Assembly (NCBI GenBank): GCA_000182565.2
Contig: KQ257452.1
Length of the DNA: 64,000 bases
Strand: one strand, 5' to 3'
DNA from: Spizellomyces punctatus DAOM BR117
Taxonomy: Eukaryota
In this document: in pieces, positions 1-64,000 of the stretch
Numbering within the stretch: position 1 is the stretch's first letter
How the letters are laid out: every line of letters starts with the position of its first letter
Notes under the pieces: model-generated
Told to the model about the DNA's origin: nothing
The model's input: the letters and a program-made list of their open reading frames with translations, nothing else
The model's database searches: none
Made by a program: the position numbers and the translations under genes

Positions 1-1565
1 CACTATACCGGCCAATGGGTCTCGATCGAAAACTCGAGCTGCAGCTAAAGCGAAAGCCGACGCTGCTTTGGCCTTTGACCGATTGTGCCAGTCCACGGAG
101 TCTGGATTCCTCTCTCTCAGTTGTAATGACCGGTTAGAGCTATTGTCATTTCTGGTGCGCGATTGTGTGGGACAAAGCTCTCTCATCCGCGGATATGTCG
201 ATGAGTGTATCGAAAAAAGTTTCGAATTGAAAAAGGAAAAAAGAGAAATAGCGAAAGAACGCAAAGATCTGTAAGTTTTTATCATGTTATCGGCTTCGAA
301 CGGCTGTCTTATAGACTCTCTGTGCTGTCATAGCTTAATCATGCGCGCTGAGTTTGAGAGTCGCGATCGTGGGGATTCACCATTGAATGACGGCGAAAAT
401 GGTGTTGTTGCGTCAGCATTGATTGGTGCCTCAGAAGGGCAAGAGGTCATCGACGACGCTGGAAATTCAAGCTCAAACAGTTCAGATGAAGAGTCGCCTA
501 GGTATTTATCTGTGCACAGGATGGTGTTACTCCCTCGCTGTATATTCGTGGTTTTTTCTAATGCACGAGAACTTAGGGCGTCCAGGTCACGGCATACATC
601 ACGTGTGCAGAAACTGAGGGAGGAGCAGGCTCGACGGGAGGAGGAAGACCGTCGAAGGCGGCAAGAATATGAACAAATGCGACGCCACAGCAGAGCCCGA
701 CAAAAGGAGCAACGAGCGCGTGCGGAGGTGAGGCGGAAACATTTTACTGCGACTTTCTTTTTCTGCCCCTTTTAACAAAGATCAACGACAAATGTACAGG
801 AACGTAAAAAGATTGAGGAACAGGAACGAGTCCTTGCTCGCCGCGAGTTGACGGTCGACTATCAACTGCGCGTCCTGACGGCCGCTTCACGGCTCAAACC
901 ACTCGGTCGAGATCGATATTGGAATCGGTATTGGTGGTTTGATCCATCACTCGGGTCATCATTCGAGACCGACGCGAATAATGCAAAGAGCAAGACTAGG
1001 GCTCGAGGAGGACAGGCTCAATCGGGGCAATTGGATTGGGTTTCAGGCAGGCTTTTTGTGGAGGACGTCGGCTTGGAACCAAGAACAATCCTTCAGGATG
1101 ACGAGCAGGATGTTGTGAAGCAAGGACTGACGCATGGTGTGTGGGGTTTCTATAGCGAGCCACATCAGGTATAAGCGAATTGCACTATGTCTCATCCTCG
1201 GGTCTCTTGGCTGACATTTGATATTCAGATCGAACAGCTTCTTACCTGGCTGGATCCGCGCGGTGTACGGGAGTTGAGCCTCAAGACCACGGTAGAGCGA
1301 CTGGCAGAGCACATCACTGCAGGCATGCAACGACGCAATGAGGTTTGTCCGATAATTGACGTCTTGATATCCTACCCAGCGTATTTACAACTTTACCTTT
1401 CTGTAGGACATCACTGCAGCGATTGCCCGACAAGAAGTTATGTCCTCCCGGCGACCCACGCGGAGCACACGGACGTCTGTGGGTGGCACGGATAACGATG
1501 GGGCCGACGGGGAAGGACTAATATGGGAGTCGTACCTGGACTATACAAATCGGTGGGCAAAGTAG
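1..1565 (+). CDS. 3' part of a WHIM/WSD-domain ISWI-associated chromatin remodelling subunit (Itc1/Ioc3/BAZ-like), multi-exon, 5' end outside window
   Basis: PLGRDRYWNRYWWF and WGFYSEPHQ|IEQLLTWLDPRGVRELSLK match the WSD (WHIM2/3) signature. The WHIM1-like segment FLSLSCNDRLELLSFL and a charged coiled coil lie upstream. The last exon reads ...WESYLDYTNRWAK-TAG (1565). Confidence 0.75.
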
Positions 1566-1871
1566 CGCACATCCTTTTAGAGTGTCTAGGCATGTTTTTG
1601 GTTCTGTCAAGTCTATATTTTTGTGTGAACATGTTTAATGTGGGGGCCTTTTTGCAAAAGTGATCTGTATATAATAGAACGGCGACTCTGCATTGGTGAT
1701 TGCTCTTCTTTCCTATTCCTTCTATCCGCTACAGCTATCTCTTACATTCTACATTTGTCATTATGACTTATCTACAGTAAGGAACCTGCCTATAACGAGA
1801 CGTAGGACTCGCGTAATAGCAATACAATGCGCCATGCAGAGACGTTTCAGTAGATTTGGTCGCAGGGGAAC

Positions 1872-2765
1872 TTAGGATGCAACCACGGAGACGTTCCTTG
1901 CGATACCATCTGCCTCATTGCTCACATCCCTCTCAGTCTCTGGATTCGAAAGAGCAGACAACCCAACCATTCTTCCAACATCCATTTCATCCAACATTCT
2001 CTCTGTCGTCTGGACAGGCGGCAATATTGCAGGGGCATGTGGAACGGGGCTGGGGAGGTTCCCATCTGCTACGACCCTCATAGAAGATGATGACAAAACA
2101 GGAGAGATCAATTCCCCATCAACAGACGACAAAACTCTTGATCGGGATTCCTCCAAACTATCCATTTCACTACCACCCCGGTGTTTTCCCAATCTCCAAT
2201 GGTACAACGCTGTAATACTGCCCCGAATAGGGGATATAGTTCCGCTCCCAACTGACATTGACGCCGATCGCAAACTGCTCGTATCATCCATGTTGACTGT
2301 CCCTGGGATAGTCATACTCCCGTCCTGACTATGCAGTCGCCAATTGTGGATGGCCATGGTGCTGCTGATTGAAGCCGGGTGATCAGATAATGAAGATGAT
2401 GTGGAGCATGGTCCGCTGGTAGGACGAGTAGTGTATCGAAAGATGGCGGATATGCTCGAACGGGGTGTGCTGATTTTGCTGAGGTTTATGGAGGGTACAT
2501 TGGCGGTGGTTGCAAGGGATTCTCTGTTAGGATTGCTGTCTAAACGAAAACGAAAACTGGATGCATCAGCGCTGCCGGGCTCATTTTCACTCAATGCGTG
2601 ACTGGCATTGGTTTTGAGCGTGTGTGGGTACTTGGATGTGACAGTTTCGAGTGAGGCATGGCTGTCGCTCTTGTAGGGCGACTCTGGGGCAATTACGTTT
2701 CCTGGGCGAGATCGTTGCCTTCGTAGCCATCTTGGCAATAGCAGTTTGCTTGAGCACTTGCCCAT
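1872..2765 (-). CDS. Hypothetical Ser-rich 297-aa protein with N-terminal MGKCSSK (myristoylation/palmitoylation-like)
   Basis: Single 297-codon ORF with Gly2/Cys4/Ser6 N-terminus and low-complexity composition. No recognised domain. Confidence 0.6.
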   Translation of the reverse strand: MGKCSSKLLLPRWLRRQRSRPGNVIAPESPYKSDSHASLETVTSKYPHTLKTNASHALSENEPGSADASSFRFRLDSNPNRESLATTANVPSINLSKISTPRSSISAIFRYTTRPTSGPCSTSSSLSDHPASISSTMAIHNWRLHSQDGSMTIPGTVNMDDTSSLRSASMSVGSGTISPIRGSITALYHWRLGKHRGGSEMDSLEESRSRVLSSVDGELISPVLSSSSMRVVADGNLPSPVPHAPAILPPVQTTERMLDEMDVGRMVGLSALSNPETERDVSNEADGIARNVSVVAS

Positions 2766-3088
2766 TAGACGATGGAGCTTCCAGGTGGCTTACGAATAGC
2801 AAAGTAAAGTAGGAGTCCTGTAATGCTCAAAGACGAGCGATTGATGAGGGGTAATATTATTACTGTGCAATTTAACGTTTTTTTTTTAGGCTTTCATCCC
2901 CGGAATTTCTGGACAGTTTCATTTGGTCATAATATCCACGGGCGTGCCAGAACCCTATTTTAAATGGCGCAAAAGCAACTCAGTGGGAGATATTGATCCA
3001 ATGATGTTCGTGTCTAAATGCAGAAATTTGAGGGTGATATCCCCAAAACCAAACTATTTATGATTTAACCTGTAATAAAAAATACTTG

Positions 3089-6000
3089 TCAGGATCCTGC
3101 CGCGATGCGTGTTTGTCCACGTTCAGGATCTTGCAACCTGTGGACTCGGACGTCCGGTCCACCCAATCCGGGAACGTTCCTGGAAAGAAGGGCCCATGGC
3201 ATTCTAGAAATCCGAAAACCAAACGACGCTCAGCAAACAACACTTACCCCATTGTTTGTGGTGTGATGAAAATATACTGACATGCGCGATCCTGTTCTCG
3301 AGCATTGTCAATCATTGCTTTCATGCTGACGCGTCGGTTTACAGCGTCCTACACTGCAACAGTCAACAGGGCAAAAAACCTTTGTAACAACATTACTCCC
3401 ACTGACCATGAAAACATCGAATTCATCCAAAGCACGGAATGGGCTTCCCATGCTCTCCCACAGAGCCAAGAGCAAACATACTGTAGAAAAACTTTTCTCT
3501 CCGCCAGACAAGGCACGAGGATCTTTGTCTTTTGAAGTGCTACTTGCTGTTCTGCCGTCGGCTGTCCCGCCATCATCTTGCTTTTGTACCTAGGCAGAAT
3601 CCGGTTGATTGGATACCTCTAGGTGCTGCGCGCGATACAGCCATTCTGCTCACCTTGAGTTCCAAGCTCCTGCCATGGTGATCTAGAACCAAGCGTCCTC
3701 GATAACCTCTCTTTCGCATAAGCTCCGCAAACAGAGTCTTTGCTCGAATGGAAATGTAGTGTCTGAACGATGACCAAGAGTTCAGCCGGCTCTGCAGTGA
3801 GTTTTTTACCTCACGGATGAGGAGCTCCGTATTTTGTATTTCTCTTTTTGCGGCAGCATAAGCCGCCTTCTTGGTAACGTAAGCATGGTATACATCGTCT
3901 CGACTTCCATGCCTTTAACGCAGAATGGGAGAAGGGGTGAACACCAATGTCACGATCGTACAAACGCACAACTAAACGTACTTCTTCTCGATCTCTTTCA
4001 AGCGCGCCTGGCACAATCTGATATCTCGCTCAATTTCATCGGCTGGTTTATCCACAGGTACGCGCTCGCAGTACTGTTCGCACTTTTCAGTATCAACCGC
4101 CAGCTGCTCCTCCGCAACGTTGAGTTCCTCTTGAGCCTGGCGAAGTTTCTCCTGATATTGTATACGCTGATTCTCCCAGTGCGTACGATCATTTTCGTAT
4201 TTCACTTTCTTGTCTGCGGCTTCCCTGACCCTATTCTGCGGATGATGTAAGTGGTGTACTAGTCATCGATGAAATTATCAGCGAACTTACCGTAAGCGCC
4301 GTGTGGCGCTCAACCATGATCTGCCGCTCATCCTCAAGTGTGGCCAATTGCGCTTTTAGCGACGCCTCCGCTGTTTGCACCTCTCGCCGTTGCCCTTCAA
4401 GCGCTTCGAACTGCCGCAGAATGAGCTCTATTTGATCCTCTTCATACTGAGGCAACGTCAGTTTTTTTGGCCAAGTGATGCTCAATATCTACTATATTTG
4501 TACCTTGCACGCCTCTTGCAAAGCCCCAATGTTCGATTCTTCGTCGTCCTTGTGGCGACTCAATGAGTTTCTCGTGTGTGACCGTTTCATGAAACTATTT
4601 TACTGCTTACCACCAAATCCTCACGCATTTGCCGGATCTCGGTCTCTTTCTTCCCAACATCACTATGAAGCGCCACCTGCTCCGCCTTATACCAAAGTGC
4701 ATTCAGTGATGGAATAAGGGCTGCCTTAATGCGTATCTTGACTTTACCCTGAGCCTCTGCCGTTGCTGCGACACGGCAGCCACCTGATCTTCCAGTTGAT
4801 CGACTGTCGGTTTCCATGCCGCCTTTTCCTCGCGCAATTGATTGATTTGAGCCTCCTCTTGTCTAGAAGGGCAATTGAATTTGCTGTCATCAGCAATAAC
4901 CAGAACCTTCTAACACGTTACCTAATAAAGATGCTGACATCTGCCGCCAGCCTCGGCTGGCCTCGATACGGAACTATACTCTGTGTCGAAAGACCACCGC
5001 CGCGACTACCCATGGAAAAGCAATCTATGGTGAAGACGCCGCTAACATTACGCGGAAAGCTTTTCCCCGTGATGGCATTTCCCTCGTCGCGAGTTTGTAC
5101 CAGAACCATTTGTTCGATGTGATGTTGTAAAATCAACTGATCTCGCACAACGTCGTTGTCGAACTAGAAAACACCAACTATGTATAGCACAGATACGGTT
5201 ATACAAGTGAAAGTGTGTTTACCTCAAGAGCACGCAAAACGGTTAAGTATTGGGTGTCTGGCTCGCCGTTTTTAAAGTGAATGGGTCGTCTTGAATACTT
5301 CAAAATGTTACTAGGACTGACATTGTCCGCATTAGTATACTATTACGTCCATCAGAGGTGCAGTCAAGAATACCATCTGCAACGATCCAAAATACTCTGC
5401 ATAGTCAGTAGATCTTCTTGATTCTCGACTGCCATCGAGTTCAGAGTATTGCCCAGCAAGCTTTCAATGACGCGAGCAAAGTCATCCTGCAGGACCTTCA
5501 CGTGCAATCCTAACCGCAGTGTTACCGATACAGTGCCAAGTACGGGGGAGTGAGTCGCAACGCACCTAACGGCCCAATCGGTTTTCGTCCCGTCCAACGT
5601 CCCTGCTGCTCATACTCTTCAACCATCCGTACCACATTCCCCATAGTGGGACCAAAAGCGGCCAGTCGGTCAGTTCGCTGCCGCGACAGACCCGAGATTC
5701 TTTCTTGGCAAGATCGTATGTCAGCGTCAAATCGTCGTAATCGTCCTTGCGCTTCACGCAATCTATCGGTAGCTTCACCATGGGCCGTTTCTACGCGATC
5801 TCGCTCCAATTGAAGCTGCCACCAGTTTAATTATTGATTTTCCCTACATGAGTGCAGCAGATGGTACCTGACGCAATTTTTCCTCAAGGACGGCCTTCTC
5901 AGTTTCGCGTTCGCTAATTAGGGTCAGCTGCTGCTTTCGGGTGGTTCTACTTGTACGTGAGTTTCGATAAGAGTTCATCGGGCTCGCTTGTCGTAGACAT

Positions 6001-7936
6001 ACCGACTGTCATTTTCAGTCTTTTTCGTCTCTTCCGCAATTCGTCTTCGGAAGTCATCTCTATTTCGCCGGTGGGTTTTCACGGTGGTATTCATCTCCTG
6101 CTCTTCAGTAGCAAAATCCATCAACCTCTGTCGGAGCGCCATGATCTCTTGCACAATCTGCTGCTTTTGCTCGTGTAGTGGTTGTGTCGCTTGCTTTTGA
6201 TGTGCAATCTGGGTTTCCAAATTGTCTATTTCTTTCCCAATGTCGGACAAGGCATTCTGGTGCATCTTATCAGCACTTTGTGGCGCAATCGTTCCATGAC
6301 CACAGTATGCATACCTCACAGTCGGAGATTTTGGTATGCACAAGGTCCACTTTCCGCTGGGCTTTTTCTGCAGCCTTCCTTTTCGCTTCGACTTCCTACA
6401 TCATCAATCAGCGGACATCCTGGCATTAACATAATGATCGGAAACACAACCTGTTCCTCTTCCGCAATCTGTGCCCAAGCCATTTGCTTCTTTAAATGTT
6501 CCACGTGCTCCTCGAGGTCTTTCGCTTGCTCCAAATTCTGTAGAGAGGCTCTTTAGTCGGAATACATGAGTGCCGCAACATTTGGTCCTGACCTTCAAAG
6601 TGGTCTCGAGATCTTTCACCGAAGATTTCATTTCCGGTAAGACCTATCAGTATTACTTAGAGCTGACAAGAATCATTGCAAATTACGGGCAGGCACTGTA
6701 CCTGTCGCTTGTGCTGCAACACATTCTCGATGGTGGAGACGCTCTCATTAATCATATAGTAATCAGCACTGAGCTGATTCAGCTGAGTGCCATTCATAAA
6801 GAACTGAATAAAGCATGAGACTCCGTCATCATGTGAAAAGGAGACAAAACATACGTACATTATACTTGTCCACGGACGTGCTGTTTGCAAGGAAGCTCCG
6901 GGCAGAATCTTGCGTTAATATGGTCATAGGGTTATTCGCCAGTATCTGCATGTGGTCACAAATGGCCACCAGCTCATCTCGCTTCGTAGAAATCGTTGCC
7001 CCTGAGATACAAATCGATATGAGATCAGGACGAAAGCCGACACCTGCGCATAGAGCCTTGCCTTGAGCTGACTTCAGTCTGTAGGTGCTTGAGCCCTCCC
7101 GAAGAATTTTTCGTTCGATGGTGATGGTATTGCCGTATTCGTGAGGTTTATACGCATCCTCGCCCTCGTTCCGTAAGGTCACACTCACGGAGCCTACTCT
7201 GGAAACAGGTTCAGTCGGTAACTCCATACCCACCAAAACGTTTATCCAAACATACTGGCTTCCTTCACGAAGGAATTCCTTCAAACTCCCCGCTCTGTTG
7301 GTAAACGTTGCTCTCCCTCCCAGGCATATAGCCAATGCCGTTAAGATGGCGCTCTTTCCACCTGCAGCACTGTTAGTGTTTCATTTTTCTCGGCATATGT
7401 CAGAAAGTTCCTTCCTTACTCCCGTTATGTCCAACAATGAAATTTATCTTGCGACCAAAGGATACGGCAAGGTATTTATGACACATGAAATTCACCAATT
7501 CGACGCGTGCGACGGTCCCGGTTCCGTCCAACTCCTGTAGAGTTTCTTATAGTCCATGATAGCTTTCAATGGTTCATATCAGAATACTTACACGCGCCCC
7601 ATTCTTGGTAAAAATCTTTATAAACAAACTCCATTAGTGAGCCGCACAAAGACATTTGCAACCAGCACAAAGCCAGGAAGCAGGTTGCCAAGAAGTCAGG
7701 CAAAAACACCTCAAGCAGAAATATATACATACTTCTTCTATGACGCTTTCAGTGTCAGAGTTGGACGAAGCGCTGTCGTAATCTACATGGGATCGTCGTT
7801 TCTTCCGGCTACCACTATCGTTGACGGAAGGTCGGCGTTTTTTTCCTGCACTGGTACGTCCAGAATTACTATAGAGAGGACTTGACGGAGCTTCTGGAAC
7901 ACTCGACGGCGGATCGTCGTCTTCCATGTCCACCAT
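3089..7936 (-). CDS. SMC6: Structural maintenance of chromosomes protein 6 (multi-exon)
   Basis: N-terminal head: NFMCH...[27 protein letters not shown] and [15 protein letters not shown]. Hinge: PIGPLG. C-terminal signature/Walker [44 protein letters not shown]. Stop TGA at 3089. Confidence 0.93.
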
Positions 7937-8033
7937 AATGATTCAAATTGCGGTGGGAACCTGCTCAGGTTGACCTGTCAACTCGGACGAATGTCCGATC
8001 GCGCAGTTGCTGAATGACTCATTATGACACATT

Positions 8034-8040
8034 TCACGTG
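8034..8040. promoter_or_regulatory. TCACGTG E-box in the 170-bp SMC6/importin divergent promoter
   Basis: Exact TCACGTG; the same motif occurs in other divergent promoters in the window. Confidence 0.45.
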
Positions 8041-8106
8041 CAGGACCAAACTTTTAAGATCCTCCACAAGTGCCTTTCTGGCGGATTTGAGATTTGGTTT
8101 GGGAAA

Positions 8107-11100
8107 ATGGAGGTAAAGCATGGGGGGACTTTCATATTCATGCTCCTGGGGTTATTTACTAAATAGTGGGTACAGGCATATGCTGCAGAACTTGAACAGC
8201 TTCTCAAGCAAATCAACAGCGGAGACACCGCGCGTTTGCAGTCGGTAATGACTGACAGCTTCGTTACTGCTTCTATTATGATGTCCATCGCTAAACATTT
8301 ATCAGGCTACAGCAACCCTCAGCAGTCAGTACTACTCGAAGGTGATATGCATCCCGGCGCTGTTTGAAATTGCCTCCCGCCACCCAGACATTGGTGTGAG
8401 TACAAATAATTGTCACCTGTGAACATCGGTGATCTCGATAACTCAAGTCATTTCTGTAGCTTCGTCAACTTGCTGCCGTAGAGCTTCGAAAGCAAGTTAG
8501 GAAGCAAGGTGGTAACTGGTGGGAATCGTTGGAAGAACCTTACAGAAATCAAATCAAACAGCGATTGCTCGAGATCATTGTGGTTGAGCCCAGGTTTGAA
8601 GCGCATATGTAGTTTTCTCCTTTGCTATGGGAGCTGACTTGAGATTTCTATTGCCTAGCAAACCTGTGCGACACTCATTAGCACGCGTCATTTCTGAAGT
8701 TGCGAAGGTGGAGCTGTCCAAAGAGCGGTGGGGAGAACTCATTACTTTCCTCTACACATGTTGTCAGAGTCCAACTGCTGGCCACCGGGAAGTCGGTGTA
8801 TATGTACTCGATACGCTGTTTGAAGTGATTGCGGATACGCTGACCGACCGTATTGCCGACCTCTTTCTGCTATTTTCCAAAACCTTGGCCGATCCCGATA
8901 GTCTTGAAGTTAGGGTGACGACTCTGATGGCTCTCGGAAAGATTGCAGACTTCATTGATCCGCAAGCACAGAATGAGATTAAAGCGTTTAGAGATCTTTT
9001 GCCTGGCATGGTCGCTGTGCTGCGTGACTGCCTTGCTCAAGGAGATGAGGATAGCGCAGTGAAGGGATTTGAAGTCTTTGACAATCTTCTCGTTATCGAA
9101 GCGCCGTTATTGTCTAGGCATATATCCGATCTCATTCAGTTTTTTGTGGGCATCGGTGCCAATAGAGCCTATGGAGGGACGGTTCGCGTGTCTGCCTTGT
9201 CGTTCTTGATGTGGAGCACCGTATACCAGAAAAATAAACTTGTGAAACTCAAGTTGATATCCCCGATCATTGGCAGTATCTTCCCTATCGCTGCGGAGCC
9301 AGAGCCAGAAGATGATGACGAAGACTCTCCAGGGCGCTTGGCCTTGCAAGTCATCAACTCGCTGTCAACAAACTTGCCACCACAGCAGGTGTTTCCCGAT
9401 TGTATGCAGCTGATCGTCTCGTACATGCAGAATCCGGAGCCCACGGCCCGGAAGGCGGCGATGCTTGCCTTTGGGGTTCTTGTAGATGGTTGCGCCGATC
9501 ATATGCGAAGCAAGATCAACGAACTACTTCCGTTGCTGTGTAATGGATTGCAGGATCCGGAGAATATTGTACGACGGGCCGCATGCATGGCTCTGGGATC
9601 TGTTGCAGAGGAACTCAGTGAGGAGATTGGCCAGCACCATGCGACACTCTTGCCATTGATTTTTAATCTGCTGAATGATCCAAGCGAGAAAGTGCAAAAG
9701 TCATCTACGAACGCACTTGACGCCATTTTGGAGGGTCTGGGCGACGATATTAACCAGTATCTCCCCGCTTTAATGGAGAAGCTCGTTTACTTGCTGGATA
9801 GTGGCAGTAATTCAGTCAAAGGCGTTGTCATTGCTTGTATTGGGTCTGCTGCTCATTCAGCAGGTGACAGCTTCCAGCCGTATTTCCCGCAAGTCATGGC
9901 ACGGTTGCAGTCTTACATGGCTATCACAGACAAGGATGTGCTCGATCTACGGGGTCTTGCAACCGATACCGTTAGTGCAGTTGCTGAAGCCGTGGGGAAA
10001 GAGATCTTTAGGGTATGTTGCAAAATGGATTGGTATTGGAATTGAGGCATTAACTATACTGCGTATATCTCTAGCCCCATATGAACGCAACGATGAGTCA
10101 AGCAGTGCAAGGACTGGAACTCGACAACAACAGACTGCGCGAATGCAGTTATGTCTTCTTTTCCGTTATGGCTCGGGTGTTTGAGGTTTGTGTACACTGC
10201 AGAACTTCCCGTGACTGTTCTTATATTCATAGTGTCATTGCTTCACCATTACCCAGGAGGAATTTGCTCCCTTTTTAACCGTTATTGTACCGCAACTTCT
10301 CAAGTCTTGCAACGAGGAGGAGAAGAATCCAACTGAATGGAGTGGGGAAGCTGAAGATGATCAATCTATATCGTTGGATGACGAGGATGATGACCACTTC
10401 CCTGGGTTTAGTCTCAATAACGCCTTGGCAGAAGAAAAGGAAACCGCGGCAGATGCATTGGGACAAATTTTCGAGGCTTGTCGTAGTGCATTCATGCCCT
10501 ACGTTCATGAGAGCGTAAACACTTTTGTCAAATTGCTTGGACACTACCATGAGAGCGTCCGCAAGTCGGCTGTGGGATCCCTCTTGTCGTTCTTGTTGAC
10601 CTTTTATAAAATGTCGAATCCCCAAAAATGGGCACCTGGGACACCTTTACAGGTGCCGCTTCACGAGAATGTAGCTGGTCTCGCCAAAGCTTCCGCAGAT
10701 GCTATCCTTAATATGTTGGATGATGAGGATGATCGGTAAGTTGGATCGATATGTGGGGTCCGGATTATGGACCACACATCTCATATTGACTATGGTGTAA
10801 AGGAGCGTCGTGGCGCAAGCATTCAACGAATATACCGAAGCTTTGAAAGAGATGGGCCCTGGAGCGTTGGCAGACAGAAAACAATCACTTGCGGAACTCG
10901 TTCTACTAGTGCTGCAAAAGGAACATAAATGTCAGCTTGACGTTGAGTTGGATGACGAAATGTCCGATGGCTCCGTGCTGCGTCGAGTCCCGCAGCGAGT
11001 GGAGGAGGACGATGAGCAAGCAGAATACGATGCTGTTCTCATTAACTCTGCTTGTGACCTCGTGGGAGCCATGGCAAATGCACTAGGAGCTGAATTTGCT

Positions 11101-11921
11101 GTATATTTCCAGCAATTATTCCCGCTGATTGCAAAGTACTACAAAAAGTCACGCCCGGTGTCAGATCGGAGCATGGCTACTGGGGTCTTGGCAGAATGCG
11201 CTATGGGATTGAAGAAAGGGGTCACACCATTCACCAACGAAATGTTACAAATTATGATCCGTGCGCTTGCAGACGAAGAGGAGGAAGTTCGAAGTAATGC
11301 AGCGTTTGGAGTGGGAGTGCTGCTTGAGCAGAGCGAGACGGATTTGACGAGGTGGGTTTAGACCACGTGAATAGCCGCCGAGTGCCTATGCTGATGGTGG
11401 CTTGTTTTGTTTCCAGTTTCTACCCCCAGATTCTACAGCTTCTCCGACCGCTATTCGAAGTTCAAGATGGTATCCCTAATATGGCAGATAATGCTGCAGG
11501 CGCTGTTTGTCGTATGATTGTGCGAAATCCGTCCGCTGTCCCCTTGGATCAAGTTCTCCCCGTGGTGATGCAACATCTTCCATTGAAGAAGGACTTTGAG
11601 GAGAATGAACCTGTCTTCCGATGTGTTCTGCAATTGCTTCAGAACAACAACTCTTACGTGAGTGGATAGAGGCTTCATCCCTTGTGTGATTGCTTTGGCT
11701 CATTAGACTGTTTGTCACAGCTCCTGGCAAACATGCCTGCACTCTTGAACGTCTTTGCTCAGGTTTTGAGCCCTCCTGAGAATCAGCTAAAGGATGCGAC
11801 GCGTGCGGAAATCATTGGTCTTCTCAAAACTCTTCAAACCCACCACGCAGATTCGTTCCAAAATATGATTTCTGGCATGCAGAGTCAATATGCGACTGTG
11901 TTAATAAGCTTGCTGCAGTAG
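8107..11921 (+). CDS. IPO4: Importin beta-4 / Kap123-like karyopherin (HEAT repeats, multi-exon)
   Basis: Spliced start ME|AYAAELEQLLKQ; IBN_N-type RQLAAVELRK; HEAT repeats; EEKETAADALG, DRSMATGVLAE, EEVRSNAAFGVG, DNAAGAVCRM and LPLKKDFEEN are typical of importin-4/Kap123. Confidence 0.88.
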
Positions 11922-13088
11922 AGATTATGTAGATTAGCCTGGGCCCCCTCCCCCTCTTAGCGATTATTATACATTCTATCCCTCTTGTGTATTTGTAGTG
12001 ACTATTTCATTCCTCATCATAGATATCTATTTCATGACATTTGGCCGGCCTCTGCCTCTCGTGCCCGTGATCCCCGTGACTGTTATCACGTGCCATAGTG
12101 CTTTGAACGTCAAGTGGCACTCCACAGGGCGCTAACAAGGGTTTTTAGCTCTGCATAGCATGCATTACCCAAAAGCCCCCCCTGAACGTACAAGCCGTTT
12201 TGTTTTGGAAGGCTTTAAAAAAGGTTTCCAAAAGGTTCAATACGTTGAGGGTAGCGCGTTCGTTCCTTGTATGATATGTGAGTAATGTCAACGCCTCTCT
12301 TGCATTGAACACTCTTTGCATGCCAGTGTCAGGTTCCCAATCGGAAGTTGGTGGGCTGTTTTTCTTTGGTAATTCCGTTTACCAATATCTACTTTTAACA
12401 AGGACCAAAAAAGTGTGTTAAAAGAAAGAGGCGTGACAGTGAGATGACGTTTGGGGGGTTTCGTAATGACCAGATATGTAGCGTAACAAGATAGCTATAG
12501 TGTGCTTTGTTTTAAACCCGCGCGCGCGCTTCCCAATGATCGCTCCAAGTTCGCCTTCCTTTGACCCTTTTTTTTTTACAAGTGGCAAACTGTTGCGTGG
12601 GCAGGGGCGTAAAAAAAGGTATTTCCAGTTACTTTATGCGCTGGTGTTTTGAGGATTTAACTCGTCACGAAATTCCAACACACAAGTTTGGGTTCTTTAA
12701 AAAGCTACTGCGTTCAGCTGTTCCTTTTGTTGCATGGCGTCAGCTGTTGGACTTGCTTGTTCGTAGTGGTTTCCGCTTATCTCTTTTCTGGTGATTGGTT
12801 ACTTGTTTAAACCGGGTAATCCAAGTTCTGCTGTGCATTGTTGGGGTTTCCCTCTCCCTCAAAACCTCACACACACATCAGAACGCATTGGGAGCCCCAT
12901 TATATACATATATATAATTTTTTTTTTCTTGTTACGTATCTCGTATTTCTTTGCGTTCGTTCAACATCTCCAAACACCACACAACAAGGGCACTACGCGC
13001 CAACCTCATACACCTGCTTGCTTTTTTATAACCCCCCCCCCCCCCCCCCCAAAGAAACCGAAAAAGACGCATCGTGCCCTATATTCCA

Positions 13089-14903
13089 ATGTCATCGGTA
13101 TGGCAGGCAGCCAACAGTGGGGACCTCGCCACCCTCCGTCGAGCTCTCGACGACGCTGAAAAACGTGGCAATATGGCTTTTCGAAAGGAGATGGAGTGGC
13201 AGGACGCTGTAGGCCGGACGCCGATCATCGAAGCTGCTAAATACAATCACGTTGCGTGTGTTCGGGAACTGTTGAAACGAGGTGCGAATGTGAGGCATAC
13301 AGGTAAGTGTGAGTGGCTTAGTTTGGTGATGGTGGGATGACCATGCAGGATTCATGACATGATGATGAATGCCATTTGCATAGTGGATGGGGGGGTGCTT
13401 GCGAGTTGTCTTGCCTTGTTGCATTTCGCAGCTGTCGCTGCATTCATCGACCTTCTACTCTGCCAATGAGGAGCAGCAGATGGGCCATCTTGCAAACGCG
13501 TCATGGCACTGCCGGCAGTCGCCGCTCCCGCCCAACCCACACAAAAGCACAAAAGCAGCAGGGCGGGAAGAAAAGGAACTTGCGCCACTCTCGTCGTTCT
13601 CCCCCTCCTCTTCTACTTTGCTAGCTCACTCAGCCATTTGTAACTAGCTCTCCTCGGCACCGCAATGGATTACACGACGCATCCCGAAATCAAGGAACTC
13701 CTTGCACAGGCTGCTGGCCTAAAGAACATGGCGAACATTCCTACGACTTGGCATCCCCTTCCGCCAGCTGCTCCGCCTCCCGTGTTGAGTGAAAGGGAAG
13801 TGGATGGTGAGCGTATCCTCCTTCTTCAACAACAGCAACAGGAGAGAAGATTGAGTGGAAACGGTGGTGAGGTGCGTGGGTTATGCAGGTTTTGGCAAAA
13901 GGGAACATGTCGGTGAGTAGATATTGCTTGTATCTCACTGTTCCTCTTGAAAGTATTGATTGTTTTGAGGTTTTATAGCTATGGTGATACGTGCTGGTTT
14001 ATCCATGAAGGACAACAGGGAGCGCCAACGTCGCCTTTGCAACAGAATGTGCAACAGAATGCCCAAGCTGCCTATTGTCGGTCTCGGGATTTGTGTTGGC
14101 CTCAGCATCTGCAACAACTCCAGCAGCAGCAACTACAGCAGTTGCACCAACAGCAACAACTGCCGTATCAAACACCCAATCATTCCCGGACCCAATCCGC
14201 CGGACAAGGCACCTTTTCCTCCTTCCACACTATCCCACTCTCCCGAAACTCGTCGCGGAGTGTATGCAGGTACTGGCTCCAAGGTATCTGCAATAGGGGC
14301 CCCGCATGCCGCTTCCTCCATGGCTCAGCGGCTCCAGCCGCCATTGGAGCCGCCGCCGCCGCCATTGCGGAACGTAACGCCCTAACAGCCGCACGACCTC
14401 GTCCTCGCCCCCGGTCGGCTCCCTACATTCAAACCCTTCCCCCGTCCATGGATGCCATGTCCACCCATCCTCAATTGACGCGACCCCGCCATTACTCCCA
14501 CCCATCCCTCCTGCTCCCGAGTCTACCCACATCCACAGCAACGTACGAGTCCCTTCTCGAGTCCCTCCCGTCGTCATCTCCCATCCCGCCTCTAACGGAA
14601 GCCTCTTCTGTAGACTCTTTTGCTCTCCCGTTCGACTTGGATGAATATGACGATTACTCCGAGGCCGGATTGGAACTTGGTGGGCTGGATGAGAATCAAG
14701 TGTTGGGGCTTTTGGCTTCCTCTTTCCCCCCTTCTTCGGCTGCTTTGATTCCTTCTTTTGCGCCCGTGTCACCTCCTAGTGTCTCGAAACCGGGTTCGGG
14801 TGTGCCGCGTTCGAGTGTTCCGCGTTCTGAAAGCGAGAAATTGTGGAAGGAGGATATGTGGGGTGCCAGTGTTTTGAAAGCATTGGATCGGTTGGCGTTG
14901 TGA
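13089..14903 (+). CDS. Ankyrin-repeat plus two CCCH zinc-finger protein with Gln/Pro/Ser-rich regions
   Basis: Ankyrin motifs VWQAANSGD and GRTPIIEAAKYNHVACVRELLKRGANV. CCCH fingers CRFWQKGTCR|YGDTCWFIH and CRYWLQGICNRGPACRFLH. Introns at ~13303-13647 and ~13913-13978. Confidence 0.75.
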
Positions 14904-15717
14904 AAGTAGTGAATAGTGAGGGTTGTTTATTACCTTGGAGTAAAGGTTGAACGTGAAAGAAGGCAATGAAGAAAAAAAAACACACAAGTAAATTGGAAAA
15001 AGGAAGTGGCATTAAACAAAAAAGAGGTGGTGATGGGACTTCTTGGACGAGGCTTTCTGTGTAGAATTGTTTTGTTTTTTTTGTGTTTCTGTAGGATTGT
15101 ATGCAGGTTGCTTTTTAGCCTTTTTGTTATTTTTTGTGTATACCCGGTTGAGGTAGAGTAGCTGTGAGTGGGGGAAGAGGTAGCGGAAATCAGAAAAAAA
15201 CAAGGAAAAAAACTTTGATTGAACAATCGGGAAAGATGGAGGGGAGAAAACCACAAATGTAGAGTACGTTGACCCACCAGGGCTCACCAGTCAGGAGCTG
15301 CTGGAAATATGATATATTCTTTTGAAAAATGCAATATTGGAAAATATCCGCCCAGCAAAGGTCTTCAGCCATTGCTTGATTTTTGACTCAGCCATTTCTG
15401 ATGAAGAGAGTTGATGGATTTTGGGTCTCGACAGCATTTCACACCATTTTGAATTGACGACGACAGCTGTTGAGAATCTCGTTTTTTTTTTTTTTTTTTG
15501 CGATTACTGGCTCAACCGTCCTCAAAACGTTCAACTCTCATTGCCTCCATTCGCATTTCCAACGTTTTATGTTCAAATGACTTTGAACGAATATTGAAAA
15601 GATCTCACACATTTTGCACAGCCACATCCGCTCAACTGACACTTGCTCTCAACTGGCATTCTACCTTCTTTTCCTTTGCCAAAACAAGGGATTTGCTACC
15701 ACGTAGATGCACGCAAC

Positions 15718-18700
15718 ATGGCCAGCGCAGGCTCGGTCAGAGTCCCCCGTGCTGATGCATCGTCTGGAAAACCGGACGAACCTATAGGCACGCAGAATGG
15801 AGTAAACGTTCCATTGACATGGGAGGAGGAGTTGGCCGAGGACGAACCTCTTGTTCCGACACATAGAAAACCGCAGAGAGCGCCTTCTCCGCCTTTGGAT
15901 AATCTCGTGCCTGATAGGTATGATGCTAGTGTATTATTGTCATTGTGCGTAGCACCCACCCACTCTGGTTCGTAGTGCGTCAGAGACGAGTGGTGCCACA
16001 CATTCTACCTTTCCATCTCACAACACAAATGCGCACTCTAATGTACCCCACGCACCTCCCAGCACCAACGCCCTTTTCCCTCCCTCTCCGGGCCCGACAC
16101 GCTCATCACACGACTCGGCCCGCACAGCCCGCGAGATCAACAACCTATCCGAAACAGCCATCCCAATTGGCGTGGCAACTGGAGAACGGAAGAGTGCCGA
16201 AGTGGATTTGATGAGACGGGATTGGACATGGGGTCCTAGGGGAAAGTTACGCATTGTCAACCAAGAGAATACTATGCAGGAAGAGGGAGAGAAGACTCCT
16301 ATTGATGCGTCCTACCCGCGACCCATGTCATCTCAATCAAGCGGTCACAGTCCTTCTACAATATCTTCGTACTATGCACGACCGACAAGCGTATACAGGG
16401 AATATCTATCAGACACCCCTACTCCATCCATTACCACAACACAAACACTGCGAGATATCTCCCCCCTCCCGGCAATTCCACCCCCTGACGCATTGCAGCC
16501 GAGGGGAACAGTCGCAGGCGTATATTACCCTCCGCGACCGAGACCCAAGGTAGTCGATATTCGGCAACCGAGTAAGGGGGCAAAAAGCAATGTTGTTTTG
16601 AGGGCCAAGAGTCGGATGCGAAGGGTGTTGTTGGGTGGGAGCAAGAAGAAGAAGGAGGGGCAGAAAGTGACCGGGAAGAATCGGATGTCCGTGGCGTCCT
16701 CTGATCAATCTGGGAAGGTGGAATTCGTGAGTCCATCTGCGTCGTCGTCGCCTCGTGAAACTAGAGAGCAAGAGTTGCAAAAGCGGCCTACAGAACAGCC
16801 ACAGCAGCAAGCGCTGCAGCAAGCGCAAATCCCGAATATGTCACCGAATTACACTACATCACCGCATCCTCATGACCCTGCCTTCCGAATGTGGACCGTC
16901 CGCCACCAACCCAGTAGCGGCGCCCCTCTCCTCGTCGTCAAGTCTCCTCTCCTAGGCGAGACACTTTCCAAGGAGCTCGGCCTCGAGTCCTTCAACTCTA
17001 CCCAATCCGAAGGCCCCGAGCATATCCCCTCAAAATATGTACCACCTCCCAGTGAACAAGAACTGATCGTCAAAACCCGCATCTACAACCCACCACAGCA
17101 TGGCCACTTACCGGACGTGAAGGACAACCGCCCGCGATCAATGGCTGGTGCTCAGAGTGGTGCCCAGAGCGAACCCGTTCGTGTTCTCACACATCTTGTT
17201 CCACTTGAGAATGGAAGTAGGTGGAGTTTACCGGCGCGGAAGGAATCGCTTTTAGACGAAGAGGAGAATGCGAATGTGGGTCATACCCCTACTACAGGTG
17301 TAAAGTACACTCCCATCCAAATCGATACGCGACGCTTTACGAGGGAATCAATGATCTCATCAACATCACAGACGGATACCGGTAACACCGCTGAACCGTT
17401 ACATCGGTTGTCTGGTGGACGGATTGGGATGTATGCTTTGGTTGCATCTCCCACTCCGATGTCGCCGAGCCAAAGCGGACCGCAGGTGGTAGATGCTCCT
17501 CTTGTGGCGTCACAGACTGCAATGTTTCCCTGGCGTGAGCGGCCCCCACAGCCTAATGCACGTCCAATAAGAACGCATGGAATGGGTGCTGTATCGGCTG
17601 CTTCGATGGTGGAAAGTGAACGATTGGTGGCGGGCGAGACAAGTTCTCAGGGTGATATCCTTCCTTGTACAGACGCTGACGCTACCGCGCATCTACCTAG
17701 CGGGCTCTGGCAACTGCAAAGGCCTGTAGCCGCTGATGCATTGACCCGTCGAGATGAACGTGGTCTGGAAGACAAGCGGTTTGAGCCAGCTGAAACATCT
17801 TTGCCATTGACATCTTCGGATACATTGGCGGGGAGTGAGGCACCTGTGACTCCAGTCGCATCGGAGATACGGAACTCTACCGTACCTTCTCCGACCACGT
17901 ATCCGGCGAATACTACCGATGGATTGACATACCCGGATGAACAGCGTTCAGAAGAGGAAGAGGAAGATGCAGAGGGGTTCGAGCGCACGGGCACTGTTTC
18001 ACCTTCCATTGCTGGTGCACTAGCTGGGGAGGTATCCCCTGTGTTCATGCGAACCCTGACGTGGGCCCCACGTCTCCCATTACGCGTGGTCAATTCAAAA
18101 GAACCTTTGGATGAGGGAGGCACGGAAGAAAGGGAAGAACCTGTTCTTTCAGATATTCCAATGTGGCCAGCTCCACCTACTTTGGATTCCTCGCCCCCCG
18201 AGTCTGAACAATTTGAGTTCACCGCTCAACCGACCGATGCTGCCACTACCAAGGAAGCAGTCTCTGCAAGTCGATCAAGTGTCGCGCGTTTCAAATCGCG
18301 CGTACGCAGGGTGATGCATAGACATGGTGGTAGACGGAAACCCCCAACGAGCTCTGCTAGGCGGTTCACCTCCTCGGGTATGGCGGGAGTGCGTGCAACG
18401 GGGTCAGTTAAACGTTCGAACCAAGTAGGAGGTGAACAACCGGAACAGATGGCCATGCTACCACCTAGGACGGTATCGATGGTATTAGCCCCGGAAGAGG
18501 ATGGCATGCCACCTGAATCGGAAGGTTCATCACCTAGTTTGTGTGGAATGTCTCGTCATAATCTTCCTTCGCCGCCGCCACCCCCTGTCCGTGTTGATTC
18601 GATGGTTTCGGAACAAGATGCTTTGGGGCCAGCAGTCGGAGGGCTGGATGTGCCTGAGCACGGAGCTCCTGGTATTGTGAATGAAGCGGCCACTAACCTC

Positions 18701-20482
18701 CCTGTGCGTCTTGAGTCGATGGTTTCGGAACAAGATGATTTGGTGCCAGCAATTCGAGGGCCGGATGTGCCGGAACACGGACCTCCTGGTATTGTGAATG
18801 AAGGGGTGCCTAGTACCCCTGTGCGTGCTGATCCTGATAGTGATCGGGCGGAGGAAAAAGTTTCTATGCCGTGTGATGCAGAAATCCAGGATCATGTCAT
18901 GAAATATCATGAAGAGTTGAAGGAGAGTTTGGAGAGAAGACTACAAATTCAATTACCTGAACGGCTTGATTCCCGTGTTGCAGAGAGTTCCAGTACGCCA
19001 GGAGGACCATCATCGTTGAACCAAGTTGCATCATCTCCTCCCCACTCTCGACGCGACGCTCCTGCAAGTCCTTCCACACCCCGGCCCAACCCATCCCAAG
19101 ACATTCCCGACCGCCCAAGTTTCGACAGTTTCAACTCTGGATCAACCGCAACCGTCGTCAATGTGTCAATCACACCCCGACGGGCAGCTTCTCCCGAGCA
19201 AATGCATGAGAAGCATGTTCCGGATGCGCACATGCCAGAGCCAGATACATCGCAGTCTACTGGTGCCGTGAAAGCGACAACAGAAGAAGAATGGAAAGCT
19301 GCCCAAGCGGATCTGTTGGAGCGGATTGCGAAGCATTTGGGTCGAGCTTCTATATCGACACCGACTGGATCACCAGAAAGTGAGAGAAGCCGAGTCCTCG
19401 TCGCTCGACCCATGTCGTTTGTCTCCCAACCCGCAACTTGGGTCTACACAACCAATGATCACATGTTGGACGATTTGTCGAGAATGGCCTCTGCGTCCTC
19501 AGCCCCGTCCCAACCACAGCATACTTGGTCGTATTCCTCATCTGGCTCGTTGTATGGGGGGTTTGAACCTTTGGCAAATTACGTTCCTGAATCGGCTTAT
19601 GGGGAAGTCACGCCGTCGAGTGCCTCGGTCGAGTACCCGCCGCGAGCTGAATCGGTTGGACAAGGGAGTGGAATGCCCATGCAAGCGCCTCAGCACCCGT
19701 GGCCGAATGTACCACCCGTCTACGGTGGCAGAGTAGGTTCCGTGACGGGGTCTGTGACGGGGTCGACTGCGTCGGGGGATACCTTTGGATGCACGCACAG
19801 CGATGGCGGGGAGGCACCGAACGACGTTGCATGGCCTTTGCGAACCGCTTCGAGTGTAGATATGAGCCAAGAAGTACGTCCTGCGAGTGGAGTTGAGTAT
19901 AGTGCGGATGCAATTCCTGTCATGTCCCAGCAACCCGCACGACCTCTGCGGCATCGGCCACCGACACCGGCCTGGCCGAAACCAGAGACATCCGTGCAAG
20001 CCAGCGTTTCATCCCGATCCAGTGTTACCGGAGAAATGGCGGAACATCCTCCTCAGAGATCCGCATCTCCCTGGTCGTTTGTTTCAGGCGCATCGGCCTA
20101 CCTCACCCGCAGTGAACCCCAAGAACACATGGCACCTCTTGGACCGTATTCCCAAGATCCATACCGGGACATGACCTCCCTCCCACATGTCCCTCCTGTC
20201 CCACTCCCGTCCGTCAACACCCACCCCTGGCTCGACCAATCTATCCCTCCTGCAAGATTCAATCCCCCCCGCCCGTGGTCCCTACCTCCCAACCAAACCG
20301 ATAAAAACATGGCAATCCCACCGCGGCATAGCATTCATTCTGGATTCAAAGTCTTGGGCGTTCAGCATGTTGCTGGGGTTTCTGGTGTCGATGATGCTGC
20401 AATTACCGGTGCGCCTTCCAAGAAGGGCAAGGAGAACAAGGGGAGGTGGAGTCGGGTGGTTGAAATTGTTAAAGGGCGATGA
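15718..20482 (+). CDS. Large (~1570 aa) Pro/Ser-rich intrinsically disordered hypothetical protein
   Basis: The 1436-codon ORF 16172-20482 is joined in frame to an upstream exon starting at ATG 15718 through a GT-AG intron (~15918-15975). No globular domain recognised. Confidence 0.75.
18584..18830 (+). repeat. 117-bp (39-aa) in-frame tandem duplication, two full units plus the start of a third
   Basis: CCTGT(C/G)CGT recurs at 18584, 18701 and 18818. Units: PVRVDSMVSEQDALGPAVGGLDVPEHGAPGIVNE and PVRLESMVSEQDDLVPAIRGPDVPEHGPPGIVNE. Confidence 0.9.
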
Positions 20483-21477
20483 TTGAGTAGACTTTTCGCT
20501 TTGGGGTATTTGATCAGAGTATATTTTTGGGGTGCGTGTGGGATATAAATGGTATTTCATTTTTTTTTTGTTTCTGATTATTATCATTTATTTGTCAGTG
20601 TTGAGTAATTTTGTTCTTTGTTGGATATTGTTAATAGAATTGACAGTACACTTTTTTTTTTACTCTGCCTTTTGGATTATATTTTGACTGGTTGCTTTGT
20701 TCATTTCGGGAACTTGGCCATTTTCGTGTTTGTCATTCTTGGTCGTTATAGACGTTGTCTGTCTCGGCCCCAGTTTATTATATATAAGGGGGGAACTACT
20801 ATCGTTTGTCCTCAAATCAATATCGAAATGAAAATGCAGCCAGATGGCCAAAACTGGCGTGATAACCAAACATTAAAAATTGTAAACATTCATCGTCTTG
20901 TTTTCTGGCCAAGTTAATTCAGGGATGACAGACGTTTGGGAGACGAAAAAAAAGTTAGATATTAAAGTTGGATCATGTTTTGATCAAAGGTTCAAAGTTT
21001 TATAAGTTTTTTTTTTCCTGCTGTTCCCCCTGAATACGGGGGGTCCTATTCCCTGGAATGCCTTGCCCATATCATGAAATGGAGATGTTGGCCTACGCTA
21101 CAAAGGAATCTGACGAGATGCTACAAATATCTCGTATTATATCTCTAACCTCTAGGCAGCGAGATCTCCCTTCTTTACTGACAGACACAGCCATCCTATT
21201 GACATTGGTGCATCGTAGCCGCGCAGGACAAGGACTTTGTATGGTAAACCGATACAATCGTGCAACGTTTACTGGTATTTAAACTTGCAATATGTTGGAT
21301 GTGATTTTGACTTGGGTTTGTGCCGGCCGGACAGGGCATGCCATAGTGTTGGAGCAGACCACATGGTCGATCAATGTTGCTGCTTTCCCTGCGTTGTTCC
21401 CATAGGTGGAATGAAAAAGTACCCAAGGTGATTGTTATTCATCCTTTGAATTCCTTCCTTTATCTTCTAAAACTTTT

Positions 21478-21735
21478 GGGCCCTTCCTCTGAGAGGAGCG
21501 CTCGTCATCGGCCGTAGCTCAACAATCCTGGACCTCCGACAGGAGTAATACGTCGATTTTCCAAACGACGACCATTCAACGTGTTTCCGGTATCCGTTTT
21601 CGACCGAGTCGAGTTTACCGTCAAGTCCTGGGGCGCTTTCCACCTTCTCTTCTGGCCGACCATAGAAGGAAAAAGCTAGCGAGTCGGTGGGGAGTAAAGA
21701 ATGGACGAGGGCTAGGGAGGTCGACTTTTTATAAC
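21478..21735. ncRNA. Candidate structured non-coding RNA (family not recognised)
   Basis: Intergenic with no ORF of 60 aa or more. Several local hairpins plus enclosing complementary segments. TATAAAAA on the minus strand at ~21726-21733, and oligo-T runs on the plus strand. Confidence 0.3.
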
Positions 21736-22208
21736 CCTGGAGGACTGGGGGGTTTTTTTTTTTTTAGTTTTTCCAATTCGGAATTCTATGCAAAAGTTCT
21801 TTTGCGCATGTCATCCTTCTTCTCCAGTAAAAGCTCGTCTCTTTCACCGCCAGGCGGAATTTCTCGGGTGCTTACCATAGCTGAAGAAACAGTCTTCATC
21901 GCTAAACATTCACGAGCTCTTGAGCAGAGAGATCCGAAAAAGGATCAGATTTTCATTAAATGGAACATGATATTGGAAGCAGTTTTATGGATATGTCGTC
22001 GTACCAAAGAATCTGATAAACCATGTTTTCAAGAACTGTGTCATCTATTACCGCTAGCCAGCTACAATGCATCGTGCCATCATGCTGCAAGTGGTATTCC
22101 TTTGGATGCGAGGTGCGATCCCAAATATCATGAAGGTGCGCGAATCTGATCTCAAACGCGTTCGTGTACGTGATCCACTTCGTCTATTGCCCATCACCTT
22201 GAACTTTT

Positions 22209-23500
22209 ATGGACCGATACAAAATCCTCGGCAAAGTACATCTCATCCCTTTAGCAAAACCTTGAACATGCCACTCACCATTCTCTATACAAACAAAAAA
22301 CTACAGATAGGCGAAGGAGCCCACGGAGTAGTTCTCAAAGCCAAATCAATAGAAACAGGCCTAGTAGTCGCTCTCAAAAAAGTCCCACTGCGACGATTGG
22401 AAGATGGGATTCCGAATACGATTTTGAGAGAAATCAAGGCTTTGCAGGAGATTGATTATCAGAATGTACTGGTTTTCTCCCAATCTTATATAAACGCAAT
22501 ACTGTCGACTAAACGTAGGATTAGGTCGTCAAACTCCTTTCCGTGCACCCGTCTGGTCCCTCATTTGTCCTCGTCTTTGAGTACATGCTCTCAGACCTCT
22601 CCCACATCCTCCGCACAACACCCCTCACCTCCTCTCAAGTGAAAGCCTATATGCTCATGCTTCTGCGAGGGTTATCCTATTGTCATGAGAACAATATCAT
22701 GCATAGGGACCTGAAACCTGCCAATCTCCTCATTTCGCCGACGGGAGTGCTTAAACTGGCGGATTTTGGGTTGGCGAGGGTTCATCGATATGCAGGCGAG
22801 GAGGTCCCCAAACGCCCGTATTCGCATCAAGTAGCGACCCGATGGTATAGAGCGCCCGAGTTGCTGTATGGAGCCAGGATGTATGATGCTGGAGTAGATT
22901 TGTGGGCTGTGGGGTGTATATTTGGGGAGCTATTGAACCATTCTCCATTATTCCCCGGTCAAAATGATATTGACCAGTTGTATTGTGTGTTGAGTATTTT
23001 GGGGACGCCGACCAAGGAGAGCTGGCCGGTGAGCACCGATGGAAACCGTTTGCAATTTCTCATTGTGTGTGCAATCTCATTTCTCAGTAAAATTAGGACC
23101 TGGAGACTTTGCCAGATTACAACAAGATTCAATTCCCAAATATGCCTGCTGTGGCATTGGAACGTGTATGCCCAGACGCATCTCAAGAGGCTGTAGGACT
23201 ATTGAAAAAGTTTCTCGTGTATTCTTGCAAAAACCGTATCCCAGCAAAAGAGGTCAGCATTGCTAGTCACGGTTCGGTTCTACTCTACTGAGAATGCTAA
23301 CACCAATATGGCATTGCTACAAACAGGCCCTGCTGGAACCCTACTTTTTCAATAAACCGCTGCCGGCCCATCACCTCGAGCTCCCCATCCCAGAACGAAC
23401 AACCCAAGAACAATTCGATGTCGACAAATCGCTAGATCTGTCCGTATTTTTCCCACTCGGCGCCGGAGGAGGCGGTGGGGATGGTATAGTCGAAGATTGA
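22209..23500 (+). CDS. CDK20: Cyclin-dependent kinase 20 (CCRK/LF2-like ciliary kinase), multi-exon
   Basis: Spliced MDRYKILGK|IGEGAHGVVLKAK...VALKKVPLRRLEDGIPNTILREIKALQEI; HRDLKPANLL; DFGLAR; YSHQVATRWYRAPELLYGARMYDAGVDLW; PLPAHHLELPIP. These are CCRK-type motifs. Confidence 0.9.
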
Positions 23501-23564
23501 GTTTCCAACGGGCCGACGAATAGGGAAGAGGGTAAATCTCCAGTCGCTGCAACATCTGCAATAT

Positions 23565-26500
23565 TCAAGTACGCAACGAACCCCGTCTAGAACTTCCCAA
23601 ACTTAAACCCCCCGCACTACTACTTCGTGTTAATATGTCTATAAACTGTTGTGCGTCCTTTTCCTGCTGCCCCCCCGCTTTCACCATCATTTGGACGTAT
23701 TTCTGTGCTTGAGCTGTTGCAGCCGGAGTATTGGCCCGAAGAAGAGTATCGACGATACCAGTGTATCCGTACTTTGTGGTGGTTTTAGCAAACTGGTAGA
23801 GGGTGGACGGAAGGGTAGCATTAAATTCTGTACATGACACATATGAGTGAATAACTTTGCGGTTGCATCGCCGGGTTACCTTTTCTAGCCCGTCCCAGTT
23901 GCTGGACTAGAATTCGATAAATGTGAGATCAAGCAAATTACCCAAGTATCGACAGTAGCGCTCACCTGCACAAGCGCCTTAACCTTGAGCCACCAAAACC
24001 TGTGGCAAAGCCAGCAGATCAGCATTACACCATAGCATCTCCATGAATCCTTTGTGTGTACCTTTTCTCCGGCACCTTGAAATCCGCCTTGACCTTTGCG
24101 GCCCTATTCCCATGTCCTAAAATTAACAACTTTGATATCGTCTCGCTGATTGTTAGGTCCAAGAACGTGTGGGCGGTATCCCGTTCTAGGGTTGTTTGCA
24201 GATTCAAGAGTTTGACTTGATCATCGGTGGCCTGATTTAATTGTGAATATTAATATATGGCACTCAATGATGGGTAGACACTATTACCTTTGCTTCAAAG
24301 AGATGCTCTTTATCATCTTGATAGAGTTTTGTAGCAACCTTGAATTTATTGATGCGCTCTGTTATGTCCTAAGAACATGGCCACAGCTTCAGCTAAATTG
24401 CTCTCGACATCAATGTTTTTTCAACATGGACAGTGCAAAACTTACACCACTTTCATAACCTTCCACCACGACCGCATTCGCACTCTCGACCCTTCGATCA
24501 TCCTGATAATAAAAGTCGCGCAAAAGCTGCCGGTCCTGTTCTCTACTGTAACATTCCAAAAGACTAGATGCGAGCGGCTTGCCGTTGATGATGCGGAAAA
24601 AATCCGCGGGCGGGAGTTTGCGCTTTAAATGAAGCATGACGAGGTAGACTGGTAGATCGACTCGCTTTAAGCCAAAACAATCATTGGTGACCACAAATTC
24701 CAGTGGACTTACCAAGATCGGTATCACCGCTTTCGATGGCTTTGATCATTGCAAGCTCGTCTTCCTGCATACTCATCAGGAGAGGTACTTGGTTTGCTGC
24801 TTGTGGTTCGTAATCTAGAAGCTGACAAACCAGTCTTGCAATGAGTCGTACGCTACCAAAAAGCTTTTTTCTGTGTACAAACCTTGGTGGCAAGCCTAGT
24901 CTGTCCAGTTTCATATGCGGTTTTGGCTACCTCCGTATATGAGATACCCGAATCTCGGCCCCCCAGCTTCTCTACAATCAAGCGGCAAAGTGTCTCTTCG
25001 TCGTCGACAGAAACTTTAATCTAAATTTCAAAGCATATAAGGCCAAGAGTCGCTCCCCGAGTTTTGCCACTCCTGCTCGTACTTTTGCGCAGGCCCAATG
25101 GATCAAAACTCTGTCCCGATTCATTCCCAAATACTCGCAAATGCGGAGCGCAAGCAAATGATGGTGTCGGTTGGTTAATCGGTTGATCAATACTTGAGGC
25201 GTTAATCGCATATATCTATGTAGGTTCATTTGCCGTTAGCTCCATCCCCGCATACGCAAAAAAAAAAAAAATCAAAAAACGTATTTAACGTACTGTGAGT
25301 AGGTGAGGGGTATGCCAATTTCGTAGTGTCTTACAGCGTTGAGGACGCGCAACGTCTGACACATGGTGACGAATCTGTTTGCATTATAAGAGTCCACAAA
25401 GCATTTACCAAAACTAGCCGCCTGAAAAATCTGGTATGTCAAGAGAATTTCGAGAAAATTATAATGTCAATTTATATCATACCCGAAGTAAAGCCCGTTG
25501 CCGTCCGGTATGCAACTCATGGCCAGCGGCCTCTATGCAGCTATCAACGGCTTCCGTTAGTTCGGGTTTGATGTTGCGAATGTTTTCGTCGGCGCGAGGG
25601 CTTTTTTTCTGAACACCAAACACCGCAACATGAGTCTTTTGAAAACCTCACACGGAATACTGACGATAGCGTATATAAACTAACGACTCTTGATACTAAC
25701 CTCAAAATGCTCCAAGGCATCAAACAGAATCGCGCCAGGGGCAGTAGAACCAATCTTGAAAATGTCCTCAATCGCAGCTGGCGTTTGTACGAATTAATCT
25801 TCTGATCCACATCTGTACGTTTCATCCAAAGTTTGCACTGCGCTTACTTGGCACACGTTGCAGAAACTCGCATCTCTCGTCACTGATGATGCGGACGCCG
25901 TCAACTTCTGGTACCAGGTGCACGATCCCTTCATATGAATACCTGACTTTCATGTAAGCGATGCTGCGCACCATACGGCTAGCTTGTTTTAAACTTACTT
26001 GATCCAGTCTCCAAAAGGACCCACCATAAGCACTGTGTCCGGCCAATGAAGCACTACAGCATCTGTCCCGCACCTGAACGTATATGGTCACTTAAATGCC
26101 TGTGTCTTTGGAATCGGCTGGCACGTACCAGGTCATCTGCACCGGTGGCGTACTTGAATTGGTAGAAAACTCGGCAAGATTCTTTTGGAAGTCAGTGGAG
26201 ACTACCCAAAGCCGTCCGTCTGTTGTGAACAGAGCCAAGAACTTTCCGTTAGGCGATACCGACATGCCACTGAATGGTCCTTGAGACAACATCTGGAGTG
26301 GACAAACGTGTTAAATAATCTGTTTTGGCAAGAGCAGCCGACGGTCTTTGTAGATCTCTGAATCTTTGCAACGAGCTGTACCTGATCTTGAACACTTGAG
26401 GCATCAACAACCATGACCGTGGCATTTACAGCAACGATGACTTCTAAATGTTTGCTCAACGTGAATTCTGGAGGTATGATGGTCCACGAATGTGGTGCCT

Positions 26501-27456
26501 GATGTAGACCTTCACAGTGGATTATCAGTGAGCAACGATTGCATATCTCCACACGTTGCCAAACGCAAGTAAACCAATGCCAATATCCTTTCTCATACGT
26601 ACCAGGATCTGCTAGTTGCTTGGGCCTTGGTTCCTCCAAGTCTGTCACCGCTATCAGCTTATAGTTCCCAGTAAGAACCACCAGGCCCGTTTCCCACAAT
26701 TGGCATTCTAGTACTCCATACTCTTTGGCGTCCTGAACAGAGCACAGCTACTGAGTACTGTATCCTCAGCCTCTTGGTCAATCAAACGCTTCACCTGTCC
26801 CAGTGAGAATTGAATAAACTCCCCGTGTATATCATACACTCTGACAGCGCCATACTCGAGAATGCATATCAAGTGTTCAGTGTTTGTCCATCCCATGCCC
26901 ACGATTCGACCTTTATCCCACTGGTGACAATGCGTTGACATTAGAAACAGAACAGAGAGCGTTTCTGGGCTTTTAACGCATGGGAAGCTCACCTGGAATT
27001 GATTGATGAGCTTCCCAGAGGATGTGTAAATGTGCATAACCGGCTTTATTGTTTGATTTTGCAGCGATAGAATCTTTTTATCGTCTCGTATCATGGCTGA
27101 AAGCATCAGAATACAAGAGCATAAGGAAAAAAAACTTTAGGAAACAACAACGATAGCCACTTTTGTATTTATTACGTATTTCAATTCTCGTCCTTTTTCG
27201 CAGTATGAACCAATTTTACTAGCTACTGGCATCAAATGCCTTACCTATTGGACCGCCATAAGGAGCGGCAGCAACGATAAACTTGGAGAGGTCCATATCC
27301 TTCCAGAGCATGAGATAGGTTTCCTGCTTGCTACCGCCCTCATTTAGACAATGACACGTTCTCTTACCCGTGAGCAAAAGTGTAAAAGACCTACCAGTAG
27401 AACCTGTCATGGAGGAGATTCCAATCTGCCGTGGGAGAAAGGTTTCCTGCCAACAT
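23565..27456 (-). CDS. VPS16: HOPS/CORVET subunit Vps16 (multi-exon)
   Basis: [61 protein letters not shown]...[10 protein letters not shown] and DFKVPEKR match Vps16 N- and C-terminal domains. Confidence 0.92.
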
Positions 27457-28597
27457 TGTGGTTGTGGGTGTGTCGCTTTACAGCAAGATGAGAATGGTAT
27501 GCAAGACTCGTTAAATACGTTGCTTGACCAGCTCATTCCCCCCGCGCCACATTGTTGAGTCATGCATCCAGCAAGCCTTCAACTTTCATCTCCTGTCACC
27601 GCACACCTTGCTCTTCATTCCTTTTTGCTCATGACAAGTATGCATATCTCCTGCAAGGTGCAAGATTGTGCTCACTGGCAACAATCCACACGGTTGCAAA
27701 TCAACTGCAAATCCACCAAGTGTGCAGGATTACATGAGGACACAAGAACACTATAAACTGTCCTCCCGCACGACTGCATCCTCGACTCCAAGCTGAAATC
27801 TCAAAGTCTAGTATACTTTTGTGAAGGGAAACTTGCTGGAATACACAGTATGGAAATACCCCATGGTATTGCATAGATGATGCACTCAACAAGCAGCTCT
27901 AAAGAGGCATAACGATCGAATTCAGTTGAAAGCAACTGCACACTGCCTAATGGCACAGCCATGCTATACACCAACTCCGCACAAAAGGCGATGGAACACC
28001 AAAAGTCACTCGTCTGTACGATTTGTCCGCTTTTTTGGATTTCAAACGACTTGTCACCTGGTTCAAGATGTAGCCAAGAAGCAACAACAAAAGCATGAGG
28101 GTTTCGGAAGAAACAAGAAGCGTTCTGGGCGGGCTGGGGATTGAAAGGTGTCTGCTAGCCTTCCTTTAGCGATCACGTCAAAAGACCTACTTTTGCCACG
28201 CCATTTGCTCAGTCTTTTTTTTGCCTCAGCAAATGCCACCAAATGGGCATTAAGCCCTTTTCCGCCGAGCCGACTCTTTCCAAAAAAAAGAAGAGGTTGT
28301 CGCCCCGCCATACTTGAAGTGTGCTTTTTTTGAGTCATGGCACTGTTGGACGGGTTAGATTTCCAATGAGTCTACTTTCAAATATTTCACATGCAACAAA
28401 ACCCCCACACTCGTTTGTTCGTCATTGTGCCTTCCGATCGTTATTATAAAGTGTGTGTGTGTGGGGATGTTTTCATACACAATGTGCTGCATTGACTTTT
28501 CATAAAACAACATTTAACAAAGTACATGACATCACGTTACTCTTCTCCAATAAACTTGTTCTGGATGATTGCCTGTGTGCTACGCATACCATATTGT

Positions 28598-28702
28598 TGT
28601 GTGTGTGTGTGTGTGTAGGGATTCCAAGTGTTTGTTTTGAGAGTGTTTAAAACCAACGAAATAAAGCTTTTCTTGTACCTGTGTGTGTGTGTGTGTGTGT
28701 GT
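28598..28702. repeat. Two (GT)n microsatellites in the long upstream region of the homeobox gene
   Basis: TG dinucleotide runs at ~28598-28616 and ~28680-28702. Confidence 0.85.
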
Positions 28703-29358
28703 TCCAAGTACTTGAGGAGAGTAACAAAAGGTGAACAAGTGAAAGGTTACTACAAAGTGTGATATCAAAACACTTTGCTTTTACCACCAATTGTTGAAAT
28801 GTTACCCGTCCTTGTCTCACTCCCGTTACCCCGGCTTTCTACATCCATCTACTCCTTCCTTCCTTCTTCCTCCTTCTCCTTCTTCTACCTCCTTTAAGGG
28901 GGGAGAGGCGAAGCAGCCCTTCCGCTTTCTTTGTTGTTTTAAACAACTCTTGAACACTCTACCCAAAATGCAAATGGGGAAGGAAGGAGGTTTTTTTGGT
29001 CCTTTTGGGAGACGAGATTTGAACCGAATCCCAAATATTCTTTTTTTCGTTTTTTTCAAACTTTCTAAACTCGCTTTTGACGAGTGAAACTCCCTGGGGT
29101 ACAGCAAACATCTAGCTATTCGTTCCTTTTGCTTTAAACCTTTTTAGCCAAACAACGTCCCCAAGCTGAAAATCCTGATTTTCCGCCCACAGTGTTTGTC
29201 ATATAAGCAAGCGCTGCTGGGGTGAAGAAGGAGCAGGTTTTTTAAGAGATTTCTGCTTATTCTCATCTTGGCCAGTGACAGCGACCCACACACAAAAAAA
29301 AAAATAATAAATCGAGCGAGGAGCTGGGAGACTGGACACTTGTGCGTTTTGACATGAA

Positions 29359-31351
29359 ATGATGGAGGGCCTGCCAGATTTGCCAGCGTCTGACATTCAC
29401 TCTGACGGAAATACACCGTACATGGAACCATTTTACAACACTTTCCACCCATTGCCGTACGGCGACTTTCGTCAACATGTAAGTGCTGCCGGCCGTCGTT
29501 CGATACCTATAGCTTTGCTTACTTTTTGTTCGCATCTTTACATCTGGGTTCCGACAGGCGTACAATCCGTTCTTTCACAAAACTCGTCGAAAGACGACCA
29601 AAATGCAACTGGAAGTCCTTGAAGCAAATTTCCGTGATAATACAAAACCAGATGCGGAAACCAGACAACTGCTAGCACGTCAATTGAACATGACGCCAAG
29701 AGGCGTGCAAATCTGGTTCCAAAACCGCCGTGCAAAGGAAAAGGCGGCGTTCAAGAAAACTGCAGAGTCCACAAAAGAACAGAGCTCGTCGCCAAATATG
29801 ATGGAGAGTGGGTCCGATTCCGGTGGTGCGGTTTTTGATCCAGGCATCAAGACTTCTCCTCGCAGTGTGGAGGAAAGTCCTCCAAAGATTGGCTCACTCG
29901 GTCAGGTCCAGAGAACACCCCAGTTTGCCGTTGTGCCCCCTCCGTATGAGGGCGCCTATCAATTTCTGGACGATATCGCCGTACCTCCACATCAGGACTC
30001 GCTGCCATTCGACCTTGTCGCGGCCGCCTCTGGATTGATGCCACCCTTTGGGACAGTGGACACCAGTTTAGACGCTGTTGACATTGGTGAACGTGGTCTG
30101 GACACTAGCGGACGCCTGCCACCAAAGACGTCTATGCGCAATCGTGCTGTGTCAATGCCGGAACCATACAAGCCGTACGGCACCTATGAAGAGACGTTGG
30201 CTTCATCCTTACCAAAGGACGAGCAAGTGGACTCTCAACAGAGTGGCCTTCCATTCCATGGCACATCCCTAGAGTACGTCCCACAACCACAACAGTCAGC
30301 GTCTCACATTCCAGAAATCCGACATCCCTCACAATCACCCACTCGTCTGGCCGTCGTTGGCCATGGCCCGCCAAGCACGAATCGCCAGCGAAAACGTGCG
30401 CTCACCATAACCATCCCTGAACGCCCAACACCGGGACCTACTTCCACTTCCACTGCGCCCGCAGGAAGGATTGAGAGCACTCACGCACCTTACAGTGCCG
30501 GGGCTTACGCTCCAGTGTATCGACTACAGCATCCTTCACCATCAGTACTTTCCCCTCATTATTCCGGAGATACGCCCACTTGGAGTGGCGCACGTCGCGG
30601 ATCGTGCCCACCAGAGTTCCTTGCCTCATTTATGAACATGACTATACCATCAACAGATGACGGCAGTACATCGCTAGAAACCCCTCAGCCCTCGCCGTCC
30701 TTGCAACCGATTATGGAGGACTGTACTTATGGACGGTCAAGCGAAATTGCTTATGCAAGTGCATCGCTTACGCCTCCGCAAACCTATGCGGACTGCGAAG
30801 CCAGTGTCGCTGTGGTTCCACAGTATCCCATGACGGCATACCCAAGATTTTACAACAAGGACATGGCATGCCTGGGCCCATGTTACGATTCTTACGGTCA
30901 GAAGCAGCTTCACATTCCCCAAGCGCTACAAGAAACACAGTCCAAGCCTGATGTACAACACTTTCAAAGGCTTAGAATGAATCGGCGGAGTTCTGAGCCA
31001 GTCAATATACTACGACAGCAGCACGTATTACGCGCTAATGCGGGTGCAGAGGTATCTAGCTGGGATTCTGTATACCCGGGATACACGATTGCGATGCCTG
31101 GAGTCCATAAAGGTTATAATTCTGCGGCATATTGGAGTCCGCAAACCGGACGACCGCCATCACAACGAACACTAGCATTTGAGAGCGGGCTGGAAGAGCC
31201 TCATATGTGTGTGGAAGAGAAAATGTTACTGAGTGGGATTAATGATTTTGACAATCTCAGTCCTGTGGTCGGGCAATCACCCACGATACCGTATCCGAGA
31301 TCATTCCCTGTAGAGTTACCGAATGCTGTAGGAGAATTTGTAGAGCAGTAA
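29359..31351 (+). CDS. Homeodomain transcription factor (fungal Phx1-like), one intron
   Basis: YNPFFHKTRRKTTKMQLEVLEANFRDNTKPDAETRQLLARQLNMTPRGVQIWFQNRRAKEK, followed by a long disordered tail. Intron ~29479-29557. Confidence 0.88.
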
Positions 31352-31592
31352 AGCTTTTGTAACTAGGATGGAAGCGACTCAAGAGCGGACTGAACAGTTT
31401 CCTTTTGTTAGTGTTTTTCCTTTATATCTTCTCTGCTTCTACCGGACATTACCTCTTTGTAAATTGGACAGTACCAGGAATTGTACTTTGTATTTTTACT
31501 TTTAGTCTTAACCTTTTTCTTTTGTTCGATTTTTTACAAATGAGACTTTTGAATATATGTTTGAAGAAAGCATACAGTGTAATTCTTATGGT

Positions 31593-34070
31593 TTAATCTG
31601 AGGAACCACCTTCGGCCGCCACAGCGACCTTCTGCCGATGCCCGAAATGCTGAGAATTTTTAAATTCGGCGTATAGTGTGAACAGTACGTGAAGAGATTC
31701 GATGTAGGTGCGGCTTTCCTTGGGTTTCGACTTTTTTTCTTTAAAGACATGTACGGGTATGTCCACCATATTGCAGGCTAGTTGGGCATAGTCGCGCAAA
31801 GACAGGTCGATCTCGGCTGGTGGAACCCGAACCTATTATGATGTGCATGTGTGTGTGTTAGTGTGTGAATCCTGCAATATTGGCTGTTTGGAACAAACCT
31901 CTCCAGCATTGAAGCCTTCCTCGACCGCGTCAGGCCATTGAGCCATCAGCTTCTCGACATCCGGCATTCGCTTAAAGTACTCCACCTTATCCTGTGGCGT
32001 CTGCAAGTGAAGATTGTAAACATTTTGAATCCATTGCGACAAGGCTTTTTGCCCGTCGGGTGCTGATGTTCCCGGACCCAGTTGTATTGACCGGATTTTG
32101 GATGGTGTTAGTTTAGGGGTTGCGGATTCGCTCTTTTGAAGAGCACGAAGACGAAGGTCCAGGACTGGCCGATTTTAGGACGGTGAGTAACGTGTCTTTG
32201 TAAACATTTGTTCACTCGCACAAACATACCAGCCGGATCAGATTGCTGTATATTAGGTTCATCGAGCACTATTGCTCCCAATGACGACAGCTTTTGAGTA
32301 TTCACTGGTTTAGATGGATCATCTGGATATCGCGATGGAGGCGGAATCTGCAGCAGCAAAAACATTGTTTAGATCCCATGAAAAAAAGGTCAAAATGAAA
32401 TGCCTGCAAAACGTACTTTGATGATTGGATCAATGTCACCAATGGACGGCATGTAATCCAGGATAAAACATTTCAGCTCTGGGTTGAGTTCAAACGTTTG
32501 TGGTTCATATCCCGCAATATAAGTGAAAAGCTCTTCCAATTCTGTCTTGAGCGGACCGCCGGAGCTTGATACGGCGGAAGTCTCCGACGTTGAGCGGGTG
32601 GCCTCGGTAAAGATCATGTCTGTATTGCGCAAATGGTCGTCGTCCTGGTCTGTGGGTGGGTAGCCTAAACTATCGGAGCGTGGCGGCCATGGATGCTTTT
32701 CTTTCGGAAGGGGCTGCGGGTCTGCTAGCCCAAAAGTTGTCTGCCTATCATCTTGCATACGTTGAATGATAGCATCGGTGTTGGAATCCTGATATTCATC
32801 CTCTTCTTGGCGAAGCTGGGAACAAGATTGAGATATTATGACATACATTGGGGTAGAAGAAAATGTCCTTTACCGGTTGGTGCCGTTTTGCAGAGCGCCG
32901 CGCACTTTCGGGCCTCATGGCTCTACGTTGTGGAGGTGGTGACTCTGGTTGTGCTTGGATAGTGTCCTGTAGATACTGGGACGACCCTGTAGTCGACTTG
33001 GTATTTTTCGCCATGAGGGCGTTAAATTCTTCGTCACTATCGTCAGGATGATTATCCTCAGGATGCGTTGAGTAGAACGCTGTAGGTTCCGCATCAAGCC
33101 CCATGGAGTTTACATTCACATCTGACATCAGATTTGCGGAAAGGTTTGCTGACGCTGGCACACTTCCTTTCAATGCCGTTGCTCTTGCAGATGCCTGTAC
33201 AATTTGCGTTTTTCATGTCAACTGGTGAGGATCTGGTTCAAAGGCCAAACGCTCTATTCACATTACCTCATCGACTGGTTCGGGTCTCTCCTCTGTCCTC
33301 AAGTCAGATAATCCACCGCTCCTGCTAATTGATTCACGTCGCGGTATACGACCCATAGCCAGATCGTTTTGGCTCATCATTTCGCGCGAAAGGCTGTTTT
33401 GTGTTGCGGCCAGAGGACTTGTTGAGCTGTCGACACCGATTTCGTTCAGCGCTCCTTCTGACTTGGTTGGCAGTTGTCTTCTCAATCCACTGTAGGGTCG
33501 TGTTGGAGGATCTAGTCCAGCTTCAAGATCGCTTTGCAACCTTAAAGGATCGGGAGCAAGTTCCAATGACTTCCGTTCAATCAGCAAAGAATCTTAAACC
33601 CCCATGCAGCGGCCAAGTTTTTGACCGATCACTTAACTCTCCCGGACTCACTTTCTTGCAAATTTTTCATCCTCTTCTATGGCAATTACTCGAGCCAAGA
33701 GCTCATCTTCTGATACTTGATCCTCCAGTTGACGCCTTCGCGCACTAGGAAGGCGGTTGACCCGTGATTGCATGTCTCTAGCAAGAGCTTCATCTGACTG
33801 TTCCATCCGTTGCTTGGATCGACTTGTCATAGGACGACCTCCAAGATCATCAGTTGACCGCCCGCGTGTAGATGTAACGGGACGTTTTCCCTTTTCCGTC
33901 CGTCTGGCATTATCACCTTGGTTGTGGAGCATCGTTCTCTCGAGTGCTTCAATGGCAGCGTCGACGTTATAGTCCACGCGTTGAAGCACTGCAGAGAGAA
34001 TTTCTGGATCCACTAGAGGAAACTGTGCAACGAGACGAGCGAGCGAGAGCTGGTCCTCCTCTTCAGCCAT
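31593..34070 (-). CDS. IFT46: Intraflagellar transport protein 46 with N-terminal CUE domain and MIU-like motifs (multi-exon)
   Basis: IFT46 core: LFTYIAGYEPQ...LKCFILDYMPSIGDIDPIIK, LGAIVLDEP, MPDVEKLMAQWP, IESLHVLFTLYAEFKNSQHF. Upstream exons splice in frame to the CUE-like ORF 33648-34070. The core call is firm; the fusion is less so. Confidence 0.85.
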
Positions 34071-34150
34071 TGTGGTTTACTACATCCAGCGTGCACCAAA
34101 CGAACGGGCATTCGATCGCTTTGATCGGGCCCGATGCTGAGCTAAGCTGC

Positions 34151-34158
34151 CACGTGAC
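34151..34158. promoter_or_regulatory. CACGTGAC E-box in the IFT46/PPR divergent promoter
   Basis: Exact motif, centred in a ~155-bp gap between start codons. Confidence 0.45.
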
Positions 34159-34225
34159 GGAATGCAAGAAGAACTCGCATCTCTAGTTCCGAACATTTGT
34201 TGCTTGGCTCCTTGCTGGACGAAGG

Positions 34226-36361
34226 ATGAAAGCAAGAAGTTGTCTTGGAGGACGAAAGGCTACCTCTCTTCTCCCTTGCAATAGGCAAAGGCCCTCGGGC
34301 TGCCTGCTTGCTGCAAGTCGTCATAGTCACCTAGGGCGGCAGTCGGTGCTTGCGCGACATGACAGAACTGTCATTCGCCCGTATACAGCCGTCGCCTCCT
34401 TGGCGCCAGTAACGGAAGGTGAGCGGCTACTCCATTACCAACCCAATGTTATATTTGCTCTAAAATCTGCTTCTGATAGCCTCTATAGCTTCTGAAGGTG
34501 GGCAAATGCGACGTTTGAAAAAGATGCAGACCTTGCTCTCGGCTGAGAACTATGATGGCGTTGTGCACGAATTCAAGCGGGCCGCTCACCGTGGAAATGT
34601 TTCCGAGGACTTTTTCGGAGTAGTATTAGAAGCATGTTCGAGATTGGGTGACTTGGAGACGGCCATGCGGTTACTGGAAACAATGAAGCTCAAAGGAATC
34701 CCGCTGTCAACTGACGTCTATACTACTCTGTTGAAGGCAGCTGCTAAAGGTCCAAATGCAGTTGAGAGAGTTGTGAGGCTTTTGACAATCTTGGAGAAGG
34801 AGGCAGGGGATGGATCGTCGCTTACAGAAAACAGTTACCTTGTCGTTGCAAAGACGTTGCTGATGTCGAATGAACGACGCTACGTGAAGGCAGCCCTCAC
34901 AGTTCTAGAGCGCCTGCAGGGGAAGGTGGATAGTACCAAGATCCTGGGTCTGGAGATCTTGGTAAGTCGCTAGTGATACCATGCGTGCGAGATTGGGACT
35001 GAAAAAGCTGAGCACCTACTCTTCAAAAGGCTTTGGGTAACTTGGATGAAGTGGAAGAGCTTTCGTCAAGGATATCATCTGCACCCGACTCCGTGATCAG
35101 TTGTGATTTTTGGGCATATTGCACGATTGCTCTGCACCGATGTACCTCAGTAAAAGACCGCCATGAGAAATGTGTTTCCGCATATTCTGCTTTACTGCAT
35201 GCGATAGACGCGCAGGCAAAAGAGCATACATTTTTCGACCCAGAGCGTCAAGACCTGATTGTCATGGCCACAAGAGCAGTTTTCGACTCCATCCAGACCG
35301 AGGGTAAGCTCGCCGAAGCGCTGACGATACGAAGGCAGGGCCAAGCAGTATTTCGTACCATGTTGATAACCCAGCGGCAGCGTGACCAGCTGTATAAAGA
35401 GCTGGACAGCGGGACGCTACGTGTACTGCGTGCGGCGTTGATTGAATCCCTAACGCGTAGAGAAGCCGCAACATCACGTCGTACACTGCACCAGGAGTGG
35501 ACAACAATTGTGGATAATATGCGATATCGAAGGGTGCTCCAGGATGCAGATGCATGCTATGTGGTGTTGGATCTTCACATCCTTGCCAGCAAAGATGGTC
35601 TGTCTTCGATGGAGAATGCCACGCAATTGTTTGAGGACATGAAAAAAGAGGGACTGCGTCCGAATAGGGAAATATACAACTTGTTGATGCAAGGTTGGGC
35701 GTCAATGGAATCGTTGGATAGTGAGCACAGGCTGCGACAGGTTTTGCAAATCTTTGAAGCTCTACGGCGAGCCGGTCATATACCGGACGTGGGCTCATAT
35801 ACTGCGCTTTTTACCGCTTGTGCTCCGCTGAATGAAGAGATGACCCGCGACGTCACGTCGGGTCAAGCGGCGGCGGTTTTGGAATATGAACTACAAATGC
35901 TGAGAGAAGGCGTTGTTCATGATGCCAAAAGTACTCATGCTATCATTGATGCTCTCCTGGGACTTGGGCAATATGAGGAAGCGACACAGCGTTTCGTGGA
36001 CATGCGACTGACCGGGATTCCAAGAGATCTGGAGTTGTACAATACCATGATTTGGAGATGCAGTTTGGAATCATCAGGAAGGGCGGCTTTGTTTGCAGTG
36101 AAGGATTTATGGTACACGATGCAGCGTGAGGAACATATCACCCCAGATCCGCGAACTTTTGAGGGTTTGATCCGCTGTTGCCAGAGACAGGGCGATGTCG
36201 TTTCAGCGCTTCGGTTGGTCGAAGATATGGGTGTCAGGGGCATTACTCCCGACATTATGATCTATCAGATAGTATTGGATATGATGGAGCCGTGGGGGGA
36301 TTTAGTCGCTTGTGAACGAACTACTATATTGAAATGTATCGCTCAGAATGGCAAAGTTTAA
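34226..36361 (+). CDS. Pentatricopeptide-repeat protein (probably mitochondrial), multi-exon
   Basis: PPR motifs: LETMKLKGIPLSTDVYTTLLKA, FEDMKKEGLRPNREIYNLLMQG, PDPRTFEGLIRCC, MGVRGITPDIMIYQIVL. Arg/Ser-rich N-terminus. Confidence 0.85.
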
Positions 36362-36573
36362 GGGCAATGTAGTGTAGATATTTGATGAGGTCATGTTAAG
36401 GTTTAGATAATGGTAAAGATCTTGTATTTATTTTCTGTACAGTTTTTGACTAGATGGATAATCTGAAAATTTAGCTTTAAACCTTGTTCTACCGCCTGTA
36501 GTTTATGAAAACTCGTTTTTTTCACGAAAAACTATTTGAAATACGTGGAGGGTATGCAGGCATCAGTAGCAAA

Positions 36574-38468
36574 TCAACTCGAATTCTTGGTATTGCCACG
36601 AATAGAGGCGGGGGGATTGTAGTTCTGATTCCTCATCATGAAAAAGATGAAGAGGAAGCCTGCAATGACCACCAGGAGTAACAATACCCAGCATTTGACT
36701 CGATGAAAGACTCGCATAGGACGACTATATTGCTGAAGGGTGGCCGCGCTAGGATAACACCATTCGCAAAGCGGCGAGTCGTCGATGATGACAACCGGCG
36801 GGGGAGTGTCCAAACCAGTATATTCTGGCATTTCAAAGAGTTTGACATCTTCTGATGTCACCGCATTCTGGCGAAAGATTGCTCGGATGCGCGATGATTC
36901 AAGGTAATCCGTATCTGTGGCAAAAAGTATGGCGTCGTAGAACGTAACTGGAGCATGGTTCTTTAATGGCGGATGGCTGCCCAATGTAGCAGAGGATTGG
37001 TGTGGAACATGATCAGCCAAAAGCTGGGTTGTTGAATCGCGAGCCGGGTTGACCGCTGACATCTTCTTATCCTTTTCGGAGGTTTGCTTGGTGGGTGAGG
37101 CGCCAATAAAAGAAACAGTATCATAAGGATCACCATCTTCGGTGACCCTATCCTCCCGCTCCTGATCCTGCCGAACCATCTGCAACCACTCCTCAAATGT
37201 TGGACTCAACCCGTCACCAGCAGCAGCCGCCGCAGAATTTACATAAGAGTACGCTCGTCTTCGCCCTTTCGGGGTAGGTGACACTTGTCGCAAATCTTCG
37301 GGAGAAATTGGCCTGGCAAACCTCGTCACACTCCCGACAGCAACCTGCATTCGGTTATTGCGACGGTGCCCGTGCATCTGCATTATCCCTGGAGGAGGTT
37401 TGGTCACGACACGTATATCAAGTGATGTTCCCCGCTGGTCGTCTACTGGGGTCATTTGACGGGCACCAAAGTCGAACGATTTTGAACCCATGGGGGATTT
37501 GGTAGGAGAGGGAGGTATGGTGATAATAAACTCTTGTGGCTCCGAACCACCAAGTGCTGGATACGCGCTACGTGGACCCAATGGCACGCCCTTTTTTGGC
37601 GATGGATATGGGCTTTTCAGACCCATAGTCATCAGGCTGAACTTTCGGGGTTGTGGCCCCGGTCCTGTTGCCTCTTCTTCTGTGATTTCGGTCACTGACG
37701 GGGCAACCATCGTCCAGGAAATCAATTTTCCCGCTTCCACATCTCGAACGCTGGGACTAGGGGGAGGAAGGACACCTGGAGATCCGGTGGGCGAAGCGGG
37801 GGGCCAGCTAGTTACAATGCTTGGGATCAGCCGCTTGTTGCGAGCAGGAGATGAGCGTCTAGTGCGTCTGGTCACCCCTGATTCGCTGATTGTTTGCATA
37901 GTCCCTCCTTCAACATCCTTATTCTCCTCTACAGCAGCTGTTGCCACGATAGAAGCTAAATCCTCCTCCTTTTTTTTATCCTTTTCCTTCTCTTGGGGTT
38001 TCGGATTTATTTGCCCCGGTTCGTTGTCCTTTCGAATTCGTAGCATAAAATATTGCACATCTCCGATGATATCGGTATTGGTCAAGGGGTTTAAAACGTG
38101 CAATCGATGTATCAGCTTTTTGCCTAGGTAAACTTGTGTCTGGAATAGGATTTTGTTGAGTTGAAAAGCACTATAATACGAATAAAAAGCCTGCGGGAAA
38201 ATAATTGATTAGCAAGCTTCTCAGACCATGTGAAATGTTCTAAAGGGTAAATCATGTAGAGGAGATTCACCTTGCCCGGCTGTTTGATGTCCCAAGTCTG
38301 CACTCTTGCAATAATGAAAGATTTGCCACCTTTCGGTTCCAATTCATCATGTAGCTTGGCAAGGTCTCCAAATGTCTCCAAGCTGAATGAATCTTCATAT
38401 TCTGCCAAAACAGAATCCAACACAGTGTTGCCTGAGCTATCCAGGAGTCTTATAACTTCTTCCCCCAT
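36574..38468 (-). CDS. Hypothetical protein with a DUF5092-like N-terminal domain, disordered middle and C-terminal transmembrane helix
   Basis: EDSFSLETF...IIARVQTWD|...FYSYYSAFQLNKILF...VLNPLTNTDIIGDVQYF (family assignment from memory, unverified). Hydrophobic WVLLLLVVIAGFLFIFFMM near the C-terminus. Confidence 0.6.
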
Positions 38469-38799
38469 GATGCTGATTTCTGCGGAATGTTGAGGCAAGA
38501 GCCGTGCAAGTGCAATGTGGGAGCTATGCGTGAGCAAACGGGGAGTGGGTTGGTTTCTTTGGGTGTGAGTATTTTTAGCTTGACATGTAAATAATTAGAA
38601 TAGGAATCAAGATCCCCAAAAAAGCCACGACGCCAGCTATAAACCAAACCTGATATTTTGTTGACTACAGCATTCAATTAATCCCTAATCAAAGTAATTC
38701 TTAAAAAACGCGGGTATTTCTGGGGATACAGCGTAAATTCCATAATTGGCATATACAGCTTATCATGCACAATATACAAGAGTCCCTCATTTCACATAT

Positions 38800-41700
38800 T
38801 CAGATTTCGCGACATCGACATCGACAGTCCGACACGGGACATTCTTGGTGCTTTTCAAACCATTGTAGCATATGCACCGCATGCCCACCATGTCGACAGG
38901 TTTGACACCACGTAAACCACAAATCAAAGCCAGATAGAGCAGATCCTGCAAACGGAAAAGCGTCAGAACTTGAACGGGAGATCGGTTACTGAGGAATAAG
39001 GTACCATCAGTGCCAGAAGAGGGCGACGGTTTATCCCTTCTCGAGAAGTACTGTAGATTCTCCGCTGCCGTTCCCAGATGCAAGAGACACAGCGCACAGC
39101 GCGGTAGAGGCTTCCGGCAGTTGGGGCAACTTGTGACCTAGTTTTCCCAAGATCAGATAATGGTTTCATCATTCTTAGATTGGATCACGTACCTTCTGTT
39201 TGCTAGACCCAATCATCAGAGTTCCGAGGGGATTTCCCGCAGCACCCGCCATGTGTGGATTGTTGCCGGGCATGACAGGCATTGGGGCAGCGCTTGACAT
39301 AGCTGTCCCGGTGCTCCTCTTCACTGGAGATGCAAATAGCCCGTTCGCCACTGGTTGATTGCAAAAGTTACATCGCACGTAGATTTGAGGGGGCACGTTT
39401 GCATTATACGGCGTGCTCGGATGGGGAGTATGTGCAACAAACCCATCACCAGCTAGATGCCGTTGTCGAGCAATGTCGAAGCCGGCACGGATGCGATACA
39501 ATTGCCATCGGTCGAGCAAGGTTCGATAGCTGAAGGTGGATGAGTTTTAAGCTTGAGATTTCAAAATTTCACGACCCTACTCACGTTTCGGCCCAATCAT
39601 CCACCCGAGAGTCCAAAAACCGACCTGGCGCAACCATGCTCAGTAACAATGCGGCTGTTTGCACATCCCCTGTCTTATTTAGGTAGTGCTCCATGAGATC
39701 CACCCCAGCTGGTGTGAGTCCAGTAAGCGGCAGCCCGTTAATATCTCCCACCAAGACCATCTTGTTCGTCATTTTATTGATGTACGCAAGTAGCTACAAC
39801 CCAAGGAATGAACTCATGTTACTGATGTGCGACCGAGGTTAATGGACACAGAACGACTTACGTCCTCATCGTTCAAAAAACGAAGCGCTATGCCTATGCG
39901 ATCCTTCATCGAAAGACCTCGTTCCTGCAAAACAATACGCCAGTCACCATCCGAGGCGATGAGAGCAAACATAGATCGCAAATATGGATCTTTGAGATCG
40001 GAGCTAAGTGATCGGCACAAGTCCTGCCATAATTTTGAACCACTCTTGTTACTCGGGACGGTGGAATAACCTGCCAGTGCGGTGGCGACGAGCTTTAGGC
40101 GCTCATCTTTCGGCGGCAACATCATTAGAGAAAGTTACACTTAAGCGCAAAGCATCGAACTAACCTTTACTGGCGTTCAAAGCTTGAACCGCCCGTGTTA
40201 AGCTAGACGAATGGAACAAAGCCCATCCTGCCGCTTTCTCATACTCGCCCGCAGCTTCCATACTGCATTCGAGTCAGTTACGGCCCTTGATATGAGCTCT
40301 GAGCATAGTATTAGCAGACTTACTTCTGGAGAACCTGCTCCAGGGTTTCGTCCGCGCTTCCATCACCGTCGCTGCTATCATCTTTCACATGAAACTGCCA
40401 TCCGCACATCAAAAGCGCAACAGTACGATGTGGGTTGGAATAGCTAATGAAGGGAACGAATGGTTCCGCAGATGGATCACTTGACATATTTGAAACGCTC
40501 GTCGCAGGGGAACTCGCTGTTGGAAATGTTCTTCGTAAGCTGGAAGCTGGTTTCCTATGTTACCTTTACGTCTCATTTAAAGCGGTACAATGTCCCCTCA
40601 CCCGCAGGTGCCATCATATCTTGGATTACGGCTTGTATTCCTTGCCCCGAATAATCTATTCCGTTAATGCGCATTCGATCTTGTGCCGAATTCCGCTTCG
40701 CTCCTGAGAAATATGGCTTCAGCCTAACCGTTCTATTGATCACGATACAGGCCCCATGCTGTGAAGCATATAGAACTTACTGTGAACCCACGCCCAGAGT
40801 TCTCGCAGATCCCTGTCGTCTTCCGTGAGCAATCTGCCATTTTTCTCGGCCTTAAACAGCGTCGTCTCAGCAATGCCTGTCGCCGAGTCTTACAGTGGCT
40901 TATTAACAGTCCACTCACGTTCATCGAATATCCTGCTAGTGCGCGCTTTCTCATAACTACCGAAATGTCGTTGTGAAGGGCATGGACGCTACCCACATAA
41001 GATGCGTGGTCCAACCGTTTCGGAAAGTTTTCATATCCTGAAGACTGTCGTGATAGAAACAGCATTCCATCAATATCCTTCGCAAGTTCACTGACGCTGT
41101 TCGCTTGGCTTTGCAATGCACTCCCAACAGAAGCATCCGCGAGAAGCATTGTGATGGATTTTCCACCGGTGACAGCGAGATCGCCACGAGGAGATAAAGA
41201 GACCTTATAGGTCACGGGAAGACGAGTGATATCAAACTGCTGTTCCTTGGTATTCGTCGCCGTTACAACGTAGTGAGAGAAGTCATCTGACACAGGTACC
41301 GGAATCCAGGCAAATCCTTGAATATGTTGCGATGTTGGCCTCACTGAAGCGGCGAGATCGATTTGTTAGGTAGCCCACCGGATACTACCCTGCTCAACTA
41401 CCTGAACTCACCTTGACGAGTCTTCCATAGGATAGGAATTGTGCTGTCATCTCCGGGGTTTAGATCCTGCGGACTCAACGTCCCGGGTACCACAGGATAT
41501 TCTCCAACCCCGGGTGCAGCGGCTCCAGTACCATTACTGCCCAAAGTTCCTCCATTGCCTACAGAGCTACTATCAAAGCGCGGACCAGGACCATGGCCAT
41601 CGCTGCCGACAGAGCCAGCACCGGCAACCGAAGGCGGCAGATGTGACTCTGCGAGCGCGTCACCGGCCGATGTCGTAGATGGTGCTTCACCTATCGGACT

Positions 41701-43458
41701 TGGCAGCTGGTGCGGTCCAGGTCCCTGTGACTGAGAAGGGACTCGAACTGAGCTACTGCGCGATATTGTCGAGCTGATGTAGTCTGTCGTTATTGTTTCT
41801 TGAATGTCCCATACTTTGAGAGCGGGTGAATCCTTTCCCACTGCTGCAAGACATCCTGAACGTATTGGAGACCAGGAGATCTGAGTGATACCAGTACGAA
41901 ATTCTGCATTGAATGTTAGAGCGTGTGAACGTCAAGGTGTAATAAGCAGATCTCAGATGAGGAAGAAACAAATCAAAATAAAGTGATGAAGGATATTGGC
42001 TCCGTTGTATTGCGCGCGTCCCACAGGCGAATTATGTTGTCTTCGGCGAATGAAGCAAATCGATGGGCGTGAAAAGGATCTGTGGCAATACCAAGCACAG
42101 CTTTTGTAGGTATAACCAGACTGGGTGTGTTATTTCCAGCCGCTATCAGGAATTGTTATCATGAGACACCGGCGACCACACATTCTCCCCTTCCCTTCCC
42201 CAAAGAAGCCAGCAACTCACCTCGCAAATCATAGCCACGTATCCATTTTAACCCCATGCCGGCAACTAGGTGTGGTGAGGATTTGTAGAGCCATGCTGCT
42301 GACGATATCCCTTCCGAGGAACCATACTGGGCTACCGGTTTACTTGGAATCGGATTTCGGCTATATCAAAGGTAAACACATCACTATCTCTGAACATTAA
42401 CAGTACAGCACAGGTTCGGTGTATGAAGTGCCCGCCTACCTCGTCGAAGTCGATGCACTCTTTCCAGATATCTCCGAGACATTTGATACTGAGATTTTAC
42501 GGCTATCTGTAGCGGTAGGCTGTCTACTTTAGCATTTGGTCCGCCGTTGTCCGGAGATCCATCGTTGTCTGATCTGATAGCATACCCAAAACATTATCAA
42601 TGTCTTGACCCAAGTGCGTGCCTGAAAACACGCTGCGGATTCCATCGGTTACAACTGCAGTGCTGGTTCCACCCAATCCACCTCGTCCCTCTACAATTCG
42701 ATCTGCGCTTGGCTCAGTAGGCGTTCCAGCACCATTTAATCCCGAAGAGCTGGCCATCTCTGTATTCCATACAATCAATCCAAAGTCATTCCGAACTTTG
42801 TCCAGTCCAGCAACTAGCAAATGTGGATCAGTTGGACAAAATGCCACAACATTACAAGCGCGGGTGTGTCGGGGCATGAACTCTCCAAGAACTTTGGAGA
42901 CGGGTGGGTTCGATGGCAGTTGAAGTAGTGAAGACGTGGAGGGATTTCGAGAAAGTACATGAGCGTTGGATGGCGTGCTTACAAAGTTGAAGGCCTGAAT
43001 TGTGGTAAGAATCGTTCGGCCGGTTGTATAACCGACAGCTAATAGATCGCTGAACTCTGGATGAGGTGACCAGTCAAAACACTGGTGGAATAAACAAAGG
43101 TTAATTGAATTTCGTTCTAGCGGCTATCAACTCGCCAAAAGACAGGTATATGCAGCACAGATCTACCTTCATGTGGCTCACGTCCGTATTCACAGCAATC
43201 AAACGAATCGCTTCGTCACCCTCAAGTTCCTATAGTACAAAATCAATATAGCTGTATCAACAGCAGCTCATTCCAGTTGACTTACCGGGGACCATTCGTA
43301 TAGACGAAGGTCATTTCCGCCAACCAGGAACAATCGCTGTCCGTCCAGAGGAGACCACACAATCCTGCAATTCGCAGACATTAGCGGTTTATAGTGGCGA
43401 AGAAAGTCAGTTTTCCAGTCAGACACCTCTTCATCCGGTTACTGATATTGGCACTCAT
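38800..43458 (-). CDS. MIOS: GATOR2/SEACAT subunit MIOS (Sea4): WD40 N-terminus and C-terminal zinc ribbon/RING (multi-exon)
   Basis: RACNVVAF...[65 protein letters not shown]...[10 protein letters not shown]. Confidence 0.92.
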
Positions 43459-43714
43459 AGCATTTTGGTATGGGAGAGCTTGGAATGTTTTCCTAGGAAC
43501 TTTGCGTTGCGTTGCGTTTTAGCAATGTCGAGTTGGAAGTTGGGTGTGGTAAGTGTTGGTGAGTCAGGTCTGGATGTGACTGTAGACTTAGTCACGCGGG
43601 ATTCGGCTTACGTGTGTGATTACCAAACGCGCCTGTGAACAATTGTTCACTACCGACCAAGCTTCCAGCTGGTCTGCATGATTTGTACAGCACACTTGAG
43701 ATTGGCACGAAGCA

Positions 43715-45561
43715 ATGTTCCTAAAGTCCAGTAACCTATCGGAAGTGATCGAAAAACCAGAGTCGCCTGAGGACGTTGGGTCCTTACAGAGCGCACATTT
43801 TCTGCCTCGCAAATCCGCATTGGGACATCAGCCGTCCATGGTTGCGACAGCTGGTTCAGGGTTATTGCAGCACATTGAGAGCAAATCAGCGCTAAGGAAG
43901 CAGCCTTCTGCAATAGCAGGCGCTGGATCGGGGATGTTCTCAGTCACAAAGTTGGACGCGCGGAAGTCAAGAGTGTCGCACTCGTTACTACCTGCCAGGA
44001 TCCCGGGAAGCAGCAGCTTGCCACCCCCACCACGCAACTCACTCACCAGCTCTCAGTCGGGACCTGCTTTTGCAAGCGGCCTACTCCCAATATCTGGGGG
44101 CGCAGATGCCTTTACCACTAACCCATCCGCAGGGCCATCTCAAATTGGGAAATCACAAAGCAGACAATCTGTTGCAGAAGAAGGAGACACCCTCGTGGCT
44201 ATACAGCCAATAGCAGAAGAAATACCGAAACATCCGCCTAGTGCTCGAAGATCCTCTGCACTTAAAGTTTTAGATGACGGAATGCCCGAACAGCTCGCAC
44301 TGGCTGTAGCTGAGGCAGAAACAGAAGCAGAGCAGGAGCGTCTAGCTAATCTCGCACGCTCACGCGCCCCGAAGGGCACAACGTCCAGGCGAGGTAGCCT
44401 TGCTCCTTCCCAACGCGAGAGCGTTGAAAATAGTGGCCTATCTAGTGAACCTCATAGCGCGCGCCCTACCTCGCATTTACGGGCCATCGTTGAGCCTCAT
44501 CCCAAAAAGCAGGCACTAAATCTAGACCGTCTTTATCTAAATGTCACCAGATCGACAGAGGAGCGACGAGGACCAGATCCGGGAACATATGACCCTTGGC
44601 CTCTGACCTGGCCGAGTAAGGAGAAAGTAAGATCGGACCGAAAAGCGTCGGGCAAACCAGAAAAAGATGACTGGACGAGAGCGCCTAGGAGATTCCCAAA
44701 ATTGGGGAAGGTAAGTTAGGCTTTCTTGGGCCGCGCGGACATTAGATCCTCGTTAAGGAGCGATATAGAGTACCCTTGGTCCAGCTATATATGTGCCTCA
44801 GCATCGCGGCACGCGTGACTCCCGTCCTTCCAACAAAGCAAGCGTCGTGCTGCGAAGCCGTGTGGGTAGATTTCCAAGGACACAAGGGGGCGTTGACAAT
44901 GCCAACGTGGCTCCAGGATCATATGCAGTAAGTCACTGTCTACTATCCGATGCCTGCCAGTTGATGACTCATGTCTCTTCGAATCTATACGATAGGTGGA
45001 ACCCTGTCATATTGAGCATGGTACGGTGTACCATACGCCATATATTGATATCCTTGATAACTGAAACCCCATGTTGCATAAATAGGGTTTAAGCCCTGGA
45101 TCATGCGTATTGGTCCGCATCTTGGGCGCATCCTTAGTGGTGAGGAGCACACTCCATGGGGTCCTCCTTTGAAGGTTGTACACGACTTCTCGGATGATCT
45201 TGAAGAGGTGACTACATTTTCAGAATCGCGCAAGCGAGTTGTTGTGAGTAGTAATGCGATGAACTGCCAGTACGCCTCCCGCTATTGGCATGTACTGACT
45301 TCAATCTTCAGAATGACAGAATCAAACGTGAAGAGTTGGTAACCGCCGCGACAGTAGGTACTAATGTTAATGCGAATGCTGTCCCTCCGTCTGCAGGAGA
45401 TTCCAAACCGGCACATCCATTCAGTTTGGTATGTCCCGCTTTTTCGATATATTTGAATCCCTTATTCATTGTAACAATCATTCCAGGGATATCTGATTCG
45501 TCCAGTGCCAGTCCCACCTCCACTTCCTCCAACCGGTCTTCCCGCTGGAATACCTGGCTGA
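43715..45561 (+). CDS. Hypothetical disordered protein with PG-rich (SHIPPO/STPG-like) repeats, possibly axonemal (multi-exon)
   Basis: 334-codon first exon; motifs GPDPGTYDP, LGPAIYVP and VAPGSYA, each preceded or followed by R/F-P segments. Exon boundaries approximate. Confidence 0.5.
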
Positions 45562-45706
45562 TAGTCAGAAGTAGCTATCAACTAGACTAGGGTAGCTAGG
45601 ATTGAGATAGACCTATAGATGGGGCTTCATATCTTACTGAGCCCGATGCTTGCAACTTGGTAACTTCAAGAAGTTCCCAAGATTCAAATGGGAGATGGAA
45701 CAGGCC

Positions 45707-46245
45707 TCAGAAGTCCAGAAGTAGCTGAGCAATGACCTTTTCTAGGTGCGCAACACCGATTTGAACCGGAACTGCATCGTCGTCAAAGTCGTCTTTGCGT
45801 CCTTCTAACATCGCCTGCTTTCCGGCCTGCAGAAAGGCCTCTGTGATGCCATCAAATAAAGTACAAAGAGTCAGCATGTCAGTTGGAGAACAAAGAGCTG
45901 ATTCTTTTCCCAGATGGCGACCTTGCACAAATAGGCGAAGGAACTCTGCCGAGAGTTGTAACGCTTCCTTGTTCACTAGAGCGGAGAGAAGACCCCAATG
46001 AGGTGCAGAATAATTAGATTTCATAAGAAAGTTTGTTTTTAAAGGTAAAGTCAATGCGGACTGCATATTCTAACCTTTAGTATTTGGGTCTCGGAATACG
46101 GTCTTGAAGATAGCCCCTACTGTCTCCTGCTCGTTGATGTTCCGACGGACAATTCATTAGAGAAAAAGCCACCACCAAGGTGATGTATAGCGCAGCTGAA
46201 AAGACCGACCGACTTAAAACTGGGACCTTGTCTTGGTTGAGCCAT
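45707..46245 (-). CDS. CENPX: CENP-X / MHF2 (FAAP10) histone-fold protein (multi-exon)
   Basis: Spliced MAQPRQGPSFKS|ETVGAIFKTVFRDPNTK|VNKEALQLSAEFLRLFVQ|EAFLQA...VAHLEKVIAQLLLDF-stop, with the characteristic QLLLDF terminus. Confidence 0.9.
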
Positions 46246-46391
46246 TGGGGACAACTCATCCAGGCAATGAGTAGAGTCTCACACTAGGGCTTCTCTTGAT
46301 GACTAAGCGCGAGTGAGTCATCCACTGACTCCCCTTCTTGCGATCTGACACTGGGACATCTTCGATAAATTCCCAATTTGAGTAGACAGCA

Positions 46392-47655
46392 ATGGTGCGT
46401 CCGTCTACCCACTGTGCGCCTTGAAATATCTCGCTTACACTGAGAATAGGATTTCTGGCCTTTTCAACCAGACGGGAACGGTCGCGATTATGAAGCTGAA
46501 GAGTTGGAAGAGCTTGAGAATGCTGAACTGGAAACAACCCCGTCGCAACAGCCCCGGATTGTGGTATGAATGGTGGTGACCTGGTTATTTATTCGAACTC
46601 TTGTGGACAATACTTCTTGTCATAGTGGGCACCGTCCTCGACACGCAAACTCAACTCTGAAAAGCAGCAGTTGAACGCGAGGATTCTACTTTTGGGATTC
46701 AATGGCGCGGGATCGCTGTTCTTACACGCCCAGTTTGAAAATAAGAAAGTCATAGGAGCTCTACTCCTTCCCGGTGCTGAGTTGGTAAAGTTCTGACTGT
46801 TGCCCTTTGCTGCTTAACGTGGGTTTTGAACCGGTTCATGACGGTCAGGACGGAAGATCGTTGGAAGAGAAGCCGTCTATACAGAACAAGGTAAGCTTTC
46901 CCGTCGTCTGTAATATCCGTCAACTTCTTCTTTGACTGCTTGATAGATGTGTCTCATTTACGAAATAGAGGATGACCCGTCTTGTTTGGTGGTAACGTGC
47001 CAGTATGATGTCCCAAAAGAACAGACTGCCGCCTGGGCTCATGTGCTATTAAATCATATTCAACCTGAGAGGTAACGATCAAATATTCTTTCGGCATGTA
47101 CTACGCATATCTGATCATTTCAAACATAGGACAATTATATTTGATTCCATCACCATTCATGAATACAAGACTGCCAGCGAAGACTTGGCTCCTCCATTCT
47201 TGCGTAAACTCAAAACATCTGCGGCAGAAGAAGTATGCATATGGCATCTTTCCATATTCTCTGTCGTGTGAGCTGATCCAGCTCTTGTACGTTGGTTGTA
47301 GATCGATAACATTGCATATTTGGAACCAGCAAATATGCTCACTGGTTGTGGTGCGGCCATTCTAACTTTGGTATGTATCTCTGTGGGGACATGAGCATCC
47401 TAAAGGGGAGGTTACTGATCGCAATTCTTTGGTCCAACAAAGCTTGAGATACGTCATGCCAGAGCATGGATGTACGTCAGCCTTCTTGAGATGCAGCTAG
47501 GACGCTACGACGTGACAACCGACACGTTACAAGCATTTGAGCCTGTTATCAAGTCGCTATCAAGACAAGACTGGGTGAAGAGAGAGGGTTCACCCCAATA
47601 TTCAAAGCTGATTAATATGTTTAGTAGAAAGGACGTAAACCATCTATACCTATAA
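46392..47655 (+). CDS. PSMG1: Proteasome assembly chaperone 1 (PAC1)-like (multi-exon; largely missed by the ORF track)
   Basis: Spliced M|DFWPFQPDG...acidic stretch; FLRKLKTS; YLEPANMLTGCGAAIL; DTLQAFEPV; C-terminal HbYX tail NHLYL-stop. Confidence 0.72.
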
Positions 47656-47744
47656 ATACATATGCATCTGCACCTATTCTAAAGAACACGTGGGGGTAAT
47701 AATAACATACACACTTGCCATGCCGCTACAGCGACAAATCCACA

Positions 47745-48982
47745 TCACTTGTCGGCTGATAAGCCAACAATGCCGGAAGCGGTGATTTCAAATTTGCAAT
47801 TGGAGAGTGGTAGATGTGGCCCGAAGCAGACCGTCAGCGTTCTTGTGATGTTGCAGGCAGCGGTCTCCGAACCATTAGCGCAAACGATGTCACTCTCTGG
47901 AACTAATGTGTCTCTACGTGACATCTTTATCCGAGTGTTGACAATATTAGACCAAGCAAGTCCCAAAGTAGGCGTCACGGCATCTTCATTCGGATCTTTC
48001 TGAACACATGCTGTCACTCGTAAATACGGATCCCCGCCTTGAATCCCACCGACCGTTGCGTGCGATATAGTATCATTGAATATATCTGTAACTTGATTGA
48101 CGCACACAACGGCTGCATTATATTCATGTGCAAGCTTCTTCAACGAGGCACCCAGTTCGAAAATTGCCTTCGCTCGAGCGGCCGCATCCCAAGAAGCTAC
48201 ATCCTCGTCTCCTCTAAAGTTGGCTGCTATGGAGTCCACTATAACGAGTCGAATATTATGTGTAAGCATCGCTGTAGCCAGATGATATGACAGAATATGT
48301 TGCTGGGTTTCATGATCACGAATGTGGACGATATGTACATTGTCGCTCATGTTCATGTTGGACAGCTGAGGAAATCGCTTTTTCATATGCTGCTCCAGTT
48401 GGGCGAAGCGGTTGATTGGAAAAGTTTGCTCCGTTGCGATGTAAAGAGCTCCTTTTATGCGGAGACTATCAATCTGAGTTGACGGTGCATCATCACAACC
48501 CTCTGGAAAACATTCGGAACGTACCTGACGCAAGCCCGCCCAGCTCCACAGGAAGTTGCGCCATAATGCACAACTGCAACATCAGTTGCGTCTTGCCAAC
48601 AGCGCTCTTGCCATGAACTTCTGTGATGCTGCTTGTTAGTACGCCGCCTCTTAGGACGGCATCAATATATGGATCCCCCACAGACAGTCTATCATATTGC
48701 TGCCTTCGTTCTAGCAAAGCGGTCGACTTGCACAATACGCAGGAATAGACGGCTTCTGATAATATTGTAAGGGTGTCTTGGACATCACGCTGCTCGAGAC
48801 TTGTCCGCGTAGCCAACTCGGTTGCCGACAGGTGTAACACCTGATCAATAGTGTCGAAACAGGCTTAAGAGGTAGAGATCTGCTAATGAGTAGCAGACCA
48901 TGTAGCTTCGGTACTGGTTGAGCTAACCTCTTTTCAATGCGCGATAGATTCGTGGTGGAAGATCTACTTGCTCCAAATCCAT
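47745..48982 (-). CDS. XRCC3: RAD51 paralog XRCC3/Rad57 (multi-exon)
   Basis: MDLEQVDLPPRIYRALKR start; Walker A ITEVHGKSAVGKTQLMLQLC; AQLPVELGGL; YIATEQTFP; Walker B LVIVDSIAANFR; VVCVNQV; PTLGLAWSN. Confidence 0.9.
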
Positions 48983-49151
48983 TACGTGTCAAAAATACAA
49001 ATGTCGTGAATTTACCACATTTGTTGTGAGATTATCATGACGATCAACATGCAAATGGGTCGCTTGCAGCCATCTGATGACTGGCGTCTTCTGCAGGAGC
49101 CACGTAACTGGTTGACTGTGTCCGAATGATGTCCGCCCGCGACTTGAAAAG

Positions 49152-49159
49152 CACGTGAT
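49152..49159. promoter_or_regulatory. CACGTGAT E-box in the XRCC3/POLQ divergent promoter
   Basis: Exact motif, with a near copy CACGTAAC at ~49100. Confidence 0.45.
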
Positions 49160-49368
49160 GTGGCAAAGCCCCGTCGACACCGACACAGCTCAGATTCACA
49201 CTCCAATCACGATCACCATCTTACTTTCGCACTGAACGTCACGAGCAACAATCGACTGTAACAGACGATCAGGATAAGCAGAACGCGGATAAATATACGA
49301 AGTAGAGGCCTGTGTAGCCATCTCCACGCCGAATCTTTCTGAATGGGGCCTTACCTCTCCCGGGAACC

Positions 49369-56413
<7,045 letters not shown>

Positions 56414-56589
56414 TAATTGTGTGTAGAATAATTTAATTCGTAATAGTCTATTGTTCCATATTTTTCTTTTGCATATATGCTCAGGCAGAAGCTCTTTCTA
56501 CGATGGTCTGCTTAATGCGGTTAACTGGGATGACAGGAAATGCCCATGGTACCCAAACCAACAATTGTAAATACTATCACCGAAAAGGG

Positions 56590-57493
56590 TTAATTCTGTC
56601 TTTCGTTCAACTGGCCCACTGCTTCCCGAAGATATTTTTTCTCCTTTGAATAATGATAATTTAGCTGCAATTCGTCATACCGATGGATGCCAACACGGTC
56701 GCCCAAGAATCCCCCGACCAGATCCCGTATCTCTACTAGTTCGTGCCACCGTCTATTTAATGCTACTGCTATCGGAGCAGCGTCTACATCTACTTCCTGT
56801 TGTAACTTGCTGCATCTTTCACGAACGGCCTCGTCGCCCTCCGGATACGGATTGGTTGGCTCCTCAAACGCTTCATCTGGAGAGGGACCATCCATGTCAA
56901 GGACAATGACGGCTCGCAACGCCATCCAGGGACCATGTATGGGGTGTACGCACAGAAAACAGTTTGGATTACGATAGGCTGTGCCCGATAAATGACAAAG
57001 ACGTTGGAAATGGACAAATTCCTTGCCGGTATTGTGCGGATATCGGATCAGATACTGTGTTTTGGATGGGACAGTATTCAGTAATGCAGATTCAATAGTT
57101 TTGGCTGCATAGTCGTCAAGGGGATTTGAGGTGCCTTTAAAGCTCACAAGATTAGACTGACAGCTTCAACAAATGCGAGGCAAATAAACGACGCGCACCT
57201 TCTAGTCGAGATGCCGGGTCTTGTGCCAGGTACGCAATGAACGGGTCCCAAATAGATTTGCTATTGTAGACGAGAATGGCTAGTGTGGAATGAGAGCGAT
57301 CAAAGGTCGGTAGGGGATATGGAGAGCAGGCGGGATCATTATTGTATCCTGAACATTGACATCAGACAACAAGCACCTAGGAAGATAGTAATAACCAGTA
57401 CAAACGTTGTACAGGGAATGGCTGGCTAACAGCAAGACCCGCCGGGGACAAGGCATTGGCCAAGCTCTTGACTAGTTGCTTGTAATTGCTCAT
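56590..57493 (-). CDS. MMACHC: MMACHC/CblC-like cobalamin-processing protein (multi-exon)
   Basis: TLAILVYNSKSIWDPF, VHFQRLCHLSGTAY, CVHPIHGPWMALRAVIVLD and RYDELQLNYHY parallel the CblC motifs (QTAAHVAGAAY, CIHPxxGGWFAIRG, RYSxxQxxYF). Confidence 0.72.
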
Positions 57494-57559
57494 GCCAATT
57501 TCAGTGAGGCAGATCGCAAACACAACAGCAAGTTTCTGATCTTGGGGTTATCTCGTAGA

Positions 57560-57567
57560 CACGTGAC
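57560..57567. promoter_or_regulatory. CACGTGAC E-box in the MMACHC/LPMO-like divergent promoter
   Basis: Exact motif ~67 bp upstream of the MMACHC ATG. Confidence 0.45.
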
Positions 57568-57911
57568 CTGGAGTGTTCACCTGGTGACAAACCCCACACT
57601 CAACATGTATGTTTTTGATTCTACAAAGATGATGCCAATAAAGAATATGTAAATGTTCTTTCCAAAAGAAGATTGTTGCCAAGAGTCCATCATGTCTCCC
57701 GTGGCCATTTGGAGTTGAACGACGACGACGACGACGGCGGCACGACAGTCTCCTCCTCCCATTGCGCGGATTGGAAATTTCGAAATTTTTATTTCCTTTT
57801 CATTAGGTGGTTTCATCAATAATTGCAAGCGTTTCATCTGTTTATTCATCAGCTATATAAAGGATTCTGTTCATTTTAGTCTCGCCCCATTTTGCTACAA
57901 GAATCTTTACG

Positions 57912-58654
57912 ATGATCAAGCGGATATTTTGGGGAGCAGCTGCAGCTGCAGTCGCACTTTTTCCATCTTTGACTAGCGGACATGCCATTCTACTTTTCCC
58001 CACATCTCGCCAGACGGGAACGCAAATGTCTTTCACTGATGTTGGAATCAAGATTGCCACTTTCCCCCCTACTGCTGCACAGCTGAATTCCTGCCTAGAC
58101 TCAACACCCGTGGCTCCCCAGGAAGCATTTGTCGCCGGCAGCGATGTGACTGTCAAATGGAGCATTACAATCCCGCACCAGGTAGCTATTGGATGGAGTT
58201 ATCGAGCCCCAATGTTCTACCTTGGTTGAACGACATTCATTCACAGAACCCACCTGGTGTGCGTGTTGCCGTGCAATATGATCCACAAAGCGACTTTATT
58301 GTCCTCCAGGATAACATTGATGTGAATGCTTTATGTAAGCACAAAGATGGACTTCCTTTCCATGAGACAGCATCTTACTTTTTTTGATGTAGCGGCTACA
58401 CTGAGCCTTCCAGCGGACAAGAGCTCCGACACAGCAGTTCTCCAATGGCTCTGGGCTTCGCAGGAAGATGGTGCGTTTTCACTGTCGTGTGACTGATAAC
58501 CTTTTAGGGGGGTTTTTTTTAATTGTTTGAAAATGTAGGAGGATTCTACATGGCTTGTAGCGATGTTATGATCAAACCTGCAGCGGCTGGGAATACTGGC
58601 TTATCACCGCAGGAGCCTGTCTCACCGTCTGCCGCAACTCCCGCTGGCTGCTGA
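57912..58654 (+). CDS. Small secreted protein with N-terminal His after the signal peptide; LPMO-like (histidine-brace) fold, 4 exons
   Basis: Signal-peptide-like MIKRIFWGAAAAAVALFPSLTSG, then HAILLFPTSR, WSITIPH, VLQWLW and GFYMACSDV. Confidence 0.65.
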
Positions 58655-59156
58655 ACCCAGAGCAGTCCCAGTAGCCTCTATTGCACCTCCGGGTACAGCA
58701 CCTTGACCCCGCCGTAAGTACCAAAGACAGGGCCAAAGAGCTATGGCAGCTCCCGTTTACTAGAGGAAAGGTACTTTTTGTACAGGTTCATTTGCCTTGT
58801 CCCTTTCAGTTGGGAGAAGTAGAAGTAGAACATGTAGCATTTTCATTGTACAGTTTTTTCAAAATTATTGAAAATATCATGCTTAAAGCGTGCTAAGCGC
58901 GATATGCTTGAACAGCAGCATTCTTGTGCGAAAGCCATTTCGCTTCCTGAATTGTGATTTCTTCTGGTTGCGATTTTGAGTCTTACACGACGTGCCGAAC
59001 AACCACCTTGACACACAAGCACCCCACATTCTCTTCCGACTTTAGAACCTCCCGTTCCTCCGACCTTTCACGCGTAAACGGGTTGGTGATCGTCAACTGA
59101 CAGCGTGCACACCGCCAGCATTTCGCGTGTTGCCTTTCTAGCGAACCCGGAGCGCC

Positions 59157-61111
59157 ATGCTGAGCGGGTTTTTTATATTCAACGTGAAGGGAGAAGTGCT
59201 GATATCGCGACTGTATCGGCCTGACGTAAAGTGAGTTGTAGGCATGGGTGGGAGTGGCCGTAAGAGTAGAGGACACACTGGGAAACTGGCAAAACAACTC
59301 GGTGGGGCACAGGAAAGCAACCACGCCAGTGCCCAGTGCGGAAGCATGAAGTACACAAAGTACCTTGAATACGTTGGTCGGAATTGCACAGGAAATGAAC
59401 AAGCGTTGCAATGTGTTTGAGGTTTATATACGTTGGCAAGAAAATAACGTTGGTCCCAAGGCGTTCTGTTGCAGATGTCTTCCGAATCCAAGTGGTATCC
59501 TCTACCGATGTCCGCTCGCCCATTACCACACTCGGAAGCATGTCATTCTTCCACGTTCGACACGAAAACATGTACCTTGTAGGCGTAACGAAGATTAACG
59601 CCAATGCTGCGCTGGTGTTTGAGTTTTTGTACAAAGTCGTCAACCTGGGACGAAGTTATTTTGGAAAGTTCGATGAAGACGCCGTGAAGAGCAATTTCAC
59701 TTTGATATATGAGTTGTTGGATGGTAAAGTGCCGTCTCCACGTCCCTACTTTTGTTTCGTGATTCGAGGAAACGAGTGTTTTGCGTCTTGCTAACTTTTT
59801 TCTCTCTCCTAAAGAGATATGCGACTTTGGATTCCCCCAAAACACGGAGGCTGAAACGCTCAAACTCTATATAACAACGGAAGGCGTGCGATCAGAGAAA
59901 GCAATGGTCAGTTTTTTTGCTTGCATTTATGGACCAATGCGAGGATGATGGCTAATGCAACGCAACATTCCGTTTTTGACAGAAGGAGGAGGGGTCAAAG
60001 ATTGCCATCCAGGCGACAGGCGCGGTGGCATGGCGCAGGCCAGATATAAAATACCGAAAGAACGAGGCCTTCGTTGATGTGGTGGAAAGTGTTAATCTCT
60101 TGATGAGTGCAAAAGGTACGTAAAGAAACCGGAATCAACTGGTTCTGACTGCCTTGGCTAACTTTACACCAGGAACTGTACTTCGAGCAGACGTTTCAGG
60201 CCAAATTTTGATGCGAGCATATCTGTCTGGGATGCCAGAGTGCAAGTTTGGTCTTAATGACAAGGTCTTGCTGGAAAAGGAAGGAAAGCTTGGTACCGCT
60301 ACTGCAGCGATGCCAGGAGGCGGAAAACGATCTACCGGAGCGGTAGAGCTCGATGATTGTCAATTCCATCAATGTGTCAAGCTTGGAAATTTTGAAAGGG
60401 ATAGGACGATAAACTTCATCCCGCCAGATGGCGAGTGCGAATTGATGAAGTATCGAACCACCGAGAACATTAACCTACCATTCCGAGTGCATGCAGTAGT
60501 AGTGGAACTGTCAAAGAATCGCATGGAATTCAAAGTATCAGTGCGATCCCAATTCACGGGCAAAATATTTGCGCAGAACGTGCAGCTCAAAATACCAGTG
60601 CCGACAAATACCAGTGGAGCAAAGTGCTTGGTAACTGCTGGAAAGGCAAAATACGTCGGGAGCGAAAATGCGCTCGTTTGGAAGTACGTGTTTTGTTCCC
60701 AGCATTTTGGACATGGTCACCCATATTAATTGGCATGATGATTAGAATATCACGATTCCAAGGGCAACAAGAATACCTACTCAGCGCGGAAGCCGAACTG
60801 ACTCCAACTACTAATAAGAAGGCATGGTCGCGGCCACCGATCTCGATGGACTTTCAGGTGAGTGTGTGTTATTACGTTCTTCAGTGGCGCATACATACGC
60901 TGAAGCCATCATTTCACTTTTTAGGTCTTGATGTTCACGGCTTCCGGCCTCATGGTTCGGTTCTTGAAAATATTCGAAAAGAGCAATTACCCAAGTGTGA
61001 AATGGGTACGCTATATGACGAAACCTGGGACCTACCAGATTAGGGTAAGACGAACGCAATGTTTCCTTAGAATACAGTGACACTAACGCCCGCCCTGCAC
61101 CGTAGTTTTAA
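59157..61111 (+). CDS. AP2M1: AP-2 adaptor complex mu subunit (multi-exon)
   Basis: [103 protein letters not shown]. Confidence 0.95.
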
Positions 61112-61428
61112 GATCTTGCGGTTGGTACTGCAATATACAGTCGTACCCCAGCCGGGCTATGTACGGTACTATTGTGTCATCACAGTAGGCGTTATTGGAA
61201 AATCGTAGTTAAAATGATCATAAACAAACAGGATGGTTGCAGTTTATAATTTCAAATAATAAGCGGAAGTCACCTTCCCTAATTTGCCTCATGGCATGCA
61301 TTGTATACAGAACACAACATTTTTATCTAAATAGACTAATAACAGATCTTACGGTTGATCGAGATCGCTCAGTTGGACTGGCTCTTCTCGCACAATTCAA
61401 ACGGATCTGATTGGGGAAAATCTGGCGT

Positions 61429-62637
61429 TCATTCGAATAGGAATGGAGAGTAGATTTGAGTACCGCTTTCGCGATCATGTAAGACGTGGTGCCAAAAGGT
61501 ACCTGCAATGGTTTCCAAGTTATCAGTCGGGTATGAGTGGGATACGGCAGTCATCGAGGCGAGGTATCCATTATTGAAGCTGCTGTCATCAAGTGGTAGG
61601 TGGAATGCTATAGGATTCGCCATAGGTTCTCCTTCTGCAGCACCAGCCACTCGATTTGGCGGCGATACTTGATTGAGTGATTCGGATACGTTGGGCGATG
61701 CGTCCCCGGCTGTTGATGGATGGGGACTGCCAGCCGTTCTTCTATCAAGCGCACTGTGCTCGAATGATGGGGATTTGATGGGGACAACAACGCTTGGAAG
61801 GGATACTTTCCCAGTTTCATGTAAAGGTGGATGAACTCCTTTATCCCCACTTTCTGAAGTTGATGAAATAGAAGAAATTGACAGTCGTGCTTTCTTTGTT
61901 GAGCTTTCCTTGCGTTTCTTCAGGGGGGTATATTTGTAGTCGGGATATCGGAGCATGTGTTCTTTGCGTCCCATTTCGGCTTTCTTGCGGTAATACTCTT
62001 TGACTGCTTCTGGCTCATTTCTCCACATTTCTCCAATAATGACTGAGATATCCTTGTTGTTTGCGCCTGCGTGTTTCGCGAGGACCTCGTGCTGCTTTTC
62101 CATGCGATCTGGTACACATCAATATGATAAGTAAGCGCGCATTCAGACGAATGCGTTTCAATACTTACACGTCATAAAGGAGTTTGCTGGGCGTGGTATT
62201 CGTTTAGGAGCAGCAGGCTTGGGATTTGTGGACACAAGGTATGATGGAAAGCCATATTGTGTTGTCGGAAATGAGGTTACGGGGTGGGGTGCAGAAGGGA
62301 CCATTACGGGGGTATACCCTTCCGGCACCAAAACGAGCTGCTGTCCGGCAGTACTGTATACGTGCCGTGCGGGTAAGACTTGAGGTGCTCCCGGCTGGGG
62401 TACGAGAGGTCCTGGCTGTTGATACATTTGCATTGTGGGTAGCGTTTGCATCGGCGCTATGGACGCTGGGGCACCACCCGCCATATGACGCTGCACTTGT
62501 GCCATCATCATTGGGTCGTTTATAGAGTACCCCGTCATTGGTGGAGTCTGCTGGTATACTACTGCAGGCGTTGGCTGAAGAGCGGGTTCAGAAGATCGCA
62601 AGTAAGAATATGTGTTTGGGATGGTCACGAACGGCAT
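61429..62637 (-). CDS. HMG-box transcription factor (MATA_HMG/SOX-like), intron within the box
   Basis: KRIPRPANSFMT|YRMEKQHEVLAKHAGANNKDISVIIGEMWRNEPEAVKEYYRKKAEMGRKEHMLRYPDYKYTP; Pro/Gln/Met-rich N-terminus. Confidence 0.88.
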
Positions 62638-64000
62638 AACTGCTCCGGCTGACCAAAATCGAAGGCGACTGTGGGAGATGGGTGTGTAATCAATTCGGTA
62701 ATCTCGCACGCCAATGAGCAGTAATTAATTGAAAGGAGACAGGGAAGGAGTATGTGTTTAATCTGGTAAAATCTTACTGCGCTGCACTGCGCACGGCGTG
62801 TCCGTCTTGCGTACTATGGAGCACGTCTCCTTTAATGCATCAAAGGCATTAACGGGGCTATGTCTTGCTTTTATGTTCATACCAGCGGATGTCTCACGCA
62901 ATTGGTACTGATGGCATGGTAAACATTGTGATTTAGGGTAGGGGTCGGAAGACAACTGGGACAGCTGCTGCGCGGCGGAACTACCGAGGGCGCACTTACC
63001 TAATCACACTATTGTTCTGGAGCCACGGCCGTGTTCTGATACCTGGGTCTCCCAGCTGTCCCGAAAGCCGCAGTTGCGTCTGGGGAACTATGGTGCCCGT
63101 AACCGGAAACGTCAGTCGTTCCCCACGAGGAATATGCTGCTATACAAGTGATGGGCGTTGTCATCTCCTTGCATGCTTCTACCAAGAAATCGGAACCAAC
63201 GAGACTGAACACGAGGGATGTTTATGCCCTTCAATTGAATTGTGCTAGAAGAATGGTTCCAAAGGGGTCTTCAGGCGTCAACTCTGCAAAGGCAAAGAGG
63301 GTTCCGTTTGTCATTCACGAAAAAACCGGAGAGCGGGACGATTATGCTTTTTGAGCTGCAAAGTTCGATATCAAGGACTTAAGGACCACTTTGTTTTAAT
63401 GAACTGAAGGAGATCCAAAGACCTGGAATTCTTGTTCTACTTGTCGCTGTCGTGTTGGATAATCATATTAATCATATTCGCATTGGCCCCAGGGTCCAGG
63501 TTTCTGAACGTTCGGAGACGTCATGCATTCAGGCCGAGACATACTGACTGAAATTGGAAGCACCGGAGTTCATCCGGTTGGCGGTGTTTAACCCTGATAA
63601 GCAGTCGCTAATGCTTACGTGCATATCACCTAAAACGTATCAACGCGCAATACGGAACGCGATGGTAGCTTTCTCCTAAATCAGACAAGCAGGTCCAGCA
63701 CAAGGGTCACATATCTAGCTAGTTTGACAGACTTGTATCAGATATGCACATCTTGTCGCACCATTCATCCAAAATATAAAACCATTAGGCACAAATAAAT
63801 TAAGAAAAAAAAAGACATCAGGTCTACTGTCGGGGAAATGGATGTTTTCCGACAGTGGAGGAAGGCAGTGATTTGACATCCACGGCTATATCTGCTGGTA
63901 AGTCTTGACAAAAGACGAGATAAATTCCGAAAGTGGGAATGAGGTATAAAAGAAAGTGACAATACCAGTTTTGCCTGGGGGATATATCGCTTGCAATGAG

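Follow-up and report, generated by a model that had tools for sequence, protein, structure and literature searches.

Could a core component of the flagellar transport machinery carry its own ubiquitin-binding-type domains? The question is raised by a locus of the chytrid Spizellomyces punctatus DAOM BR117, in a window of 64,000 nucleotides (the whole stretch of contig KQ257452.1 that was analysed), for which it was originally predicted that IFT46 is fused to a CUE domain and three MIU-like helices. IFT46 is a core subunit of IFT-B and forms a heterodimer with the C-terminal domain of IFT52, while CUE and MIU modules, where they occur in other proteins, contact ubiquitin at its Ile44 patch. As outlined in part of PMC7590530, the handover of ubiquitin-tagged ciliary proteins to IFT is partly understood, and the readers described there are accessory adaptors. 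On the sequence evidence, the locus (SPPG_01975) is an IFT46 paralogue with a ubiquitin-binding-type N-terminal module, kept beside a canonical IFT46. With a probability of roughly 0.5, it represents one gene, an ancient IFT46 paralogue of zoosporic fungi that would link ubiquitin-marked proteins to IFT52-containing complexes.

The IFT46 domain and its canonical counterpart

The model built for the locus (Table 1) gives a joined frame of 678 open codons, which starts at the ATG at 34070, two codons downstream of an in-frame TAA, and ends at a TAA at 31595-31593. The product is identical in sequence to the public S. punctatus protein SPPG_01975 (P0167). The three introns that had been proposed proved to be correctly placed and phased, with the frame open across them, and profile searches located CUE on exon 1 and IFT46_B_C on exons 4-7, with no match for exons 2-3.

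Table 1. Features of the IFT46 paralogue and their coordinates in the window.
Feature	Coordinates	Strand	Remarks
Whole coding region, IFT46 paralogue (SPPG_01975)	31593..34070	-	7 exons, 6 GT..AG introns, 678 aa
Exons 1-4	34070-33652, 33540-33267, 33194-32874, 32815-32417	-	Built model
Exons 5-7	32347-32230, 32164-31899, 31832-31593	-	Built model
Intron 1	33541..33651	-	111 nt, phase 2; cuts the K140 codon within MIU-like motif 3
Intron 2	33266-33195	-	72 nt, phase 0
Intron 3	32873-32816	-	58 nt
Introns 4, 5	32416-32348, 32229-32165	-	GT..AG
Intron 6	31833..31898	-	Sole intron backed by RNA reads
CUE domain, aa 2-53, 'FP' motif F17-P18	33912..34067	-	Pfam, AF2, Foldseek
Helix aa 83-105, MIU-like motif 1 (SDEALARDMQ, central A97)	33756..33824	-	AF2 block pLDDT 80-86
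Long helix, exon-1 part, aa 110-139 and two bases of K140	33652..33743	-	Motif 2 and start of motif 3
Long helix, exon-2 part, last base of K140, LQSDLE, to aa 146	33522..33540	-	Completes motif 3 (ARKLQ)
Linker, aa 147-424, mostly disordered, exons 2-4	32558..33521	-	Most of 153-424 with pLDDT < 50
IFT46 C-terminal domain, aa 425-668, exons 4-7	31626..32557	-	Pfam IFT46_B_C

The C-terminal domain is that of IFT46. Exons 4, 6 and 7 score 55.2, 47.5 and 54.0 bits, respectively, against IFT46_B_C (PF12317; cut-off 22.2), and the near-identical protein P0001 reaches 207 bits over its whole length. The window protein matches the Chlamydomonas IFT46 chain 8bd7_D with E 6.9e-39 and the IFT46 C-terminal chain 4uzz_A with E 1.9e-23; AF2 models this domain with low confidence (block pLDDT about 40-70). 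Since 77 of the 94 canonically conserved IFT46 columns are retained, its pairing with the C-terminus of IFT52 has most likely been preserved, and the domain would by this means enter IFT-B-type complexes. In the linker that precedes it, the alignment shows conserved short islands (RPYSxLR..KSEGALN, RSGGxxDL and ARxTALKGS).

The same species also has a canonical IFT46, SPPG_03830 (P0083), a protein of 403 aa that has the acidic N-terminus typical of IFT46. In a tree of domains cut out with phmmer (support as ultrafast bootstrap/SH-aLRT), the fungal rows were joined at 100/99 and a group A of 24 rows at 93/83, the long group-A branches of Blastocladiomycota, Synchytrium, Orpinomyces and Terramyces/Boothiomyces being possibly misplaced according to the warning of the tool. 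The window gene falls in the Spizellomycetales clade of group A (100/99), and SPPG_03830 in the Spizellomycetales clade of group B (97/94). Identity to Branchiostoma IFT46 is 50.7% for SPPG_03830 versus 42.2% for the window protein. The N-terminal motif NN[YF][YF]DE, defined here as a proxy for the canonical acidic N-terminus, is present in 16 of the 32 fungal group-B rows and in none of the 24 group-A rows, the window protein included; in Chlamydomonas, according to a reference listed in PMC7590530, the acidic N-terminus of IFT46 binds the outer-dynein-arm adaptor ODA16. Group A spans several chytrid orders, and its members carry CUE and/or MIU-like motifs instead of the canonical N-terminal motif. 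As SPPG_03830 is the canonical copy and the window gene belongs to group A, the latter is a paralogue and not the orthologue; the architecture originally predicted is real and conserved as one protein, but it is not that of the IFT46 of the lineage. A literature search found no publication on the group-A paralogue, and an atlas of fungal flagellar proteins from 2026 has 0 mentions of IFT46 in its main text.

The retention of a canonical IFT46, so that trains have no need of the group-A copy, bears on where the paralogue might act. Away from the trains, at the basal body or in the cell body, it could be an adaptor or decoy that binds IFT52 or free IFT-B1 sub-complexes and delivers them, or material from the retracted flagellum, to the endosomal or the ubiquitin-proteasome system; in a variant of this scheme, the paralogue would itself be controlled by coupled mono-ubiquitination via its CUE and MIU-like motifs. 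Such a role is rather doubtful, although it draws on the same sequence evidence as the main reading and on a disordered linker of 270 aa, typical of adaptors. It also accords with the degradation of the internalised chytrid flagellum, at least partly by the proteasome, that is mentioned in part of PMC8887899 (citing Venard et al. 2020). The 77 conserved columns, however, fit full incorporation into IFT-B equally well.

The N-terminal module

The CUE-like domain with an FP motif that had been proposed from the sequence is confirmed by the profile: exon 1 alone scores 26.9 bits with Pfam CUE (PF02845), above the cut-off of 21.1 (E 3.8e-6, aa 17-43), and AF2 predicts a three-helix bundle (helices 2-16, 22-31 and 36-53, pLDDT 75-85). 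Foldseek returned zero matches at E <= 0.001 for the N-terminal module; the top rows for the CUE bundle were the CUE domains of SMARCAD1, Tollip and CUEDC1 together with UBA domains, all at E > 0.1, and the predicted bundle superposes on SMARCAD1 CUE1 with an rmsd of 1.0 A over 44 columns (TM to target 0.77). In the ESM Atlas, aa 1-150 led to UBA_4 and UBA clusters with scores of 0.76 and 0.75, below the hit level of the tool.

Among relatives, the CUE score exceeds the cut-off in P0169 (30.6), P0077 (23.9) and P0008 (21.9) and stays under it in P0076 (20.7), P0013 (19.7) and P0007 (12.8). The pair F17-P18 is kept in 7 of the 24 group-A rows, the other rows being mostly N-terminally shorter models. 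When 75 long IFT46 homologues were scanned, CUE was found in fungal group A only (4/35 in one set, 0/40 in the other). A search of a representative library with exon 1 gave four matches at E <= 0.001, three of them Rhizophlyctis-type N-termini, and did not reveal a donor of the module; the match to P0078, a repetitive protein of 2081 aa, looks spurious. The 30 long frames scanned in the window include no ubiquitin gene.

The MIU consensus is a helical segment in which a run of acidic residues is followed by a hydrophobic residue, then by a central Ala and, at positions +3/+4, by L-Q. All three of the motifs that had been read from the sequence (SDEALARDMQ, D93-Q101; EDELLARVIA, E121-A130; EDEKFARKLQ, E133-Q142) are present, and lie in confidently predicted AF2 helices. 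Motif 1 (L-A97-R-D-M-Q) and motif 3 (F-A138-R-K-L-Q) fit the MIU pattern; motif 2 (L-A126-R-V-I-A) departs from it at +4, I-A taking the place of the canonical L-Q. In the full-length model, a single helix (110-146, block pLDDT 85-92) runs across the junction of exons 1 and 2. Exon 1 provides the whole of motif 2 but just the initial half of motif 3 (EDEKFAR); as had been noticed, motif 3 is finished only by splicing through the split codon of K140. The helix of motif 1 is conserved in Gaertneriomyces, Rhizophlyctis and Borealophlyctis, and in motifs 2 and 3 the central Ala (A126 and A138, respectively) is invariant in 11/11 aligned relatives. Conservation in relatives from several chytrid orders places the CUE and MIU-like features beyond chance.

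A profile of the helices was compared with 177,635 PDB sequences, and the Rabex-5 MIU-ubiquitin structures 2c7m and 2fid were the best two of three matches, at borderline E values of 0.032 and 0.044; the invariant chytrid Ala is aligned with the Ala of Rabex-5 'ELAERLQ'. The RNF168 segment 'SDEELARKLS' aligns with 'SEDELLARVIA' at a non-significant E of about 4.5. The only Pfam family that recurs on the helices is the MIU-bearing CCDC50_N, in 6/11 members and below its cut-off (16-18 bits versus 27). A forward UIM (PF02809) was considered and rejected, as 1/11 members match (E 0.22) and no central Ala is followed by Ser at +4.

The module might not read ubiquitin at all; it could form some other protein contact or a coiled-coil dimer, and thus serve as a non-ubiquitin cargo adaptor that replaces ODA16. 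Typical ubiquitin-binding CUEs have M-F-P and a di-leucine (L-L), whereas the domain of SPPG_01975 has Q before F17 (QFP) and A-L at the di-leucine place. The structure closest to it, SMARCAD1 CUE1, was solved in complex with KAP1, not with ubiquitin, and the similarity of the helices to MIU is borderline, motif 2 lacking an L-Q that is highly conserved in the canonical MIU (L240/Q241; PMC5824887). This explanation is nevertheless improbable, since three independent signals of ubiquitin-binding type share a stretch of 150 residues and have been conserved from order to order, and a profile search with no bias towards them ranked the founding MIU-ubiquitin structures first.

Continuity of the gene and its transcripts

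The fusion was predicted independently in at least seven further proteins. The same architecture is predicted for S. sp. 'palustris' (P0001), for Gaertneriomyces (P0169) and for a Lobulomycetales protein (P0008), the last two combining their CUE with IFT46_B_C, and likewise for Rhizophlyctis, Cladochytrium, Clydaea and the JGI protein P0012; the comparison across chytrids, suggested at the outset, places the predicted fused form in several orders. The exon boundary ...ARK lies at the same place in the Rhizophlyctis-type proteins P0077 and P0076. Exon 2 encodes aa 141-193, a stretch of 53 residues that is conserved across genera and has no in-frame ATG before M194, and is therefore translatable solely via the splice from exon 1.

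RNA reads inform mainly on the 3' end of the gene. Run X6, raw reads under the same species label, has a strong 3' bias, with sense-strand reads over the 3' end of SPPG_01975, and contains 3 spliced reads, all at intron 6 (joint 31829->31896, cut +3) and on the strand of the gene. Upstream of 32000, the depth of this 3'-biased run is 0.2-0.6x, and 0 reads span the splice between exons 1 and 2. The contigs of runs X1-X3 are unspliced and read straight through the introns, so that they are DNA-like and uninformative on splicing. Of the transcript that had been expected from 34070 to 31593, the RNA thus bears out the last intron, the upstream depth of X6 being just 0.2-0.6; the fusion is supported by comparison between species, and not by RNA. 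An annotated variant of 485 aa (P0002, equal to aa 194-678) starts at M194 (33380) and has neither CUE nor MIU-like motifs, and with the low depth of X6 it indicates that there may be a shorter product, an alternative start or retention of intron 1.

It is most improbable that gene predictors merged two neighbouring genes, one with the CUE frame and one IFT46-like, a reading prompted by the exon 1-2 junction without reads in the 3'-biased run, by the annotated variant without exon 1 and by one Rhizophlyctis rosea assembly in which P0077, of 143 aa, and P0010, of 397 aa, are split models, both on a 45,536-base contig, and rejected because the two parts lie just 111 bases apart with the frame kept across three introns, the conserved exon 2 has no start codon of its own, a conserved and confident helix with motif 3 crosses the junction, and the fusion recurs.

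Proposed role and comparison with known systems

A ubiquitin-binding-type head joined to a conserved IFT46 domain makes an alternative IFT46 subunit or adaptor most likely. In the paralogue, the acidic N-terminus that recruits ODA16 in IFT46 has been swapped for a CUE bundle and two helices with three MIU-type motifs, two of which sit on one continuous helix. We infer that this head could bind ubiquitin-marked proteins or ubiquitin chains and that the paralogue would couple them to IFT52-containing complexes, possibly in the removal or turnover of flagellar proteins in zoospores.

A bolder extension of this main reading would give zoosporic fungi two versions of the IFT-B core: the canonical IFT46, importing dynein arms through ODA16, and the paralogue, reading ubiquitin on the train. 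The CUE and the tandem-MIU helix would collect ubiquitin-marked (perhaps K63-chain) axonemal or membrane proteins, with no need for a separate adaptor, and these would be exported while the flagellum is remodelled or retracted. In this scheme, the duplication would be at least as old as the common ancestor of Chytridiomycota, and possibly also that of Blastocladiomycota. This extension is tentative and, as a whole, unlikely.

A core IFT-B fold is here covalently linked to modules of ubiquitin-binding type, and the combination has been kept across several chytrid orders. The paralogue may connect ubiquitin tagging with flagellar transport or turnover, and it shows that, early in fungal evolution, a core subunit of IFT-B was duplicated and re-headed. 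As S. punctatus is listed as genetically transformable in part of PMC7213984, SPPG_01975 could be tested directly.

Compared with canonical IFT46 (PF12317; 8bd7_D), the window protein has a clearly homologous C-terminal domain but is about twice as long, lacks NNYYDE and has in its place the CUE domain, the MIU-like motifs and the long disordered linker; it is SPPG_03830 that groups with the fungal canonical copies. With the MIU of Rabex-5/RABGEF1 (2c7m, 2c7n, 2fid, 2fif) it shares the single-helix order of acidic run, hydrophobic residue, central Ala and L/M-Q. It differs in the number of motifs (three, of which a pair lies on one long helix), in the I-A of motif 2 and in the absence of an A20-type zinc finger, the similarity being borderline (E 0.03). 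The UDM1 of RNF168 (UMI-MIU1) and the N-terminus of CCDC50/Ymer also carry tandem MIU-type motifs on helices after basic stretches, as here, but these matches are not significant and the rest of the proteins is unrelated. The CUE domains of Tollip, CUEDC1 and SMARCAD1 (CUE1) are comparable in the above-cut-off Pfam score and the predicted three-helix bundle, and differ in the MFP and di-leucine positions. As described in part of PMC7590530, the BBSome and IFT27 sense ubiquitinated GPCRs, and the IFT machinery of Chlamydomonas binds ubiquitinated alpha-tubulin. The logic proposed here, ubiquitin marking for IFT-dependent removal, would be the same as in GPCR sensing and alpha-tubulin export; the reader in those systems is an accessory adaptor or undefined, whereas in the chytrid paralogue modules of ubiquitin-binding type and an IFT-B core fold are found in one polypeptide.

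Gene structure and comparative evidence for one gene

SPPG_01975 starts at an ATG at 34070 on the minus strand, two codons downstream of an in-frame TAA. Its seven exons, when joined, give 2037 bases and 678 aa with a sole, terminal stop, and all six introns (111, 72, 58, 69, 65 and 66 nt) are of the GT..AG type; three of these had been called in the original prediction, from sequence alone, with positions and phases that match the joined model exactly. The model is identical at every residue to a public protein (P0167) named 'uncharacterized protein SPPG_01975' (Spizellomyces punctatus DAOM BR117) and, in UniRef, 'CUE domain-containing protein'; gene model and automatic name are already public.

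Features of SPPG_01975 and its surroundings
Feature	Position	Strand	Remark
Exon 1	34070-33652	-	
Exon 2	33540-33267	-	
Exon 3	33194-32874	-	
Exon 4	32815-32417	-	
Exon 5	32347-32230	-	
Exon 6	32164-31899	-	
Exon 7	31832-31593	-	
MIU-like motif 1	D93-Q101		central A97
MIU-like motif 2	E121-A130		central A126
MIU-like motif 3	E133-Q142		central A138
Homeobox gene (homeodomain)	29513-31351	+	converges on SPPG_01975 3' end
PPR-repeat gene	34464-36361	+	divergent from SPPG_01975 5' end
Open frame, 1509 aa	15953-20482	+	no Pfam family at E <= 1e-4

The sole RNA run for this species label (X6) is 3'-biased, with a sense-strand depth of 33-37 across 31542-31769 and <1 upstream of 32000; it confirms the last intron alone, by three reads, and cannot settle whether SPPG_01975 is one gene. 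Comparison of predicted proteins, on the other hand, gives strong evidence that the CUE part and the IFT46 part form one gene. The same order of parts is predicted in P0001 of Spizellomyces sp. 'palustris' (683 aa; exon 1 region 93% identical), in P0169 of Gaertneriomyces (CUE 30.6 bits), in P0008 of a Lobulomycetales MAG (CUE 21.9 bits), and in P0013 of Rhizophlyctis, P0007 of Cladochytrium, P0011 of Clydaea and the JGI protein P0012. Residues 141-193 of exon 2 (LQSDLEAGLDPPTRPYSGLR...KSEGALN) are kept in Geranomyces, Gaertneriomyces, Thoreauomyces, Borealophlyctis, Quaeritorhiza and Cladochytrium, and since the exon 2 frame has no ATG from the internal stop of intron 1 to M194, exon 1 is needed for their translation. 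At the exon 1 boundary point, the Rhizophlyctis-type protein P0077 ends (...ERIARK) and P0076 reads through an intron, which indicates a conserved intron position. Identity between the S. punctatus and S. 'palustris' proteins is even over five regions (92.8, 95.7, 89.7, 89.5 and 92.5%).

Two annotations count against a single gene, namely one R. rosea assembly in which the parts are annotated separately (P0077 and P0010), and a 485-aa 'variant' (P0002) at the SPPG_01975 locus. The latter corresponds to model residues 194-678; its start, M194 (33380), is the earliest Met of exon 2, and it has neither the CUE nor the MIU-like motifs, a form expected from retention of intron 1 (33541-33651) or from an internal start site; the cell might make both head-bearing and headless forms.

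Domains and MIU-like motifs

In an exon-by-exon Pfam scan, exon 1 matched CUE above the cut-off (26.9 bits against 21.1; E 3.8e-6; residues 17-43), and its residues 81-138 gave a weak, sub-threshold match to CCDC50_N (E 0.013). IFT46_B_C was matched by exons 4-7, and no family by exons 2 and 3. The whole protein matched Chlamydomonas IFT46 8bd7_D over residues 430-668 (E 6.9e-39) and the C-terminal IFT46 chain 4uzz_A (E 1.9e-23). An AlphaFold2 model of exon 1, built with 15 relatives (mean pLDDT 73), predicts short helices at 2-16, 22-31 and 36-53, disorder at 50-77 and long helices at 83-105 and 110-138; when the whole protein is modelled, the latter of these long helices spans 110-146, crossing the exon 1/2 junction (block pLDDT 85-92), nearly all of residues 153-424 fall at pLDDT <50 and confidence in the IFT46 domain is modest. 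Foldseek gave no match to the predicted structure at E <= 0.001; its top rows were CUE domains, from SMARCAD1 (rmsd 1.0 Å, 44 columns), Tollip and CUEDC1, with numerous UBA domains ranked below them.

The three predicted MIU-like motifs are all present, and the third is indeed completed only by splicing, since K140 is a split codon. MIU was defined on Rabex-5, with a binding orientation inverted relative to UIM (PMC2699339), and L240/Q241 are highly conserved in the canonical motif (PMC5824887). Exon 1 alone retrieved from PDB sequences only RNF168 fragments with MIU1, not significantly (E about 4.5). Across 11 aligned proteins of the fungal IFT46 paralogue clade (group A), motifs 2 and 3 each have an invariant central Ala, and flanking D, E and D are invariant too. 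Searched against 177,635 distinct PDB sequences, the profile of this alignment gave three matches at E <= 10. Rabex-5 fragments rank first and second (2c7m/2c7n, E 0.032; 2fid/2fif, E 0.044), both aligned along 'QEDWELAERLQREEEEAFA' with Ala matched to Ala, and the third match was an unrelated lyase (E 1.3). CCDC50_N was matched by six of the 11 proteins (best E 0.001, below cut-off) and UIM by one (E 0.22). The motifs are thus conserved and of MIU-type form, and their support from databases, though specific, is borderline.

A fungal paralogue of IFT46

The fused architecture of the original prediction stands, but the gene carrying it is a paralogue of IFT46, since S. punctatus has a canonical copy, SPPG_03830 (P0083, 403 aa), on a different contig. 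This copy was retrieved with a chytrid IFT46 of canonical type as the query, is named an IFT46 homologue in UniRef and has a 403-aa counterpart in S. 'palustris'. Both types are also paired in Rhizophlyctis rosea, Borealophlyctis, Geranomyces variabilis and Polychytrium; the two Polychytrium proteins (group-A P0009 and canonical P0042) are both reported on a 757,023-base contig, so their genes may be linked.

For the IFT46 domain, a careful maximum-likelihood tree (69 rows, 251 columns) was built from rows hand-chosen from homologue searches, which take in a minority of the 1296 matches to the canonical-type query. Fungal rows fall together (ultrafast bootstrap/SH-aLRT 100/99); SPPG_01975 lies in a Spizellomycetales clade (100/99) of group A, and SPPG_03830 groups with the canonical copies of Spizellomycetales (97/94). 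Group A comprises 24 rows (93/83; 15-row core 85/92), among which, by the tree tool's warning, the long branches of Blastocladiomycota, Synchytrium, Orpinomyces and Terramyces/Boothiomyces may be misplaced. The N-terminal stretch 'RPxTxRT...DDExLA...EEDxKIAxKLQxD' is nevertheless shared by the long-branch Terramyces, Boothiomyces and Synchytrium proteins, occurs more loosely in Allomyces and Blastocladiella, and is missing from the N-terminus of the Orpinomyces protein. NN[YF][YF]DE, an N-terminal motif of canonical fungal copies, is found in 16 of 32 fungal rows outside group A and in none of the 24 within it. Among 75 proteins scanned, CUE (E <= 0.1) was confined to group A, being detected in four of 35 in one Pfam scan and in none of the 40 remaining long IFT46 homologues (animals, protists and a further Chytriomyces protein, P0026). 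Of 94 IFT46-domain columns with conservation of 80% or more across 45 canonical rows, SPPG_01975 keeps 77 and the group-A core 66, with one fixed difference only, a pattern indicating that the domain is still constrained.

Chytridiales (Chytriomyces, Podochytrium, Obelidium and others), Batrachochytrium and Homolaphlyctis had only canonical-type IFT46 among the matches listed; group A may have been lost there, or its gene models may be missing. Several IFT46-type models from other organisms have unrelated domains added (P0008, P0021, P0052 and P0070, with a MutL-type tail, an XPG nuclease head, an RRM tail and a Vps54 head); these probably reflect the merging of adjacent genes in annotation, not real fusions. 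Literature searches, partly judged by title, found no account of a paralogue of IFT46 or of CUE/MIU modules joined to IFT46, nor 'SPPG_01975', nor IFT46 with 'CUE domain'; IFT46, CUE and ubiquitin do not occur in the main text of a 2026 fungal flagellum atlas, whose supplements may list copy numbers (PMC13358043).

Genomic surroundings and proposed function

The neighbours of SPPG_01975 are ordinary. The PPR-repeat gene is transcribed divergently, with coding starts about 390 bases apart, and this gap is likely a shared promoter region. RNA reads of opposite strands overlap at the 3' ends of SPPG_01975 and the homeodomain gene (31428-31655). In Boothiomyces JEL0866, the IFT46-like domain of P0054 (1121 aa) is preceded by a weak match to Homeodomain (E 6e-4), which hints at a conserved homeobox neighbour or may reflect a model merging two genes.

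The best-supported reading is that SPPG_01975 encodes an alternative IFT46-type subunit or adaptor, which would couple ubiquitin-marked proteins to IFT-B-type complexes. Conservation of the tail suggests that binding to IFT46 partners, chiefly the IFT52 C-terminus, would be kept, while the head has been swapped for modules that bind ubiquitin in other proteins; the protein may bind ubiquitin itself, and could act on or off IFT trains. A helix that carries two ubiquitin-binding elements can be suited to K63 chains (PMC5824887). In known systems, ubiquitinated alpha-tubulin interacts with IFT components during disassembly and an IFT27/BBSome route removes ubiquitinated GPCRs (PMC7590530). Once internalised, the chytrid flagellum is reportedly degraded in part by the proteasome (PMC8887899, citing Venard et al. 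2020).
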